A stretch of 11,825 nt of DNA, taken from a virus (Duplodnaviria; Heunggongvirae; Uroviricota; Caudoviricetes). The notes below the pieces were generated by a model, which had not been told where the DNA came from, did not search any database, and saw only the letters and a list, made by a program, of their open reading frames with translations. The position numbers and the translations under genes were made by a program. Every line of letters begins with the position of its first letter. Positions within the stretch are counted from its first letter, which is position 1. Where the stretch lies: positions 1-11,825 of IMG/VR virus record IMGVR_UViG_2778261009_000010. One strand, written 5' to 3'. Shown here piece by piece: positions 1 through 11,825 of this stretch.

Positions 1-72
1 ATCCTGACTTTCCAGAACCATACGGACTGCCCGTTGACGGACTTCGGGGGAAAAACGAGTATTTTTAGTCAT
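1..72 (-). CDS. IS3-family transposase OrfA, N-terminal 24 codons only (5' partial, runs off the window)
   Basis: ATG is the complement of 70-72; translation MTKNTRFSPEVRQRAVRMVLESQD; preceded by GAGG-type RBS. The six-frame track missed it because it is truncated by the window edge. Confidence 0.7.
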   Translation of the reverse strand, partial: MTKNTRFSPEVRQRAVRMVLESQD

Positions 73-126
73 CCTGTTTACCTCTTTCTCAGGAAGTTTA
101 GTCTCCAGGATTCCCGGGGCGGTTCA
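1..126 (-). mobile_element. Left end of an IS3-family insertion sequence (IS629/IS1203-like), partial; the element continues beyond the window start
   Basis: Minus-strand sequence from position 126 reads TGAACCGCCCCGGGAATCCTGGAGACTAAAC..., i.e. begins with the 5'-TG typical of IS3-family terminal repeats, followed by an RBS (AAAGAGG) and an ORF starting MTKNTRFSPEVRQRAVRMVLESQ, which I recognise as the N-terminus of IS629-type OrfA. The ren reading frame ends abruptly at this boundary. Confidence 0.7.
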
Positions 127-312
127 GGTAGCAAATCGGTAATACACCGTTCGCCAGACCTTACCTTCGATAACCAGAAGACCTGCCCGTGCCATTTTAG
201 CCGCGGCCTGATTTATGCTGGTTACTGTTGCGCCTGTTAGCGCGGCAACGTCCGGCGCACAGAAGCTATTATGCGTCCCCAGGTAATGAATAATTGCCTC
301 TTTGCCCGTCAT
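124..312 (-). CDS. ren: Ren (lambda Rex-endurance protein), C-terminally truncated by the IS insertion: 62 aa retained of about 96; likely a pseudogene
   Basis: Translation MTGKEAIIHYLGTHNSFCAPDVAALTGATVTSINQAAAKMARAGLLVIEGKVWRTVYYRFAT matches the N-terminal two thirds of lambda Ren as I recall it. Its stop codon TGA (124-126) is formed by the first bases of the IS terminal repeat. Its ATG overlaps the P stop (ATGA), as in lambda. Confidence 0.75.
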   Translation of the reverse strand: MTGKEAIIHYLGTHNSFCAPDVAALTGATVTSINQAAAKMARAGLLVIEGKVWRTVYYRFAT

Positions 313-1010
313 ACACTTGCTCCTTTCAGTCCGAACTTAGCTTTGATTTCTGCGATCTTCGCCAGAGCCTGTGCACGATTTAGAGGTCTACCGCCCATGA
401 CAGGAAGTTGTTTTACTGGTTCAGGGATCGCCTCACCACGGTTAATTCTCGCAGTCATATGGACAAGCTCATCTGCGGCCTTACGGCGTAATTCCGCATC
501 AGTAAGCGCATTGGCCCGCATGTTCTGATACAGGTTGGTAACCAGCCAGTAGTGCGCGTTTGATTTCCACGGATAAGACTCCGCATCCGGATACAGGCCT
601 CGCTTCCGGCAATACTCGTAAACCATATCAACCAGCTCGCTGACGTTTGGCAGTCCGGCGATAACGGATGCTTCTTCCCGACACCATGCAACAAACTGCC
701 CGGGTGATGGCAGAAATGGTCGATTCTGCCGACGGGCTACGCGCATTCCTGCGTTAACCTGTTCCATTGTGGTGATCCCGTTTTCCCGGAAAGCCAGCAC
801 CCACTGGCGGCGGATTTCGTTCAGTTCGTTCTGGTCCCGGTTAGCCAGGCTCGCCGGGAAAGTTGCCAGTAACTGGCTGAACACACCATTGATGATCTGC
901 GCTACCTGCTGTACCTGCGGCTTTTCGTCGTACTGTTCCAGCATGTTGTTGGCGATCCGGCGCATCTGCTCACGGTCAAAGTTAACCATCTGTGCGGCGA
1001 TGTTTTTCAT
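309..1010 (-). CDS. P: Replication protein P (DnaB helicase loader), lambda type
   Basis: 233-aa translation (MKNIAAQMVNFDREQMRRIANNM...KFGLKGASV) is recognisably lambda P over its whole length; sits immediately downstream of O with overlapping stop/start. Confidence 0.95.
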   Translation of the reverse strand: MKNIAAQMVNFDREQMRRIANNMLEQYDEKPQVQQVAQIINGVFSQLLATFPASLANRDQNELNEIRRQWVLAFRENGITTMEQVNAGMRVARRQNRPFLPSPGQFVAWCREEASVIAGLPNVSELVDMVYEYCRKRGLYPDAESYPWKSNAHYWLVTNLYQNMRANALTDAELRRKAADELVHMTARINRGEAIPEPVKQLPVMGGRPLNRAQALAKIAEIKAKFGLKGASV

Positions 1011-1906
1011 AAATCCACCCCGTAAATCCAGTCAGTGTTTGTCAGGTCGAGTTTTGATTTTCCGGCTGTCACGCCAGCCTGTTGCTTGTTACGGTTGATT
1101 TCGAGTTGGGTCCACTTGTCGCGGAGTTTGGCCGGACTTAGCACGTTACCGGACCAGAAGTTGTCCTGGCATGCCCAGCGGAACAGCACGCACATGTCGC
1201 GGTGGTTACGTCCGTCACGTTCACGCATCAGGCGGATATCGTTAGCCCACCCAGCAAAATTCGGTTTTCTGGCTGATGGTGCGATAATCTTCACCATGTC
1301 AAACATCCACTCTGCGGCGGTCAGGTCTTCTGCTGTCCCCCACTTGCTGCCGCTCTGAATTGCAGCATCCGGTTTAACCACAGAAAGATCGTTTTCTGGC
1401 TGGTCAGAGGATTTGCCAGAATTCTCGGACGAATAATCTTTTCTTTTTTCTTTTGTAATAGTGTCTTTTGTGTCCCCCTGTTTTGAGGGATAGCAATCCC
1501 CCAATTTGAGGGATGTTTTATCCCTCGTTTTAGGGGATTTTCCCTCGTTTTGAGGGATACACCATTCTGAGATGTTTTTATTTGGTCCAAACATGCCGCC
1601 TTGCTGCTTGATAATATTCATTCTGACGAGTTCTAACTTGGCTTCATTGCACCGTTTGACGGGTAACTTTGTAATCTCGCTAAGTTGAGAATCGGTGATT
1701 CTGTCCATTGGTTTATTCCACCCATAGGTTTTACGCAGAATGGCAAGCAGCACTTTAAACTGTCGCTTGGTCAGATCTGCGCCCGAATAAGCCTCAAGCA
1801 GCATATTTGATAGTCTGGCGTAACCATCATCGAGATCTGCCACATTACGCTCCTGTCCGGCAAAGTTACCTCTGCCGAAGTTGAGTATTTTTGCTGTATT
1901 TGTCAT
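1007..1906 (-). CDS. O: Replication initiator protein O, lambda type
   Basis: 299-aa translation (MTNTAKILNFGRGNFAGQERNVADLDDGYARL...TDWIYGVDL) is recognisably lambda O; the coding sequence contains the ori iterons. Confidence 0.95.
   Translation of the reverse strand: MTNTAKILNFGRGNFAGQERNVADLDDGYARLSNMLLEAYSGADLTKRQFKVLLAILRKTYGWNKPMDRITDSQLSEITKLPVKRCNEAKLELVRMNIIKQQGGMFGPNKNISEWCIPQNEGKSPKTRDKTSLKLGDCYPSKQGDTKDTITKEKRKDYSSENSGKSSDQPENDLSVVKPDAAIQSGSKWGTAEDLTAAEWMFDMVKIIAPSARKPNFAGWANDIRLMRERDGRNHRDMCVLFRWACQDNFWSGNVLSPAKLRDKWTQLEINRNKQQAGVTAGKSKLDLTNTDWIYGVDL
1473..1558. repeat. ori-lambda iterons: four 19-bp O-binding repeats, flanked at 1428-1471 by the AT-rich unwinding region
   Basis: Four copies of a TCCCTC-n7-GAGGGA palindrome: 1473-1491 tccccctgttttgagggat, 1496-1514 atcccccaatttgagggat, 1520-1538 atccctcgttttaggggat, 1540-1558 ttccctcgttttgagggat. 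Adjacent T-rich stretch ttcttttttcttttgtaatagtgtcttttg lies downstream in the O reading direction, as in lambda. Confidence 0.9.
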
Positions 1907-1909
1907 AAT
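1881..1909 (+). promoter_or_regulatory. pO-like promoter for the oop antisense RNA
   Basis: -35 TTGAGT (1881-1886), 17-bp spacer, -10 CATAAT (1904-1909), reading away from O into the 3' end of cII. Confidence 0.5.
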
Positions 1910-1915
1910 GACTCC

Positions 1916-1992
1916 TGTGGATTGATCCAGTAGTTCCCTCAGAATTGCATATCAATTTGCTTAAAATCCTCGGTGGCAGCCGGGGATTTTTT
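1916..1992 (+). ncRNA. oop: oop-like antisense RNA (about 77 nt), antisense to the 3' end of the cII-like gene
   Basis: Starts about 7 nt after the pO -10 and ends at an intrinsic terminator: stem tcctcgg (1967-1973), loop tggcag, stem ccgggga (1980-1986, one G-U pair), then TTTTTT (1987-1992). Position, length and orientation match lambda oop. Confidence 0.55.
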
Positions 1993-2235
1993 CTTTGTGA
2001 TTTCATCAAGCGCATACTTAAAAGCCCTGCTAATCGGACTGATGTCTGATGCCATTCCGAAAGCACACAGGACCGAAGCAATAAACCGCCAGTCCGTTCT
2101 GCTTATCTTCGATTCATGACAGCCAATCATCTTTGCCAGACCGCGCTGGGTAATAGTTGACAGATTGATAAGTAAATCTGTTTCTGCGCGATCAACGTCA
2201 CGCTGTGATAGTTTGCTGTAACTTGTTCTTTCCAT
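1939..2235 (-). CDS. cII: CII-like transcriptional activator (lysogeny establishment), non-lambda allele
   Basis: 98 aa between cro and O; HTH-like segment LAKMIGCHESKISRTDWR; C-terminus KKKSPAATEDFKQIDMQF resembles lambda CII C-terminus (NKKRPAATERSEQIQMEF). Confidence 0.8.
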   Translation of the reverse strand: MERTSYSKLSQRDVDRAETDLLINLSTITQRGLAKMIGCHESKISRTDWRFIASVLCAFGMASDISPISRAFKYALDEITKKKSPAATEDFKQIDMQF

Positions 2236-2273
2236 TTCTTAAGATTTCCAATAGTGAATAGTTAGTTGAAAGG

Positions 2274-2291
2274 TATGCGTGGAAACGCATA
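2274..2291 (-). terminator. Hairpin between nutR and cII, possible tR1-like element
   Basis: Inverted repeat tatgcgt/acgcata with 4-nt loop; only a short U-stretch follows on the minus strand, so if functional it is probably weak or Rho-assisted. Confidence 0.25.
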
Positions 2292-2320
2292 TGGCCTTAG
2301 TTGGTCAGATATCTTGGGAC

Positions 2321-2367
2321 TCGCTTTTCAGCGACGTAGGACGAATGTCCGTTGTTACAAAGAGCGG
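2321..2367 (-). promoter_or_regulatory. nutR candidate (boxA plus two stem-loops) downstream of cro
   Basis: Minus strand reads cGCTCTTTgtAACAACGgacattcgtcCTACGTcGCTGAAAAGCga: a boxA-like GCTCTTT, then a short hairpin (ggac/gtcc), then a 5-bp stem with GAAA loop. Near-duplicate of the element upstream of N on the plus strand. Confidence 0.55.
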
Positions 2368-2373
2368 GGTTAC

Positions 2374-2601
2374 TTATGCTGCCAGAAGGTTCTTTTTGCT
2401 TATTTCAAGCAATTCGCTTGCTTGATATTTGCCACCAGAAATCTCTTCGATTTTTGAGGCGTATTTCGTTTTCCCAAAAAACTCAGTCTTAGGGAGGAAG
2501 CCGTTTTTGAGCCACTTATAGACAGCCCTTTCGCTAACTCCACAAGCCTTCGCAACTTCAGGGATGCCGACACCTTTAATCGGCTCATCAAGATTTTGCA
2601 T
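2374..2601 (-). CDS. cro: Cro-like HTH repressor, non-lambda allele
   Basis: 75 aa, first gene transcribed divergently from the cI-like repressor; HTH segment VAKACGVSERAVYKWLKNG. Confidence 0.7.
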   Translation of the reverse strand: MQNLDEPIKGVGIPEVAKACGVSERAVYKWLKNGFLPKTEFFGKTKYASKIEEISGGKYQASELLEISKKNLLAA

Positions 2602-2680
2602 AGGAATATCCCTTTTTCGTACTTTTAGTACGCATTATGGTTGAACTGAAAGTTTTTGCAAGTGCTTTAGTATCGTACTC
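2602..2680. promoter_or_regulatory. OR region: divergent pR / pRM promoters with operator-like palindromes
   Basis: Minus-strand pR candidate: -35 TTGCAA (2656-2661), 16-bp spacer, -10 CATAAT (complement of 2634-2639). Palindrome CGTACT-ttt-AGTACG (2618-2632) overlaps the predicted pR start; second palindrome AGTA-tcg-TACT (2669-2679) lies just upstream of the cI ATG. The cI ATG at 2681 has no Shine-Dalgarno, consistent with a leaderless pRM transcript as in lambda. Confidence 0.6.
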
Positions 2681-3391
2681 ATGGTTCAGAATGAAAAAGT
2701 GCGCAAAGAATTCGCCCAGCGGCTAGCGCAAGCCTGTAAAGAAGCTGGTCTTGATGAACATGGTAGGGGTATGGCCATAGCCCGTGCCCTTTCTCTTTCG
2801 TCCAAAGGCGTTAGCAAATGGTTTAATGCTGAGTCTTTACCGCGTCAGGAAAAAATGAATGCGCTTGCGAAATTTCTAAACGTTGATGTTGTTTGGCTTC
2901 AGCACGGCACTTCGTTAAATGGAGCGAATGATGAAGATAATACTCTTTCATTTGTTGGCAAATTAAAAAAAGGGTTAGTGCGCGTGGTTGGTGAGGCAAT
3001 TCTTGGTGTTGATGGTGCCATCGAGATGACCGAAGAGCGCGATGGGTGGCTCAAGATTTATAGTGATGATCCAGATGCCTTTGGTCTTCGTGTGAAAGGA
3101 GACAGCATGTGGCCCAGAATAAAATCAGGAGAATATGTACTCATTGAGCCTAACACCAAAGTATTCCCGGGGGATGAGGTGTTTGTCAGAACCGTTGAAG
3201 GACACAACATGATCAAGATTCTTGGCTATGACAGAGATGGAGAATACCAATTTACAAGCATCAACCAGGACCACAGGCCAATAACGTTACCTTATCATCA
3301 AGTAGCAAAGGTGGAGTATGTGGCTGGTATTCTGAAGCAATCTCGTCATCTGGATGACATCGAGGCAAGGGAGTGGCTGAAAAGTTTGTGA
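2681..3391 (+). CDS. cI: CI-like prophage repressor (N-terminal HTH, C-terminal S24/LexA-type autopeptidase domain), non-lambda immunity
   Basis: 236 aa; divergent from cro; C-terminal domain carries GDSMWPRIKSGEYVLIEP (Ser nucleophile motif) and a downstream MIKIL lysine, typical of LexA/CI family. Confidence 0.9.
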   Translation: MVQNEKVRKEFAQRLAQACKEAGLDEHGRGMAIARALSLSSKGVSKWFNAESLPRQEKMNALAKFLNVDVVWLQHGTSLNGANDEDNTLSFVGKLKKGLVRVVGEAILGVDGAIEMTEERDGWLKIYSDDPDAFGLRVKGDSMWPRIKSGEYVLIEPNTKVFPGDEVFVRTVEGHNMIKILGYDRDGEYQFTSINQDHRPITLPYHQVAKVEYVAGILKQSRHLDDIEAREWLKSL

Positions 3392-3468
3392 CTTCAAGTA
3401 CGCGACAAGCCCCGTCCTTCAGGGCGTGGTGGATGTCAAAATAACTTTAAATAACACACCACCAACAT

Positions 3469-3497
3469 TTAACACATTGAATTAAAAAACCTACAAT
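3469..3497 (+). promoter_or_regulatory. Candidate internal promoter upstream of the cargo operon
   Basis: -35 TTAACA (3469-3474), 17-bp spacer, -10 TACAAT (3492-3497) in the 110-bp AT-rich gap after cI. Pattern match only. Confidence 0.3.
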
Positions 3498-3502
3498 ATT
3501 TG

Positions 3503-3835
3503 ATGAGAGGCGTTATGGAACCGGTCAAAATTAAACCATCTGTGGATTATATTGAAACCTATGCGGACTTCGCTAGTTTTGCTCCACTACCGGGAGCGGA
3601 AAAAAATCTCATTTGTATACATTTTATCGCAAACAAGTCAATACCTGCGGTACTATCCCAAAATGATATACCAGATCAACCAGGTAGAGCGAATATGCAG
3701 ATAGGCTCTGTAAATGAACTCAATCAGCAATGCACTGTGATAATGCCAATGGCACAACTAAAGGCTCTTCAGGAGAATATAGTTCTTCTTTTCGAACAAT
3801 TAGAGGCACAAAACTCTAATGGAGCGAAGTCGTAA
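3503..3835 (+). CDS. Hypothetical small protein, first gene of the cargo operon in the rexA position (start ambiguous: ATG 3503 or ATG 3515)
   Basis: ORF in the same orientation as cI; GAGAGG (3505-3510) precedes ATG 3515; stop overlaps the next start (TAATG at 3833-3837). No resemblance to lambda RexA that I can recognise. Confidence 0.6.
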   Translation: MRGVMEPVKIKPSVDYIETYADFASFAPLPGAEKNLICIHFIANKSIPAVLSQNDIPDQPGRANMQIGSVNELNQQCTVIMPMAQLKALQENIVLLFEQLEAQNSNGAKS

Positions 3836-4518
3836 TGCAACAACCGGAAGAAGTAGGTGATTTAACTATTACTTACAAAACATCAAGTATTGTTAAACCA
3901 CTGCAAGTTTCCCTGAATAACGTTAATACTCGCGATTTCATGATGTTCATGGAAACAGCAAAAGGTAATCTGTTTTCTACGCCTATTTCCTCTTATTCAC
4001 CAAAAAACATGGTGGATGATGCGACCAATTCCCAGCTAACTGCTACAATCGTAGATAAAGGAGGGGTTGCCGATTGTAAAGGACAATCTAATGTTATCCC
4101 ACCGTACGAGGAAACTCCTATACAGGGAACCGCAATGTCCGATTTGAGCAGAAACGAAATACAGGCACTTCTGAAGGCAAATAAAGCTGAAGTGGATGCA
4201 GTGGCCTCAAAAATGCAGGCTGATATGGCCAAATGGCGTGAACTAATGGCTTCAGATATAAAGGAGATGAAGCATTTAGTTGTTACTCAGCACGAACAAA
4301 TCAACAGTCGTCTGGACATACAATCGAGTAGAATTGAGAGTGCCCTTGACTCCCAATCAAAAAAGATCGATGCAGCTCTTTCTGTTCAAGAGGCAAAGTT
4401 AGAAGGTAAGCTTAGTGATGTTAAGCTTGATATAATCAAATGGGCCCTTGGCTTGCCAGCATTAGCATTTGCTGTATATAAAATCTACGGATTGCTCTCT
4501 GGAGTCTCAACCCCCTAA
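3835..4518 (+). CDS. Hypothetical coiled-coil protein with a single C-terminal transmembrane helix (tail-anchored), second gene of the cargo operon in the rexB position
   Basis: 227 aa; residues about 105-200 are rich in heptad-like charged/hydrophobic pattern (EIQALLKANKAEVDAVASKMQADMAKWRELMASDIKEMK...); C-terminus WALGLPALAFAVYKIYGLL is a 19-residue hydrophobic segment; followed directly by a strong intrinsic terminator. Confidence 0.7.
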   Translation: MQQPEEVGDLTITYKTSSIVKPLQVSLNNVNTRDFMMFMETAKGNLFSTPISSYSPKNMVDDATNSQLTATIVDKGGVADCKGQSNVIPPYEETPIQGTAMSDLSRNEIQALLKANKAEVDAVASKMQADMAKWRELMASDIKEMKHLVVTQHEQINSRLDIQSSRIESALDSQSKKIDAALSVQEAKLEGKLSDVKLDIIKWALGLPALAFAVYKIYGLLSGVSTP

Positions 4519-4523
4519 TACAC

Positions 4524-4550
4524 ACCCGGCCTCAGTGCCGGGTTTTCTTT
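4524..4550 (+). terminator. Rho-independent terminator ending the cI / cargo operon
   Basis: Stem cccggc (4525-4530), loop ctcagt, stem gccggg (4537-4542), then TTTTCTTT (4543-4550). Confidence 0.7.
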
Positions 4551-4740
4551 GCCCAACGTTCGCCCACCTAAAAACACATAATCGATTGTATTTATTGAAA
4601 AACTGATAGATACAACTTGCTAAACAGTGCAACCCTGATCCCTGCCCCATCACCTTCATCCTCAACATTTACAAAAATAAAATACCTTATATATCAAAAC
4701 CATATCTCGAGGAAACGAATGAACAACAAAATTTCGTACT

Positions 4741-4790
4741 TATGGTTCTTGATTGTATCGAACCAATAGTTCATTATTATCACCATCAGC
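4741..4790 (+). promoter_or_regulatory. Putative OL / pL region
   Basis: TTTCGTACTTATGGTTC (4741-4757) repeats the TTCGTACTT...ATGGTT motif of the OR region. Candidate -35 TTGATT (4758-4763), 17-bp spacer, -10 CATTAT (4781-4786), about 35 nt upstream of the nutL candidate and about 180 nt upstream of N. Inverted repeat TGGTTC(n10)GAACCA (4752-4773) spans the -35. Confidence 0.4.
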
Positions 4791-4823
4791 AGGACGCTGG
4801 AAGCCAAACGGAACAGACTGGCA

Positions 4824-4870
4824 GGCTCTTTAAACAACGTCGAACTCTCGACTACGTGGCTGAAAAGCCA
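4824..4870 (+). promoter_or_regulatory. nutL candidate (boxA plus two stem-loops) upstream of N
   Basis: gGCTCTTTaAACAACGtcgaactctcgaCTACGTgGCTGAAAAGCca: boxA-like GCTCTTT (4825-4832), hairpin gtcga/tcgac (4839-4852), and 5-bp stem with GAAA loop (4857-4870). Matches the minus-strand element at 2321-2367. Confidence 0.55.
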
Positions 4871-4968
4871 GATCACCCAACCACATAAGCTGTGGGATGC
4901 AATGCCGAAGCAACCGTCTCAGGAGGAGCTTCGAGATTGCATCGCCAAAGTTTATTCGGGAGGAATCT

Positions 4969-5241
4969 ATGTCCAGAAAAACAAAATTTAAAGGCACCGC
5001 AGCTTCTCGCCGTAGAGCCCGTCGCGCAAATCTGCAAAGTCAGGAGGCGATCAGCTCCGACAAGCTACACAGACCAACCCCTTCACGAGTGGTCTTGCAA
5101 TGCAAGCGCAAACCAGCAATGAGAGCAGAAGTTATAACTCTGACAACGTTGACCAGAAAATATGAAGGTTCAACTTGTCTTCCGAACGTAGCTCTTTACG
5201 CGGCAGGCTACCGGAAATCAAAACAACTGACGGCGAGATGA
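4969..5241 (+). CDS. N: N-like transcription antiterminator (P22 gene 24 / phage 21 N type) with arginine-rich motif
   Basis: RBS GGGAGGAA (4958-4965) then ATG 4969; 90 aa MSRKTKFKGTAASRRRARRANLQ... with N-terminal arginine-rich RNA-binding motif; C-terminus VALYAAGYRKSKQLTAR resembles the P22 gene-24 protein C-terminus as I recall it. The track ORF 4897-5241 is an upstream extension of the same frame. Confidence 0.8.
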   Translation: MSRKTKFKGTAASRRRARRANLQSQEAISSDKLHRPTPSRVVLQCKRKPAMRAEVITLTTLTRKYEGSTCLPNVALYAAGYRKSKQLTAR

Positions 5242-5257
5242 TAAATTAATTTGCTAA

Positions 5258-5839
5258 TTACTTGTTTTTGCCATGCTTATCCTGAGCGATAAGTTCATCC
5301 ATAAGACTGTCTTTCTTCCCAGCAAACCTAATGTAGCACTCATTTCTATAGCGTTCCGGGATAACAAAACGGTCGATTTCAGGATATCCAGTAGCAGAAG
5401 GTACCCGAATAAGAAGCCCTTTTTCGAGCAATGAGATTGCTTCAGGGCTTCCCTTTTCTGTCTTTAGCTGGTTATTAGCGGCTACAGCGAATGCCAAATA
5501 CGCTCTTTCTCCAAGAGTTAACGAATCAAACAAATCTTGCACGTATTTCTCTTCTTTAGATTTGCGCTTCTGAGCAGCGAATATCTCAATTCTTTCAGTC
5601 ACAGCGTGATAAGCGGAATTAACAACGCCGTTAAGCACATAGCTAACGCAAAACAACAGGATGTAATACATCCAGTAATGAGGAAGGATTTCTGGATTAT
5701 GCAGGTTTATCCATTCTTTTACGCTTACAGGCATAACAATAATCAATATGATCAGGATGATTAGCATATGAATCAACTGTTTAAGTGTCATTCCTTGCAG
5801 GAAAAAATGCATTAGTTCCTGCCACCATGAGTTGTTCAT
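5258..5839 (-). CDS. sieB: SieB-like superinfection exclusion membrane protein
   Basis: 193 aa, convergent with N, same position and orientation as lambda sieB relative to N/ea10; two N-terminal hydrophobic helices (LIHMLIILIILIIVMPVSV; HYWMYYILLFCVSYVLNGVV). Confidence 0.6.
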   Translation of the reverse strand: MNNSWWQELMHFFLQGMTLKQLIHMLIILIILIIVMPVSVKEWINLHNPEILPHYWMYYILLFCVSYVLNGVVNSAYHAVTERIEIFAAQKRKSKEEKYVQDLFDSLTLGERAYLAFAVAANNQLKTEKGSPEAISLLEKGLLIRVPSATGYPEIDRFVIPERYRNECYIRFAGKKDSLMDELIAQDKHGKNK

Positions 5840-6053
5840 CGGCGTTTCTCTTTTGCTCTCTGTAGGGGTGAATAGAGTTTATCCGATTTCTCGCTGTAGG
5901 GGTACACGAGAACCACCGAGCCTGATGTGGTTAAAAGACAGGCATACTAATAAACACTGCACTGTGTATTCATTCCAACGAGTGAATACACTGAGCAATG
6001 TCGCTCGTAACTAAACAGGAGCCGACTTGTTCTGATTATTGGAAATCTTCTTT

Positions 6054-6079
6054 GCCCTCCAATGTGAGGGCGATTTTTT
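6054..6079 (+). terminator. Rho-independent terminator upstream of ea10 (tL2-like position)
   Basis: Stem gccctc (6054-6059), loop caatgt, stem gagggc (6066-6071), then GATTTTTTA. Confidence 0.6.
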
Positions 6080-6099
6080 ATCTGTGAGGATATGAATAG

Positions 6100-6468
6100 A
6101 TGTCAAACATCAAAAAATACATCATTGATTACGACTGGAAAGCATCAATAGAAATTGAAATCGACCATGACGTAATGACAGAGGAAAAACTTCACCAGAT
6201 TAATAATTTCTGGTCAGACTCTGAATACCGACTCAATAAACACGGCTCTGTATTAAATGCTGTATTAATCATGCTGGCGCAACATGCTCTGCTTATAGCA
6301 ATTTCAAGCGACTTAAATGCATATGGTGTTGTGTGTGAGTTCGACTGGAATGATGGAAATGGTCAGGAAGGATGGCCTCCAATGGATGGTAGCGAAGGAA
6401 TAAGAATTACCGATATCGATACATCAGGAATATTTGATTCAGATGATATGACTATCAAAGCCGCCTGA
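6100..6468 (+). CDS. ea10: Ea10-like protein of the lambda pL operon
   Basis: 122 aa; RBS GTGAGGA (6084-6090); size and position upstream of cIII as in lambda. Sequence identity to lambda Ea10 is from memory and not verified. Confidence 0.8.
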   Translation: MSNIKKYIIDYDWKASIEIEIDHDVMTEEKLHQINNFWSDSEYRLNKHGSVLNAVLIMLAQHALLIAISSDLNAYGVVCEFDWNDGNGQEGWPPMDGSEGIRITDIDTSGIFDSDDMTIKAA

Positions 6469-6492
6469 GCGCGGCGTTACCGCATACCAATA

Positions 6493-6518
6493 ACGCTTCA
6501 CTCGAGGCGTTTTTCGTT
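6493..6518 (+). terminator. Terminator-like hairpin between ea10 and cIII
   Basis: Stem acgcttc / gaggcgt (one G-U), loop actc, followed by TTTTCGTT. Confidence 0.35.
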
Positions 6519-6540
6519 ATGTATAAATAAGGAGCACACC

Positions 6541-6705
6541 ATGCAATATGCCATTGCAGGGTGGCCTGTTGCTGGCTGCCCTTCCGAATCTTTACTTGAA
6601 CGAATCACCCGTAAATTACGTGACGGATGGAAACGCCTTATCGACATACTTAATCAGCCAGGAGTCCCAAAAAATGGATCAAACACTTATGGCTATCCAG
6701 ACTAA
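6541..6705 (+). CDS. cIII: CIII (inhibitor of FtsH-mediated CII degradation)
   Basis: Manual translation from ATG 6541 (RBS AAGGAG 6529-6534): [54 protein letters not shown], 54 aa, which I recognise as lambda CIII. Below the 60-aa cutoff of the ORF track. Confidence 0.9.
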   Translation: MQYAIAGWPVAGCPSESLLERITRKLRDGWKRLIDILNQPGVPKNGSNTYGYPD

Positions 6706-6817
6706 ATTCACTATCGCCACTTTTATTGGCGATGAAAAGATGTTTCGTGAGGCCGTCGACGCTTATAAAAAATGGATATTAATACTGAAACTGAGATCAA
6801 GCAAAAGCATTCACTAA
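6674..6817 (+). CDS. kil: Kil (host cell-division inhibitor)
   Basis: 47 aa [47 protein letters not shown], the C-terminal part of track ORF 6548-6817; overlaps the cIII 3' end and the gam 5' end as in lambda. Confidence 0.85.
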
Positions 6818-7188
6818 CCCCCTTTCCTGTTTTCCTAATCAGCCCGGCATTTCGCGGGCGATATTTTCACAGCTATTTCAGGAGTTCAGCCATGAACGCT
6901 TATTACATTCAGGATCGTCTTGAGGCTCAGAGCTGGACGCGTCACTACCAGCAGATCGCCCGTGAAGAGAAAGAGGCAGAACTGGCAGACGACATGGAAA
7001 AAGGTCTGCCCCAGCACCTGTTTGAATCACTCTGCATCGATCATTTACAACGCCACGGGGCCAGCAAAAAAGCCATTACCCGTGCGTTTGATGACGATGT
7101 TGAGTTTCAGGAGCGCATGGCAGAACACATCCGGTACATGGTTGAAACCATTGCTCACCACCAGGTTGATATTGATTCAGAGGTATAA
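6772..7188 (+). CDS. gam: Gam (RecBCD inhibitor)
   Basis: 138 aa [29 protein letters not shown]...[10 protein letters not shown], recognisably lambda Gam. Confidence 0.95.
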
Positions 7189-7193
7189 AACGG

Positions 7194-7979
7194 ATGAGTA
7201 CAGCACTCGCAACGCTGGCTGGGAAGCTGGCTGAACGCGTCGGCATGGATTCTGTCGACCCACAGGAACTGATCACCACTCTTCGCCAGACGGCATTTAA
7301 AGGTGATGCCAGCGATGCGCAGTTCATCGCATTGCTGATCGTCGCCAACCAGTACGGCCTTAATCCGTGGACGAAAGAAATTTACGCCTTCCCTGACAAG
7401 CAGAACGGCATCGTTCCGGTGGTGGGCGTTGATGGCTGGTCCCGTATCATCAATGAAAACCAGCAGTTTGATGGCATGGACTTTGAGCAGGACAATGAAT
7501 CCTGCACATGCCGGATTTACCGCAAGGACCGCAATCATCCGATCTGCGTTACCGAGTGGATGGATGAATGCCGCCGCGAACCATTCAAAACCCGCGAAGG
7601 CAGAGAAATCACGGGGCCGTGGCAGTCGCATCCCAAACGGATGTTACGGCATAAAGCCATGATTCAGTGTGCCCGTCTCGCCTTCGGATTTGCTGGTATC
7701 TATGACAAGGATGAAGCCGAGCGCATTGTCGAAAATACCGCATACACTGCAGAACGTCAGCCGGAACGCGACATCACTCCGGTTAACGATGAAACCATGC
7801 AGGAGATTAACACTCTGCTGATTGCCCTGGATAAAACATGGGATGACGACTTATTGCCGCTCTGTTCCCAGATATTTCGCCGCGACATTCGCGCATCGTC
7901 AGAACTGACACAGGCCGAAGCAGTGAAAGCTCTTGGATTCCTGAAACAGAAAGCCACTGAGCAGAAGGTGGCTGCATGA
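7194..7979 (+). CDS. bet: Bet (Red-beta single-strand annealing recombinase)
   Basis: 261 aa [37 protein letters not shown]..., recognisably lambda Bet. Confidence 0.95.
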
Positions 7980-8656
7980 CACCGGACATTATCCTGCAGC
8001 GTACCGGGATCGACGTGAGAGCTGTCGAACAGGGGGATGATGCGTGGCACAAATTACGGCTCGGCGTCATCACCGCTTCAGAGGTTCACAATGTGATAGC
8101 AAAACCCCGCTCCGGAAAGAAATGGCCTGACATGAAAATGTCCTACTTCCACACCCTGCTTGCCGAGGTTTGCACCGGTGTGGCTCCGGAAGTTAACGCT
8201 AAGGCACTGGCCTGGGGAAAACAGTACGAGAACGACGCCAGAACCCTGTTTGAGTTCACTTCCGGCGTGAATGTTACTGAATCCCCGATCATCTATCGCG
8301 ACGAAAGTATGCGCACCGCCTGCTCTCCCGATGGTTTATGCAGTGACGGCAATGGCCTTGAGCTGAAATGCCCGTTTACCTCCCGGGATTTCATGAAGTT
8401 CCGGCTCGGTGGTTTCGAGGCCATAAAGTCGGCTTACATGGCCCAGGTGCAGTACAGCATGTGGGTGACGCGAAAAGATGCCTGGTACTTTGCCAACTAT
8501 GACCCGCGGATGAAGCGTGAAGGCCTGCATTATGTCGTGGTTGAGCGGGATGAAAAGTACATAGCGAGTTTTGACGAGATGGTGCCGGAGTTCATCGAAA
8601 AAATGGACGAGGCACTGGCTGAAATTGGTTTTGTATTTGGGGAGCAATGGCGATGA
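7976..8656 (+). CDS. exo: Exo (lambda exonuclease, Red-alpha)
   Basis: 226 aa [50 protein letters not shown]..., recognisably lambda Exo; start overlaps bet stop (ATGA). Confidence 0.95.
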
Positions 8657-8811
8657 CGCATCCTCACGATAATATCCGGGTAGGCGCGATCACTTTCGTC
8701 TACTCCGTTACAAAGCGAGGCTGGGTATTTCCCGGCCTTTCTGTTATCCGAAATCCGCTGAAAGCCCAGCGGCTGGCTGAGGAGATAAATAATAAACGGG
8801 AGAGTGTATGA
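8653..8811 (+). CDS. Small hypothetical protein (52 aa), translationally coupled between exo and the 250-aa ORF
   Basis: Manual translation from ATG 8653 (overlapping the exo stop): [52 protein letters not shown]; its stop overlaps the next ATG (ATGA at 8808-8811). Too short for the ORF track. Confidence 0.5.
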
Positions 8812-9560
8812 TTCATTTTCACGGTGGTCCAATAACTCCCGATACCTGTGCGTTGAAAGCCTGGAAAGGCAGACACGCATTCATCAGTTTTGCTAATCCA
8901 GCTCAGATTGATCTGGCTTCCGAAGTCACCCAATCATTTGCTCTTGATAATGGTGCATTCACATTCTGGACAAAAAACAAGGCCGTAGACTGGAATGAAT
9001 ATTACAGATTTGTTGAACGCTGGGGCAATCACCCTCGTTTCTCATTCGCGGTTATCCCGGATGTTATCGGCGGAACCAGTGAAGAGAATGACGCCCTGAT
9101 TGCGGCATGGCCTCACGGTAAATTTATTGGTGCTCCGGTGTGGCACATGAACGAACCAGATGAGCGATTTATTCGTCTGTGCCATGAGTTTCCCCGCGTC
9201 TGCATCGGCTCGATGGGGGAATACGATGCAAAACGACCGAGAGCGTGTCGGGCTAAACTACGCGATCTTATACGTCATGTTGTAGATCAGTACGGCTACC
9301 CAATCACCAAGATTCATGGGTTACGGATGTTAAATAAAGACATTTTTACTCATGTACCGCTTTCGTCTGCAGACAGCACGAACGTCGCAAGAAATATAGG
9401 CATCGACAAATCCTGGGTAGGTTCGCCATATGCTCCCGCAAGTAAAGAAACCCGTACGCAAGTTCTTGTGGAACGCATTGAATCATTCAACAGTGCCAGT
9501 TCACTTAATTACAACGCTGAACGGGACGTCTTTACCCCTCAACTGGCATTCGAAGTGTGA
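8808..9560 (+). CDS. Hypothetical protein (250 aa), accessory gene downstream of exo
   Basis: Long ORF in the operon orientation, start coupled to the preceding small ORF. Not any lambda protein I can recognise. Confidence 0.75.
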   Translation: MIHFHGGPITPDTCALKAWKGRHAFISFANPAQIDLASEVTQSFALDNGAFTFWTKNKAVDWNEYYRFVERWGNHPRFSFAVIPDVIGGTSEENDALIAAWPHGKFIGAPVWHMNEPDERFIRLCHEFPRVCIGSMGEYDAKRPRACRAKLRDLIRHVVDQYGYPITKIHGLRMLNKDIFTHVPLSSADSTNVARNIGIDKSWVGSPYAPASKETRTQVLVERIESFNSASSLNYNAERDVFTPQLAFEV

Positions 9561-9567
9561 GGCCAAT

Positions 9568-9783
9568 ATGACAATAGAACATAATAACGCCCTTCGCAGT
9601 ATTGCCCGTCAGGCTAATTCTGAAATCAAAAAAGCCAGACAGCAGTTTCCGGATAAAAACGTCGATGACATTTGCCGTAGCGTACTGAAGAAGCACCGCG
9701 AAACGGTAACGCTGATGGGATTCACACCGACTCACTTAAGTCTGGCAATCGGCATGTTAAACGGCGTTTTTAAGGAACGGTGA
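9568..9783 (+). CDS. Hypothetical protein (71 aa)
   Basis: ATG 9568 preceded by GAGG (9559-9562), 7 nt after the stop of the 250-aa ORF; MTIEHNNALRSIARQANSEIKKARQQFPDKNVDD... The track ORF 9430-9783 is an upstream extension that overlaps the preceding gene and is unlikely to be the real start. Confidence 0.6.
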   Translation: MTIEHNNALRSIARQANSEIKKARQQFPDKNVDDICRSVLKKHRETVTLMGFTPTHLSLAIGMLNGVFKER

Positions 9784-9805
9784 ACATGAAAAGCAAAATC
9801 ATCAG

Positions 9806-9826
9806 GGAGCTACAGGCTCCTTTTTT
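9806..9826 (+). terminator. Weak terminator-like hairpin
   Basis: Stem ggagc (9806-9810), loop tacag, stem gctcc (9816-9820), then TTTTTT (9821-9826). Short stem. Confidence 0.3.
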
Positions 9827-9881
9827 ATTATTCGCATTCACCCTCAAGCGTATTAACCAACAATTCAGGGATTAATGAAAG

Positions 9882-10103
9882 ATGGCAGACATCATTGATT
9901 CAGCATCAGAAATTGAAGAATTACAGCGCAACACAGCAATAAAAATGCGCCGCCTGAACCACCAGGCTATATCTGCCACTCATTGTTGTGAGTGTGGCGA
10001 TCCGATAGATGAACGAAGACGCCTGGCCGTTCAGGGTTGTCGGACTTGTGCAAGTTGCCAGGAGGATCTGGAACTTATCAGTAAACAGAGAGGTTCGAAG
10101 TGA
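9882..10103 (+). CDS. TraR/DksA-family C4 zinc-finger protein (lambda Orf73-like RNA polymerase-binding factor)
   Basis: 73 aa with CxxC-x17-CxxC (CCECGDPIDERRRLAVQGCRTCASC), the DksA/TraR zinc-finger signature, and the size of TraR-type proteins. Confidence 0.8.
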   Translation: MADIIDSASEIEELQRNTAIKMRRLNHQAISATHCCECGDPIDERRRLAVQGCRTCASCQEDLELISKQRGSK

Positions 10104-10255
10104 GCGAAATTAACTAGAAGTCAAAGATAAAATCATCGCTGAGCAGGAGAAAATCGCTAACGGAGAAAAGACAGTAAGTCAGTATATGAAAACCGCATGA
10201 TATCATCAGATAAAAATCGATCGTAAAGCGAAATATTCATACCAGAATAAACGAG

Positions 10256-10279
10256 TCGAGGTAAATTATATTACCTCGA
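10256..10279 (-). terminator. Hairpin downstream of the minus-strand membrane-protein gene, possible terminator
   Basis: Perfect 9-bp inverted repeat tcgaggtaa / ttacctcga with 6-nt loop, 35-60 nt past the stop of the 10314-10916 gene; the following minus-strand sequence is only moderately U-rich. Confidence 0.35.
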
Positions 10280-10313
10280 TAAATTAACTAAAACTTGCCC
10301 GCTATATACTATC

Positions 10314-10916
10314 TCATTCAGTATCATCACGCGTGGTCTGTGCATATGTCACTACCGCACCTAATGTATTAATTTTCTTTTCAACATAGATAATATTATC
10401 GTACTCATAATTGCCATACGGATAGCAAATGCGAATATCCTCATGTAGATCGGGGTCATCCACCTCAGCTCCAGAACAACTTTTTGAACTACCGGAAGTA
10501 TACCGATACGGTGCAACATAAGACGATGTCTCTCCAGGCAAAAAATAAGTTAGTGTTGTAAGGGGTATAATCAGAAAAAATCCAGAAAATATGCATATCC
10601 CTGCATAAACCTTAAGGTATGCTGACAGACTCTTCCAGCCGCTTTGTTTTACTATCCCCTTCTTAACCCAAAACAGAGATAACAGAAAAGCTATTCCCAT
10701 GCTAAACAGAATGTAATAGTGGGATATACTCTGATTAAGAAACGTGACCCTGTAGATATCTGCCCGCCACCAGAAGAAAAGGAAAATAAAGATCAGCCCT
10801 GAAACTGTCATGCAAATCAAATAAGGATACGAATCTTTTTTCATGTTTAGCGCCCATAAAATTTTTCCTGCCCCGGACAAATTTACCATCCATTTTTTGC
10901 GCAGAAAATAGCTCAT
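10314..10916 (-). CDS. Hypothetical integral membrane protein (3-4 predicted TM helices), low-GC moron on the opposite strand; start uncertain (ATG 10916 or internal ATG 10844)
   Basis: 200 aa with hydrophobic segments YLICMTVSGLIFIFLFFWW, YYILFSMGIAFLLSLFWV, ICIFSGFFLIIPLTTLTYFL and a roughly 60-aa hydrophilic C-terminal domain; coding sequence visibly more AT-rich than the lambda-type genes; opposite strand to the surrounding operon. Confidence 0.7.
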   Translation of the reverse strand: MSYFLRKKWMVNLSGAGKILWALNMKKDSYPYLICMTVSGLIFIFLFFWWRADIYRVTFLNQSISHYYILFSMGIAFLLSLFWVKKGIVKQSGWKSLSAYLKVYAGICIFSGFFLIIPLTTLTYFLPGETSSYVAPYRYTSGSSKSCSGAEVDDPDLHEDIRICYPYGNYEYDNIIYVEKKINTLGAVVTYAQTTRDDTE

Positions 10917-11087
10917 TACTTACTGCACAATAATACACAAAATTGCGTAAATTTTTTGCATGGATTTTAGCTCTTTCAGCCGACATTTAAGGGGTAAAGA
11001 GCATTTCCTAAAAGCAACTGACCAACCCAACAGAATGGGCTACCGCTTACGTTGAGAGCAAAAAAGTGTATAGCAGCAATGAACAGC

Positions 11088-11116
11088 ATCCTCGCACTGA
11101 CGAGGATTTCTTTTAT
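11088..11116 (+). terminator. Rho-independent terminator with no obvious upstream plus-strand gene
   Basis: Stem atcctcg (11088-11094), loop cactga, stem cgaggat (11101-11107), then TTCTTTTAT. Confidence 0.6.
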
Positions 11117-11157
11117 CTGAACTCGCTACGGCGGGTTTTGTTTTATGGAGACAAGAA

Positions 11158-11502
11158 ATGTCAGATTTGGCTATGAAGGTTTTGAAATGGCAATCAACTG
11201 GCGATGTCGGCATCAGTAGCGCAACTCTTGCCTCAATCGCATGTGGCCTGAAAAAGAATATCTATGGTCATCACTTCGGCGCTCCCCATGACGCAGCAGA
11301 CTTTCGGCGATGCGTTGCACTTGTTGAGCAGATTCCAGAAATCAGAGATTCATTCGACAAGGTTGCAAAGCGCGTTCCGGCATTCAAAGGAATCCTCAAC
11401 GAATGGGATTCACTCGTTGCTCTGTTGAAGTCTGAAATGAAGACGTACGGGAACAAAGCACCAGAGACTTACAGAAGAATCAGCGAGCTACGCAAGGACT
11501 AA
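11158..11502 (+). CDS. Hypothetical protein (114 aa)
   Basis: ORF with GGAGA (11145-11149) upstream of ATG 11158; followed by a hairpin gcctca/tgaggc at 11506-11524. No recognised family. Confidence 0.7.
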   Translation: MSDLAMKVLKWQSTGDVGISSATLASIACGLKKNIYGHHFGAPHDAADFRRCVALVEQIPEIRDSFDKVAKRVPAFKGILNEWDSLVALLKSEMKTYGNKAPETYRRISELRKD

Positions 11503-11624
11503 CCCGCCTCACACTCGATGAGGCCTGTTCATTTCTCAAGATATCCAGACCTACCATTGCTGCATCAATGCGGCTTTTTATTGCCTGATTTGCAGGTTCG
11601 ATTCCATATTCGGAGATAGCACTC

Positions 11625-11825
11625 ATGCAACACGAACTACAACCTGATTCACTGGTTGATTTGAAATTCATCATGGCTGATACTGGCTTCGGTAAGACCT
11701 TCATCTATGACCGGATTAAGTCCGGCGACCTGCCTAAAGCCAAAGTTATCCACGGACGAGCAAGATGGTTATATCGTGACCATTGTGAATTCAAAAATAA
11801 GCTCTTAAGCCGCGCCAATGGGTAA
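11625..11825 (+). CDS. AlpA-family DNA-binding protein, probable excisionase (Xis) preceding an integrase beyond the window
   Basis: 66 aa; MerR-like winged HTH pattern typical of AlpA/Xis proteins (LVDLKFIMADTGFGKTFIYDRIKSGDLPKAKVIHGRARWLYRDHCEFKNKL); GGAGA RBS upstream; located where xis sits in lambdoid phages (distal end of the pL operon). Confidence 0.75.
   Translation: MQHELQPDSLVDLKFIMADTGFGKTFIYDRIKSGDLPKAKVIHGRARWLYRDHCEFKNKLLSRANG

What the first reader, a model, noticed from the sequence alone, without database searches (positions are those of the whole stretch)
1..312. IS629-like insertion truncating ren and separating the replication module from the rest of the prophage
The ren frame stops at residue 62 exactly where an IS3-family terminal repeat begins (TGAACC...), with the IS OrfA N-terminus (MTKNTRFSPEVRQRAVRMVLESQ) reading leftward out of the window. 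The nin region, Q and late genes, which lie beyond ren in lambdoid phages, are therefore separated from O-P by the IS, and possibly deleted or rearranged. Ren protects lambda from Rex exclusion; here the prophage has lost intact ren and carries different cargo in the rex slot. IS629 is typical of E. coli O157 / Shigella genomes, which hints at the host background.
Basis: partly seen in the sequence, partly recalled or inferred. Interest (0 to 1): 0.45.

Follow-up and report, generated by a model that had tools for sequence, protein, structure and literature searches.

The report
IS629 insertion cutting prophage gene ren
A common E. coli jumping gene (IS629) has landed in the small, dispensable phage gene ren of a lambda-like prophage; the window starts there only because the draft assembly broke inside this repeated element, so the finding is real but ordinary.

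Summary
Window 1-126 (minus strand) is the left end of an IS629/IS1203-type IS3-family element: a 25-bp terminal repeat and the first 24 codons of orfA. It matches annotated IS629 copies at 99-100%. It abuts ren after codon 62, and the first three IS bases (TGA) supply the stop codon; intact Ren has 96 aa. The window is identical to the end of draft contig NMAY01000026.1, which stops 126 nt into the IS. The "separation" from nin/Q/late genes is therefore an assembly break at a repeat, not evidence of deletion. The far junction could not be found in any collection. In complete E. coli genomes, IS629-type elements sit at 11 inspected positions in ren, the ren-ninB spacer, ninB and ninE, in both orientations. 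Nine are simple insertions with nin genes beyond; two (G5, FORC 064) border deletions or rearrangements. IS629-type ends occur in 66% of complete E. coli genomes, and the chromosomal flank is 100% identical to E. coli C-like strains, so the O157/Shigella hint fails. The prophage sits at the argW/dsdC site, with torI in the window and the integrase presumably at the unseen end. This is a known kind of event and of low interest.

The parts
1..126 (-). Left end of an IS629/IS1203-type IS3-family insertion sequence (IS positions 1-126 of about 1310). The window and its source contig end here.
   Evidence: 100% match over 1-126 to an IS3-family transposase locus. 99.2% to copies annotated IS629. 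0 mismatches in the first 123 nt against the full 1310-bp CFT073 copy and the 1307-bp ECO_2_R copy. Contig NMAY01000026.1 ends at this base.
102..126 (-). 25-bp left terminal inverted repeat (IRL), TGAACCGCCCCGGGAATCCTGGAGA
   Evidence: In full copies, the IRL and IRR match at 23 of 25 positions. The window sequence is identical to that IRL.
1..72 (-). First 24 codons of IS orfA (MTKNTRFSPEVRQRAVRMVLESQD), preceded by an AGAGG ribosome-binding site
   Evidence: Direct reading. Called as a 24-aa partial gene in L003. Lies under CDSs annotated IS629 OrfA / IS3 family transposase in matching records.
124..312 (-). Truncated ren: 62 native codons (127..312) plus a TGA stop supplied by the IS end (124..126)
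   Evidence: ORF list. Residues 1-62 are identical to 96-aa Ren. PHROG 142 'Ren-like exclusion protein', E = 1.4e-23, covering profile positions 11-72 of 116.
127..129 (.). Predicted target-site copy (GGT on the + strand, equal to ACC, ren codon 62). It would be repeated at the unseen far end if this is a simple insertion.
   Evidence: Inference only. IS629-type copies nearby show 3-4-bp duplications (CGG, GTC, GGCC, GGT, GTAC), and the literature reports 3-4 bp (PMC3271280). The second copy is not in the window.
309..1010 (-). Intact replication gene P. Its stop overlaps the ren start (ATGA). It is the last uninterrupted gene before the IS.
   Evidence: ORF list. Pfam Phage_lambda_P on the called gene. 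99-100% identity to P genes in phages and prophages.
11625..11825 (+). torI (KplE1-type excisionase) at the attR-side end of the prophage. Context that places the integrase beyond the IS.
   Evidence: Annotated torI next to dsdC in records 98-99.3% identical. The source contig continues dsdC-dsdX-dsdA-emrYK-evgAS with no integrase.

Best explanation
An IS629/IS1203-type insertion sequence (IS3 family, about 1.31 kb) transposed into the ren gene of a lambda-like prophage, between codons 62 and 63. It is oriented so that its transposase genes read the same way as O-P-ren, the early-right operon. Shown: the IS terminal TGA now ends the ren frame, leaving a 62-aa product that lacks the last 34 residues; O and P upstream are intact. 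Established for the IS3 family, not tested here: these elements move by copy-out/paste-in, using an OrfAB transposase made by -1 frameshifting, and leave a 3-4-bp duplication. For this copy the predicted duplication is ACC. The window begins inside the IS because the short-read assembly of the source genome could not pass a multi-copy repeat. Inferred, at about 75-80%: the other IS end is followed by the last 34 ren codons, then ninB...Q, lysis, head and tail genes, and intS at argW. That would make it a simple insertion that costs the phage only Ren. From knowledge, Ren is a non-essential protein needed to escape Rex exclusion by lambda lysogens. Also inferred: the insertion persists because ren and the nin region are dispensable.
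For: IS identity and exact junction. Ren truncation compared with 96-aa Ren; PHROG 142. Contig-end origin: the reverse complement of the window is identical (0 mismatches over 10,312 nt) to NMAY01000026.1 positions 1-10312, and that contig stops 126 nt into the IS. Empty-site allele: RM14721 is 100% identical over window 127-700 and has an intact ren, followed by ninB and the nin genes to quuD. Simple-insertion precedent: IS629-type copies at ren +126, +156, +321, +328 and +428 have 3-4-bp duplications and nin genes directly beyond. The opposite-orientation copies in C7, O103:H2 12009 and MLI104K2 also have nin genes beyond. None of the sites seen lies in P. All are in ren or nin, which fits tolerance of insertions in dispensable genes. 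A full-length IS copy has no more terminator-like sites than shuffled sequence: 3 against 1.6 +/- 1.5. IS629 biology (3-4-bp duplication, 62% of copies in prophages, no sequence-specific target): PMC3271280.
Against: Only one IS junction is visible. The far junction, the duplication and the rest of the IS were never seen for this genome. No complete E. coli genome, species-representative genome, metagenome contig or viral contig carries either junction. Two nearby IS629-type copies in complete genomes border deletions or rearrangements: FORC 064 (a truncated IS in ren followed by tail genes, with P also truncated) and G5 (IS in ninB followed by a truncated sitD). In O157:H7 genomes only 21 of 47 IS629 sites had matching duplications (PMC3271280). 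No effect on Q expression, prophage inducibility or Rex sensitivity was tested.
Confidence: 0.78

Rival explanations
1. The IS marks the edge of a deletion or rearrangement. After insertion, an IS-mediated adjacent deletion, or recombination with another IS629 copy, removed or relocated the ren 3' part and some or all of nin/Q/lysis/structural genes. The window would then belong to a prophage remnant.
For: FORC 064: an IS629-type element in ren about 18 bp from this site is itself truncated and is followed directly by tail genes; P is also truncated. G5: an IS in ninB is followed by a truncated sitD and sitCB. Fewer than half of IS629 sites in O157:H7 keep a matching duplication (PMC3271280). 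The source genome must hold other IS629-type copies for the contig to break here, and those are substrates for recombination.
Against: Nine of the 11 inspected comparator sites are simple insertions. The visible IS end is complete to its last base, and the 11.7 kb of prophage in the window has intact O, P, cII, cro, cI, N, gam, bet, exo and torI with no other decay. Nothing in the record itself points to loss.
Confidence: 0.2
2. The junction is an assembly artefact: a chimeric contig end in which reads from an IS copy elsewhere were wrongly appended to an intact ren.
For: The junction lies at the extreme end of a draft contig. No other collection contains it.
Against: The break falls exactly at the first nucleotide of the IS terminal repeat, as a real insertion requires. 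A chimera has no reason to respect that boundary. The same contig is recorded for 2 samples, with one more similar place. The 126-nt overhang into the repeat is about what a k-mer assembler leaves at a true unique/repeat boundary.
Confidence: 0.02

Closest known systems
IS629 and its isoforms IS1203 and IS3411 (IS3 family) of E. coli and Shigella
   Same: The visible 126 nt are 99-100% identical to annotated IS629/IS1203 copies. The 25-bp IRL (TGAACCGCCCCGGGAATCCTGGAGA), the orfA start and the N-terminal sequence are the same. Location in a prophage is typical: 62% of copies in O157:H7 (PMC3271280).
   Different: Nothing differs in kind. orfA codon 24 is GAT (Asp) instead of the usual Gly codon. 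In the searches run here, only one plasmid copy matched these bases exactly (CP025895). The rest of the element is not in the window.
IS629-type insertions in ren of other E. coli prophages (SCU-306 at ren +126; ECO_2_R, ECO_1_S and 2009C-3133 at +156)
   Same: Same gene, same orientation, same kind of element, 30-60 bp away. In each, ren is split and PGAP annotates two partial 'protein ren' pseudogenes.
   Different: The position differs (+186 here), so this is an independent event. In those genomes both junctions, a 3-bp duplication and the downstream nin..Q genes are visible. Here only one junction is.
FORC 064 degraded prophage (IS629-type element in ren bordering a deletion)
   Same: The IS abuts the 5' part of ren within about 18 bp of this site.
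   Different: Opposite orientation, a truncated IS, P also truncated, and tail genes directly adjacent. The window instead has a complete IS end and intact P and O.
Phage lambda ren (Rex-exclusion resistance) and the dispensable nin region
   Same: Same gene position, overlapping the end of P, and 99% nucleotide identity of P-ren to lambda-group phages. Residues 1-62 are identical to the 96-aa Ren of related prophages.
   Different: The last 34 residues are lost. This prophage has no rexAB: two unrelated ORFs follow cI. That Ren counters Rex, and that ren and nin are dispensable, comes from established lambda genetics and was not tested here.

Membership tests
IS629 / IS3 family insertion sequence | Nucleotide identity to reference IS629/IS1203 copies at isoform level (about 95% or more) | tested here: met
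   Over the visible 126 nt: 99.2% to copies annotated 'IS3 family IS629', 100% to an IS3-family transposase locus, and 0 mismatches in 123 nt against the 1310-bp CFT073 copy. ISfinder itself was not available.
IS629 / IS3 family insertion sequence | Imperfect terminal inverted repeats of about 25 bp, beginning 5'-TG and ending CA-3' | tested here: inconclusive
   The IRL is present and complete at window 126..102. The IRR lies outside the window. In full copies with an identical IRL, IRL and IRR match at 23 of 25 positions.
IS629 / IS3 family insertion sequence | Two overlapping ORFs (orfA, orfB) joined by programmed -1 frameshifting into a DDE transposase | not testable with these tools
   Only orfA codons 1-24 are in the window. 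Comparator copies are annotated 'programmed frameshift' with an AL1L pseudoknot, but that is not this copy.
IS629 / IS3 family insertion sequence | 3-4-bp target-site duplication flanking the element | not testable with these tools
   The far junction is absent from the window and its contig. Scans for the predicted junction found nothing in the genome, metagenome or viral collections. Nearby copies show CGG, GTC, GGCC, GGT and GTAC.
Lambda Ren protein | Sequence homology to Ren and a position immediately downstream of, and overlapping, P in the early-right operon | tested here: met
   Residues 1-62 are identical to 96-aa Ren. PHROG 142 'Ren-like exclusion protein', E = 1.4e-23. The ATGA overlap with P is at 309-312. 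Pfam and NCBIfam have no model that hits it.
Lambda Ren protein | Full-length 96-aa product | tested here: not met
   The frame ends after residue 62 at the IS-supplied TGA.

The most novel reading that the evidence does not exclude
The ren-ninB stretch of lambdoid prophages might be a genuine preferred target for IS629-family transposition, rather than just a tolerated site. Counting this window, there are 12 distinct positions within about 0.7 kb, in both orientations. One identical site (+156, duplication GTC) is occupied by two IS isoforms that differ by 4.4%. Two insertions lie inside the terminator-like hairpin between ren and ninB. Such insertions could be a recurrent route to prophage domestication. 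My rough estimate gives about 7-fold enrichment over uniform placement. The reported prophage bias of IS629 could largely account for that, so a special mechanism is not required.
Probability: 0.12. Interest if true: 0.3.

Novelty: already known. Interest (0 to 1): 0.1.

Why it matters
It matters little. IS629-family insertions in prophage genes are a well-documented source of E. coli genome variation. This one disrupts a non-essential phage gene. The practical lesson concerns method: a window that opens with about 126 nt of a multi-copy IS is probably the end of a short-read contig, so what lies beyond it is simply unobserved, not deleted. The exact insertion site could serve as a strain or lineage marker, since it is absent from 5426 complete E. 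coli genomes.

Tried and rejected
1. Exact near-junction searches. Megablast of window 1-700 against 5426 complete E. coli genomes gave no single-piece match. Exact-pattern scans of genome contigs, viral contigs and metagenome contigs gave 0 hits.

2. Predicted far-junction scans (IS right end, 0-6 nt, then ren from codon 63) in genome contigs, metagenome contigs and viral contigs gave 0 hits.

3. Exact-protein lookup of the 62-aa Ren. At first it seemed to show the same truncation in many different prophages (162 blocks). I rejected that reading because those contigs end ...GCTACCA(G). That is native ren breaking at an AGG/AAG (R63/K63) polymorphism, not at an IS. Only the source contig carries the IS.

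4. Finding the far side through a protein lookup. The predicted remnant has no start codon before Met70, which leaves 27 aa and is unlikely to be called as a gene. NinB is too common to trace to one sample. I ran no further search on it.

5. Orientation bias of insertions near ren. The first search suggested one, but a synthetic opposite-orientation query found at least seven more records, so I rejected it.

6. First two window bases as a contig-end error. Rejected: one plasmid IS copy matches all 126 bases.

7. Using the closest IS-free relative of the early region (CREC-2, 99.2%) to infer the missing side. Rejected: it is integrated at a different chromosomal site near torT. QEC11-421 shares the site and the torI end but has a different immunity and replication region.

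8. Family scans of the rex-slot ORFs gave no function.

Full report
1. WHAT IS IN THE SEQUENCE

The window is the early region of a lambda-like prophage, read mostly on the minus strand. The genes run in this order:
- ren (124..312), P (309..1010), O (1007..1906), cII and cro
- a divergent cI (2681..3391), two unknown ORFs, N and sieB
- cIII, kil, gam, bet and exo
- several accessory ORFs, then a 66-aa gene at the right edge

In ren-sense orientation the left end reads ...TAC CGA TTT GCT ACC | TGAACCGCCCCGGGAATCCTGGAGACTAAACTTCCTGAGAAAGAGGTAAACAGG ATG ACT AAA AAT ACT CGT....

The 62-aa ORF is identical over its whole length to residues 1-62 of a 96-aa Ren (L013). It matches PHROG 142, 'Ren-like exclusion protein' (E = 1.4e-23). 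Its stop codon is the TGA that opens the IS terminal repeat.

2. WHICH IS

- Window 1-126 matches Stx-phage copies annotated 'insertion sequence: IS3 family IS629 / IS629 transposase OrfA' at 99.2%.
- It matches an IS3-family transposase locus on an E. coli plasmid at 100% over all 126 nt (E = 1e-58).
- Full-length copies identical to the window over the first 123 nt (CFT073, ECO_2_R) are 1310 and 1307 bp. Their 25-bp terminal repeats match at 23 of 25 positions.
- PGAP annotates these copies with a programmed frameshift and, in one strain, as 'IS3-like element IS1203 family'.
- Rump et al. 2011 (PMC3271280) treat IS1203 and IS3411 as IS629 isoforms. They describe subtypes 4-5% apart, 3-4-bp target duplications, 62% of copies in prophages and no sequence-specific target.

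ISfinder was not available. Calling this element 'IS629-type' rests on these annotated copies.

3. WHY THE WINDOW STARTS INSIDE THE IS

An exact-sequence lookup of the 62-aa Ren returned contig NMAY01000026.1 of assembly GCA_002536795.1. The reverse complement of the window is identical to positions 1-10312 of that contig, with 0 mismatches. A second lookup confirmed the same contig further along.

The contig ends exactly 126 nt into the IS. That is about what a k-mer assembler leaves at a boundary between unique sequence and a repeat. The apparent separation of O-P from nin/Q/late genes is a limit of the assembly and not an observation about the genome.

4. IS THE REST OF THE PROPHAGE STILL BEYOND THE IS?

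This could not be determined directly.
- No complete E. coli genome (5426) contains the junction in one piece.
- Exact scans for the near junction, and for the predicted far junction (IS right end, 0-6 nt, ren from codon 63), found nothing in the species-representative genomes, JGI metagenomes or IMG/VR.
- The far-side ren remnant has no start codon before Met70, which leaves 27 aa, so it offers no protein to look up.

I therefore used comparators to set a base rate. The table lists IS629-type insertions near ren in complete genomes.

| Strain(s) | Orientation relative to the window's IS | Position | Duplication | What lies beyond the IS |
|---|---|---|---|---|
| SCU-306 | same | ren +126 | CGG | rest of ren, ninB and further nin genes |
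| ECO_2_R, ECO_1_S (not inspected; same match profile), 2009C-3133 | same | ren +156 | GTC | rest of ren, nin genes to Q |
| ECO2947 | same | +321, ren-ninB spacer | GGCC | ninB and further nin genes |
| CFT073 | same | +328, ren-ninB spacer | GGT | ninB and further nin genes |
| 24AR0357 | same | +428, in ninB | GTAC | rest of ninB, nin genes |
| C7 (C3 not inspected; similar match) | opposite | just 3' of ren | not determined | hypothetical genes, partial ninB, then a second IS |
| O103:H2 12009 | opposite | in a gene 3' of ren | not determined | ninB and further nin genes |
| MLI104K2 | opposite | in ninE | not determined | nin genes; quuD is cut by a different IS |
| G5 | opposite | in ninB | none seen | truncated sitD, then sitCB (rearranged) |
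| FORC 064 | opposite | ren about +204 | none seen | truncated IS, then tail genes; P also truncated (deleted) |

One further opposite-orientation record, NCTC9699, was not inspected.

So 9 of 11 inspected sites are simple insertions and 2 border deletions or rearrangements. Rump et al. found matching duplications at only 21 of 47 IS629 sites in O157:H7. I put a simple insertion at about 75-80% and an IS-bordered loss at about 20%.

The empty-site allele is in strain RM14721. It is 100% identical over window 127-700 and has an intact ren followed by ninB, the other nin genes and quuD.

5. MECHANISM AND CONSEQUENCES

Shown:
- The insertion point lies between ren codons 62 and 63.
- The IS is co-oriented with the early-right operon.
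- Ren loses its last 34 residues.
- O and P are intact.

Established for the IS3 family, not tested here: copy-out/paste-in transposition by an OrfAB frameshift fusion transposase, leaving a 3-4-bp duplication. For this copy the predicted duplication is ACC (window 127-129, GGT on the + strand).

Inferred:
- ren and the nin region are dispensable for lambda growth (established lambda genetics), so such insertions are tolerated. In line with that, none of the sites seen lies in P, even though about 390 nt of P were part of both queries.
- Early-right transcription would have to cross 1.3 kb of IS to reach Q. A full-length IS copy has no more terminator-like sites than shuffled sequence: 3 against 1.6 +/- 1.5. 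The prophage also encodes an N antiterminator. Polarity on Q is therefore not expected to be absolute, but this is untested.
- Loss of Ren should matter only when this phage infects a cell expressing lambda RexAB.
- Residues 1-59 of Ren hit a MarR-family PHROG (E = 3e-10), and residues 1-57 hit a 57-aa PHROG family (E = 5e-40). The surviving fragment may be a complete small winged-helix-like domain. Whether it keeps any activity is unknown.

6. HOST AND LOCUS

- IS629-type left ends occur in 3606 of 5426 complete E. coli genomes, with a median of 3 copies. The IS therefore says little about the host.
- The source contig continues to the right with torI, dsdC, dsdX, dsdA, emrY, emrK, evgA and evgS, and has no integrase.
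- That 9-kb flank is 100% identical to E. coli C, WG5, RM14721 and others.
- The prophage therefore occupies the argW/dsdC site, known as KplE1 or CPS-53 in K-12 (from my own knowledge).
- In strain QEC11-421 a complete 49-kb lambdoid prophage fills the same site. It shares this torI-proximal end at 99.3%. Its order is argW, intS, tail, head, lysis, Q, nin, ren, P, O, immunity, recombination genes, torI, dsdC.
- By analogy, the integrase of the window's prophage lies beyond the IS, together with the late genes.

7. A TRAP WORTH RECORDING

The 62-aa Ren lookup listed 162 collection blocks, on prophages with many different immunity regions. That looked like a widespread identical truncation. It is not. 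Those contigs end ...GCTACCA or ...GCTACCAG, which is native ren (codon 63 is AGG or AAG). They break at that polymorphism, which is an assembly-graph fork where a genome or sample carries two related prophages. For example, L005 and L007 come from one genome, and their last difference lies 222 nt before the shared end. That this common SNP sits immediately next to the IS insertion point is a coincidence. The exact-length lookup exaggerated its apparent frequency.

8. IS REN-NIN AN IS629 HOT SPOT?

Seventeen records carry an IS629-type end within detection range of ren. They represent about 12 strains, and 11 distinct sites were inspected.

A rough calculation follows, and it is my own inference:
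- There are about 3.2 chromosomal copies per genome (17,531 places over 5426 genomes).
- About 2500 genomes carry this P-ren module.
- Taking a detection span of about 1.4 kb in a genome of about 5 Mb, roughly 2 records are expected under uniform placement, against 17 observed.

The enrichment is about 7-fold. The reported prophage bias (62% of copies in prophages, which I take to be roughly 5-12% of the genome) is of the same order. No special targeting is needed.

Two oddities remain:
- The +156 site carries IS copies that differ by 4.4% in different strains. This could mean independent hits at one site, or conversion between IS copies after insertion.
- Two insertions lie inside the GGCCTGC...GCAGGCC-TTTTTATTT hairpin between ren and ninB.

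9. VERDICT

The feature is real and was correctly described. The element is IS629-type. ren is truncated exactly as stated.

The suggestion of deletion or rearrangement is unsupported by this record but not excluded (about 20%). The host inference is wrong. This is a known kind of event, and I score interest at about 0.1.

Noticed in passing
window 124-312 (-); loci L004-L012, last 60 nt: Exact-protein lookup of the 62-aa Ren returns many contigs (162 blocks) from prophages with different immunity regions that end at the same codon. They end ...GCTACCA(G), which is native ren breaking at an AGG/AAG (R63/K63) polymorphism. These are assembly forks, not IS junctions. The SNP happens to sit next to the IS insertion point.
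   Followed up: yes
L001, L002, L014-L017, L019-L023 (ren-ninB-ninE regions of complete E. coli genomes): IS629-type elements sit at 11 inspected positions across ren, the ren-ninB spacer, ninB and ninE, in both orientations; none was seen in P. The +156 site (duplication GTC) carries IS copies 4.4% divergent in ECO_2_R and 2009C-3133. By a rough estimate, enrichment over uniform placement is about 7-fold, of the same order as the reported prophage bias of IS629.
   Followed up: partly
L015 and L016, about 321-328 nt after the ren start (ren-ninB spacer): The ECO2947 and CFT073 IS copies are inserted in the stem and the loop of the GGCCTGC-TGGTAAT-GCAGGCC-TTTTTATTT hairpin between ren and ninB. 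From memory this corresponds to lambda terminator tR2. The two events are independent, 7 bp apart.
   Followed up: no
window 11625-11825 (+) and source contig beyond (L024 1-9300): The last gene in the window is torI (KplE1-type excisionase), directly followed on the contig by dsdC-dsdX-dsdA-emrYK-evgAS with no integrase. The prophage therefore sits at the argW/dsdC site, with intS expected at the far end beyond the IS, as in the 49-kb prophage of QEC11-421 (L026).
   Followed up: yes
L024 1-9000 (chromosomal flank of the source contig): The flank is 100% identical over 9 kb to E. coli C, WG5, RM14721 and other strains, with dsdC, dsdX and dsdA annotated under the match. The host looks like an ordinary E. 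coli and not O157:H7 or Shigella.
   Followed up: partly
window 3515-3835 (+) and 3835-4518 (+): Two co-oriented ORFs lie directly downstream of cI, in the position of lambda rexAB. One is 106 aa with no family hit. The other is 227 aa, with a coiled-coil region and a hydrophobic stretch near the C-terminus. It hits PHROG 14825 (unknown function, E = 8e-129), Pfam CCDC90-like at 28.1 bits (below the 33.5 cut-off), and nothing credible in PADLOC. Function is unknown. By position this is a candidate exclusion or defence cargo.
   Followed up: partly
window 8808-9560 (+): A 250-aa ORF downstream of exo matches PHROG 887, 'queuine tRNA-ribosyltransferase' (E = 4e-99, profile positions 11-266 of 509), but no Pfam family. 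It may be a DpdA-like transglycosylase of the kind linked to 7-deazaguanine DNA modification; that link is from memory and was not tested.
   Followed up: no
window 10314-10916 (-): A 200-aa hydrophobic, probably membrane protein whose exact sequence occurs on only this one contig in the whole collection. Its C-terminal 88 aa match PHROG 1416 (unknown function). A homologous 603-nt gene occupies the same position in QEC11-421, in a region 99.3% identical.
   Followed up: partly
window 127-312 (-), Ren residues 1-62: The retained Ren fragment hits a MarR-family regulator PHROG (1687, E = 3e-10, residues 1-59) and a 57-aa PHROG family (7054, E = 5e-40). The N-terminal 57-60 residues may therefore form a self-contained winged-helix-like domain that also exists as a stand-alone short protein in phages.
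   Followed up: no
window 1-3: orfA codon 24 reads GAT (Asp), whereas most IS629-type copies have a Gly codon. Most BLAST hits therefore start at base 3 or 4, but plasmid CP025895 matches all 126 bases. The variant is real and not a contig-end error.
   Followed up: yes

Follow-up and report, generated by a model that had tools for sequence, protein, structure and literature searches.

A two-gene cassette encoding a CCDC90/DUF1640-like protein in the rexA-rexB slot of a lambdoid prophage: a candidate repressor-linked exclusion module

Introduction

What purpose is served by two small genes that lie between the repressor and the early left region of a lambdoid prophage of E. coli? The question is raised by the 11,825-nt stretch of DNA analysed here (the window; IMG/VR record IMGVR_UViG_2778261009_000010), where a prediction made from the sequence had placed two ORFs of about 106 and 227 aa between a cI-like repressor and the OL/pL/N region, on the cI strand. 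Both ORFs are present at those positions and are referred to as gene 1 (3515–3835, + strand) and gene 2 (3835–4518, + strand). Exclusion genes linked to the repressor, such as RexAB, the 933W kinase and BstA, are a textbook example of how prophages earn their keep. The lambda rex operon is expressed from pRM in lysogens, and the lambdoid exclusion genes co-transcribed with cI include RexAB, the 933W kinase and 434 Hex, the last of which also inhibits RecA-mediated cleavage of the repressor (PMC3564112).

The comparisons described below point to the interval 3397–4523 as a discrete, self-contained and horizontally exchanged accessory cassette, for which expression in the lysogen and a two-component phage exclusion of the abortive-infection type is the most likely reading, held with a confidence that falls a little short of even.

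Results

Boundaries of the cassette and other occupants of the slot

The left backbone flank of the cargo slot is a cI-type repressor of 236 aa (2681–3391, + strand) composed of an HTH and an S24 peptidase, matched by Pfam Peptidase_S24 (4.9e-16) and HTH_3 and by phrog_4, and labelled by PGAP as LexA family regulator WP_002431456.1. The right backbone flank is the N antiterminator (4897–5241, + strand; Pfam N_peptide, PF25694, 5.4e-32), whose start in PGAP is equivalent to position 4969. Genes 1 and 2 share the + strand with the repressor and lie upstream of the putative OL operators. When the region was aligned by blastn with six related phages or prophages carrying other cargo (L019, L020, L021, L022, L023 and L030), homology ended on the left at 3396 in all six and resumed on the right at 4523/4524, or at 4516 in the case of L023. 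These breakpoints delimit a cassette formed by the leader, gene 1 and gene 2 (3397–4523, + strand), and the junctions at 3396 and 4523–4524 recur, being common to at least six different cargos.

A prophage with an identical cI protein (WP_002431456.1) and an identical N carries PD-lambda-2 A/B-like genes and a PD-T4-9_C-like gene in the slot. PD-lambda-2 has been experimentally validated as an abortive-infection defence (PMC9519451). It occupies the same cassette position as the pair studied here and is likewise a small multi-gene operon with overlapping genes (Vassallo et al. 2022), but its proteins (a HigB-like toxin, an Xre-peptidase and a P4-antitoxin-like component) are unrelated to those of the pair. 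Another slot cargo weakly matches the PADLOC candidate PDC-M24, and further occupants are DUF3024 with NYN and an XhlA-like gene paired with a partner of the type called B below. The survey of the slot strengthens the earlier argument from position, with at least six cargos, exact junctions and a PD-lambda-2-type module among them. The pair had also been described as AT-rich with respect to its flanks. The bias is real but modest, the GC content being 0.37–0.42 for the pair, 0.43–0.46 for cI and 0.51–0.55 for the O/P and bet/exo regions. The prophage also has sieB, a membrane exclusion gene.

Transcription signals and geometry of the slot

Repeat families D6 and D8, common to the regions on both sides of the cassette, together with direct reading, suggest OR operators at 2618–2688, with putative sites CGTACT-TTT-AGTACG (2618–2632) and CGTACT-CAT-GGTTCA (2674–2688), the latter overlapping the cI ATG at 2681. 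On the other side, the repeats shared with OR suggest OL operators at 4735–4773, with putative sites CGTACT-TAT-GGTTCT (4735–4749) and TCGAACC-AAT-AGTTCA (about 4758–4773). The promoter pL presumably lies within this same interval, directed towards N.

The order of elements along the strand (cI, two genes, terminator, OL/pL, N) is that of lambda RexAB, and the distances are close: 123 nt separate the cI stop from the first gene (112 nt in lambda) and 216 nt separate the last gene from OL (173 nt in lambda). This near-identical geometry upholds the placement of the pair in the rexA-rexB slot. Both loci also encode a soluble protein followed by a membrane protein. The proteins themselves are different, as had been anticipated: comparison of gene 1 and gene 2 with lambda RexA and RexB gave only BLASTP E values above 4 and family HMM scores near zero. 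RexA has 279 aa and gene 1 has 106, while RexB is polytopic with several hydrophobic segments, in contrast to gene 2, which combines one C-terminal anchor with a cytoplasmic coiled coil of roughly 200 residues.

The original prediction that no terminator separates the cI stop from gene 1 agrees with our search of 3392–3514, where none was predicted. The hairpin found 3' of the cI stop (about 3404–3437, + strand; fold −15.1 kcal/mol, z −1.24) was considered as a terminator or a regulatory RNA and rejected in both roles, since it has no U-tract, a z of −1.2 and no match in Rfam. Conservation of the leader between cI and gene 1 among the loci was seen at the Shine-Dalgarno (SD) region only. A sigma-70-like sequence, TTAACA-17-TACAAT (3469–3497, + strand; 10/12), lies within the cassette and precedes the gene 1 ATG by 17 nt. 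Five such sites were found in the region against 6.1 ± 2.6 expected from shuffled sequences, so that it is regarded as a candidate promoter only. Downstream of gene 2, an intrinsic terminator is formed by a 7-bp stem with six GC pairs (4524–4543) and a T-run, TTTTCTTTG (4524–4553 in total, + strand; z −2.4). The strong terminator that had been claimed after gene 2 is thus there, but it is conserved phage backbone common to all cargo variants and not part of the cargo: it is kept beside DUF1828, XhlA-like, PD-lambda-2-like and other cargos, and is the counterpart of the lambda terminator that closes the rex operon. As no terminator follows cI, the pair may be transcribed by read-through from pRM/pRE, from the promoter-like site of the cassette, or from both, and transcription would end at the backbone terminator.

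Gene 2

Gene 2 encodes a protein of 227 aa that belongs to phrog_14825 (8e-129; PHROG function unknown) and is named 'CCDC90 family protein' by PGAP. Against Pfam PF07798 it scores 28.1 bits (E 2.1e-6), under the gathering cut-off of 33.5. The match is found in 27 of 30 relatives (E ≤ 0.01; best E 6.9e-7) and covers aa 106–214, including the anchor. On these profile matches, gene 2 is a divergent, tail-anchored CCDC90/DUF1640-like coiled-coil protein. The label 'unknown type' given earlier to the module needs qualifying for this reason. Neither protein resembles a PADLOC family: in PADLOC-DB v2.0.0 gene 1 had no match and gene 2 matched HEC-07 only, at E 0.009 and over a coiled-coil stretch.

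A closer look at the alignment and at the AF2 model divides gene 2 into several parts, all on the + strand. The N-terminal domain (aa 1–47, 3835–3975) is predicted to be beta-beta-alpha, with pLDDT of 85–89, and is followed by a linker predicted to be disordered (aa 48–100, 3976–4134; pLDDT 35–44, variable alignment columns). The part at 4135–4197 comprises the head helix, which starts at the conserved Met101, and the segment LKANKAEVD (aa 113–121), within a run of invariant or near-invariant columns of the family alignment that extends from E108 to E136. LKANKAEVD is near-invariant and lies at the junction of head and stalk. It fits A-x-K-x-E, but has N and A at the positions where the DUF1640 beta-layer consensus, [aliphatic]-A-T-K-[polar]-[DE] (PMC4786415), has T and the polar residue. 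The stalk (4198–4431) is a coiled coil of hendecad (11/3) type according to Fourier analysis and AF2. Its power at period 3.67 was exceeded in none of 2,000 shuffles, no signal was present at 3.5, and four 11-residue repeats occupy aa 155–198. In the AF2 model a continuous helix runs over aa 103–221. The protein ends in a hydrophobic anchor (about aa 200–224, IIKWALGLPALAFAVYKIYGLLSGV) followed by a three-residue tail and the stop (4432–4518). The only hydrophobic segment of gene 2, aa 196–222, is moderate (KD19 maximum 1.49) and is kept in the family. Together with the AF2 model, it agrees with the single C-terminal helix described before. Gene 2 is therefore predicted to be a coiled coil that faces the cytoplasm and is held in the inner membrane by that helix. 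According to the model, about 3–5 residues would reach the periplasm, with head, stalk and N-domain in the cytoplasm.

The architecture of head, neck, stalk and C-terminal anchor is that of the CCDC90/DUF1640 proteins (PF07798; MCUR1, CCDC90B, yeast Put6/Put7). The A-N-K-A-E segment of gene 2 is located where the A-T-K-x-[DE] beta-layer of these proteins sits, and the stalk is likewise a non-heptad coiled coil. Gene 2 differs from them by an additional beta-beta-alpha domain at its N-terminus and a linker predicted to be disordered, by its location on a prophage and by a dedicated small partner. The eukaryotic relatives are scaffolds of inner-membrane complexes and not pore formers. Prokaryotic members were reportedly noted by Hartmann et al. 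in 2016 and by Adlakha et al. in 2019, and we know of none with a known function. In the literature searched, no study was found that addresses the function of DUF1640/CCDC90 genes of prophages or of XhlA-like genes of the slot.

XhlA-type proteins (PF10779) also resemble gene 2 in architecture, with a short coiled coil and a single C-terminal TM. They lack, however, the conserved head and a beta-layer, and no XhlA entry is found among the gene 2 Pfam matches at E ≤ 1. The known setting of XhlA is the lysis cassette and not the immunity region. The gene 2 family profile gave only a spurious coiled-coil match among all PDB sequences (E 0.45), and neither gene 1 nor gene 2 has a counterpart among solved structures at the sequence level. 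Foldseek of the model against PDB returned nothing, as expected from a single long helix, which is uninformative in such a search. Met101 was also considered as an internal start for a short isoform. This is weakly backed here, as its SD ranks only in the top 13%; the SD of this Met is strong only in those homologues where it is the probable true start.

Gene 1

Gene 1 encodes an acidic (pI 4.75), soluble protein of 106 aa, the small and variable partner of gene 2. Its ORF is open from TTG 3500 and ATG 3503, and the supported start is ATG 3515, backed by the alignment of homologues and by the SD GAGAGG (3505–3510), in agreement with PGAP. The stop TAA (3833–3835) overlaps the gene 2 ATG (3835–3837) in the sequence TAATG, exactly the overlap previously described. 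The structure model predicts a beta-strand, a long beta-hairpin and a C-terminal helix (beta3-alpha). This arrangement can be likened to the beta3/4-alpha dimerisation units of the COMM domain, PUR and Whirly, the similarity to the COMM domain being weak. The beta3-alpha fold is typical of obligate dimerisation units. No match to gene 1 was obtained in Pfam, NCBIfam, PHROGs or PADLOC, and the best Foldseek match among viral models is an uncharacterised siphovirus protein (E 1.5e-3). The label DUF3467, carried in UniRef by the Providencia partner P0050, was not reproduced by hmmscan with 13 + 10 members of the gene 1 family at E ≤ 10 and E ≤ 1. Duplication as the origin of gene 1 and the gene 2 N-domain was discarded as well, since comparison of the two profiles revealed no relationship (hhalign probability 0.6%).

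Conservation, distribution and exchange of partners

Homologues in other genera, with 50–65% aa identity, keep the gene order and the overlap. Among homologue pairs dN is 0.26–0.53, with dS saturated in all comparisons but one; in that one dS is 1.67 and dN/dS 0.32. Judged from these alignments, both ORFs are genuine, co-translated genes under purifying selection. The pair is retained beside differing repressors and replication modules in Escherichia, Klebsiella, Enterobacter, Yersinia and Providencia. In 37 of the 44 gene 2 loci of Enterobacterales, a repressor of the S24 type, in the same orientation, precedes within 1,500 nt, mostly at 290–760 nt. The pair also occurs autonomously, outside prophage immunity regions, adjoining an IS element and a RelE-like gene, and the copies L024–L028 have no adjacent repressor.

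The survey of these loci revealed that gene 2 is the constant element and that the small gene upstream of it can be exchanged among at least three kinds of partner, gene 1 being one. The commonest partner is of the gene 1 type; others are type B (143–172 aa) and a CxxC zinc-ribbon. A gene 1-type partner and a match to the gene 2 N-domain HMM occur together in 20 of 20 loci, and the N-domain is found only where the partner is of the gene 1 type. Klebsiella copies have a disrupted gene 1 or a disrupted N-domain, but an intact core gene. The family is rare, being present in 40 of 5,426 E. coli genomes and in 6 of 185,579 species representatives. Neither megablast nor tblastn with either protein detected the pair in deposited phage genomes, so the PHROG match must come from prophage-derived members.

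Discussion

Seen in analogy with the known occupants of the slot, the pair is best read as a repressor-linked exclusion module in which a variable cytoplasmic partner is combined with a constant membrane effector in a lysogen-expressed, anti-phage role. The sensor/effector idea fits the finding of a constant membrane protein whose small upstream partner can be any of at least three unrelated types. Gene 2 would oligomerise through its putative beta-layer and the hendecad stalk, probably into a trimer like that of MCUR1/CCDC90B, and gene 1 may dock on the tethered N-domain of gene 2, as their co-occurrence suggests. Gene 1 could either sense a component of the invading phage or keep gene 2 silent. 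Upon infection the partner would be displaced or altered, the clustered anchor helices would disturb the membrane and the infected cell would no longer support phage growth. This membrane step parallels the logic of RexA-RexB and that of XhlA- or holin-like tail-anchored proteins. Defence deduced from the position in the slot is probabilistic only, as slot genes can have other roles.

Some of those roles deserve consideration here. The pair could be an accessory of prophage or host physiology, acting on lysogen stability or induction control in the manner of Hex, or as a membrane scaffold of the CCDC90/MCUR1 kind. Co-transcription with cI does not always mark a pure exclusion gene, as Hex illustrates (PMC3564112). 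Moreover, the only named relatives of gene 2 are scaffold proteins, its exposure to the periplasm is almost nil, and the linkage to S24 repressors of many specificities (37/44 loci) could reflect a tie to repressor biology. Such a tie is hard to reconcile with the copies that have no adjacent repressor (L024–L028), which indicate that the pair does not need cI. In addition, genuine defence cargo takes the place of the pair in a prophage that is otherwise identical, and a membrane protein that stays the same while its partners change is typical of sensor-effector systems, so that a purely physiological role appears unlikely. The membrane location also brings to mind a superinfection exclusion that is not abortive, with DNA entry or an early membrane step blocked and the cell surviving, as for P22 SieA, T4 Imm and HK97 gp15. 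The predicted inner-membrane protein, encoded in a lysogen-expressed position of a prophage that already has the membrane exclusion gene sieB, would suit it. Ejection proteins, however, act in the periplasm, where gene 2 would expose about 3–5 residues, its conserved parts being cytoplasmic, and a cytoplasmic two-component design is better suited to sensing after entry; this reading is decidedly unlikely.

We give marginally less weight to an addiction module of toxin-antitoxin type that stabilises the prophage or island, with gene 2 as membrane toxin, gene 1 as antitoxin and no dedicated anti-phage role. Two small genes coupled by a TAATG overlap, the acidic partner, the RelE-like and IS neighbours of the copies outside prophages and the toxin-antitoxin-derived PD-lambda-2-like cargo of the same slot are all in keeping with it. 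In such a module, the partner-first order and a long, scaffold-like 'toxin' would be atypical, and the Klebsiella copies with a disrupted gene 1 or N-domain and an intact core would be unexpected if gene 1 were an essential antitoxin. Since toxin-antitoxin-like modules in the slot act in defence anyway, this explanation overlaps with repressor-linked exclusion. A part in the lytic cycle, for example as an aid to lysis or membrane remodelling comparable to PBSX XhlA, with a location in the immunity region that is only accidental, is very improbable. The architecture of gene 2 does resemble that of XhlA-type tail-anchored coiled coils, and in E. coli PK5 the slot is filled by an XhlA-like gene, but gene 2 has no XhlA match in Pfam, and its position on the cI strand between cI and OL, upstream of pL, implies that the pair would be read with the repressor and not in the early or late lytic transcripts.

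If the exclusion reading holds, the cassette would add a mechanistically different member to the repressor-linked exclusion systems, made from proteins that have no characterised bacterial relatives. The cassette is also a tractable model, in bacteria, of the CCDC90/DUF1640 family; the mitochondrial members of that family, MCUR1 and CCDC90B, are still debated. A broader proposal, possible but rather doubtful, is that the pair founds a new prophage-borne family of anti-phage systems, in which a constant effector of CCDC90/MCUR1 type (DUF1640) is armed by interchangeable small sensors (gene 1-type, type B or zinc-ribbon). On this proposal, a function would for the first time be assigned to the prokaryotic members of a protein family that extends to mitochondria. 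The exchange of partners beside an unchanging membrane protein leads to testable predictions on which component determines specificity.

The precise definition of the cargo slot, from the cI stop plus 5 nt to the backbone terminator, makes it convenient for experiments and minable across lambdoid prophages for further systems. The proposal of a new family would also define a modular class of 'small partner plus tail-anchored coiled coil', to which the XhlA-like pairs of the slot would belong. In E. coli PK5, the XhlA-like tail-anchored gene (Pfam XhlA match sub-threshold) lies behind the gene of a 145-aa protein. With E values of about 1e-8 to 1e-9, this protein is a homologue of the type-B partners that accompany short CCDC90-like genes.

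Position and integrity of the gene pair

The window comprises the early region of a lambdoid prophage in inverted orientation with respect to the lambda map, with P (309-1010), O (1007-1906), cII (1939-2235) and a cro-like gene (2374-2601) on the minus strand, a cI-type HTH/S24 repressor gene (2681-3391, stop codon 3389-3391) and N (4897/4969-5241) on the plus strand, and gam, bet and exo also present. A lambda cIII RNA thermometer (6528-6586, plus strand; Rfam RF01804, 88.5 bits) confirms the lambda-type early left operon, and the sieB gene directly beyond N (5258-5839, minus strand; Pfam 1e-25, phrog_1301) gives the prophage at least one other exclusion function, adjoining the slot between cI and OL/N where lambda keeps rexA-rexB. 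Repeats common to the cro-cI intergenic and N-upstream regions define putative OR operators at 2618-2632 and 2674-2688 (the second overlapping the cI ATG) and putative OL operators at 4735-4749 and ~4758-4773, so that the pair falls within the immunity region, with cI on one side and OL/pL on the other.

Gene 1 (3515-3835, plus strand, 106 aa) has its best-placed start at ATG 3515, preceded by GAGAGG (3505-3510), equivalent to the start of all homologues and in agreement with PGAP. Its TAA overlaps the ATG of gene 2 (3835-4518, plus strand, 227 aa) by one base (TAATG). Between the cI stop and gene 1, terminator prediction finds nothing: a hairpin there at 3404-3437 has no U-tract and is not significant. 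A terminator with a 7-bp stem (6 GC) followed by a T-run lies 3' of gene 2 (4524-4553). GC content is 0.37-0.42 across the pair against 0.43-0.55 in its surroundings. The arrangement originally predicted, with two co-oriented, overlapping and AT-rich ORFs between cI and OL/pL/N, not separated from cI by a predicted terminator and followed by one, is thus borne out. The geometry is nearly that of lambda cI-rexA-rexB, with 123 nt from the cI stop to the first gene (112 nt in lambda) and 216 nt from the last gene to OL (173 nt in lambda).

Homologous pairs with the same order and overlap and 50-65% identity are found in metagenomic Enterobacteriaceae prophages, Klebsiella, Enterobacter and Yersinia, with a more distant version in Providencia. 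Between homologues dN is 0.26-0.53, and dS is saturated except in one pairwise comparison (dS 1.67, dN/dS 0.32). This conservation indicates that both ORFs are real genes travelling as a pair. The two-gene module is rare: it is complete at ≥99% identity in 40 of 5,426 complete E. coli genomes, and a search of 50,697 phage genomes on deposit did not find it. Relatives of gene 2 are limited to 6 of 185,579 species representatives, each a member of the Enterobacterales, and of 1.84 billion proteins only 18 cluster representatives (50% clustering) belong to the gene 1 family.

Cassette junctions and other cargos of the slot

The window was aligned to six prophages or phages with the same flanks but other genes in the slot. 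The left alignments end at 3396 in all six, 5 nt past the cI stop, and the right ones start at 4523/4524, where the terminator stem begins, with one exception at 4516. These breakpoints delimit the cargo as 3397-4523 and, judged by the alignments, the pair is a discrete cassette with its own 118-nt leader; the terminator is a backbone element common to all cargos and lies outside it. A sigma-70-like site (TTAACA-17-TACAAT, 3469-3497) falls within the leader, such sites being no commoner here than in shuffled sequence. The left junction is straddled by GTGACT-TCA-AGTACG (3388-3402), whose right half perfectly matches the OR operator CGTACT-TTT-AGTACG; since half of the site is cargo sequence, the resemblance is probably due to chance. 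The junctions 3396|3397 and 4523|4524, exact to the base and common to at least six cargos, could anchor the mining of lambdoid prophages for further cargo.

The slot holds diverse genes. E. coli 15.03CC, with an identical cI protein (WP_002431456.1) and identical N, carries genes for a HigB-like toxin and an Xre-type protein plus one more gene, with matches to PADLOC PD-Lambda-2_A (6e-43), PD-Lambda-2_B (4e-50) and PD-T4-9_C (2.5e-11). Among the comparison loci, L020 has a DUF6978 and DUF1828 pair weakly matching the PADLOC candidate PDC-M24, L021 a pair of 120 and 42 aa, L022 a 299-aa membrane protein, and E. coli PK5 (L023, 1708-2503) a 145-aa beta-rich protein with a 123-aa XhlA-like tail-anchored coiled-coil protein. 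The same cI type occurs in Stx2a-converting phages (phage Stx2_11Y11, L030, 1290-2636), whose cro-cI flank is ~97.6% identical to the window in nucleotide sequence and which carry a DUF3024 and NYN-domain pair, another two-gene candidate in the slot; the NYN domain has a PIN-like nuclease fold.

PD-lambda-2 protects experimentally against lambda-vir via abortive infection (PMC9519451), and in many lambdoid phages the pRM transcript includes accessory genes, most of which serve exclusion, such as RexAB, the 933W tyrosine kinase (which aborts HK97 infection) and 434 Hex (PMC3564112). This company lends a defence role of the pair a substantial prior, although a prior only.

Architecture of the gene 2 protein

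Gene 2 matches phrog_14825 (function unknown) at 8e-129 and, over residues 106-214, the Pfam CCDC90-like/DUF1640 family (PF07798) with 28.1 bits, under the 33.5-bit cut-off; 27 of 30 relatives give this sub-threshold match too, and PGAP in recent runs calls the protein 'CCDC90 family protein'. In the AlphaFold model, for which 30 sequences were aligned, a small beta-beta-alpha domain (residues 7-46, pLDDT 85-89) is followed by a disordered, unconserved linker (48-99) and then by a single continuous helix (103-221) whose beginning reaches a pLDDT of 95. Conservation within the family peaks at MSDLSRNEIQALLKANKAEVDAVAS-M---MAKWRE. The stalk has hendecad, not heptad, periodicity (11/3-residue power exceeded by none of 2,000 shuffles), with four clean 11-residue repeats at residues 155-198 (window 4297-4428): INSRLDIQSSR / IESALDSQSKK / IDAALSVQEAK / LEGKLSDVKLD. 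The C-terminal end IIKWALGLPALAFAVYKIYGLLSGV is the only hydrophobic segment, in keeping with the single helical membrane anchor that had been proposed.

From these matches, the modelled architecture, the conserved stretch and the hendecad stalk, gene 2 is read as a divergent prokaryotic member, or close analogue, of the CCDC90 head-neck-stalk-anchor architecture. This is its closest known likeness: gene 2 is predicted to share the architectural features of the family, only approximates the beta-layer motif and scores under the Pfam cut-off. By family likeness it may be a trimer, and on the model it is read as facing the cytoplasm, with only a few residues in the periplasm. Hendecad repeats also occur in amphipathic helices that bind lipid surfaces, so the stalk might instead lie on the membrane. 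No solved relative was found by sequence, no informative fold match with the model, and no PADLOC match beyond a coiled-coil artefact. The pair lies outside every PADLOC v2 family; the description of the module as of unknown type has to be qualified for gene 2, which is a divergent CCDC90/DUF1640-like protein.

Exchange of the upstream partner

Forty-four loci with a gene 2 relative were analysed, a set that was not de-replicated and includes several copies of one prophage. In 37 of them the end of a co-oriented S24 repressor gene lies no more than 1,500 nt ahead of the start of the gene 2 homologue, mostly leaving 290-760 nt (1,247 nt in one), generally space for a small partner gene and little more. 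The repressors (212-251 aa) and replication modules (O/P, O/DnaB, DnaT/IstB-like) vary. In the remaining loci the pair stands free, for instance next to phoQ in Serratia fonticola or, in Xenorhabdus, with an IS element and a RelE-like gene as neighbours, and it is thus an autonomous unit.

The head-stalk-anchor core of gene 2 is constant and its upstream partner varies: it is of gene 1 type (to which a series of 92-102-aa proteins with weak similarity also belongs), of type B (143-172 aa), or a zinc-ribbon-like protein (106-118 aa, CxxC...CxxC) unrelated to both, directly upstream of the CCDC90-like gene in three IMG/VR contigs (L043, L046, L052). Homology (E ~1e-8 to 1e-9) links the type-B partner with the 145-aa protein preceding the XhlA-like protein of E. 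coli PK5, which shows combinatorial exchange between partners and membrane proteins; the type-B partners tied to it accompany short CCDC90-like genes (L013, L024, L025, L040).

The beta-beta-alpha domain was detected only with gene 1-type partners (20/20 loci), the short forms without it having other partner types, and it is this co-occurrence that suggests that gene 1 may touch the N-domain. Homology between the two was ruled out by profile comparison. The Met opening the head helix (Met101, window 4135-4137) is conserved in nearly all relatives, and in short homologues (Xenorhabdus, Providencia alcalifaciens; L025, L026, L027) its SD is the best or nearly the best in the gene, and it probably serves as the true start codon. 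The N-domain and linker thus look like a later extension of an ancestral core. For the SD of Met101 in the window, the rank among codon positions is only top 13%, and a short isoform from an internal start is possible but unsupported. In three Klebsiella loci (L010-L012) gene 2 falls into two ORFs, one for the N-domain (60 aa) and one for the core (163 aa), the latter intact, and in L010 gene 1 is disrupted too; these are either decaying copies or a natural two-piece version. Gene 1 belongs to no family; the UniRef label 'DUF3467 domain-containing protein' on its distant Providencia relative P0050 has no corresponding hmmscan match in current Pfam, for P0050 or other members.

Possible function of the pair

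The pair is a lysogen-side, repressor-adjacent, exchangeable two-gene cassette, with a cytoplasmic coiled-coil protein bearing a single predicted C-terminal anchor as its constant element and a small soluble partner as its variable one. A defence function is our tentative reading of the pair, and this reading, taken as a whole, is held at a little under an even chance. The pair would be expressed with cI through read-through, its own promoter or both; gene 2 would oligomerize via its beta-layer and hendecad stalk, a gene 1 dimer would bind the tethered N-domain, a component of an incoming phage would be the trigger, and a membrane lesion or other membrane-proximal block would abort infection. 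These specific steps are considerably less likely than the defence reading itself. The logic is that of RexA/RexB with unrelated parts: the pair is like RexAB in position and layout, but both Rex homology tests were negative, as expected from the original prediction that neither protein resembles RexA or RexB.

An accessory that modulates induction or physiology, Hex-like or scaffold-like, is rather unlikely. Superinfection exclusion of a non-abortive kind is disfavoured by the almost wholly cytoplasmic location of the conserved parts, and we consider it improbable; a plain addiction module is slightly more doubtful still and is weakened by Klebsiella copies that have a broken gene 1 or N-domain but keep the core gene intact. 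Strand and position speak against a lytic or lysis function, which is very unlikely. Prophage cargo of this kind, linked to the repressor and serving accessory or exclusion roles at the cI-N hotspot, is well known, whereas no description of the small partner plus tail-anchored coiled-coil design, or of its components, was found in the literature searched. The pair is a well-defined candidate, cheap to test, with a real chance of providing the first function for prokaryotic CCDC90-like proteins.

Other ORFs of the window

Between exo and the window end, plus-strand ORFs at 8808-9560 (250 aa), 9430-9783 (117 aa) and 11158-11502 (114 aa) have no Pfam family. A 200-aa ORF (10314-10916, minus strand), also without a Pfam match, encodes several hydrophobic stretches and sits where the window is richest in AT (GC 0.36-0.39); it is possibly another moron or accessory membrane protein. 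The 73-aa ORF at 9882-10103 is a DksA/TraR-type zinc finger.

Follow-up and report, generated by a model that had tools for sequence, protein, structure and literature searches.

A gene pair between cI and N of a lambdoid prophage encodes a long-stalked, probably membrane-tethered protein and is a candidate phage-exclusion module

The gene pair between the repressor and N

The window analysed here, 11,825 nucleotides of a Caudoviricetes record (IMGVR_UViG_2778261009_000010), contains an open reading frame (positions 3835..4518; this and all other features described below are on the plus strand) for a protein of 227 amino acids, and both peptides quoted in the original prediction, which had been made from the sequence without database searches, are present in its translation. 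The protein is listed in RefSeq as WP_001187007.1 under the name 'CCDC90 family protein' and matches phrog_14825 (8e-129; annotated function unknown). Its upstream neighbourhood on the same strand starts with a cI-type prophage repressor with helix-turn-helix and S24 peptidase domains (2681..3391; Pfam Peptidase_S24 4.9e-16 and HTH_3; LexA family regulator in RefSeq). Between the two lies a small gene (3515..3835; ribosome binding site GAGG at 3508-3511) for an acidic protein of 106 amino acids (pI 4.75), below called the partner and belonging to partner type A. The stop codon of the partner gene and the start codon of the target gene overlap in the sequence TAATG (3833..3837, read directly from the sequence), with a GGAG at 3821-3824; the target gene is thus read as the second gene of a pair that is, as far as sequence can tell, translationally coupled.

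Directly 5' of the partner gene there is a promoter-like site (TTAACA-17-TACAAT, 3469..3497, 10 of 12 consensus positions) that is possibly the cassette's own promoter; as the number of promoter-like sites in the region does not exceed the expectation from shuffled sequence, we treat it as a lead. The interval from cI to the partner gene is free of significant hairpins, so that read-through of the cI transcript into the pair is also possible, and a terminator separating cI from the cassette was unsupported (z = -1.39). At the downstream end, six nucleotides past the stop codon of the target gene, an intrinsic terminator (ACCCGGC-loop-GCCGGGT followed by TTTTCTTT, 4524..4553) is the counterpart of Timm of lambda: the corresponding terminator in the HK244 record carries the Timm annotation. 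The far border of the slot is the gene for the N antiterminator (4969..5241 with the RefSeq start; Pfam N_peptide 5e-32). The pair, co-oriented with cI, between cI and the terminator and upstream of N, therefore sits in the slot that is taken by rexA and rexB in lambda. The GC content falls to 0.39-0.43 at the cassette. The same prophage also carries sieB.

Head, stalk and C-terminal segment of the 227-aa protein

An AlphaFold2 monomer model of the 227-aa protein, run with an alignment of 90 sequences, divides it into a head, a linker and one long helix. The N-terminal head (residues 10-72, positions 3862..4050) is modelled as β-β-α-β with modest confidence (pLDDT 59-81), with strands at residues 10-14, 23-27 and 68-72 and a helix at residues 32-46; a Foldseek search returned no structural match, and homology of the head to the partner, as expected for a split or fused domain, was ruled out (hhalign probability 0.2%). 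The linker (residues 73-105, positions 4051..4149) is rich in Pro, Glu and Thr and, given its low confidence in the model (pLDDT 48-61), is predicted to be disordered or flexible. Residues 106-222 are modelled as a single unbroken helix (pLDDT 86-98), of which residues 106-202 (positions 4150..4440) make up a stalk of about 13 nm, assigned from the modelled helix and from the periodicity described below, that runs straight into the C-terminal hydrophobic helix. This order of head, long helix and hydrophobic tail is the one originally predicted. The composition follows the same division: the first 100 or so residues are of mixed composition, as had been claimed, acidic and with Pro and Gly, and residues 101-200 have no Pro and one Gly. 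As originally noted, no signal peptide is apparent, the N-terminus being hydrophilic and acidic.

The repeat within the stalk is different from the heptad-like spacing that had been proposed. Hydrophobic residues between positions 106 and 202 have a peak at a period of 11/3 (3.67) with a normalised power of 13.7, which was reached by none of 5000 shuffled sequences, while the power at the heptad period of 3.5 is 1.26 (p = 0.29). Eight 11-residue repeats (hendecads) follow each other in register from residue 120 onwards, and in 12 relatives positions 4 and 8 of the hendecad are hydrophobic in 100% of the repeats. A hydrophobic seam that is narrow and perfectly conserved suggests a stalk that forms an oligomeric, nearly straight coiled coil. 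A helix lying on a lipid surface, as the amphipathic 11-mer helices of apolipoproteins and synucleins do, is unlikely, as the seam is confined to positions 4, 8 and partly 1; the Pfam matches to Apolipoprotein, Baculo_PEP_C and NPV_P10 are far under threshold and reflect the repeat pattern.

The C-terminal hydrophobic segment (WALGLPALAFAVYKIYGLL, residues 203-221, positions 4441..4497) is a putative membrane anchor and lies within the sole hydrophobic maximum of the protein (residues 196-221). It is followed by six residues (SGVSTP; about eight in the original prediction) and the stop codon. The layout proposed from the start, that of a tail-anchored protein, holds for the position of the segment (no signal peptide, one segment ending six residues from the C-terminus), but its hydrophobicity is only marginal: the Kyte-Doolittle mean over 19 residues is 1.49, the sum on the Hessa scale is +4.5 kcal/mol, and the segment includes one Pro and one Lys. 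Within the window, SieB reaches 3.03 and -2.4 on the two scales and the soluble cII has a Kyte-Doolittle value of 1.48; the Hessa sums of the soluble proteins of the window are 6.6-15, less hydrophobic than the segment. With such a marginal tail, membrane insertion is not secure, and what makes an anchor credible is chiefly the strong transmembrane helix that distant relatives have there: 76 of the 90 relatives have a segment with a Kyte-Doolittle mean of at least 1.6 (typically 2-3) at the equivalent position. In our view the tail probably fixes the protein in the inner membrane. Two lysines (K197 and K202) precede the segment and no charge follows beyond K215; lysines ahead of the tail together with the absence of a signal peptide suggest that head and stalk are cytoplasmic and that the tail is in the inner membrane, an N-in orientation. 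This topology, with a C-terminal segment and no signal peptide, is opposite to that of i-spanins and holins, and the gene is not part of a lysis cassette; the lysis genes of this prophage (holin and RrrD, L001 1-289) are at another site.

The marginal values (1.49, close to the 1.48 of cII; +4.5 kcal/mol; Pro and Lys) would also be expected from a soluble or peripheral coiled-coil protein whose conserved C-terminal helix serves as a protein-protein or interfacial element, and the sequence of the segment (KLDIIKWALGLPALAFxVYKIYG) is unusually conserved for a plain anchor. Such a protein, not inserted into the membrane, is decidedly unlikely, however: the helices of the 76 relatives at this position are unambiguous transmembrane helices, the Hessa sum is more hydrophobic than that of any segment of the window's soluble proteins and the spacing of the small residues G and A suits a packed helical bundle.

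The topology bears also on a second alternative, a non-abortive superinfection exclusion, in which the anchored protein prevents incoming phages from passing their DNA into the cell or blocks an early step at the membrane, in the way of P22 SieA or HK97 gp15. A protein that adjoins cI, is predicted to be membrane-associated and is probably made by the lysogen would be suited to this task, and distant relatives have Pro/Gln-rich tails of 30-65 residues past the transmembrane segment that would reach the periplasm. In the subfamily studied here, the six residues past the segment put almost nothing into the periplasm, where injection is blocked, nearly all of the mass and all of the variable parts are on the cytoplasmic side and the prophage already has sieB, all of which makes this kind of exclusion rather improbable.

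Conservation, partner genes and cargo of the slot

The family is small and restricted to Enterobacterales, and the pair is present in 40 of 5426 complete E. coli genomes. The most conserved block (residues 101-136, MSDLSRNEIQALLKANKAEVDAVASKMQADMAKWRE, positions 4135..4242) includes the sequence K-A-N-K-A-E. In 28 sequences E108, A111, L113, K117, E119, V120, A124, M127, M131, W134, R135 and E136 are invariant; among 90 sequences this is true for E119, with E108, A111, L113, N116, K117, A124, M131 and R135 conserved in at least 90%. Neck, stalk and anchor are constant throughout the family, whereas the head varies between relatives and is missing from some.

An upstream partner gene abuts the target gene in 29 of 31 distinct family contexts according to our script (30 after manual inspection of context L014), with gaps of -23 to +12 nucleotides in the 29 contexts with a script-assigned partner; one family member (L041) has no partner. 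A cI-like repressor is found upstream on the same strand in 20 of the 31 contexts, and the pair occurs at other prophage positions too (L013, L016). The partners fall into three mutually unrelated types and clusters of the N-terminal region never mix partner types, indicating that head type and partner type co-vary, in a sample that is small and phylogenetically non-independent. The idea that the type B partner is a fusion of a type A partner and a head was rejected, and the label 'DUF3467' on one Providencia partner was not reproduced by a Pfam scan.

The slot downstream of cI is a hotspot of mosaicism that holds RexAB and BstA (PMC8585504). In HK542 and HK244, two phages with lambda immunity, a homologous pair is found in the exact place of rexAB, with boundaries that agree to the base: lambda and HK542 share 99% identity as far as the stop codon of cI, and similarity restarts at the rexB stop codon and Timm. 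Elsewhere, the same cro-cI allele precedes cargo of the HigB type or a Ser/Thr kinase. Cargo next to cI is not always defensive.

A HigB-type module in the same slot of a sister prophage, and the order of a small acidic protein encoded first and translationally coupled to a predicted membrane protein, raise the possibility of a toxin-antitoxin-like addiction pair, in which the anchored helix bundle is a membrane toxin that is restrained by the acidic upstream partner and stabilises the prophage. A simple membrane toxin would need neither a stalk of 117 residues nor a variable head, and the L041 member has no partner; we consider an addiction pair very unlikely, and this reading overlaps with abortive infection in any case, without excluding it.

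Precomputed Pfam labels and the RefSeq name place the protein in the CCDC90 family. Its match to the CCDC90-like/DUF1640 profile of Pfam (PF07798, gathering threshold 33.5 bits) is below threshold (28.1 bits, E 2.1e-6) and aligns residues 106-214 with profile positions 63-167 of 175, so that the DUF1640 head (positions 1-62) is unmatched; 40 of the 90 relatives match the profile at E<=0.01, with a best value of 2e-8. The C-terminal stalk of DUF1640 proteins opens with a β-layer neck motif, [aliphatic]-A-T-K-[polar]-[D/E] (PMC4786415). Compared with this motif, K114-A-N-K-A-E119 agrees in A, K and E, has N for T and differs at positions 1 and 5; the AlphaFold2 monomer gives a helix at K114–E119, and a β-layer would need a trimer. 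Profile searches of the PDB found the solved chain 6h9l_A only at E = 7.6, and profiles A1 and A5 gave nothing relevant. The long coiled-coil stalk and the single C-terminal anchor of DUF1640 proteins are both found, the anchor being weak here and strong in the 76 relatives mentioned above.

The DUF1640/CCDC90-like layout, whose eukaryotic members are scaffolds (MCUR1 and CCDC90B of the mitochondrial inner membrane), would also be in line with a lysogen-expressed membrane scaffold or regulator that has no anti-phage role, but tethers the partner or a host factor and tunes host physiology or prophage induction. Pfam and NCBIfam scans found no toxin-like, enzymatic or known pore domain in the 227-aa protein, and the absence of toxin-like and enzymatic domains is in favour of such a scaffold. 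On the other hand, a restriction to accessory slots of Enterobacterales prophages, combined with partners and heads that can be exchanged, is a typical pattern of conflict systems, and the exact replacement of rexAB and the alternation with toxin-antitoxin and kinase cargo are less easily explained by a scaffold, which we thus consider unlikely.

Possible function and comparison with known systems

Searches for known defence systems did not identify the pair. No version of it had a significant match in PADLOC; matches to HEC-07, LmuB, HerA and JetC (E ~0.01) were rejected, as they are confined to the coiled-coil regions. The RexA and RexB models of PADLOC miss the pair and its relatives, while they recognised lambda, the positive control, at 9e-110 and 9e-61, and homology to RexA or RexB is not detected by BLASTP either (E > 0.1). 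There was also no match in NCBIfam, and WP_001187007, WP_000433877 and phrog_14825 are mentioned neither in the literature searched nor in the supplements of DefensePredictor.

Our preferred explanation, to which we assign a probability of about 0.45, is that the 227-aa protein is the membrane-tethered part of a lysogen-expressed two-gene exclusion or abortive-infection module in the slot between cI and N. The function in exclusion or abortive infection is a candidate function, suggested by genomic position and context; the strongest argument for a membrane-acting effector is that the pair occupies the rexAB slot and is exactly exchanged with rexAB in HK542 and HK244. The pair would be a two-gene accessory ('moron') cassette of lambdoid prophages, probably expressed in the lysogen. 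The small coupled partner may bind at the head/neck end of the target protein and, together with the head, detect in the cytoplasm that a phage is infecting the cell; the rigid stalk would pass the signal on to the bundle of C-terminal helices, which would then perturb the membrane or a membrane-bound target.

A more far-reaching version of this explanation is possible but doubtful: the pair may represent a family of modular anti-phage systems of two components that has so far gone unrecognised. Carried by prophages, it would naturally stand in for RexAB where a phage has lambda immunity, and it would work by mechanical relay to the C-terminal bundle. A constant effector of neck, hendecad stalk and membrane helix would be combined with interchangeable heads and with three unrelated sensor partners (COMM-like β3-α, all-β and zinc-ribbon). 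A cytoplasmic cue from the phage would be relayed mechanically via a rigid coiled coil of the right-handed type, and the marginally hydrophobic, highly conserved bundle of C-terminal helices would switch into the membrane or rearrange within it.

No accessory slot of a lambdoid lysogen is expressed more strongly than the region between cI and N, the home of RexAB and BstA. RexAB is the oldest abortive-infection system, and its mechanism is still unresolved. The conserved, uncharacterised pair is a good candidate for a new phage-exclusion module and, as it swaps cleanly with rexAB in the isolatable phages HK542 and HK244, the proposal is directly testable with existing strains. The constant anchored stalk with variable head and partner could be a tractable model for the coupling of a cytoplasmic signal to the membrane. 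The prokaryotic side of DUF1640/MCUR1 is currently without assigned role and, if our explanation is true, the 227-aa protein would be the first bacterial DUF1640-like protein with a function; a cassette without phenotype would be a hypothetical moron of the ordinary kind, whose fold is well described.

Several known systems share single features with the pair. ZorAB of the Zorya system is a complex anchored in the inner membrane, with a long coiled-coil tail in the cytoplasm that presumably transmits a signal between membrane and soluble partners; its subunits are polytopic and form an ion-driven motor like MotAB. The likeness to the studied pair is in the anchored long coiled coil: there is no homology and the proposed direction of signalling is opposite. 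ElaB, YqjD and YgaM of E. coli (DUF883) are helical proteins that face the cytoplasm and have one C-terminal transmembrane helix; they are chromosomal and belong to stationary phase. They are alike in tail anchoring, but have no detected similarity to the 227-aa protein and neither a partner gene nor a hendecad stalk.

BstA of BTP1 (PMC8585504) and the Ser/Thr kinase cassette of the 933W type share the slot downstream of the repressor and probably its transcription. Both alternate with the studied cassette behind the same cI allele, but are unrelated in proteins and mechanisms, being soluble DNA-associated proteins or kinases. DUF1640/CCDC90 proteins (human MCUR1 and CCDC90B and prokaryotic homologues) resemble the target protein in having a head, a conserved neck, a long non-heptad coiled-coil stalk and a C-terminal anchor; unlike these, the studied clade is prophage-borne, with a near-constant partner gene, interchangeable heads and, in this subfamily, a weak anchor. 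RexB of lambda is a polytopic protein of 144 amino acids and not a stalk protein with a single tail, and RexA has 279 amino acids, whereas the soluble partner of the studied family is small (about 100-160 amino acids). The likeness to RexA/RexB is in the arrangement: two co-oriented genes between cI and Timm/pL, of which one encodes a soluble and the other a membrane-associated protein, the latter by prediction in the pair described here.

The partner-stalk cassette in the rexAB slot

The window belongs to a lambdoid prophage and covers its early region, in opposite orientation to the lambda map: P (309-1010), O (1007-1906), cII (1939-2235) and cro (2374-2601) lie on the minus strand, followed on the plus strand by a cI-type HTH/S24 repressor gene (2681-3391), an ORF of 106 amino acids (the partner, 3515-3835), the 227-amino-acid stalk protein (3835-4518) and N (4969-5241), after which come cIII, bet and exo. 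N is adjoined by the superinfection-exclusion gene sieB (5258-5839, minus strand; Pfam SieB 1e-25, phrog_1301), and the prophage therefore already has one classical exclusion gene. Partner and stalk protein form a genuine and conserved accessory cassette of two translationally coupled genes, in the slot that houses rexA-rexB in phage lambda: the partner has a good ribosome binding site (GAGG, 3508-3511), its TAA stop overlaps the ATG of the stalk gene (TAATG, 3833-3837) and a canonical intrinsic terminator (4524-4543 plus T-run) begins six bases past the stalk gene's stop codon. The GC content of the cassette region (0.39-0.43) is lower than that of the replication and recombination genes (0.50-0.55). 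There is no significant hairpin between cI and the pair, and a promoter-like site at 3469-3497 is a lead only, because such sites are no more numerous than in shuffled sequence. The cI-to-N region is known as a mosaic hotspot with rexAB and bstA, probably transcribed from the highly active promoter that it shares with the repressor (Owen et al., PMC8585504).

In HK244 and HK542, isolated phages with lambda immunity, the interval from cI to the annotated terminator Timm contains a type B partner (144 amino acids, see below) and a family member of 206 amino acids. Lambda and HK542 DNA are 99% identical as far as the cI stop codon; they become similar again at the rexB stop/Timm (92%) and remain so through N (98.6%). 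In between, the 1.4 kb of rexA-rexB is swapped for a partner-stalk pair of 1.1 kb (HK542 locus L021, 2404-3509, compared with lambda locus L052), and the breakpoints, which coincide exactly with the cI stop codon and the rexB stop/Timm, indicate a precise cassette exchange. Behind the cro-cI allele of the window, other E. coli prophages have three different cargoes: a HigB-family toxin with an HTH protein and a 134-amino-acid ORF (locus L018, 1652-2993), a DUF3024 protein with a hypothetical protein, a Ser/Thr kinase and a small ORF (L019, 4575-6652), or a 299-amino-acid hypothetical protein (L020, 1644-2543); this slot is a cargo-exchange hotspot. The window's own cassette is found at 99% identity or more in 40 of 5426 complete E. 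coli genomes, and the phage record collection has no near-identical DNA.

Several other features lie in the window. RefSeq marks a 'frameshifted hypothetical protein' pseudogene at 4766-4991, over the N leader; judged by eye, nutL is a likelier reading of this region, with its boxA-like GCTCTTTAA (4825-4833) and boxB-like hairpin (4839-4852), than a gene in decay. The cIII thermoregulator element Lambda_thermo (RF01804; 6528-6586, plus strand, 88.5 bits) overlaps the start of a 54-amino-acid cIII ORF (6541-6705). A 73-amino-acid ORF (9882-10103, plus strand) with CCECG...C..C spacing looks, by eye alone, like a TraR/DksA-type C4 zinc finger. An ORF of 200 amino acids (10314-10916), on the minus strand opposite to its neighbours and in a patch of low GC (0.38-0.40), contains strongly hydrophobic stretches (Kyte-Doolittle 2.09); it resembles a further moron-like membrane gene, and no PADLOC model matches it.

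Architecture of the stalk protein

The original prediction described an N-terminal globular region, a heptad-like coiled coil and a C-terminal transmembrane anchor; the ORF and both peptides that it quoted are present in the window. AlphaFold2, run with a 90-sequence alignment, models residues 10-72 as a small β-β-α-β head (pLDDT 59-81), residues 73-105 as a low-confidence linker and residues 106-222 as a single unbroken helix (pLDDT 86-98). The three-part layout is therefore real and the prediction largely right, except for the heptads and for an anchor weaker than implied. A period of 3.5 does not stand out from noise (1.26, p = 0.29): the hydrophobic periodicity of residues 106-202 has its maximum at 11/3 = 3.67 residues (normalised power 13.7, matched by none of 5000 shuffles). 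When the sequence is written out 11 residues to a row, starting at residue 120, eight repeats keep the same register through to the hydrophobic tail; among 12 relatives, every repeat has hydrophobic residues at hendecad positions 4 and 8, position 1 is hydrophobic in 39%, and the others are polar. This narrow hydrophobic seam is as expected for the core of an oligomeric coiled coil that is nearly straight, and the stalk probably assembles as such; for an amphipathic helix on a lipid surface the seam is too narrow.

Among 5.8 billion clustered proteins the stalk protein has 34 relatives, all from Enterobacterales (named genera: Escherichia, Klebsiella, Yersinia, Serratia, Providencia) or metagenome assemblies. 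Profiles searched exhaustively against 1.84 billion representatives give 190 matches at E<=1e-3, and species-representative genomes bring in Xenorhabdus, Pantoea and Arsenophonus. Relatives vary in the N-terminal ~100 residues or lack them; conservation starts at about residue 101 with the block MSDLxRNELQALLKANKAEVDAVASxMxxDMAKWRE (12 invariant positions in 28 sequences) and runs on along the stalk into the tail. The protein consists of head, linker, conserved neck, hendecad helix and C-terminal hydrophobic helix.

This last helix, WALGLPALAFAVYKIYGLL (residues 203-221, with six residues after it), is only marginally hydrophobic, with a Kyte-Doolittle mean of 1.49 and a Hessa-scale sum of +4.5 kcal/mol (scale values of the 2005 paper); the corresponding values are 3.03 and -2.4 for SieB and 2.09 and -1.9 for the 200-amino-acid membrane ORF, and soluble cII reaches a Kyte-Doolittle value of 1.48. 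By its own score the protein might instead be soluble or peripheral, with the conserved tail as an interaction element. The case for a membrane anchor therefore comes from the relatives, whose unambiguous transmembrane helix aligns with the tail: the segment reaches at least 1.6, typically 2-3, in 76 of 90 family representatives, and 2.71 (Hessa-scale sum -0.7) in the HK542 homologue. A signal peptide is absent, as predicted, and Lys residues flank the tail on its N-terminal side only, implying a cytoplasmic head and stalk; the topology is thus probably N-in and tail-anchored.

Partner types and head exchange

The order cI, small partner, stalk protein recurs in prophages of E. coli, Yersinia, Serratia and Providencia and in metagenomic prophages, behind at least six different repressor alleles. 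In the contexts of 31 distinct family proteins (29 IMG/VR loci among them), an abutting upstream partner was found in 29 by script and in 30 on inspection, because L014 has one too; the gap ranges from -23 to +12 nt, and 20 of the 31 have a same-strand upstream cI-like gene. The sole stalk protein found with no recognisable partner (L041, 3001-3441) is a headless family member of 146 amino acids that begins right at the neck motif and is preceded by a 281-amino-acid ORF.

Partners are of three mutually unrelated types: A (about 93-111 amino acids, the type in the window), B (about 142-165, all-β) and C (about 118-131, CxxC...CxxC). The type C partners at L037 (2508-2864) and L042 (2475-2870) are paired with short-headed stalk proteins and match no Pfam or PADLOC family; their two CxxC pairs are probably a zinc ribbon. 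Long heads pair with type A, short N-termini with types B or C, and clusters of the N-terminal region never combine different partner types, which suggests, in a sample that is small and not phylogenetically independent, that head and partner work together. Heads and partners have been exchanged modularly around a constant neck, stalk and tail, and the partner probably binds the head/neck end.

Comparison with DUF1640/CCDC90 and Rex

RefSeq names the stalk protein 'CCDC90 family protein'. The Pfam CCDC90-like model (DUF1640) aligns residues 106-214 to profile positions 63-167 with 28.1 bits, below the cut-off of 33.5 bits, and matches 40 of 90 relatives at E<=0.01. PDB profile searches reach chain 6h9l, presumably a member of the Adlakha et al. 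set, only at E = 7.6. DUF1640 proteins are membrane proteins of prokaryotes and organelles with a β-layer motif, [aliphatic]-A-T-K-[polar]-[D/E], where the C-terminal stalk begins (Hartmann et al., PMC4786415); the invariant K-A-N-K-A-E (residues 114-119) matches it partially, and the DUF1640 head has no match. Given the low score, the partial motif, the E-value and the unmatched head, we regard the protein as having the neck-stalk-anchor layout in common with this family and as possibly a remote homologue, and not as an established member. Databases already label it DUF1640/CCDC90-like; the most fitting description is a variant of that layout specific to prophages, whose head is distinct and whose partner is obligatory. 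A non-defensive membrane scaffold, as MCUR1 by analogy, would be a rival reading, as would a toxin-antitoxin-like addiction pair.

We favour a membrane-tethered two-gene cassette that would serve in exclusion or abortive infection in the manner of Rex: the variable partner and head would sense an infecting phage, and the stalk and tail, which are constant, would act at the membrane. We give this whole statement a probability of about 0.45, because its function is read from position and modularity alone. Non-abortive exclusion at the membrane is weakened as an alternative by the periplasmic end of just six residues. The papers and supplements searched mention neither protein, and no PADLOC model matches the pair; the RexA and RexB models find lambda's own proteins (9e-110 and 9e-61). 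Because the pair interchanges exactly with rexAB, it is a credible candidate for a new exclusion system, and one that can be tested cheaply.

What the first reader, a model, noticed from the sequence alone, without database searches (positions are those of the whole stretch)
4824..4870. Paired nutL / nutR elements with a conserved boxA and two stem-loops, one showing compensatory base changes
The plus-strand element at 4824-4870 and the minus-strand element at 2321-2367 align as GCTCTTT - AACAACG - hairpin - CTACGT - (N)GCTGAAAAGC(N). Each lies in the correct orientation downstream of its predicted promoter (pL and pR). The first hairpin differs in sequence between the two copies (gtcga/tcgac vs ggac/gtcc) but base-pairs in both, which implies selection on structure. 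The second is a 5-bp stem closed by a GAAA loop. Together with the arginine-rich-motif N protein this makes a complete N-antitermination set; the two-hairpin arrangement differs from the single boxB of lambda.
Basis: seen in the sequence. Interest (0 to 1): 0.55.

Follow-up and report, generated by a model that had tools for sequence, protein, structure and literature searches.

The report
Phage nutL and nutR antitermination sites
These two short elements are the RNA landing sites (nutL and nutR) that let a lambda-like prophage's N protein carry RNA polymerase through terminators. The two-hairpin layout is real and strongly conserved, but it has already been described and annotated in Shiga-toxin phages.

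Summary
Both copies read boxA, ACAACG, a small hairpin, CUACG, then a 5-bp hairpin with a GAAA loop. Each lies downstream of its promoter: nutL between pL and N, nutR between cro and cII.

The N protein is 99% identical to VT2-Sakai N. The VT2-Sakai GenBank record annotates the same stretch as "putative N-utilization leftward". The two-hairpin nut layout is published for the sibling phage H-19B, and 933W carries it as well.

In 50 distinct nut sites from about 230 related loci (Escherichia, Salmonella, Klebsiella, Enterobacter, Pantoea, Tatumella), both hairpins show extensive compensatory change. 96% of pair cells are paired, against 71% in shuffles.

Lambda and P22 nut spacers have no such hairpin.

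One refinement: H-19B and 933W use a GACAA pentaloop boxB, identical to P22 nutL. This window's N class always pairs with a GAAA or GCAA tetraloop. That specificity class was predicted for phage epsilon34 but I found no experimental study of it.

Verdict: a real feature, correctly interpreted, already known. Low to moderate interest.

The parts
4749..4777 (+). pL promoter candidate (TTGATT-17 nt-CATTAT); transcript start about 4785 (ATCAGCAGGACGC)
   Evidence: Read from the sequence. The start motif is shared with the lambda and P22 pL transcripts and lies at the position annotated as pL in VT2-Sakai. It scores 8/12, below the scan threshold.
4824..4837 (+). nutL boxA (GGCTCTTTAAACAA), near the rrn/P22-type consensus GCTCTTTAACAA
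   Evidence: Conserved in Escherichia and Pantoea relatives but absent from Klebsiella and Enterobacter nutL, where only ACAACG remains.
4839..4852 (+). nutL spacer hairpin (GUCGA / loop ACUC / UCGAC), closed by the invariant G-C pair
   Evidence: Folds. Among close relatives only the loop varies: CTC, ACAC, ACTC, ATC, GCAC. Stems covary across genera.
4853..4856 (+). Conserved single-stranded linker UACG between the two hairpins
   Evidence: Invariant in all 50 distinct sites of alignment A5, although the collecting regex required CTACG. One nutR variant reads CCACG.
4857..4870 (+). nutL boxB: 5-bp stem UGGCU/AGCCA with a GAAA tetraloop
   Evidence: The bottom two pairs covary; the top three pairs and the loop are nearly invariant.
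4969..5241 (+). N antitermination protein, 90 aa, arginine-rich motif GTAASRRRARRANLQ
   Evidence: PF25694 at 7.9e-32; 99% identical to VT2-Sakai N; phrog_271.
2634..2661 (-). pR promoter (TTGCAA-16-CATAAT), upstream of cro
   Evidence: Promoter scan. Same position as the annotated pR of 933W.
2374..2601 (-). cro, between pR and nutR
   Evidence: ORF list; helix-turn-helix and P22_Cro Pfam hits; about 95% DNA identity to 933W cro.
2352..2366 (-). nutR boxA (CGCTCTTTGTAACAA)
2339..2350 (-). nutR spacer hairpin (GGAC / loop AUUC / GUCC)
   Evidence: pair probability 0.99. Covarying stems GGCC/GGCC, GGCA/UGCC and GGGC/GCCC occur in relatives.
2321..2334 (-). nutR boxB: UCGCU/AGCGA stem with a GAAA tetraloop
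1939..2235 (-). cII, the first gene downstream of nutR whose expression depends on read-through
   Evidence: PF05269 Phage_CII at 1.8e-31.

Best explanation
These are the nutL and nutR sites of a lambdoid prophage. They act as RNA.

After transcription from pL or pR, the GAAA-tetraloop boxB hairpin is bound by the arginine-rich N-terminus of the 90-aa N protein. N recruits NusA, which contacts the spacer. Where present, boxA can recruit NusB/S10. The complex stays tethered to RNA polymerase and makes it resistant to Rho-dependent and intrinsic terminators. Delayed-early genes are then expressed: leftward through N, cIII, gam, bet and exo; rightward through cII, O and P.

The small hairpin between boxA and boxB is a structured insertion in the spacer. 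It is closed by an invariant G-C pair and flanked by conserved single-stranded ACAAC and UACG. When folded, it is looped out and leaves a lambda-length single-stranded spacer. When unfolded, it would lengthen the spacer or mispair with boxB. That is why its pairing is conserved but its sequence is not.

What is shown and what is inferred:
- Shown here: anatomy, orientation, covariation of both stems, and strict co-occurrence of N arginine-motif type with boxB loop type.
- From the literature on sibling phage H-19B: N needs NusA (and NusG in vitro). N with NusA/G protects the spacer and boxB but not boxA. Rho also binds the nutR spacer.
- Inferred: recognition of the tetraloop by this N allele, and the passive role of the spacer hairpin.
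For: - The elements are verified at the stated coordinates and are not expected by chance.
- Orientation and position relative to pL/N and pR/cro/cII are correct. The same positions are annotated as nutL and nutR in VT2-Sakai and 933W.
- N is a PF25694 protein, 99% identical to VT2-Sakai N.
- All 80 loci with 97-99% identical N carry the sites, and nutL variation is confined to the spacer loop.
- In 50 distinct sites from several genera, 96.2% of pair cells are paired against 71.0% in shuffles (0 of 500 reach it). The covariation score is 0.61 against 0.14. Slid controls give 23-47% paired. Four of 5 spacer pairs and 3 of 5 boxB pairs change on both sides.
- RNAalifold predicts the same helices.
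- G-U wobble pairs occur in the spacer stem, which points to RNA on this strand rather than a DNA palindrome.
- N arginine-motif type and boxB loop type co-vary without exception. RRRxRRAxLQ-type N goes with GAAA or GCAA in both nut sites. H-19B/933W-type N (RSRRRERLKAK) goes with GACAA in both.
- This window has a 933W-like cro but a tetraloop nutR that matches its own N.
Against: - No experiment exists, as far as I could find, on this N allele or on its tetraloop boxB.
- For nutL the predicted minimum-energy fold pairs boxA with the 3' half of boxB (-15.1 versus -12.8 kcal/mol). At equilibrium the boxB pair probability is only 0.03. The functional fold therefore has to rely on co-transcriptional folding and protein binding.
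- Single-sequence z-scores are modest.
- pL fell below the promoter scan threshold.
- The sites used for covariation were collected with a regex that required CTACG and a boxB-like core. Conservation of those parts is partly built in. The spacer stem and the two bottom boxB pairs were not constrained.
- As I recall the abstract of Neely & Friedman 2000 (not readable here), deleting the H-19B spacer dyad had little effect. Any positive function of the hairpin is therefore unproven.
Confidence: 0.93

Rival explanations
1. The spacer hairpin has an active role of its own. It could be a docking or positioning element for NusA, or a shield for the Rho-loading (rut) sequences that overlap nutR. That would make it more than a neutral insertion that merely has to stay folded.
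For: The hairpin is kept with compensatory changes in at least 10 different stem sequences, in both nutL and nutR, across six genera. That is a lot of conservation for a dispensable element. In H-19B both NusA and Rho footprint on the nutR spacer. Klebsiella and Enterobacter nutL sites have lost boxA but keep the hairpin and its flanks.
Against: The hairpin is equally conserved in nutL, where the literature reports no overlapping Rho terminator. Loop sequence and stem length (3-6 bp) vary freely, which argues against sequence-specific recognition. As I recall the abstract of Neely & Friedman 2000 (not verified here), deletion of the dyad in H-19B had little effect.
Confidence: 0.25
2. The palindromes are DNA-level protein-binding sites, such as an operator or a recombination site, and not RNA structures.
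For: The spacer stems are perfect short DNA palindromes. One of them, read on the opposite strand, is picked up as a terminator-like site.
Against: The stem sequences differ completely between nutL and nutR and among phages, while complementarity is kept. A sequence-specific DNA-binding protein would not tolerate that. G-U pairs, which would be A-C mismatches on the other strand, occur at three stem positions. The sites are always on the transcribed strand downstream of pL or pR.
Confidence: 0.02
3. The two hairpins act like the put sites of HK022, modifying RNA polymerase directly without an N protein.
For: Two adjacent stem-loops lie downstream of each early promoter.
Against: An intact N gene with an arginine-rich motif sits next to nutL, and its motif type co-varies with the boxB loop. 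The hairpins are 4-6 bp, far smaller than the put stem-loops (my own knowledge of put). H-19B N-dependence is shown experimentally for the sibling sites. No Rfam family matched.
Confidence: 0.02
4. The resemblance between the two elements is chance, or simple duplication without function.
For: None beyond the small size of the elements.
Against: There are 2 exact hits of a 20-nt core against 0 expected. The elements are conserved and covary in about 230 loci.
Confidence: 0.01

Closest known systems
nutL/nutR of Shiga-toxin phage VT2-Sakai (and other phages with the 90-aa N)
   Same: The N protein is 99% identical. nutL is identical except for one extra base in the spacer-hairpin loop. The identical nutR occurs in many such phages. 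The stretch is annotated 'putative N-utilization leftward' in AP000422.
   Different: Essentially nothing. This window has a different, 933W-like cro next to the same nutR.
nut sites of H-19B / 933W (127-aa N), studied by Neely & Friedman 2000 and by the Sen laboratory (PMC3526286)
   Same: The architecture is the same: (boxA)-ACAAYG-spacer hairpin-CUACG-boxB. The nutR spacer hairpin GGAC-AUUC-GUCC is identical. Two hairpins in nutR are stated in PMC3526286. The N proteins share a Pfam family and an N-terminal M(S/T)R(R/K)TxFxG motif.
   Different: In H-19B/933W, boxB is GCGCUGACAAAGCGC with a GACAA pentaloop; here it is a GAAA tetraloop. The arginine motifs differ: RSRRRERLKAK versus ASRRRARRANLQ. 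The N proteins are only about 41% identical overall. 933W nutR boxA is degenerate (CGCTATTTT) whereas here it is CGCTCTTT.
Lambda nutL/nutR
   Same: boxA, spacer and boxB come in the same order at the same map positions. The pL transcript start is shared. boxB has a 5-bp stem and a purine-rich G...A loop.
   Different: The lambda spacer is 8-9 nt with no hairpin. The lambda boxB loop is a pentaloop (GAAAA or GAAGA). Lambda N was not retrieved as a homologue of this N.
P22 nutL/nutR with gp24
   Same: The N C-terminus is shared (LPNVALYAAGYRKSKQLTAR). The boxA type is the same, CGCTCTTTA.
   Different: The P22 spacer is 9-10 nt without a hairpin. The loops are pentaloops GACAA. The arginine motif is different (GNAKTRRHERRRKLAIER).
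Salmonella phage epsilon34 / g341c N and NutR
   Same: Same tetraloop class. g341c nutR reads ACAACGGACATTCGTCCTACGTCGCTGAAAAGCGA and its boxB is annotated 'Putative NutR'. The arginine motif is RRRERRAALQ.
   Different: N is 120 aa with a different middle region. There is no GCTCTT boxA at nutR. The epsilon34 genome paper only predicts 'a novel BoxB specificity' (PMC2629481).

Membership tests
Lambdoid N-utilization (nut) site | Lies on the transcribed strand downstream of pL (before N) and downstream of pR (between cro and cII) | tested here: met
   Matches the annotated positions in 933W, VT2-Sakai and lambda.
Lambdoid N-utilization (nut) site | boxA element resembling CGCTCTT(T)A upstream of boxB | tested here: met
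   GGCTCTTTAAACAA (nutL) and CGCTCTTTGTAACAA (nutR); compare lambda CGCTCTTA and P22 CGCTCTTTA.
Lambdoid N-utilization (nut) site | boxB: a short hairpin with a G-initiated, purine-rich GNRA-like loop | tested here: met
   5-bp stem with a GAAA loop in both copies. The stem covaries and the loop is conserved in 50 distinct sites.
Lambdoid N-utilization (nut) site | A cognate N protein with an N-terminal arginine-rich motif is encoded next to nutL, and its motif type matches the boxB type | tested here: met
   PF25694 hit. Motif type and loop type co-occur without exception in the loci examined.
Lambdoid N-utilization (nut) site | N-dependent read-through of downstream terminators | not testable with these tools
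   Shown experimentally only for the sibling H-19B N/nutR (PMC3526286).
H-19B-type nut site (structured spacer) | Dyad symmetry (hairpin) in the spacer between boxA and boxB, absent from lambda and P22 | tested here: met
   933W has the same hairpin. Lambda and P22 lack it.
H-19B-type nut site (structured spacer) | boxB identical in type to H-19B/933W (GACAA pentaloop, P22-like) | tested here: not met
   The window has a GAAA tetraloop. All 933W-type loci have GACAA. It therefore shares the architecture but belongs to a different specificity class.
H-19B-type nut site (structured spacer) | Reduced host-factor requirement (independent of NusB, S10 and boxA) | not testable with these tools
   Only indirect support: relatives in Klebsiella and Enterobacter lack boxA at nutL, and boxA is not protected in H-19B footprints.
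HK022 put site (factor-independent antitermination RNA) | No N-type antiterminator; two larger stem-loops act directly on RNA polymerase | tested here: not met
   An intact N gene is present. The hairpins are 4-5 bp. No Rfam family matched. The size of put stem-loops is from my own knowledge.

The most novel reading that the evidence does not exclude
The GAAA/GCAA-tetraloop boxB, paired with the RRRxRRAxLQ arginine motif, is a distinct N-boxB specificity class that has not been characterised experimentally. It is widespread in Enterobacterales: VT2-Sakai-type Stx phages, epsilon34-like Salmonella phages, and Klebsiella, Enterobacter, Pantoea and Tatumella prophages.

Its boxB would be a true GNRA tetraloop, lacking the extruded loop base that lambda and P22 pentaloops present. 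N-NusA coupling could therefore differ from the lambda paradigm.

The covarying spacer hairpin may have a real function that single-copy reporter assays in H-19B missed.
Probability: 0.3. Interest if true: 0.4.

Novelty: already known. Interest (0 to 1): 0.2.

Why it matters
For genome annotation, this confirms a complete and coherent early-antitermination module (pL-nutL-N and pR-cro-nutR-cII) in this prophage.

N-dependent antitermination is part of the early regulatory cascade of lambdoid phages, including the Shiga-toxin phages that carry this same N allele. Knowing which N/boxB specificity class a prophage uses is therefore useful background.

The comparative result adds two things to what is published:
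- Phylogenetic covariation shows the spacer hairpin is under selection in nature.
- Two boxB loop classes, tetraloop and pentaloop, segregate perfectly with two N arginine-motif classes on the same nut scaffold.

This is a natural specificity switch made by a one-base loop insertion, and it would be easy to test.

Tried and rejected
- Rfam, at the permissive E-value threshold, has no family for nut or boxB. It found only the cIII thermoregulator and a chance snoRNA hit.
- A fixed-spacing pattern covering the whole element found nothing, because the two copies differ by indels in boxA and the hairpin. The shorter core worked.
- MAFFT on the two copies alone misaligned boxA.
- My first two regex scans for boxB failed because of greedy loop matching and were rewritten.
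- Neely & Friedman 2000 is not held in the library. Its content is cited from the title and from my memory of the abstract only.
- Searches for open papers on the VT2-Sakai-type nut or a natural tetraloop boxB found nothing specific.
- No solved structure matches this N by sequence.
- The genome-contig scan gave only 9 loci. Diversity came mainly from the IMG/VR scans.
- Rejected readings: DNA-level palindrome, put-like RNA, and chance. See the rival explanations.

Full report
**The observation**

The window is the immunity and early region of a lambdoid prophage, drawn inverted relative to the lambda map:
- P (309-1010, -), O (1007-1906, -), cII (1939-2235, -), cro (2374-2601, -)
- cI (2681-3391, +) and two unknown ORFs in the rex position (3500-4518, +)
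- a terminator (4524-4543), then N (4969-5241, +)
- sieB (5258-5839, -), followed by cIII, bet and exo

- nutL (+): GGCTCTTTAAACAACG-TCGA-ACTC-TCGA-CTACG-TGGCT-GAAA-AGCCA
- nutR (-): CGCTCTTTGTAACAACG-GAC-ATTC-GTC-CTACG-TCGCT-GAAA-AGCGA

The 20-nt core CTACGTNGCTGAAAAGCNAG occurs twice, once per strand, with none expected in shuffles.

Each copy folds into two small hairpins. The spacer hairpin is closed by the G of ACAACG and the C of CUACG.

pR (2661-2634, -) was found by the promoter scan. pL (TTGATT-17-CATTAT, 4749-4777) is below that scan's threshold. However, it precedes the transcript start ATCAGCAGGACGC that lambda and P22 share, and it sits where VT2-Sakai annotates pL.

**What it is**

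The protein downstream of nutL hits Pfam N_peptide (PF25694, 7.9e-32). It is 99% identical to N of the Shiga-toxin phage VT2-Sakai.

The VT2-Sakai GenBank record annotates the homologous 41 nt as "putative N-utilization leftward". That sequence differs from the window only by one base in the spacer-hairpin loop. The 933W record annotates both nutL and nutR at the same map positions.

In 80 IMG/VR loci with 97-99% identical N, both sites are present wherever the flank was retrieved. All nutL variation falls in the loop of the spacer hairpin (CTC, ACAC, ACTC, ATC, GCAC), while the stem is invariant.

**Wider comparison**

N homologues down to 35% identity were collected. They come from Escherichia, Salmonella, Klebsiella, Enterobacter, Pantoea and Tatumella.

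Upstream of N, and on the opposite strand upstream of cII, they carry the same scaffold: ACAAYG, hairpin, CUACG, boxB.

The spacer stems are very different in sequence but always complementary:
- GUCGA/UCGAC, GGUGA/UCACC, GGCGA/UUGCC
- GAUUCA/UGAAUC, GAUUCC/GGAAUC
- GGAC/GUCC, GGCC/GGCC, GGCA/UGCC, GGGC/GCCC

On an alignment of 50 distinct sites, the results were as follows:
- 96.2% of pair cells form standard pairs, against 71.0% in shuffles (0 of 500 reach the observed value).
- The covariation score is 0.61 against 0.14.
- Sliding the 3' partners by 1-3 columns drops pairing to 23-47%.
- Four of five spacer pairs and three of five boxB pairs change on both sides.

RNAalifold predicts the same two helices independently. 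G-U pairs in the spacer stem argue for an RNA structure on this strand and against a DNA palindrome.

In boxB the two bottom pairs covary, while the top three pairs (GCU/AGC) and the loop are nearly invariant. That pattern is what one expects if the loop end of the hairpin, rather than its base, carries the sequence-specific contacts.

One caveat applies. The sites were harvested with a regex that required CTACG and a boxB-like core. Conservation of those parts is therefore partly circular. The spacer stem and the bottom boxB pairs were unconstrained.

**Comparison with known systems**

Lambda and P22 nut sites, read from their GenBank records, have 8-10 nt spacers without a hairpin.

The structured spacer is nevertheless already known. 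PMC3526286 states that H-19B nutR contains two hairpins. It shows that N with NusA/G protects the spacer and boxB but not boxA, and that Rho also binds the spacer. It cites Neely & Friedman 2000 for these sites. [quoted passage not shown]

I could not read Neely & Friedman 2000. As I recall its abstract, one-arm changes in the dyad inactivate the site, compensatory changes restore it, and deletion of the dyad has little effect.

**A refinement**

H-19B N has the arginine motif 12-RSRRRER-18 and is 127 aa long. That is the 933W type, only about 41% identical to the N in this window.

The 933W nut sites share the scaffold, and even the same nutR spacer hairpin. Their boxB, however, is GCGCUGACAAAGCGC with a GACAA pentaloop. 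It is identical to P22 nutL boxB.

Across all loci examined, the association has no exception and no mixed pairs:
- N with ...RRRxRRAxLQ... goes with GAAA (occasionally GCAA) tetraloops in both nut sites.
- N with ...RSRRRERLKAK... goes with GACAA in both nut sites.

The window itself is a natural swap. Its cro is about 95% identical to 933W cro, yet its nutR carries the tetraloop that matches its own N. The differences from 933W in this stretch are concentrated in boxA and in the boxB loop.

The epsilon34 genome paper predicted "a novel BoxB specificity" for an N of this class (PMC2629481). I found no experimental work on it and no related solved structure.

**Mechanism**

By established knowledge of N antitermination, boxB RNA binds the arginine-rich N-terminus of N. 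N recruits NusA to the spacer. NusB/S10 bind boxA. The RNA-tethered complex makes RNA polymerase terminator-resistant.

For the spacer hairpin, I favour a structured insertion that is looped out. It would leave ACAAC and UACG as a lambda-length single-stranded spacer. Unfolding would lengthen the spacer or allow mispairing, which explains selection for pairing without selection for sequence. It also fits the deletion result as I recall it.

An active role, in NusA positioning or in shielding the Rho-loading site, cannot be excluded, and the breadth of conservation gives it some weight.

A predicted competing fold pairs boxA with the 3' half of boxB. It is more stable for nutL (-15.1 versus -12.8 kcal/mol) and about equal for nutR. 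The competing pairing cannot form in relatives that lack boxA, so I treat it as a by-product of boxA/boxB sequence composition. It still means the functional fold must be kinetically or protein-driven.

**Verdict**

This is a real feature, correctly interpreted, and already annotated and published for sibling phages. The added value is the covariation evidence and the split into tetraloop and pentaloop specificity classes.

Noticed in passing
window 3500-4518 (+): Two ORFs (about 106-111 aa and 227 aa) sit between cI and the cI-operon terminator, in the position of lambda rexA/rexB. The first has no Pfam, PHROG or PADLOC hit. The second matches phrog_14825 (unknown function) and has a weak coiled-coil hit and a hydrophobic C-terminus. 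Their position in the cI operon makes them candidates for lysogen-expressed genes, possibly an exclusion function.
   Followed up: partly
window 8808-9560 (+): A 250-aa ORF downstream of exo in the early-left operon matches phrog_887, 'queuine tRNA-ribosyltransferase' (4e-99). It may be a DpdA-like 7-deazaguanine DNA-modification enzyme.
   Followed up: no
window 6528-6586 (+): Full-length Rfam match to the lambda cIII thermoregulator (RF01804, 88.5 bits).
   Followed up: no
window 2274-2291 (-): A hairpin UAUGCG-UUUCCA-CGCAUA lies about 30 nt downstream of nutR boxB, without a clear U-run. In Salmonella phage g341c, a different hairpin a similar distance downstream of nutR is annotated 'Putative tR'. 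It is a candidate tR1-associated structure.
   Followed up: no
window 4824-4870 (+): The predicted minimum-energy fold of nutL pairs boxA (GGCUCUUU) with the 3' half of boxB (AAAAGCC), with the spacer hairpin at the tip (-15.1 versus -12.8 kcal/mol for the two-hairpin fold). Relatives that lack boxA cannot form it.
   Followed up: partly
window 2352-2420 (-): There is a mosaic joint at the 5' edge of nutR boxA. Some phages match only cro up to about 2359, and others match only from 2367 (the start of boxA) into cII. nutR therefore travels with the cII side and stays matched to the N allele.
   Followed up: partly
L083, L086, L087, L089, L106-L127 (nutL upstream of N): Klebsiella and Enterobacter relatives keep ACAACG, the hairpin, CUACG and boxB at nutL but have no GCTCTT boxA. 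This fits the reduced host-factor requirement named in the title of Neely & Friedman 2000 for H-19B. For L086, L087 and L089 no nutR or lambda-type cII was found in the fetched flank.
   Followed up: partly
L108 6700-7003: One locus has an N gene of this class but no recognisable nutL or pL leader upstream. The region appears to have been replaced. It may be a defective prophage.
   Followed up: no
window 4839-4852 (- strand call): The terminator scan reports the nutL spacer palindrome on the opposite strand, followed by the T-rich complement of boxA. This is most likely an artefact of the palindrome and not a terminator.
   Followed up: no
window 4524-4543 (+): A strong intrinsic terminator (7-bp, GC-rich stem followed by a T-run) ends the cI operon just before oL/pL. 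It matches the annotated terminator for the pRM transcript in VT2-Sakai.
   Followed up: no

Follow-up and report, generated by a model that had tools for sequence, protein, structure and literature searches.

The analysed window, by which we mean the whole stretch of 11,825 nucleotides, comprises standard lambdoid early genes and contains three tightly packed open reading frames directly downstream of exo, termed ORF-A, ORF-B and ORF-C (Table 1). The exo stop codon (TGA, 8654–8656) overlaps the ATG of ORF-A (8653–8655) in an ATGA junction at 8653–8656, and the ORF-A stop (TGA, 8809–8811) likewise overlaps the ATG of ORF-B (8808–8810; ATGA at 8808–8811), followed by a gap of 7 nt between the ORF-B stop and the ORF-C ATG at 9568. 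A second in-frame ATG at 8647 would yield an ORF-A of 54 rather than 52 aa. The ORF-B ATG is preceded, at a distance of 5 nt, by the Shine-Dalgarno-like GGGAGAG, which is located within the 3' end of ORF-A, and ORF-C is preceded by a GAGG motif. The sequence and the list of open reading frames thus agree with the packing and both ATGA junctions described in an earlier sequence-only reading, which had also credited the 71-aa frame with its own ribosome-binding site.

A terminator-like hairpin (9804–9822) lies just past ORF-C, inside an annotated 29-aa ORF (9786–9875) with 100% identity to an ORF annotated in phage 434. The subsequent zinc-finger protein is also 100% identical to its 434 counterpart. 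As the plus strand from exo to ORF-C yielded no sigma-70-like promoter, and as the hairpin follows ORF-C, the three ORFs are placed in the exo (pL) transcription unit. As part of the pL operon, ORF-B comes immediately after the Red recombination genes.

Table 1. Features of the exo-proximal region, given in window positions.
Feature	Position	Strand	Evidence or remark
exo (lambda exonuclease, YqaJ family)	7976..8656	+	Pfam YqaJ E=6e-30; PHROG 149 exonuclease
ORF-A, lambda orf60a homologue (DUF1317), 52 aa	8653..8811	+	Pfam PF07026 E=2.5e-33
Shine-Dalgarno-like GGGAGAG for ORF-B	8798..8804	+	read off sequence
Replaced cassette, 784 nt	8803..9586	+	MAFFT alignment of window, 434 and lambda
ORF-B, 250 aa, predicted stand-alone DpdA-family (TGT-superfamily) guanine transglycosylase	8808..9560	+	
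Shine-Dalgarno-like GAGG for ORF-C	9559-9562		5 nt before ORF-C ATG
ORF-C, 71 aa, conserved exo-xis region protein	9568..9783	+	PHROG 303 E=1.1e-34
Intrinsic-terminator-like hairpin (AGGGAGCTACAGGCTCCTT), then T tract	9804..9832	+	terminator scan
TraR/DksA-type C4 zinc-finger protein, 73 aa	9882..10103	+	Pfam PF01258 E=7.7e-9

Comparison with lambda and 434 delineated which parts of this cluster are resident. ORF-A exhibited 96% identity to lambda orf60a over 52 aa and 93% to the orf60a of 434, and the lambda exo–xis region shows the same gene order and the same overlap of the exo stop in an ATGA junction as found at ORF-A. At the cassette junction the carboxy-terminus of ORF-A is cut, ending in ...NNKRESV where lambda ends in ...NNKRGAVCTKHLLLS, with the loss of the final 8 codons of orf60a. 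ORF-C, which sits before the TraR-like gene, is the orthologue of a 71-aa gene of phage 434 (94% identity), and its homologue in PhiR5_1 is annotated 'orf61'. Residues 1–24 of ORF-C match the C-terminal part of lambda orf61 with 75% identity over 24 aa, and these 24 aa are all that the two proteins have in common; the first ~6 codons form part of the cassette junction. In the MAFFT alignment, identity to 434 and lambda stops after window position 8802 and restarts at 9587. The 784-nt cassette in between takes the place of ~292 nt in 434, comprising orf63 (DUF1382) and a spacer, and the ORF-B ATG falls where the orf63 ATG lies. Whereas the lambda exo–xis region has orf63, this gene is absent here and ORF-B is found instead.

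By these alignments, the lambdoid exo–xis region begins with this cluster, in which a resident orf60a and an orf61-type gene flank the ORF-B cassette, and only ORF-B among the three ORFs is replaced cargo. The sequence-only reading had proposed that lambda carries different small genes here and that the entire cluster is replaced cargo in a variable region. The tightly packed, overlapping ORFs do lie in the variable exo–xis region, but the flanking genes are those of lambda and 434, and the notion of replaced cargo holds for the 250-aa ORF-B, which lambda lacks, and not for ORF-A and ORF-C, the new part being confined to the cassette. Both ORF-A and ORF-C are ordinary exo–xis genes and stand outside the chemistry of ORF-B; the literature attributes to orf60a and orf61 a modulation of the lysis–lysogeny decision and of prophage induction. 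Judged from their sequences, all three ORFs are genuine conserved genes and not chance open reading frames.

ORF-B is 100% identical to gp34 of phage SfI (YP_009147480), which is annotated in RefSeq as a queuine tRNA-ribosyltransferase and is entered as a DpdA in Supplementary Data 1 of Hutinet et al. 2019 (PMC6884629), where SfI is classified as DpdA-only. The 250-aa protein, previously regarded as unassignable, had hence already been catalogued in 2019; as a DpdA it is known as a prediction and does not constitute a new kind of system. It matched PHROG 887 'queuine tRNA-ribosyltransferase' over residues 1–245 (E=4e-99), with a score comparable to that of the validated phage 9g DpdA (E=2e-98). 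Aligning the 55-member family profile with 9g DpdA in hhalign resulted in a probability of 98.5% (E=3.9e-15, 150 columns) and brought the LDxGAF, H113, KxHG and SxDS motifs into register. Searches with tblastn linked ORF-B to the DpdA of Salmonella phage 7-11 (36% identity, E=1e-27), HK106 gp29 (37%), BTP1 gp23 (67.6%) and actinophage DpdAs. Taken together, ORF-B is very probably a member of the DpdA family. The guess that the protein could be a DNA-modification or anti-restriction enzyme thus gains support from its homology to the 7-deazaguanine DNA transglycosylases (DpdA). Placement in a well-characterised housekeeping phage family, the outcome that would have spoken against accessory cargo, is not what the profiles indicate, since the DpdA proteins form an accessory family devoted to DNA modification.

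We found 6182 ORF-B homologues at E<=1e-3, and ~1670 clusters (50% identity) match the family profile at the same threshold, spanning several phage types and differing genomic niches. Phages of Klebsiella and Salmonella harbour close homologues, and PhiR5_1, for which E. coli C serves as a host, has a copy with 99.6% identity. Against homologues that are 80–91% identical in protein, dN was 0.07–0.16 with saturated dS, indicating that the coding sequence of ORF-B is under strong purifying selection. The gene is carried by 100 of 5426 complete E. coli genomes, and the label given by PGAP was 'hypothetical protein' in all 15 listed E. coli records out of these 100 carriers. Pfam and NCBIfam scans of ORF-B gave no match, phmmer and profile hmmsearch runs against PDB sequences, with ORF-B and its family as queries, returned chance matches only (HipT, GCN4 coiled coils), and a PADLOC scan of ORF-A, ORF-B and ORF-C gave no hit. 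Lacking a Pfam or NCBIfam model, a likely DNA-hypermodification enzyme in common E. coli and Shigella prophages is thus overlooked by annotation pipelines.

The AF2 model of ORF-B adopts a beta/alpha barrel (pLDDT 80.6, pTM 0.81), being confident in one of five models. A Foldseek search against BFVD, as the sequence-only reading had recommended, yielded 26 matches at E<=1e-3, and those bearing names were nearly all phage queuine tRNA-ribosyltransferases. As modelled, ORF-B is a minimal TIM barrel of the TGT superfamily. Among the 55 family members, extending to 32% identity, D47, H170, D189 and S190 are invariant and D85, H113 and G134 nearly so; with 9g DpdA added, the invariant set consists of D47, G49, A50, F51, H113, G134, H170, P184, D189 and S190. 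D85 is conserved within the family, and its alignment to 9g DpdA is ambiguous. In the AF2 model the conserved residues cap the C-terminal ends of the strands 43–47, 111–113, 130–134, 168–172 and 187–190. We propose D47 as the putative catalytic general acid/base and H170 together with D189 as the nucleophile pair, with putative base recognition by D85 and H113 and a candidate pocket for the 7-substituent formed by G134-S135-M136.

ORF-B contains cysteines at positions 14, 125, 132 and 147 only, none of them after residue 147. It has neither the Zn subdomain nor the large C-terminal insertion that TGT and bacterial DpdA employ in proximity to the nucleic acid, with 61 residues following D189, and its pI of ~7.2 is not basic, in line with a protein devoid of an obvious nucleic-acid-binding module. 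The confidence of AF2 in a single model of five, the absent Zn subdomain and C-terminal insertion and the neutral pI are features that weigh against a DNA transglycosylase. The best structural neighbour was Cap10, ahead of bacterial DpdA by only 0.9 Z units, and this ranking of Cap10 weighs in the same direction.

Among the characterised relatives of ORF-B is DpdA1, the DNA 7-deazaguanine transglycosylase found in Enterobacteria phage 9g and in Escherichia phage CAjan (PMC6884629); according to Hutinet et al. 2019, preQ0 is inserted into DNA by 9g DpdA in E. coli. 9g DpdA and ORF-B share the LDxGAF, H, KxHG and SxDS motifs and both lack the Cys/His zinc motif of TGT, yet they are only 16% identical, and 9g DpdA (317 aa) has a C-terminal extension that ORF-B does not possess. 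Unlike the DpdA1 genes of 9g and CAjan, ORF-B is a single gene of a temperate lambdoid phage. The singleton DpdA-only phages (group 3: SfI gp34, HK106 gp29, 7-11, BTP1 gp23) carry lone genes like ORF-B, from which we could make out no structural distinction. An assignment to the complete-pathway DpdAs (groups 1 and 2, Hutinet 2019) was rejected, as FolE, QueD, QueE and QueC are not co-encoded with ORF-B.

For bacterial DpdA (Salmonella Montevideo, PDB 7UI4; 413 aa), Asp95 (acid/base) and Asp256 (nucleophile) are essential, four insertions including the 128-residue Ins8 are present, the structural Zn2+ site of TGT is retained, and the enzyme needs the ParB-like ATPase DpdB as part of a restriction–modification system (PMC10164549). 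ORF-B presents three active-site Asp and a His in identical order and, inferred at the 7-substituent pocket, a comparable G-G/S-M motif, but with its 250 aa it is devoid of Ins8, the Zn2+ site, the DpdB partner and the restriction–modification context; the window contains no ParB-like gene (DpdB). Membership in the bacterial Dpd defence system was rejected on the missing PADLOC hit. With TGT and ArcTGT, ORF-B shares one fold class and a base-exchange chemistry proposed to proceed by double displacement, differing from TGT in the missing Zn subdomain and in its predicted substrate, DNA and not tRNA. A canonical TGT (Pfam PF01702) was rejected, as neither Pfam nor NCBIfam matched, hhalign against the single E. 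coli Tgt sequence gave a probability of 0.7%, and the C-terminal structural Zn site (CxCxxC...H) is absent from ORF-B. Cap10 of type IV CBASS (PDB 9NTN) binds a protein-linked deazaguanine and not DNA, working together with Cap9 and a CD-NTase that bears an N-terminal deazaguanine conjugate (bioRxiv 10.1101/2025.04.06.647259). It has the His–Asp catalytic pair in common with ORF-B at 9% identity. A Cap10 operon, with Cap9 and a CD-NTase carrying an M(G/S)G(G/S)GG amino-terminus, is absent from the window, and related loci contained no QueC-like match.

We assessed the substrate supply from the neighbouring genes. No preQ0 synthesis or transport genes are present among the window ORFs, and tblastn with 9g FolE, QueD, Gat-QueC and QueE as well as a YhhQ-like protein detected none within 10 kb in 80 related viral loci. 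ORF-B is a lone gene, unaccompanied by any preQ0 or G+ biosynthesis gene. In the wider family, a homologue with 49% identity is directly followed by a gene of the Vut_1/YhhQ family, to which the preQ0 transporter belongs. Fusions occur as well, with QueD/PTPS in one member and with a D12 Dam DNA methyltransferase in a second, and some members are fused to, or adjoin, DNA methyltransferases. The Dam–DpdA fusion (P0236) calls for caution, as it occurs on one contig only and lacks the first ~40 barrel residues and the last ~50 positions of the Dam profile.

The explanation that best accounts for these observations, to which we assign a probability of about 60%, is that ORF-B replaces guanine in phage DNA at low density by a 7-deazaguanine of host origin. 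Upon induction or infection, the N-antiterminated pL transcript would yield ORF-B together with exo, bet and gam during phage DNA replication. ORF-B would flip chosen guanines out of the double-stranded phage DNA, whereupon Asp189, positioned by His170, would displace the guanine to form a covalent enzyme–deoxyribose intermediate, with Asp47 as general acid/base. A free 7-deazaguanine base, most likely preQ0 from the host FolE–QueD–QueE–QueC pathway for queuosine, would then resolve the intermediate. The packaged DNA would then bear sparse marks of dPreQ0 (or dADG), probably at specific motifs, and these might weaken restriction or further defences aimed at DNA once the next host is entered. 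With pL repressed by the prophage, the lysogen chromosome would stay largely unmodified.

Insertion of 7-deazaguanine into DNA by ORF-B is probable, and a role in protection from restriction can be suggested tentatively. 9g DpdA acts on DNA with host Tgt being dispensable, and when expressed alone in E. coli it generated dPreQ0 in plasmid DNA at 0.03–0.3% of G (PMC6884629), indicating that a lone enzyme is sufficient in principle. For measured DpdA-only phages, 7-11 contained dADG, in place of dPreQ0, at 0.02% of G, and Orion, whose host lacks preQ0, showed no modification; with values this close to nil, a protective level of modification is conjectural. Our literature search retrieved no paper joining DpdA with lambdoid phages, or HK106 with deazaguanine.

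These trace or nil levels, together with Cap10 being the closest solved structure and with the missing extension for nucleic-acid binding, leave some room for another view of the minimal, pathway-less DpdAs of temperate phages, including ORF-B, which we consider unlikely and in which they would not modify DNA in bulk against restriction. They could set a very sparse, site-specific mark serving epigenetic or self-identity purposes, or address a target other than DNA, for example in deazaguanine-based immunity, where the protein may serve as a counter-measure to type IV CBASS Cap9/Cap10 or to QatABCD.

Improbable, in our estimation, is an action of ORF-B on RNA, as a phage-encoded tRNA-guanine transglycosylase altering host or phage tRNA, e.g. 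at position 34, to favour phage translation in lytic growth. It would agree with the family name in RefSeq and PHROG, with the fold and catalytic residues common to ORF-B, TGT and ArcTGT, and with the suggestion of Hutinet et al. that phage Q-pathway genes could raise the Q content of host tRNA. Yet ORF-B matches neither the Pfam TGT model nor, by hhalign, E. coli Tgt, and the Zn-binding and C-terminal tRNA-recognition modules are missing. Moreover, the validated PHROG 887 member 9g DpdA targets DNA without a need for host Tgt, relatives of ORF-B are fused to or adjoin DNA methyltransferases, and E. coli already has its own Tgt.

Ranking below this, ORF-B could in practice be a DNA glycosylase that, being short of free preQ0, removes guanine or else a base that is damaged or modified and puts nothing back, with a role in recombination or repair or against modified competitor DNA. 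The chemistry does start as base excision via a covalent Asp intermediate, the gene adjoins the Red recombination genes, and substrate-supply genes are absent nearby; abasic sites, however, would harm the phage's own genome, the putative base-recognition residues D85, H113 and G134 are kept as in exchange enzymes, and the YhhQ-type and QueD links of the family indicate the use of a 7-deazaguanine base.

Less probable again is that ORF-B handles a 7-deazaguanine not bound for phage DNA, acting either like Cap10 on a protein–nucleobase conjugate or in counter-defence, where it would sequester, transfer or remove the deazaguanine of type IV CBASS (Cap9/Cap10) or QatABCD, or drain preQ0. The His–Asp pairs show similar spacing (H226/D248 in Cap10, H170/D189 in ORF-B), and the minimal barrel of neutral pI without an obvious nucleic-acid-binding module as well as the nil or trace DNA modification of DpdA-only phages would fit. 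Against this, neither the window nor related loci contained a CD-NTase, Cap9 or QueC-like partner, the lead of Cap10 over bacterial DpdA is only the 0.9 Z units given above, the family groups by sequence with the phage DNA-modifying DpdAs, and no PADLOC defence model matched; the idea is purely speculative. The least likely reading, in which the whole cluster is exo–xis regulatory cargo tuning lysis–lysogeny or induction and ORF-B a decayed enzyme, draws on the occupied orf63 slot, on the tuning reported for orf60a, orf61 and orf63 and on the effects of exo–xis genes on lysogenisation and induction (PMC6213356, PMC3824215), but is at odds with catalytic residues invariant among members ~32–90% identical, with the strong purifying selection on ORF-B and with the spread of the ~1670 clusters over several phage types and niches.

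A lambdoid DpdA provides a genetically easy system for asking whether a lone DpdA uses host preQ0 and which motif is targeted. It could further settle whether sparse modification shields phage DNA from restriction, from Cas nucleases or from the glycosylases directed at deazaguanine that have recently been described. In the survey of Hutinet et al. 2019, DpdA-only phages made up the largest deazaguanine-related phage group, counting 76 phages, and their modification status was described as hard to predict.

The genomic surroundings of the homologues vary. No consistent partner gene emerged from the 80 loci, and a dedicated link to the TraR-like gene, raised for checking in the sequence-only reading, did not hold up: TraR was present within 10 kb in 46 of the 80 related loci at variable distance, and none was seen beside the homologues in an Aeromonas P2-like prophage, phage BTP1 and Vibrio phage Athena1. 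Other neighbours in these loci encoded Dam (12/80), ParB-like (7/80) and ASCH-type (3/80) proteins, and in Pantoea phage AH07 a ParB-like gene precedes the ORF-B homologue. In SfI, HK106 and BTP1, the DpdA homologue is placed between the recombination genes and xis–int.

ORF-B, the 250-codon reading frame downstream of exo, is best supported as a stand-alone DNA guanine transglycosylase. The window represents a lambdoid (pro)phage early region, and ORF-B as well as the flanking ORF-A (52 codons) and ORF-C (71 codons) are all conserved genes, whose arrangement and overlaps 3′ of exo match the description in the sequence-only reading. A scan from exo to ORF-C revealed no promoter-like site on the + strand.

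Features of the window with their positions
Feature	Position	Strand	Remark
P	309–1010	−	
O	1007–1906	−	
cII, cro		−	
cI	2681–3391	+	S24 peptidase and HTH
111-aa ORF	3500–3835	+	
227-aa ORF	3835–4518	+	coiled-coil region, hydrophobic C-terminus
N		+	PF25694
SieB superinfection-exclusion protein	5258–5839	−	Pfam PF14163, E=1e-25
DUF2528 gene; cIII/kil		+	
gam	6772–7188	+	
bet	7194–7979	+	
exo	7976–8656	+	
ORF-A	8653–8811	+	
exo stop TGA	8654–8656	+	overlaps ORF-A ATG at 8653
Shine-Dalgarno-like GGGAGAG, ORF-B	8798–8804	+	
ORF-B	8808–9560	+	250 codons
ORF-A stop TGA	8809–8811	+	overlaps ORF-B ATG at 8808
Shine-Dalgarno-like GAGG, ORF-C	9559–9562	+	
ORF-C	9568–9783	+	71 codons; ATG 7 nt past ORF-B end
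29-aa ORF	9786–9875	+	CDS in phages 434 and SfI, 100% conserved
Terminator-like hairpin after ORF-C	9804–9822		scan
Terminator-like hairpin, 200-aa membrane protein gene	10279–10256	−	
200-aa multi-pass membrane protein	10314–10916	−	between TraR-like gene and next + strand genes

The 250-aa protein, previously considered unassignable, was matched over nearly its full length by PHROG 887 ("queuine tRNA-ribosyltransferase"; E=4e-99). The same profile matched DpdA of phage 9g (E=2e-98), which inserts preQ0 into DNA in E. coli as determined experimentally (PMC6884629) and, like ORF-B, has no Pfam TGT match. Aligning a 55-member ORF-B-family profile with 9g DpdA yielded an hhalign probability of 98.5% (E=3.9e-15 over 150 columns) and brought the LDxGAF, H113, KxHG and SxDS motifs into register. 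By tblastn against phage genomes ORF-B was 100% identical to SfI gp34, 67.6% to BTP1 gp23, 37% to HK106 gp29 and 36% to the DpdA of Salmonella phage 7-11 (E=1e-27), and also matched actinophage "DpdA-like" genes. Pfam, NCBIfam and PADLOC gave no match, nor did HMM searches of PDB sequences.

The AlphaFold2 model adopts a β/α barrel (pLDDT 80.6, pTM 0.81; only one of five models confident), and Foldseek against BFVD returned 26 matches at E≤1e-3, the named ones being nearly all phage queuine tRNA-ribosyltransferases. As hhalign detected no relationship to E. coli Tgt and Foldseek against the PDB was uninformative, the link to canonical TGTs is indirect, via phage DpdAs and the fold. Thousands of homologues exist, and the gene is under selection, with a dN of 0.07–0.16 at saturated synonymous sites relative to homologues 80–91% identical in protein.

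D47, H170, D189 and S190 are invariant in all 55 members, whose identity reaches down to 32%, and H5, G6, D85, H113, E116, G134 and R173 are nearly so; D47, G49, A50, F51, H113, G134, H170, P184, D189 and S190 stay invariant after adding 9g DpdA, 7-11 DpdA and HK106 gp29. The conserved residues lie at the C-terminal ends of successive model strands (43–47; 78–82, followed by D85; 111–113; 130–134; 168–172; 187–190), in the predicted fold the catalytic face of a TIM barrel. Bacterial DpdA requires Asp95 as acid/base and Asp256 as nucleophile, and recognises the base through Asp130 and His181 (PMC10164549). The D248/H226 pair of Cap10 resembles H170/D189 of ORF-B. ORF-B lacks the Zn motif, with just 61 residues past D189, and the Cys motif is likewise absent from the validated 9g enzyme.

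The analysis establishes family membership, fold, conservation of the catalytic residues, selection and single-gene status for ORF-B; its substrate, DNA target, modification density and protective role we infer. Expressed from pL alongside the Red genes, ORF-B would swap some guanines of replicated phage DNA for host-made preQ0, D189/H170 being the putative nucleophile pair and D47 the acid/base. That one enzyme could suffice is made plausible by two precedents: with 9g DpdA as the only enzyme supplied, plasmid DNA acquired dPreQ0 at 0.03–0.3% of G from the E. coli preQ0 pool (PMC6884629), and the DpdA-only phage 7-11 contains dADG at 0.02% of G. Because modification is at trace level in those singleton phages that have been measured, the architecture is minimal and the nearest structure is Cap10, alternatives stay open, namely that ORF-B acts on tRNA, has a non-DNA or counter-defence role, has glycosylase activity only, or simply belongs to exo–xis regulation.

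The transglycosylase assignment is already known, as a prediction, since the SfI protein, to which ORF-B is identical, carries the RefSeq annotation queuine tRNA-ribosyltransferase and is listed, together with that of HK106, as DpdA-only by Hutinet et al. 2019 (YP_009147480 and YP_007151699, Supplementary Data 1; PMC6884629). That group comprises 76 phages, whose modification status was termed "difficult to predict" (PMC6884629). Literature searches turned up no experiments with a lambdoid DpdA. The identification is thus correct and ordinary rather than a new kind of system; the annotation lesson is useful and the question tractable. Among 5426 complete E. coli genomes, 100 carry the gene, on the chromosome in every case and with at least 99% identity; it is annotated hypothetical in 15/15 E. 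coli records among the matches listed.

In a DNA alignment, the window is nearly identical to phages 434 and lambda through position 8802 and from 9587 onwards; in between, 784 nt stand in for ~292 nt of 434 that comprise orf63 (DUF1382) plus a spacer. The ATG of ORF-B occupies the position of the orf63 ATG, and orf60a is shortened by eight codons because the second codon of ORF-B creates ATGA. Consistently, megablast of 8400–10150 against phage genomes gave >95% cover only for SfI and PhiR5_1, whereas phage 434, Stx phages and others matched in two pieces that skip ORF-B, indicating a replacement limited to ORF-B. The earlier view of the cluster as replaced cargo therefore holds for ORF-B only, and fails for ORF-A and ORF-C, given their 434/lambda identities. 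The E. coli ZH193 prophage (L004 10425–12356) carries an identical ORF-B in the same exo–orf60a–DpdA–orf61–TraR block on a backbone with different immunity and replication regions, which shows that the block moves among lambdoid backbones via mosaic exchange; this prophage also encodes a SIR2-family and an ASCH-domain gene.

ORF-A matched DUF1317 (Pfam, E=2.5e-33) and, by sequence, is lambda orf60a (96% identity over 52 aa; 93% to phage 434). ORF-C matched PHROG 303 (E=1e-34), is 94% identical to the 71-aa gene of 434 and has 24 residues in common with lambda orf61. Both are members of the exo–xis gene set, implicated in lysis–lysogeny and induction control (PMC6213356, PMC3824215); nothing was found that ties either functionally to ORF-B. 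The TraR-like protein and 29-aa ORF past ORF-C are 100% identical to their 434 counterparts. As the 29-aa ORF houses the terminator-like hairpin, its conservation may stem from the RNA element, not the peptide.

The family profile recovered ~1670 clusters at 50% identity. Homologues lie among early replication or recombination genes in several types of phage, namely P22-like BTP1, HK97-like HK106, a P2-like Aeromonas prophage, Vibrio phage Athena1 and a Salmonella prophage. Around homologues 77–100% identical to ORF-B in 80 IMG/VR loci, no FolE, QueD, QueE, QueC or YhhQ homologue occurred within 10 kb, indicating single-gene status. Neighbours were variable: DUF1317 lay immediately upstream in 31/80 loci and TraR was in the vicinity in 46/80; ASCH-type, ParB-like and Dam genes were sporadic.

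Links to 7-deazaguanine and DNA modification come from more distant family members. A Vut_1/YhhQ-family (preQ0-transporter family) gene directly follows a 49%-identical homologue on metagenome contigs (L010 1922–3121, L011 535–1734), and the surrounding dUTPase and PhoH genes suggest a virulent phage importing a deazaguanine base. Two fusions, each on a single contig, join QueD/PTPS (P0246, L098 2840–3847) or a truncated D12 Dam DNA methyltransferase (P0236, L099 6001–7266) N-terminally to an ORF-B-family domain; the latter, which may be a chimera, takes the place of Dam in a P2-like prophage, flanked by a TraR-like gene and gpA. In Pantoea phage AH07 (L096 2182–4256) a 440-aa ParB-HTH protein, recalling the ParB-like DpdB that partners bacterial DpdA, overlaps the homologue's start; a ParB-like gene is present in 7/80 IMG/VR loci and absent from the window.

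Elsewhere in the window, the overlapping 111-aa and 227-aa ORFs between cI and N occupy lambda's rexAB site. They gave no above-threshold Pfam and no credible PADLOC match (below-cutoff CCDC90-like and marginal HEC-07 only) and are candidates for an exclusion or defence cassette expressed by the prophage. SieB is encoded on the opposite strand within the pL region. The 200-aa membrane protein has no family match; a 434 'putative membrane protein' holds the same place, and the gene looks like a moron.

Follow-up and report, generated by a model that had tools for sequence, protein, structure and literature searches.

The window (the whole 11,825-nt stretch of DNA that was analysed) comprises the early-left and immunity region of a lambdoid prophage, with the pL direction on the plus strand. 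The P, O, cII and cro genes occur on the minus strand. The plus strand carries cI (2681-3391), N, cIII/kil, gam, bet and exo, followed by a TraR/DksA-type gene, ORF114 and xis. Segment 10100-11160 shares 98% identity with phages 434, 2B8 and mEp332, and the prophage is of the 434 type. Embedded in the exo-xis part of the pL operon is a 200-codon open reading frame on the minus strand at 10314-10916. As originally predicted, this frame is antisense to the surrounding pL-driven genes, the flanking TraR-like gene, ORF114 and xis all being on the plus strand. The TraR-like gene belongs to the lambda Orf73-type zinc-finger class, whose members have been reported to reprogram host RNA polymerase (PMC9239242). 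The features of the locus are as follows.

9882-10103, plus strand: TraR/DksA-type zinc-finger gene of the lambda Orf73 type
10117-11061: 434-type mosaic segment, delimited by homology breakpoints, in the place where other lambdoid phages have ea22/ea8.5-type genes
10207-10981, minus strand: mobile cassette of ~775 bp (upstream region, coding sequence and hairpin), delimited by blastn to the P2-like prophage L024
10246-10279, minus strand: putative intrinsic terminator found by a terminator scan, with a 9-bp stem, a 6-nt loop and the tail CTCGTTTATT
10314-10844, minus strand: conserved coding sequence of 176 codons plus stop, defined by homologue alignment, upstream stops, dN/dS and PGAP
10317-10541, minus strand: C-terminal domain of ~75 residues, predicted to be periplasmic, based on AlphaFold2 (AF2), conservation and PHROG_1416
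10542-10826, minus strand: three predicted transmembrane (TM) helices, residues 7-27, 42-60 and 80-101 of the 176-residue protein, with a basic, predicted cytoplasmic TM2-TM3 loop
10845-10916, minus strand: non-conserved 24-codon 5' extension of the annotated 200-residue frame
10880-10888, minus strand: putative extended -10 element, TGgTAAATT, 35 nt upstream of ATG 10844
10903-10908, minus strand: weak -35-like hexamer, TTTTCT, 17 nt upstream of TAAATT and matching TTGACA at 3 of 6 positions
10923-10950, minus strand: two to three direct (A)TTGTGCA-like repeats with 10-bp spacing, following an A-tract
11088-11138, plus strand: tandem pL-direction terminators, tL4 of the phage 434 record (-20.9 kcal/mol, z = -3.8)
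11158-11502, plus strand: ORF114
11625-11825 (window end), plus strand: TorI-type xis, a KplE1-like excisionase

Other parts of the window contain further accessory features. A true SieB homologue is encoded at 5258-5839 on the minus strand (Pfam SieB, E = 1e-25). Its placement, antisense beside N, matches the arrangement of sieB in P22, and one known exclusion gene is thus already present on the opposite strand of this prophage. Directly 3' of cI, on the same strand and in the rexA/rexB slot, are two low-GC frames. The first (3500-3835, plus strand) encodes 111 residues and had no matches. The second (3835-4518, plus strand) encodes 227 residues that include a coiled-coil region and, at the C-terminus, a hydrophobic helix; its match is PHROG_14825, of unknown function. 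This pair is a candidate lysogen-expressed exclusion module. Within the exo-xis region, the 250-residue product of 8808-9560 (plus strand) matched PHROG_887, 'queuine tRNA-ribosyltransferase', with E = 4e-99. The match spans only the first half of the profile, there is no Pfam match, and the frame may be a truncated Tgt/DpdA-like gene. The Rfam element Lambda_thermo, the cIII thermoregulator, was located at 6528-6586 (plus strand, 88.5 bits), upstream of the cIII start, which it overlaps. The TorI-type excisionase of strain CEA224S is not followed by an integrase.

The original prediction gave the antisense gene a product of 200 residues and left the choice between ATG 10916 and ATG 10844 unsure. 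The 200-codon frame exists, but the conserved protein is shorter, with ATG 10844 as its start. The alignments with all 26 distant homologues begin at M25 of the 200-residue frame, which corresponds to ATG 10844. Eight other loci have an in-frame stop 1-18 codons before the equivalent of this ATG with no alternative start between them, and the PGAP call for a sister allele is a coding sequence of 531 nt. Together, these data establish a protein of 176 residues (10314-10844). The 24-codon extension is open in the 434-type lineage only and contains the conserved -10 element. We therefore consider 10845-10916 to be most likely a 5' untranslated region and core promoter rather than coding sequence. 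Position relative to this element also disfavours two upstream start codons: ATG 10916 lies upstream of TGnTAAATT and ATG 10889 abuts it. Accordingly, the RefSeq call of 200 residues and the phage 434 call of 188 residues from a TTG are probably over-extensions. The Shine-Dalgarno sequence is weak in the E. coli alleles.

Pairwise dN/dS values against three alleles were 0.12, 0.08 and 0.17; the comparison was restricted to those alleles for which dS was still estimable, synonymous divergence being otherwise saturated. The gene is under purifying selection. Two overlapping frames were rejected as genes: the 83-residue frame at 10735-10986 and the 56-residue CPT_434_35 had no family matches and coincide with the conserved non-coding control region. 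An Rfam scan found no RNA family in the region of the target gene.

We compared the region upstream of the gene in five loci: the window, phage 434 and three P2-like loci. The sequences are 70-76% identical overall and include invariant blocks corresponding to the A-tract, the (A)TTGTGCA repeats, TTTTCT and TGnTAAATT. The T-G and TAAATT positions are invariant across all five loci; variants of TGnTAAATT were found in L016 and L019. The TGnTAAATT element and the upstream repeats travel with the gene, and a generic sigma-70 scan yielded no canonical match there. The conservation pattern suggests that TGnTAAATT is an extended -10 promoter, and the repeat array at 10923-10950 may serve as an activator or UP-like site. 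This TTGTG repeat array is bracketed by a 26-nt direct repeat (73% identity, 59-nt spacing) at 10892-10917 and 10951-10976.

The phage 434 record marks a 'CII consensus', TTGTGTATTATTGT, at 10940-10927 on the minus strand, which is part of the repeat array. We rejected this annotation of a CII-dependent promoter. CII control is unsupported because the pattern occurs at chance level (TTGY-N6-TTGY was found 4 times in the window versus 2.9 expected), because the marked site is followed by a poor -10 hexamer, AGCTAT, and because the (A)TTGTGCA repeats are conserved, and more perfect, in the P2-like loci L005 and L024. No CII-type activator is known from P2-like phages. As an internal control, we used the pRE-like site of the window (TTGC-N6-TTGT, 2213-2226). 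This site lies within the 5' end of cII at 2213-2245 on the plus strand and consists of TTGCTGTAACTTGT, a 13-nt interval and TAAGAT.

At the other end of the gene, the perfect 9-bp hairpin predicted to follow the coding sequence is present as TCGAGGTAA-N6-TTACCTCGA at 10279-10256 on the minus strand. The hairpin was called by the terminator scan, providing the gene with a putative terminator of its own, as expected of a moron. Its folding energy of -12.9 kcal/mol (z = -2.0 versus shuffles) indicates moderate strength, and its tail, CUCGUUUAUU, is only moderately T-rich. In a P2-type cassette that is 76% identical, the same position has a weaker hairpin in which one pair is compensatory (A-T to G-C). 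The tL4 terminators are downstream of the cassette in the pL direction.

The base composition of the gene also agrees with the original description of an AT-rich coding sequence among lambda-type genes: its GC content is 38.8%, as compared to 53% for bet/exo and 45.7% for the window. The interval 10104-11157 is 38.4% GC, and other accessory genes of the window are equally AT-rich (40% in the sieB homologue and 38.5% in an ea10-like gene). Homology to lambda and Stx phages ends at ~10116, ~12 nt past the stop codon of the TraR-like gene, and resumes at ~11062, just before tL4. Among deposited phages, only 434, 2B8 and mEp332 carry this insert. Within it, the cassette aligned by blastn to positions 5864-6636 of the E. 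coli P2-like prophage L024 with 76% nucleotide identity over 778 columns. The aligned stretch includes 137 bp 5' of the ATG and 107 bp 3' of the stop codon.

Directly 3' of the cassette in the P2-like prophages of E. coli, and convergent to it, there is a partial ead/Ea22 gene of lambdoid type (5271-5641 in L030 and 4771-5142 in L031). The presence of this fragment beside the P2-type cassette indicates that the cassette was captured out of a lambdoid exo-xis region and into the hotspot between the portal gene Q and the replication gene A of P2. The cassette has thus moved between lambdoid and P2-like phage types. Overall, the homology breaks, the recurrence of the unit in unrelated P2-like prophages, the composition, the purifying selection and an intact copy in a decayed remnant (below) bear out the prediction of a self-contained moron. 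That the gene is a genuine, autonomously organised moron, antisense within the exo-xis part of the pL operon, is well supported.

Of 5426 complete E. coli genomes, 915 contain the 434-type allele. It is chromosomal in every case, and its locations include O157:H7 prophages at ybhC. Querying with the second-allele cassette of L024 added a further 160 genomes, 77 with matches of at least 95% identity and 83 with matches of ~78%. Roughly one complete E. coli genome in five has a member of the family. One of the ~78%-identity loci was inspected: in strain E189, the gene is intact within a decayed torI-type remnant next to dsdC, in which the adjoining exo-type and tail-fibre genes are pseudogenes.

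In P2-like prophages of E. coli, Salmonella and Klebsiella michiganensis, homologues of 51-77% identity are located between Q and A. The neighbouring genes vary by locus and include a YafO toxin, an AAA_16 pair and ParM/StbA. The Q-A interval, home of old and tin, is a hotspot of anti-phage systems that also holds partition systems and CDT (Rousset et al. 2022, PMC9122126). The fourth most frequent cargo of this hotspot in E. coli is System #4, listed in Table S5B of that study with no Pfam domain, 470 occurrences, the description '3 TM' and no notes (PMC9122126). The System #4 representative and the window protein share 51% identity over 171 residues (E = 6e-57). The sequence of System #4 does not occur in the tested-systems table of Rousset et al. 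2022. Stand-alone homologues were also found on chromosomes in non-phage contexts, in Enterobacter mori and Klebsiella (43-47% identity), Cedecea (54%) and a Pseudomonas-like contig (~29%). These chromosomal homologues often lie beside LysR regulators and are not accompanied by phage genes.

Shortened forms of the P2-type gene are also common. A truncated allele (P0128) of 112 residues with an apparent GTG start occurs in at least 1000 contigs, and frameshifted alleles are very common (for example, L031 4093-4668). These short and frameshifted alleles are either widespread pseudogenes or a shorter form consisting of one TM helix and the domain.

We searched for relatives of the protein and for known functions among them. 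Residues 113-200 of the 200-residue frame matched PHROG_1416, a family of unknown function, with E = 1.4e-49. The protein has the layout of the System #4/PHROG_1416 family, with three TM helices followed by a conserved C-terminal CSGA...IC domain. A word-indexed protein search yielded 74 relatives of 169-180 residues; identity is 95-99% for those from Escherichia and Shigella, and 43-77% for those from other E. coli, Salmonella, Enterobacter, Klebsiella and Cedecea. When 1.84 billion representatives were searched exhaustively with a profile, only 58 members emerged, all with the same ~170-residue architecture, and the family motifs are invariant in homologues down to 17-30% identity. The original prediction would have failed had profile searches identified a structural phage component; none was found.

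Searches of functional databases were likewise negative. Pfam and NCBIfam scans of the target returned nothing, SieB (PF14163) included in the case of Pfam. A Pfam scan of 27 diverse members returned only scattered noise in the TM region, with NfeD (PF01957) in none of them. No family in PADLOC-DB 2.0 matched at E <= 1, and a PDB profile search returned nothing below E = 0.2. The BFVD search had no significant match, the one weak hit being an NfeD-like protein at E = 0.11. The Vassallo 2022 supplements do not include the family, and a literature search on the accessions, the phage 434 genome and exo-xis membrane proteins identified no functional study. The family is uncharacterised: already catalogued but unstudied.

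The protein had been predicted to contain three or four hydrophobic helices. Kyte-Doolittle analysis supports three, at approximately residues 31-51, 66-84 and 103-126 in the 200-residue numbering. The fourth did not hold up: residues 10-24 are weakly hydrophobic and belong to the non-conserved extension. Similarly, the C-terminal domain is hydrophilic as described, but comprises ~74 residues (127-200) rather than roughly 60. An AlphaFold2 model based on a 27-sequence alignment (pLDDT 84.7, pTM 0.70) placed helices at residues 5-29, 38-61 and 70-101 of the 176-residue protein and included a short strand in loop 1 and six strands in the C-terminal domain. Over the 27 homologues, the mean number of Lys and Arg residues is 4.3 per 16 residues in the TM2-TM3 loop, 1.4 per 14 residues in the TM1-TM2 loop and 1.6 in the N-terminus, which is short. 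Considered with the positive-inside rule, this distribution predicts a cytoplasmic N-terminus and a periplasmic C-terminal domain. We infer that the protein spans the inner membrane three times, with its N-terminus inside and a domain of ~75 residues in the periplasm.

Modelled alone, the C-terminal domain is predicted to form a small, 5-6-stranded OB-like beta-barrel (AF2 pLDDT 90). The only residues invariant across the 27 homologues are two cysteines, C123 and C140 (176-residue numbering), both in this domain, and the domain contains exactly two cysteines in 26 of the 27. The occurrence of an invariant Cys pair in a domain predicted to be periplasmic points to a disulfide; C123 and C140 are probably joined by such a bond. 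The most conserved part of the protein is the predicted periplasmic barrel, not the helices.

The gene is convergent with pL, and N-antiterminated lytic transcription from pL would run antisense through it. Expression is therefore expected mainly from the repressed prophage. There, the three-pass protein would display loop 1 and the OB-like barrel in the periplasm, where it may interfere with delivery of an incoming phage genome across the periplasm or inner membrane, and so protect the lysogen. This reading, envelope-level superinfection exclusion of other phages, is a guess from context that we hold tentatively and rate somewhat below an even chance. It is based on the predicted orientation toward the periplasm, the single-gene organisation, the occurrence in two phage accessory slots, one of which is a defence hotspot, and the retention of the gene in decaying prophages. 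More generally, the evidence for a function in exclusion, defence or host fitness is circumstantial, consisting of the hotspot location and the predicted periplasm-facing membrane architecture. Searches of Pfam, NCBIfam, PHROGs and PADLOC and an hhalign comparison with P22 SieA did not relate the target to a known protein of exclusion or defence. A more specific version of the proposal is doubtful, though worth stating: the gene might be the founder of a new single-gene, periplasm-facing exclusion or defence family in about one-fifth of E. coli genomes, including O157:H7, borne on a promoter-to-terminator cassette that moves between the lambdoid exo-xis region and the P2 Q-A interval. In this version, a disulfide-bonded OB-like barrel would intercept the genome-delivery machinery, and a shared host regulator would act at the TTGTGCA repeats.

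The main rival to exclusion is a role in envelope protection or fitness that is unrelated to phages, such as orphan immunity to a bacteriocin acting in the periplasm or on the membrane, or to a T6SS or CDI toxin, or stress tolerance. The gene would then be one of lysogenic conversion. We consider this unlikely, but it accounts well for the stand-alone chromosomal homologues in Enterobacter mori, Klebsiella, Cedecea and the Pseudomonas-like contig, and the P2 hotspot holds non-defence cargo as well. Moreover, small multi-pass inner-membrane proteins are the typical form of immunity to pore-formers, and the periplasmic immunity protein Cmi is disulfide-bonded. However, no locus examined has an adjacent toxin gene, the protein has no similarity to the known immunity families in Pfam or NCBIfam, and the strongest enrichment of the family is in phage accessory slots.

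An effector of abortive infection, in which the periplasmic domain would sense perturbation of the envelope and the helices would then depolarise the membrane, is improbable. The gene occupies the same P2 hotspot as several systems whose TM proteins have been interpreted as suicide effectors (PMC9122126). Against this, the locus consists of one gene without a constant partner, the adjoining genes vary between loci, PADLOC gave no match and the periplasmic barrel is more conserved than the helices.

A role in the lysis-lysogeny decision is very improbable. In one form of this idea, a CII-activated gene would encode an NfeD-like SPFH partner whose OB-like domain acts on HflKC-FtsH. The CII consensus marked just upstream by the phage 434 annotators, the known influence of the exo-xis region on lysogenisation (PMC3824215), and a TM and OB layout like that of short NfeD proteins, together with the weak NfeD-like match in BFVD (E = 0.11), could all be cited for it. 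Nevertheless, the CII pattern occurs at chance frequency and, unlike the pRE-like site of the window, is followed by a poor -10 (AGCTAT). Further, P2-like phages share the (A)TTGTGCA repeats, Pfam gave no NfeD match for any of the 27 members, and chromosomal homologues exist outside phages. Finally, despite the frequent truncated and frameshifted copies and the weak Shine-Dalgarno sequence of the E. coli alleles, a selfish or decaying passenger without present function, or a frame that is not a gene, is just as hard to credit given the dN/dS of 0.08-0.17, the motifs invariant down to 17-30% identity, the confident AF2 models (pLDDT 85 and 90) and the intact gene in a decayed prophage.

The locus is of note mainly for its prevalence and for its movement between lambdoid and P2-like phages. 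It provides a clean example of a promoter-to-terminator cassette, the promoter being putative, that moves between unrelated temperate phage families. If the product is an exclusion or defence protein, as in the preferred reading, it would rank with the most prevalent of the phage-resistance determinants of E. coli that still lack characterisation. Current defence finders do not pick up the family despite its rank as the fourth commonest cargo of the P2 hotspot. A practical consequence is that the annotated starts, which yield 200 residues in RefSeq and 188 in the phage 434 record, are probably wrong.

SieA of phage P22 is one of the closest known systems. It is an inner-membrane moron product of ~164 residues with three TM helices that blocks DNA injection (PMC10883804). 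Both SieA and the target are small (~164-176 residues) three-TM inner-membrane proteins encoded by an opposite-strand moron; the SieA moron has its own promoter and SieA is expressed from the prophage, whereas the target's own promoter is putative. SieA has a ~50-residue loop after TM1, a short C-terminal tail and no C-terminal beta domain, while such a domain is predicted in the target. Homology between the two was rejected: in hhalign, the probability of a match to P22 SieA (type A) was 0.2%. T4 Imm and Sp and HK97 gp15 are also small, membrane-anchored proteins of the periplasm or inner membrane that block genome entry (review PMC11436027). The searches gave no sequence or fold match between them and the target. 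The closest known proteins also include membrane-anchored small OB or beta-barrel proteins, namely DUF1093 (3npp), YhhM/DUF2500 (3q6c) and the C-terminal domain of NfeD.

At the level of the gene itself, CPT_434_36 of phage 434, a 'putative membrane protein' (OL657226), is essentially the same gene, with 98% nucleotide and 97.7% amino-acid identity. It is annotated with a TTG start and 188 residues, and PGAP gives 200 residues, whereas our comparison favours 176. ORF-22+ of M60848, the old record of the 434 int-xis region, corresponds to the 5' end of the target gene, with tL4 named beyond it. System #4 of the P2 hotspot belongs to the same protein family and is likewise a single gene; the window copy resides in the lambdoid exo-xis region and System #4 in the P2 hotspot.
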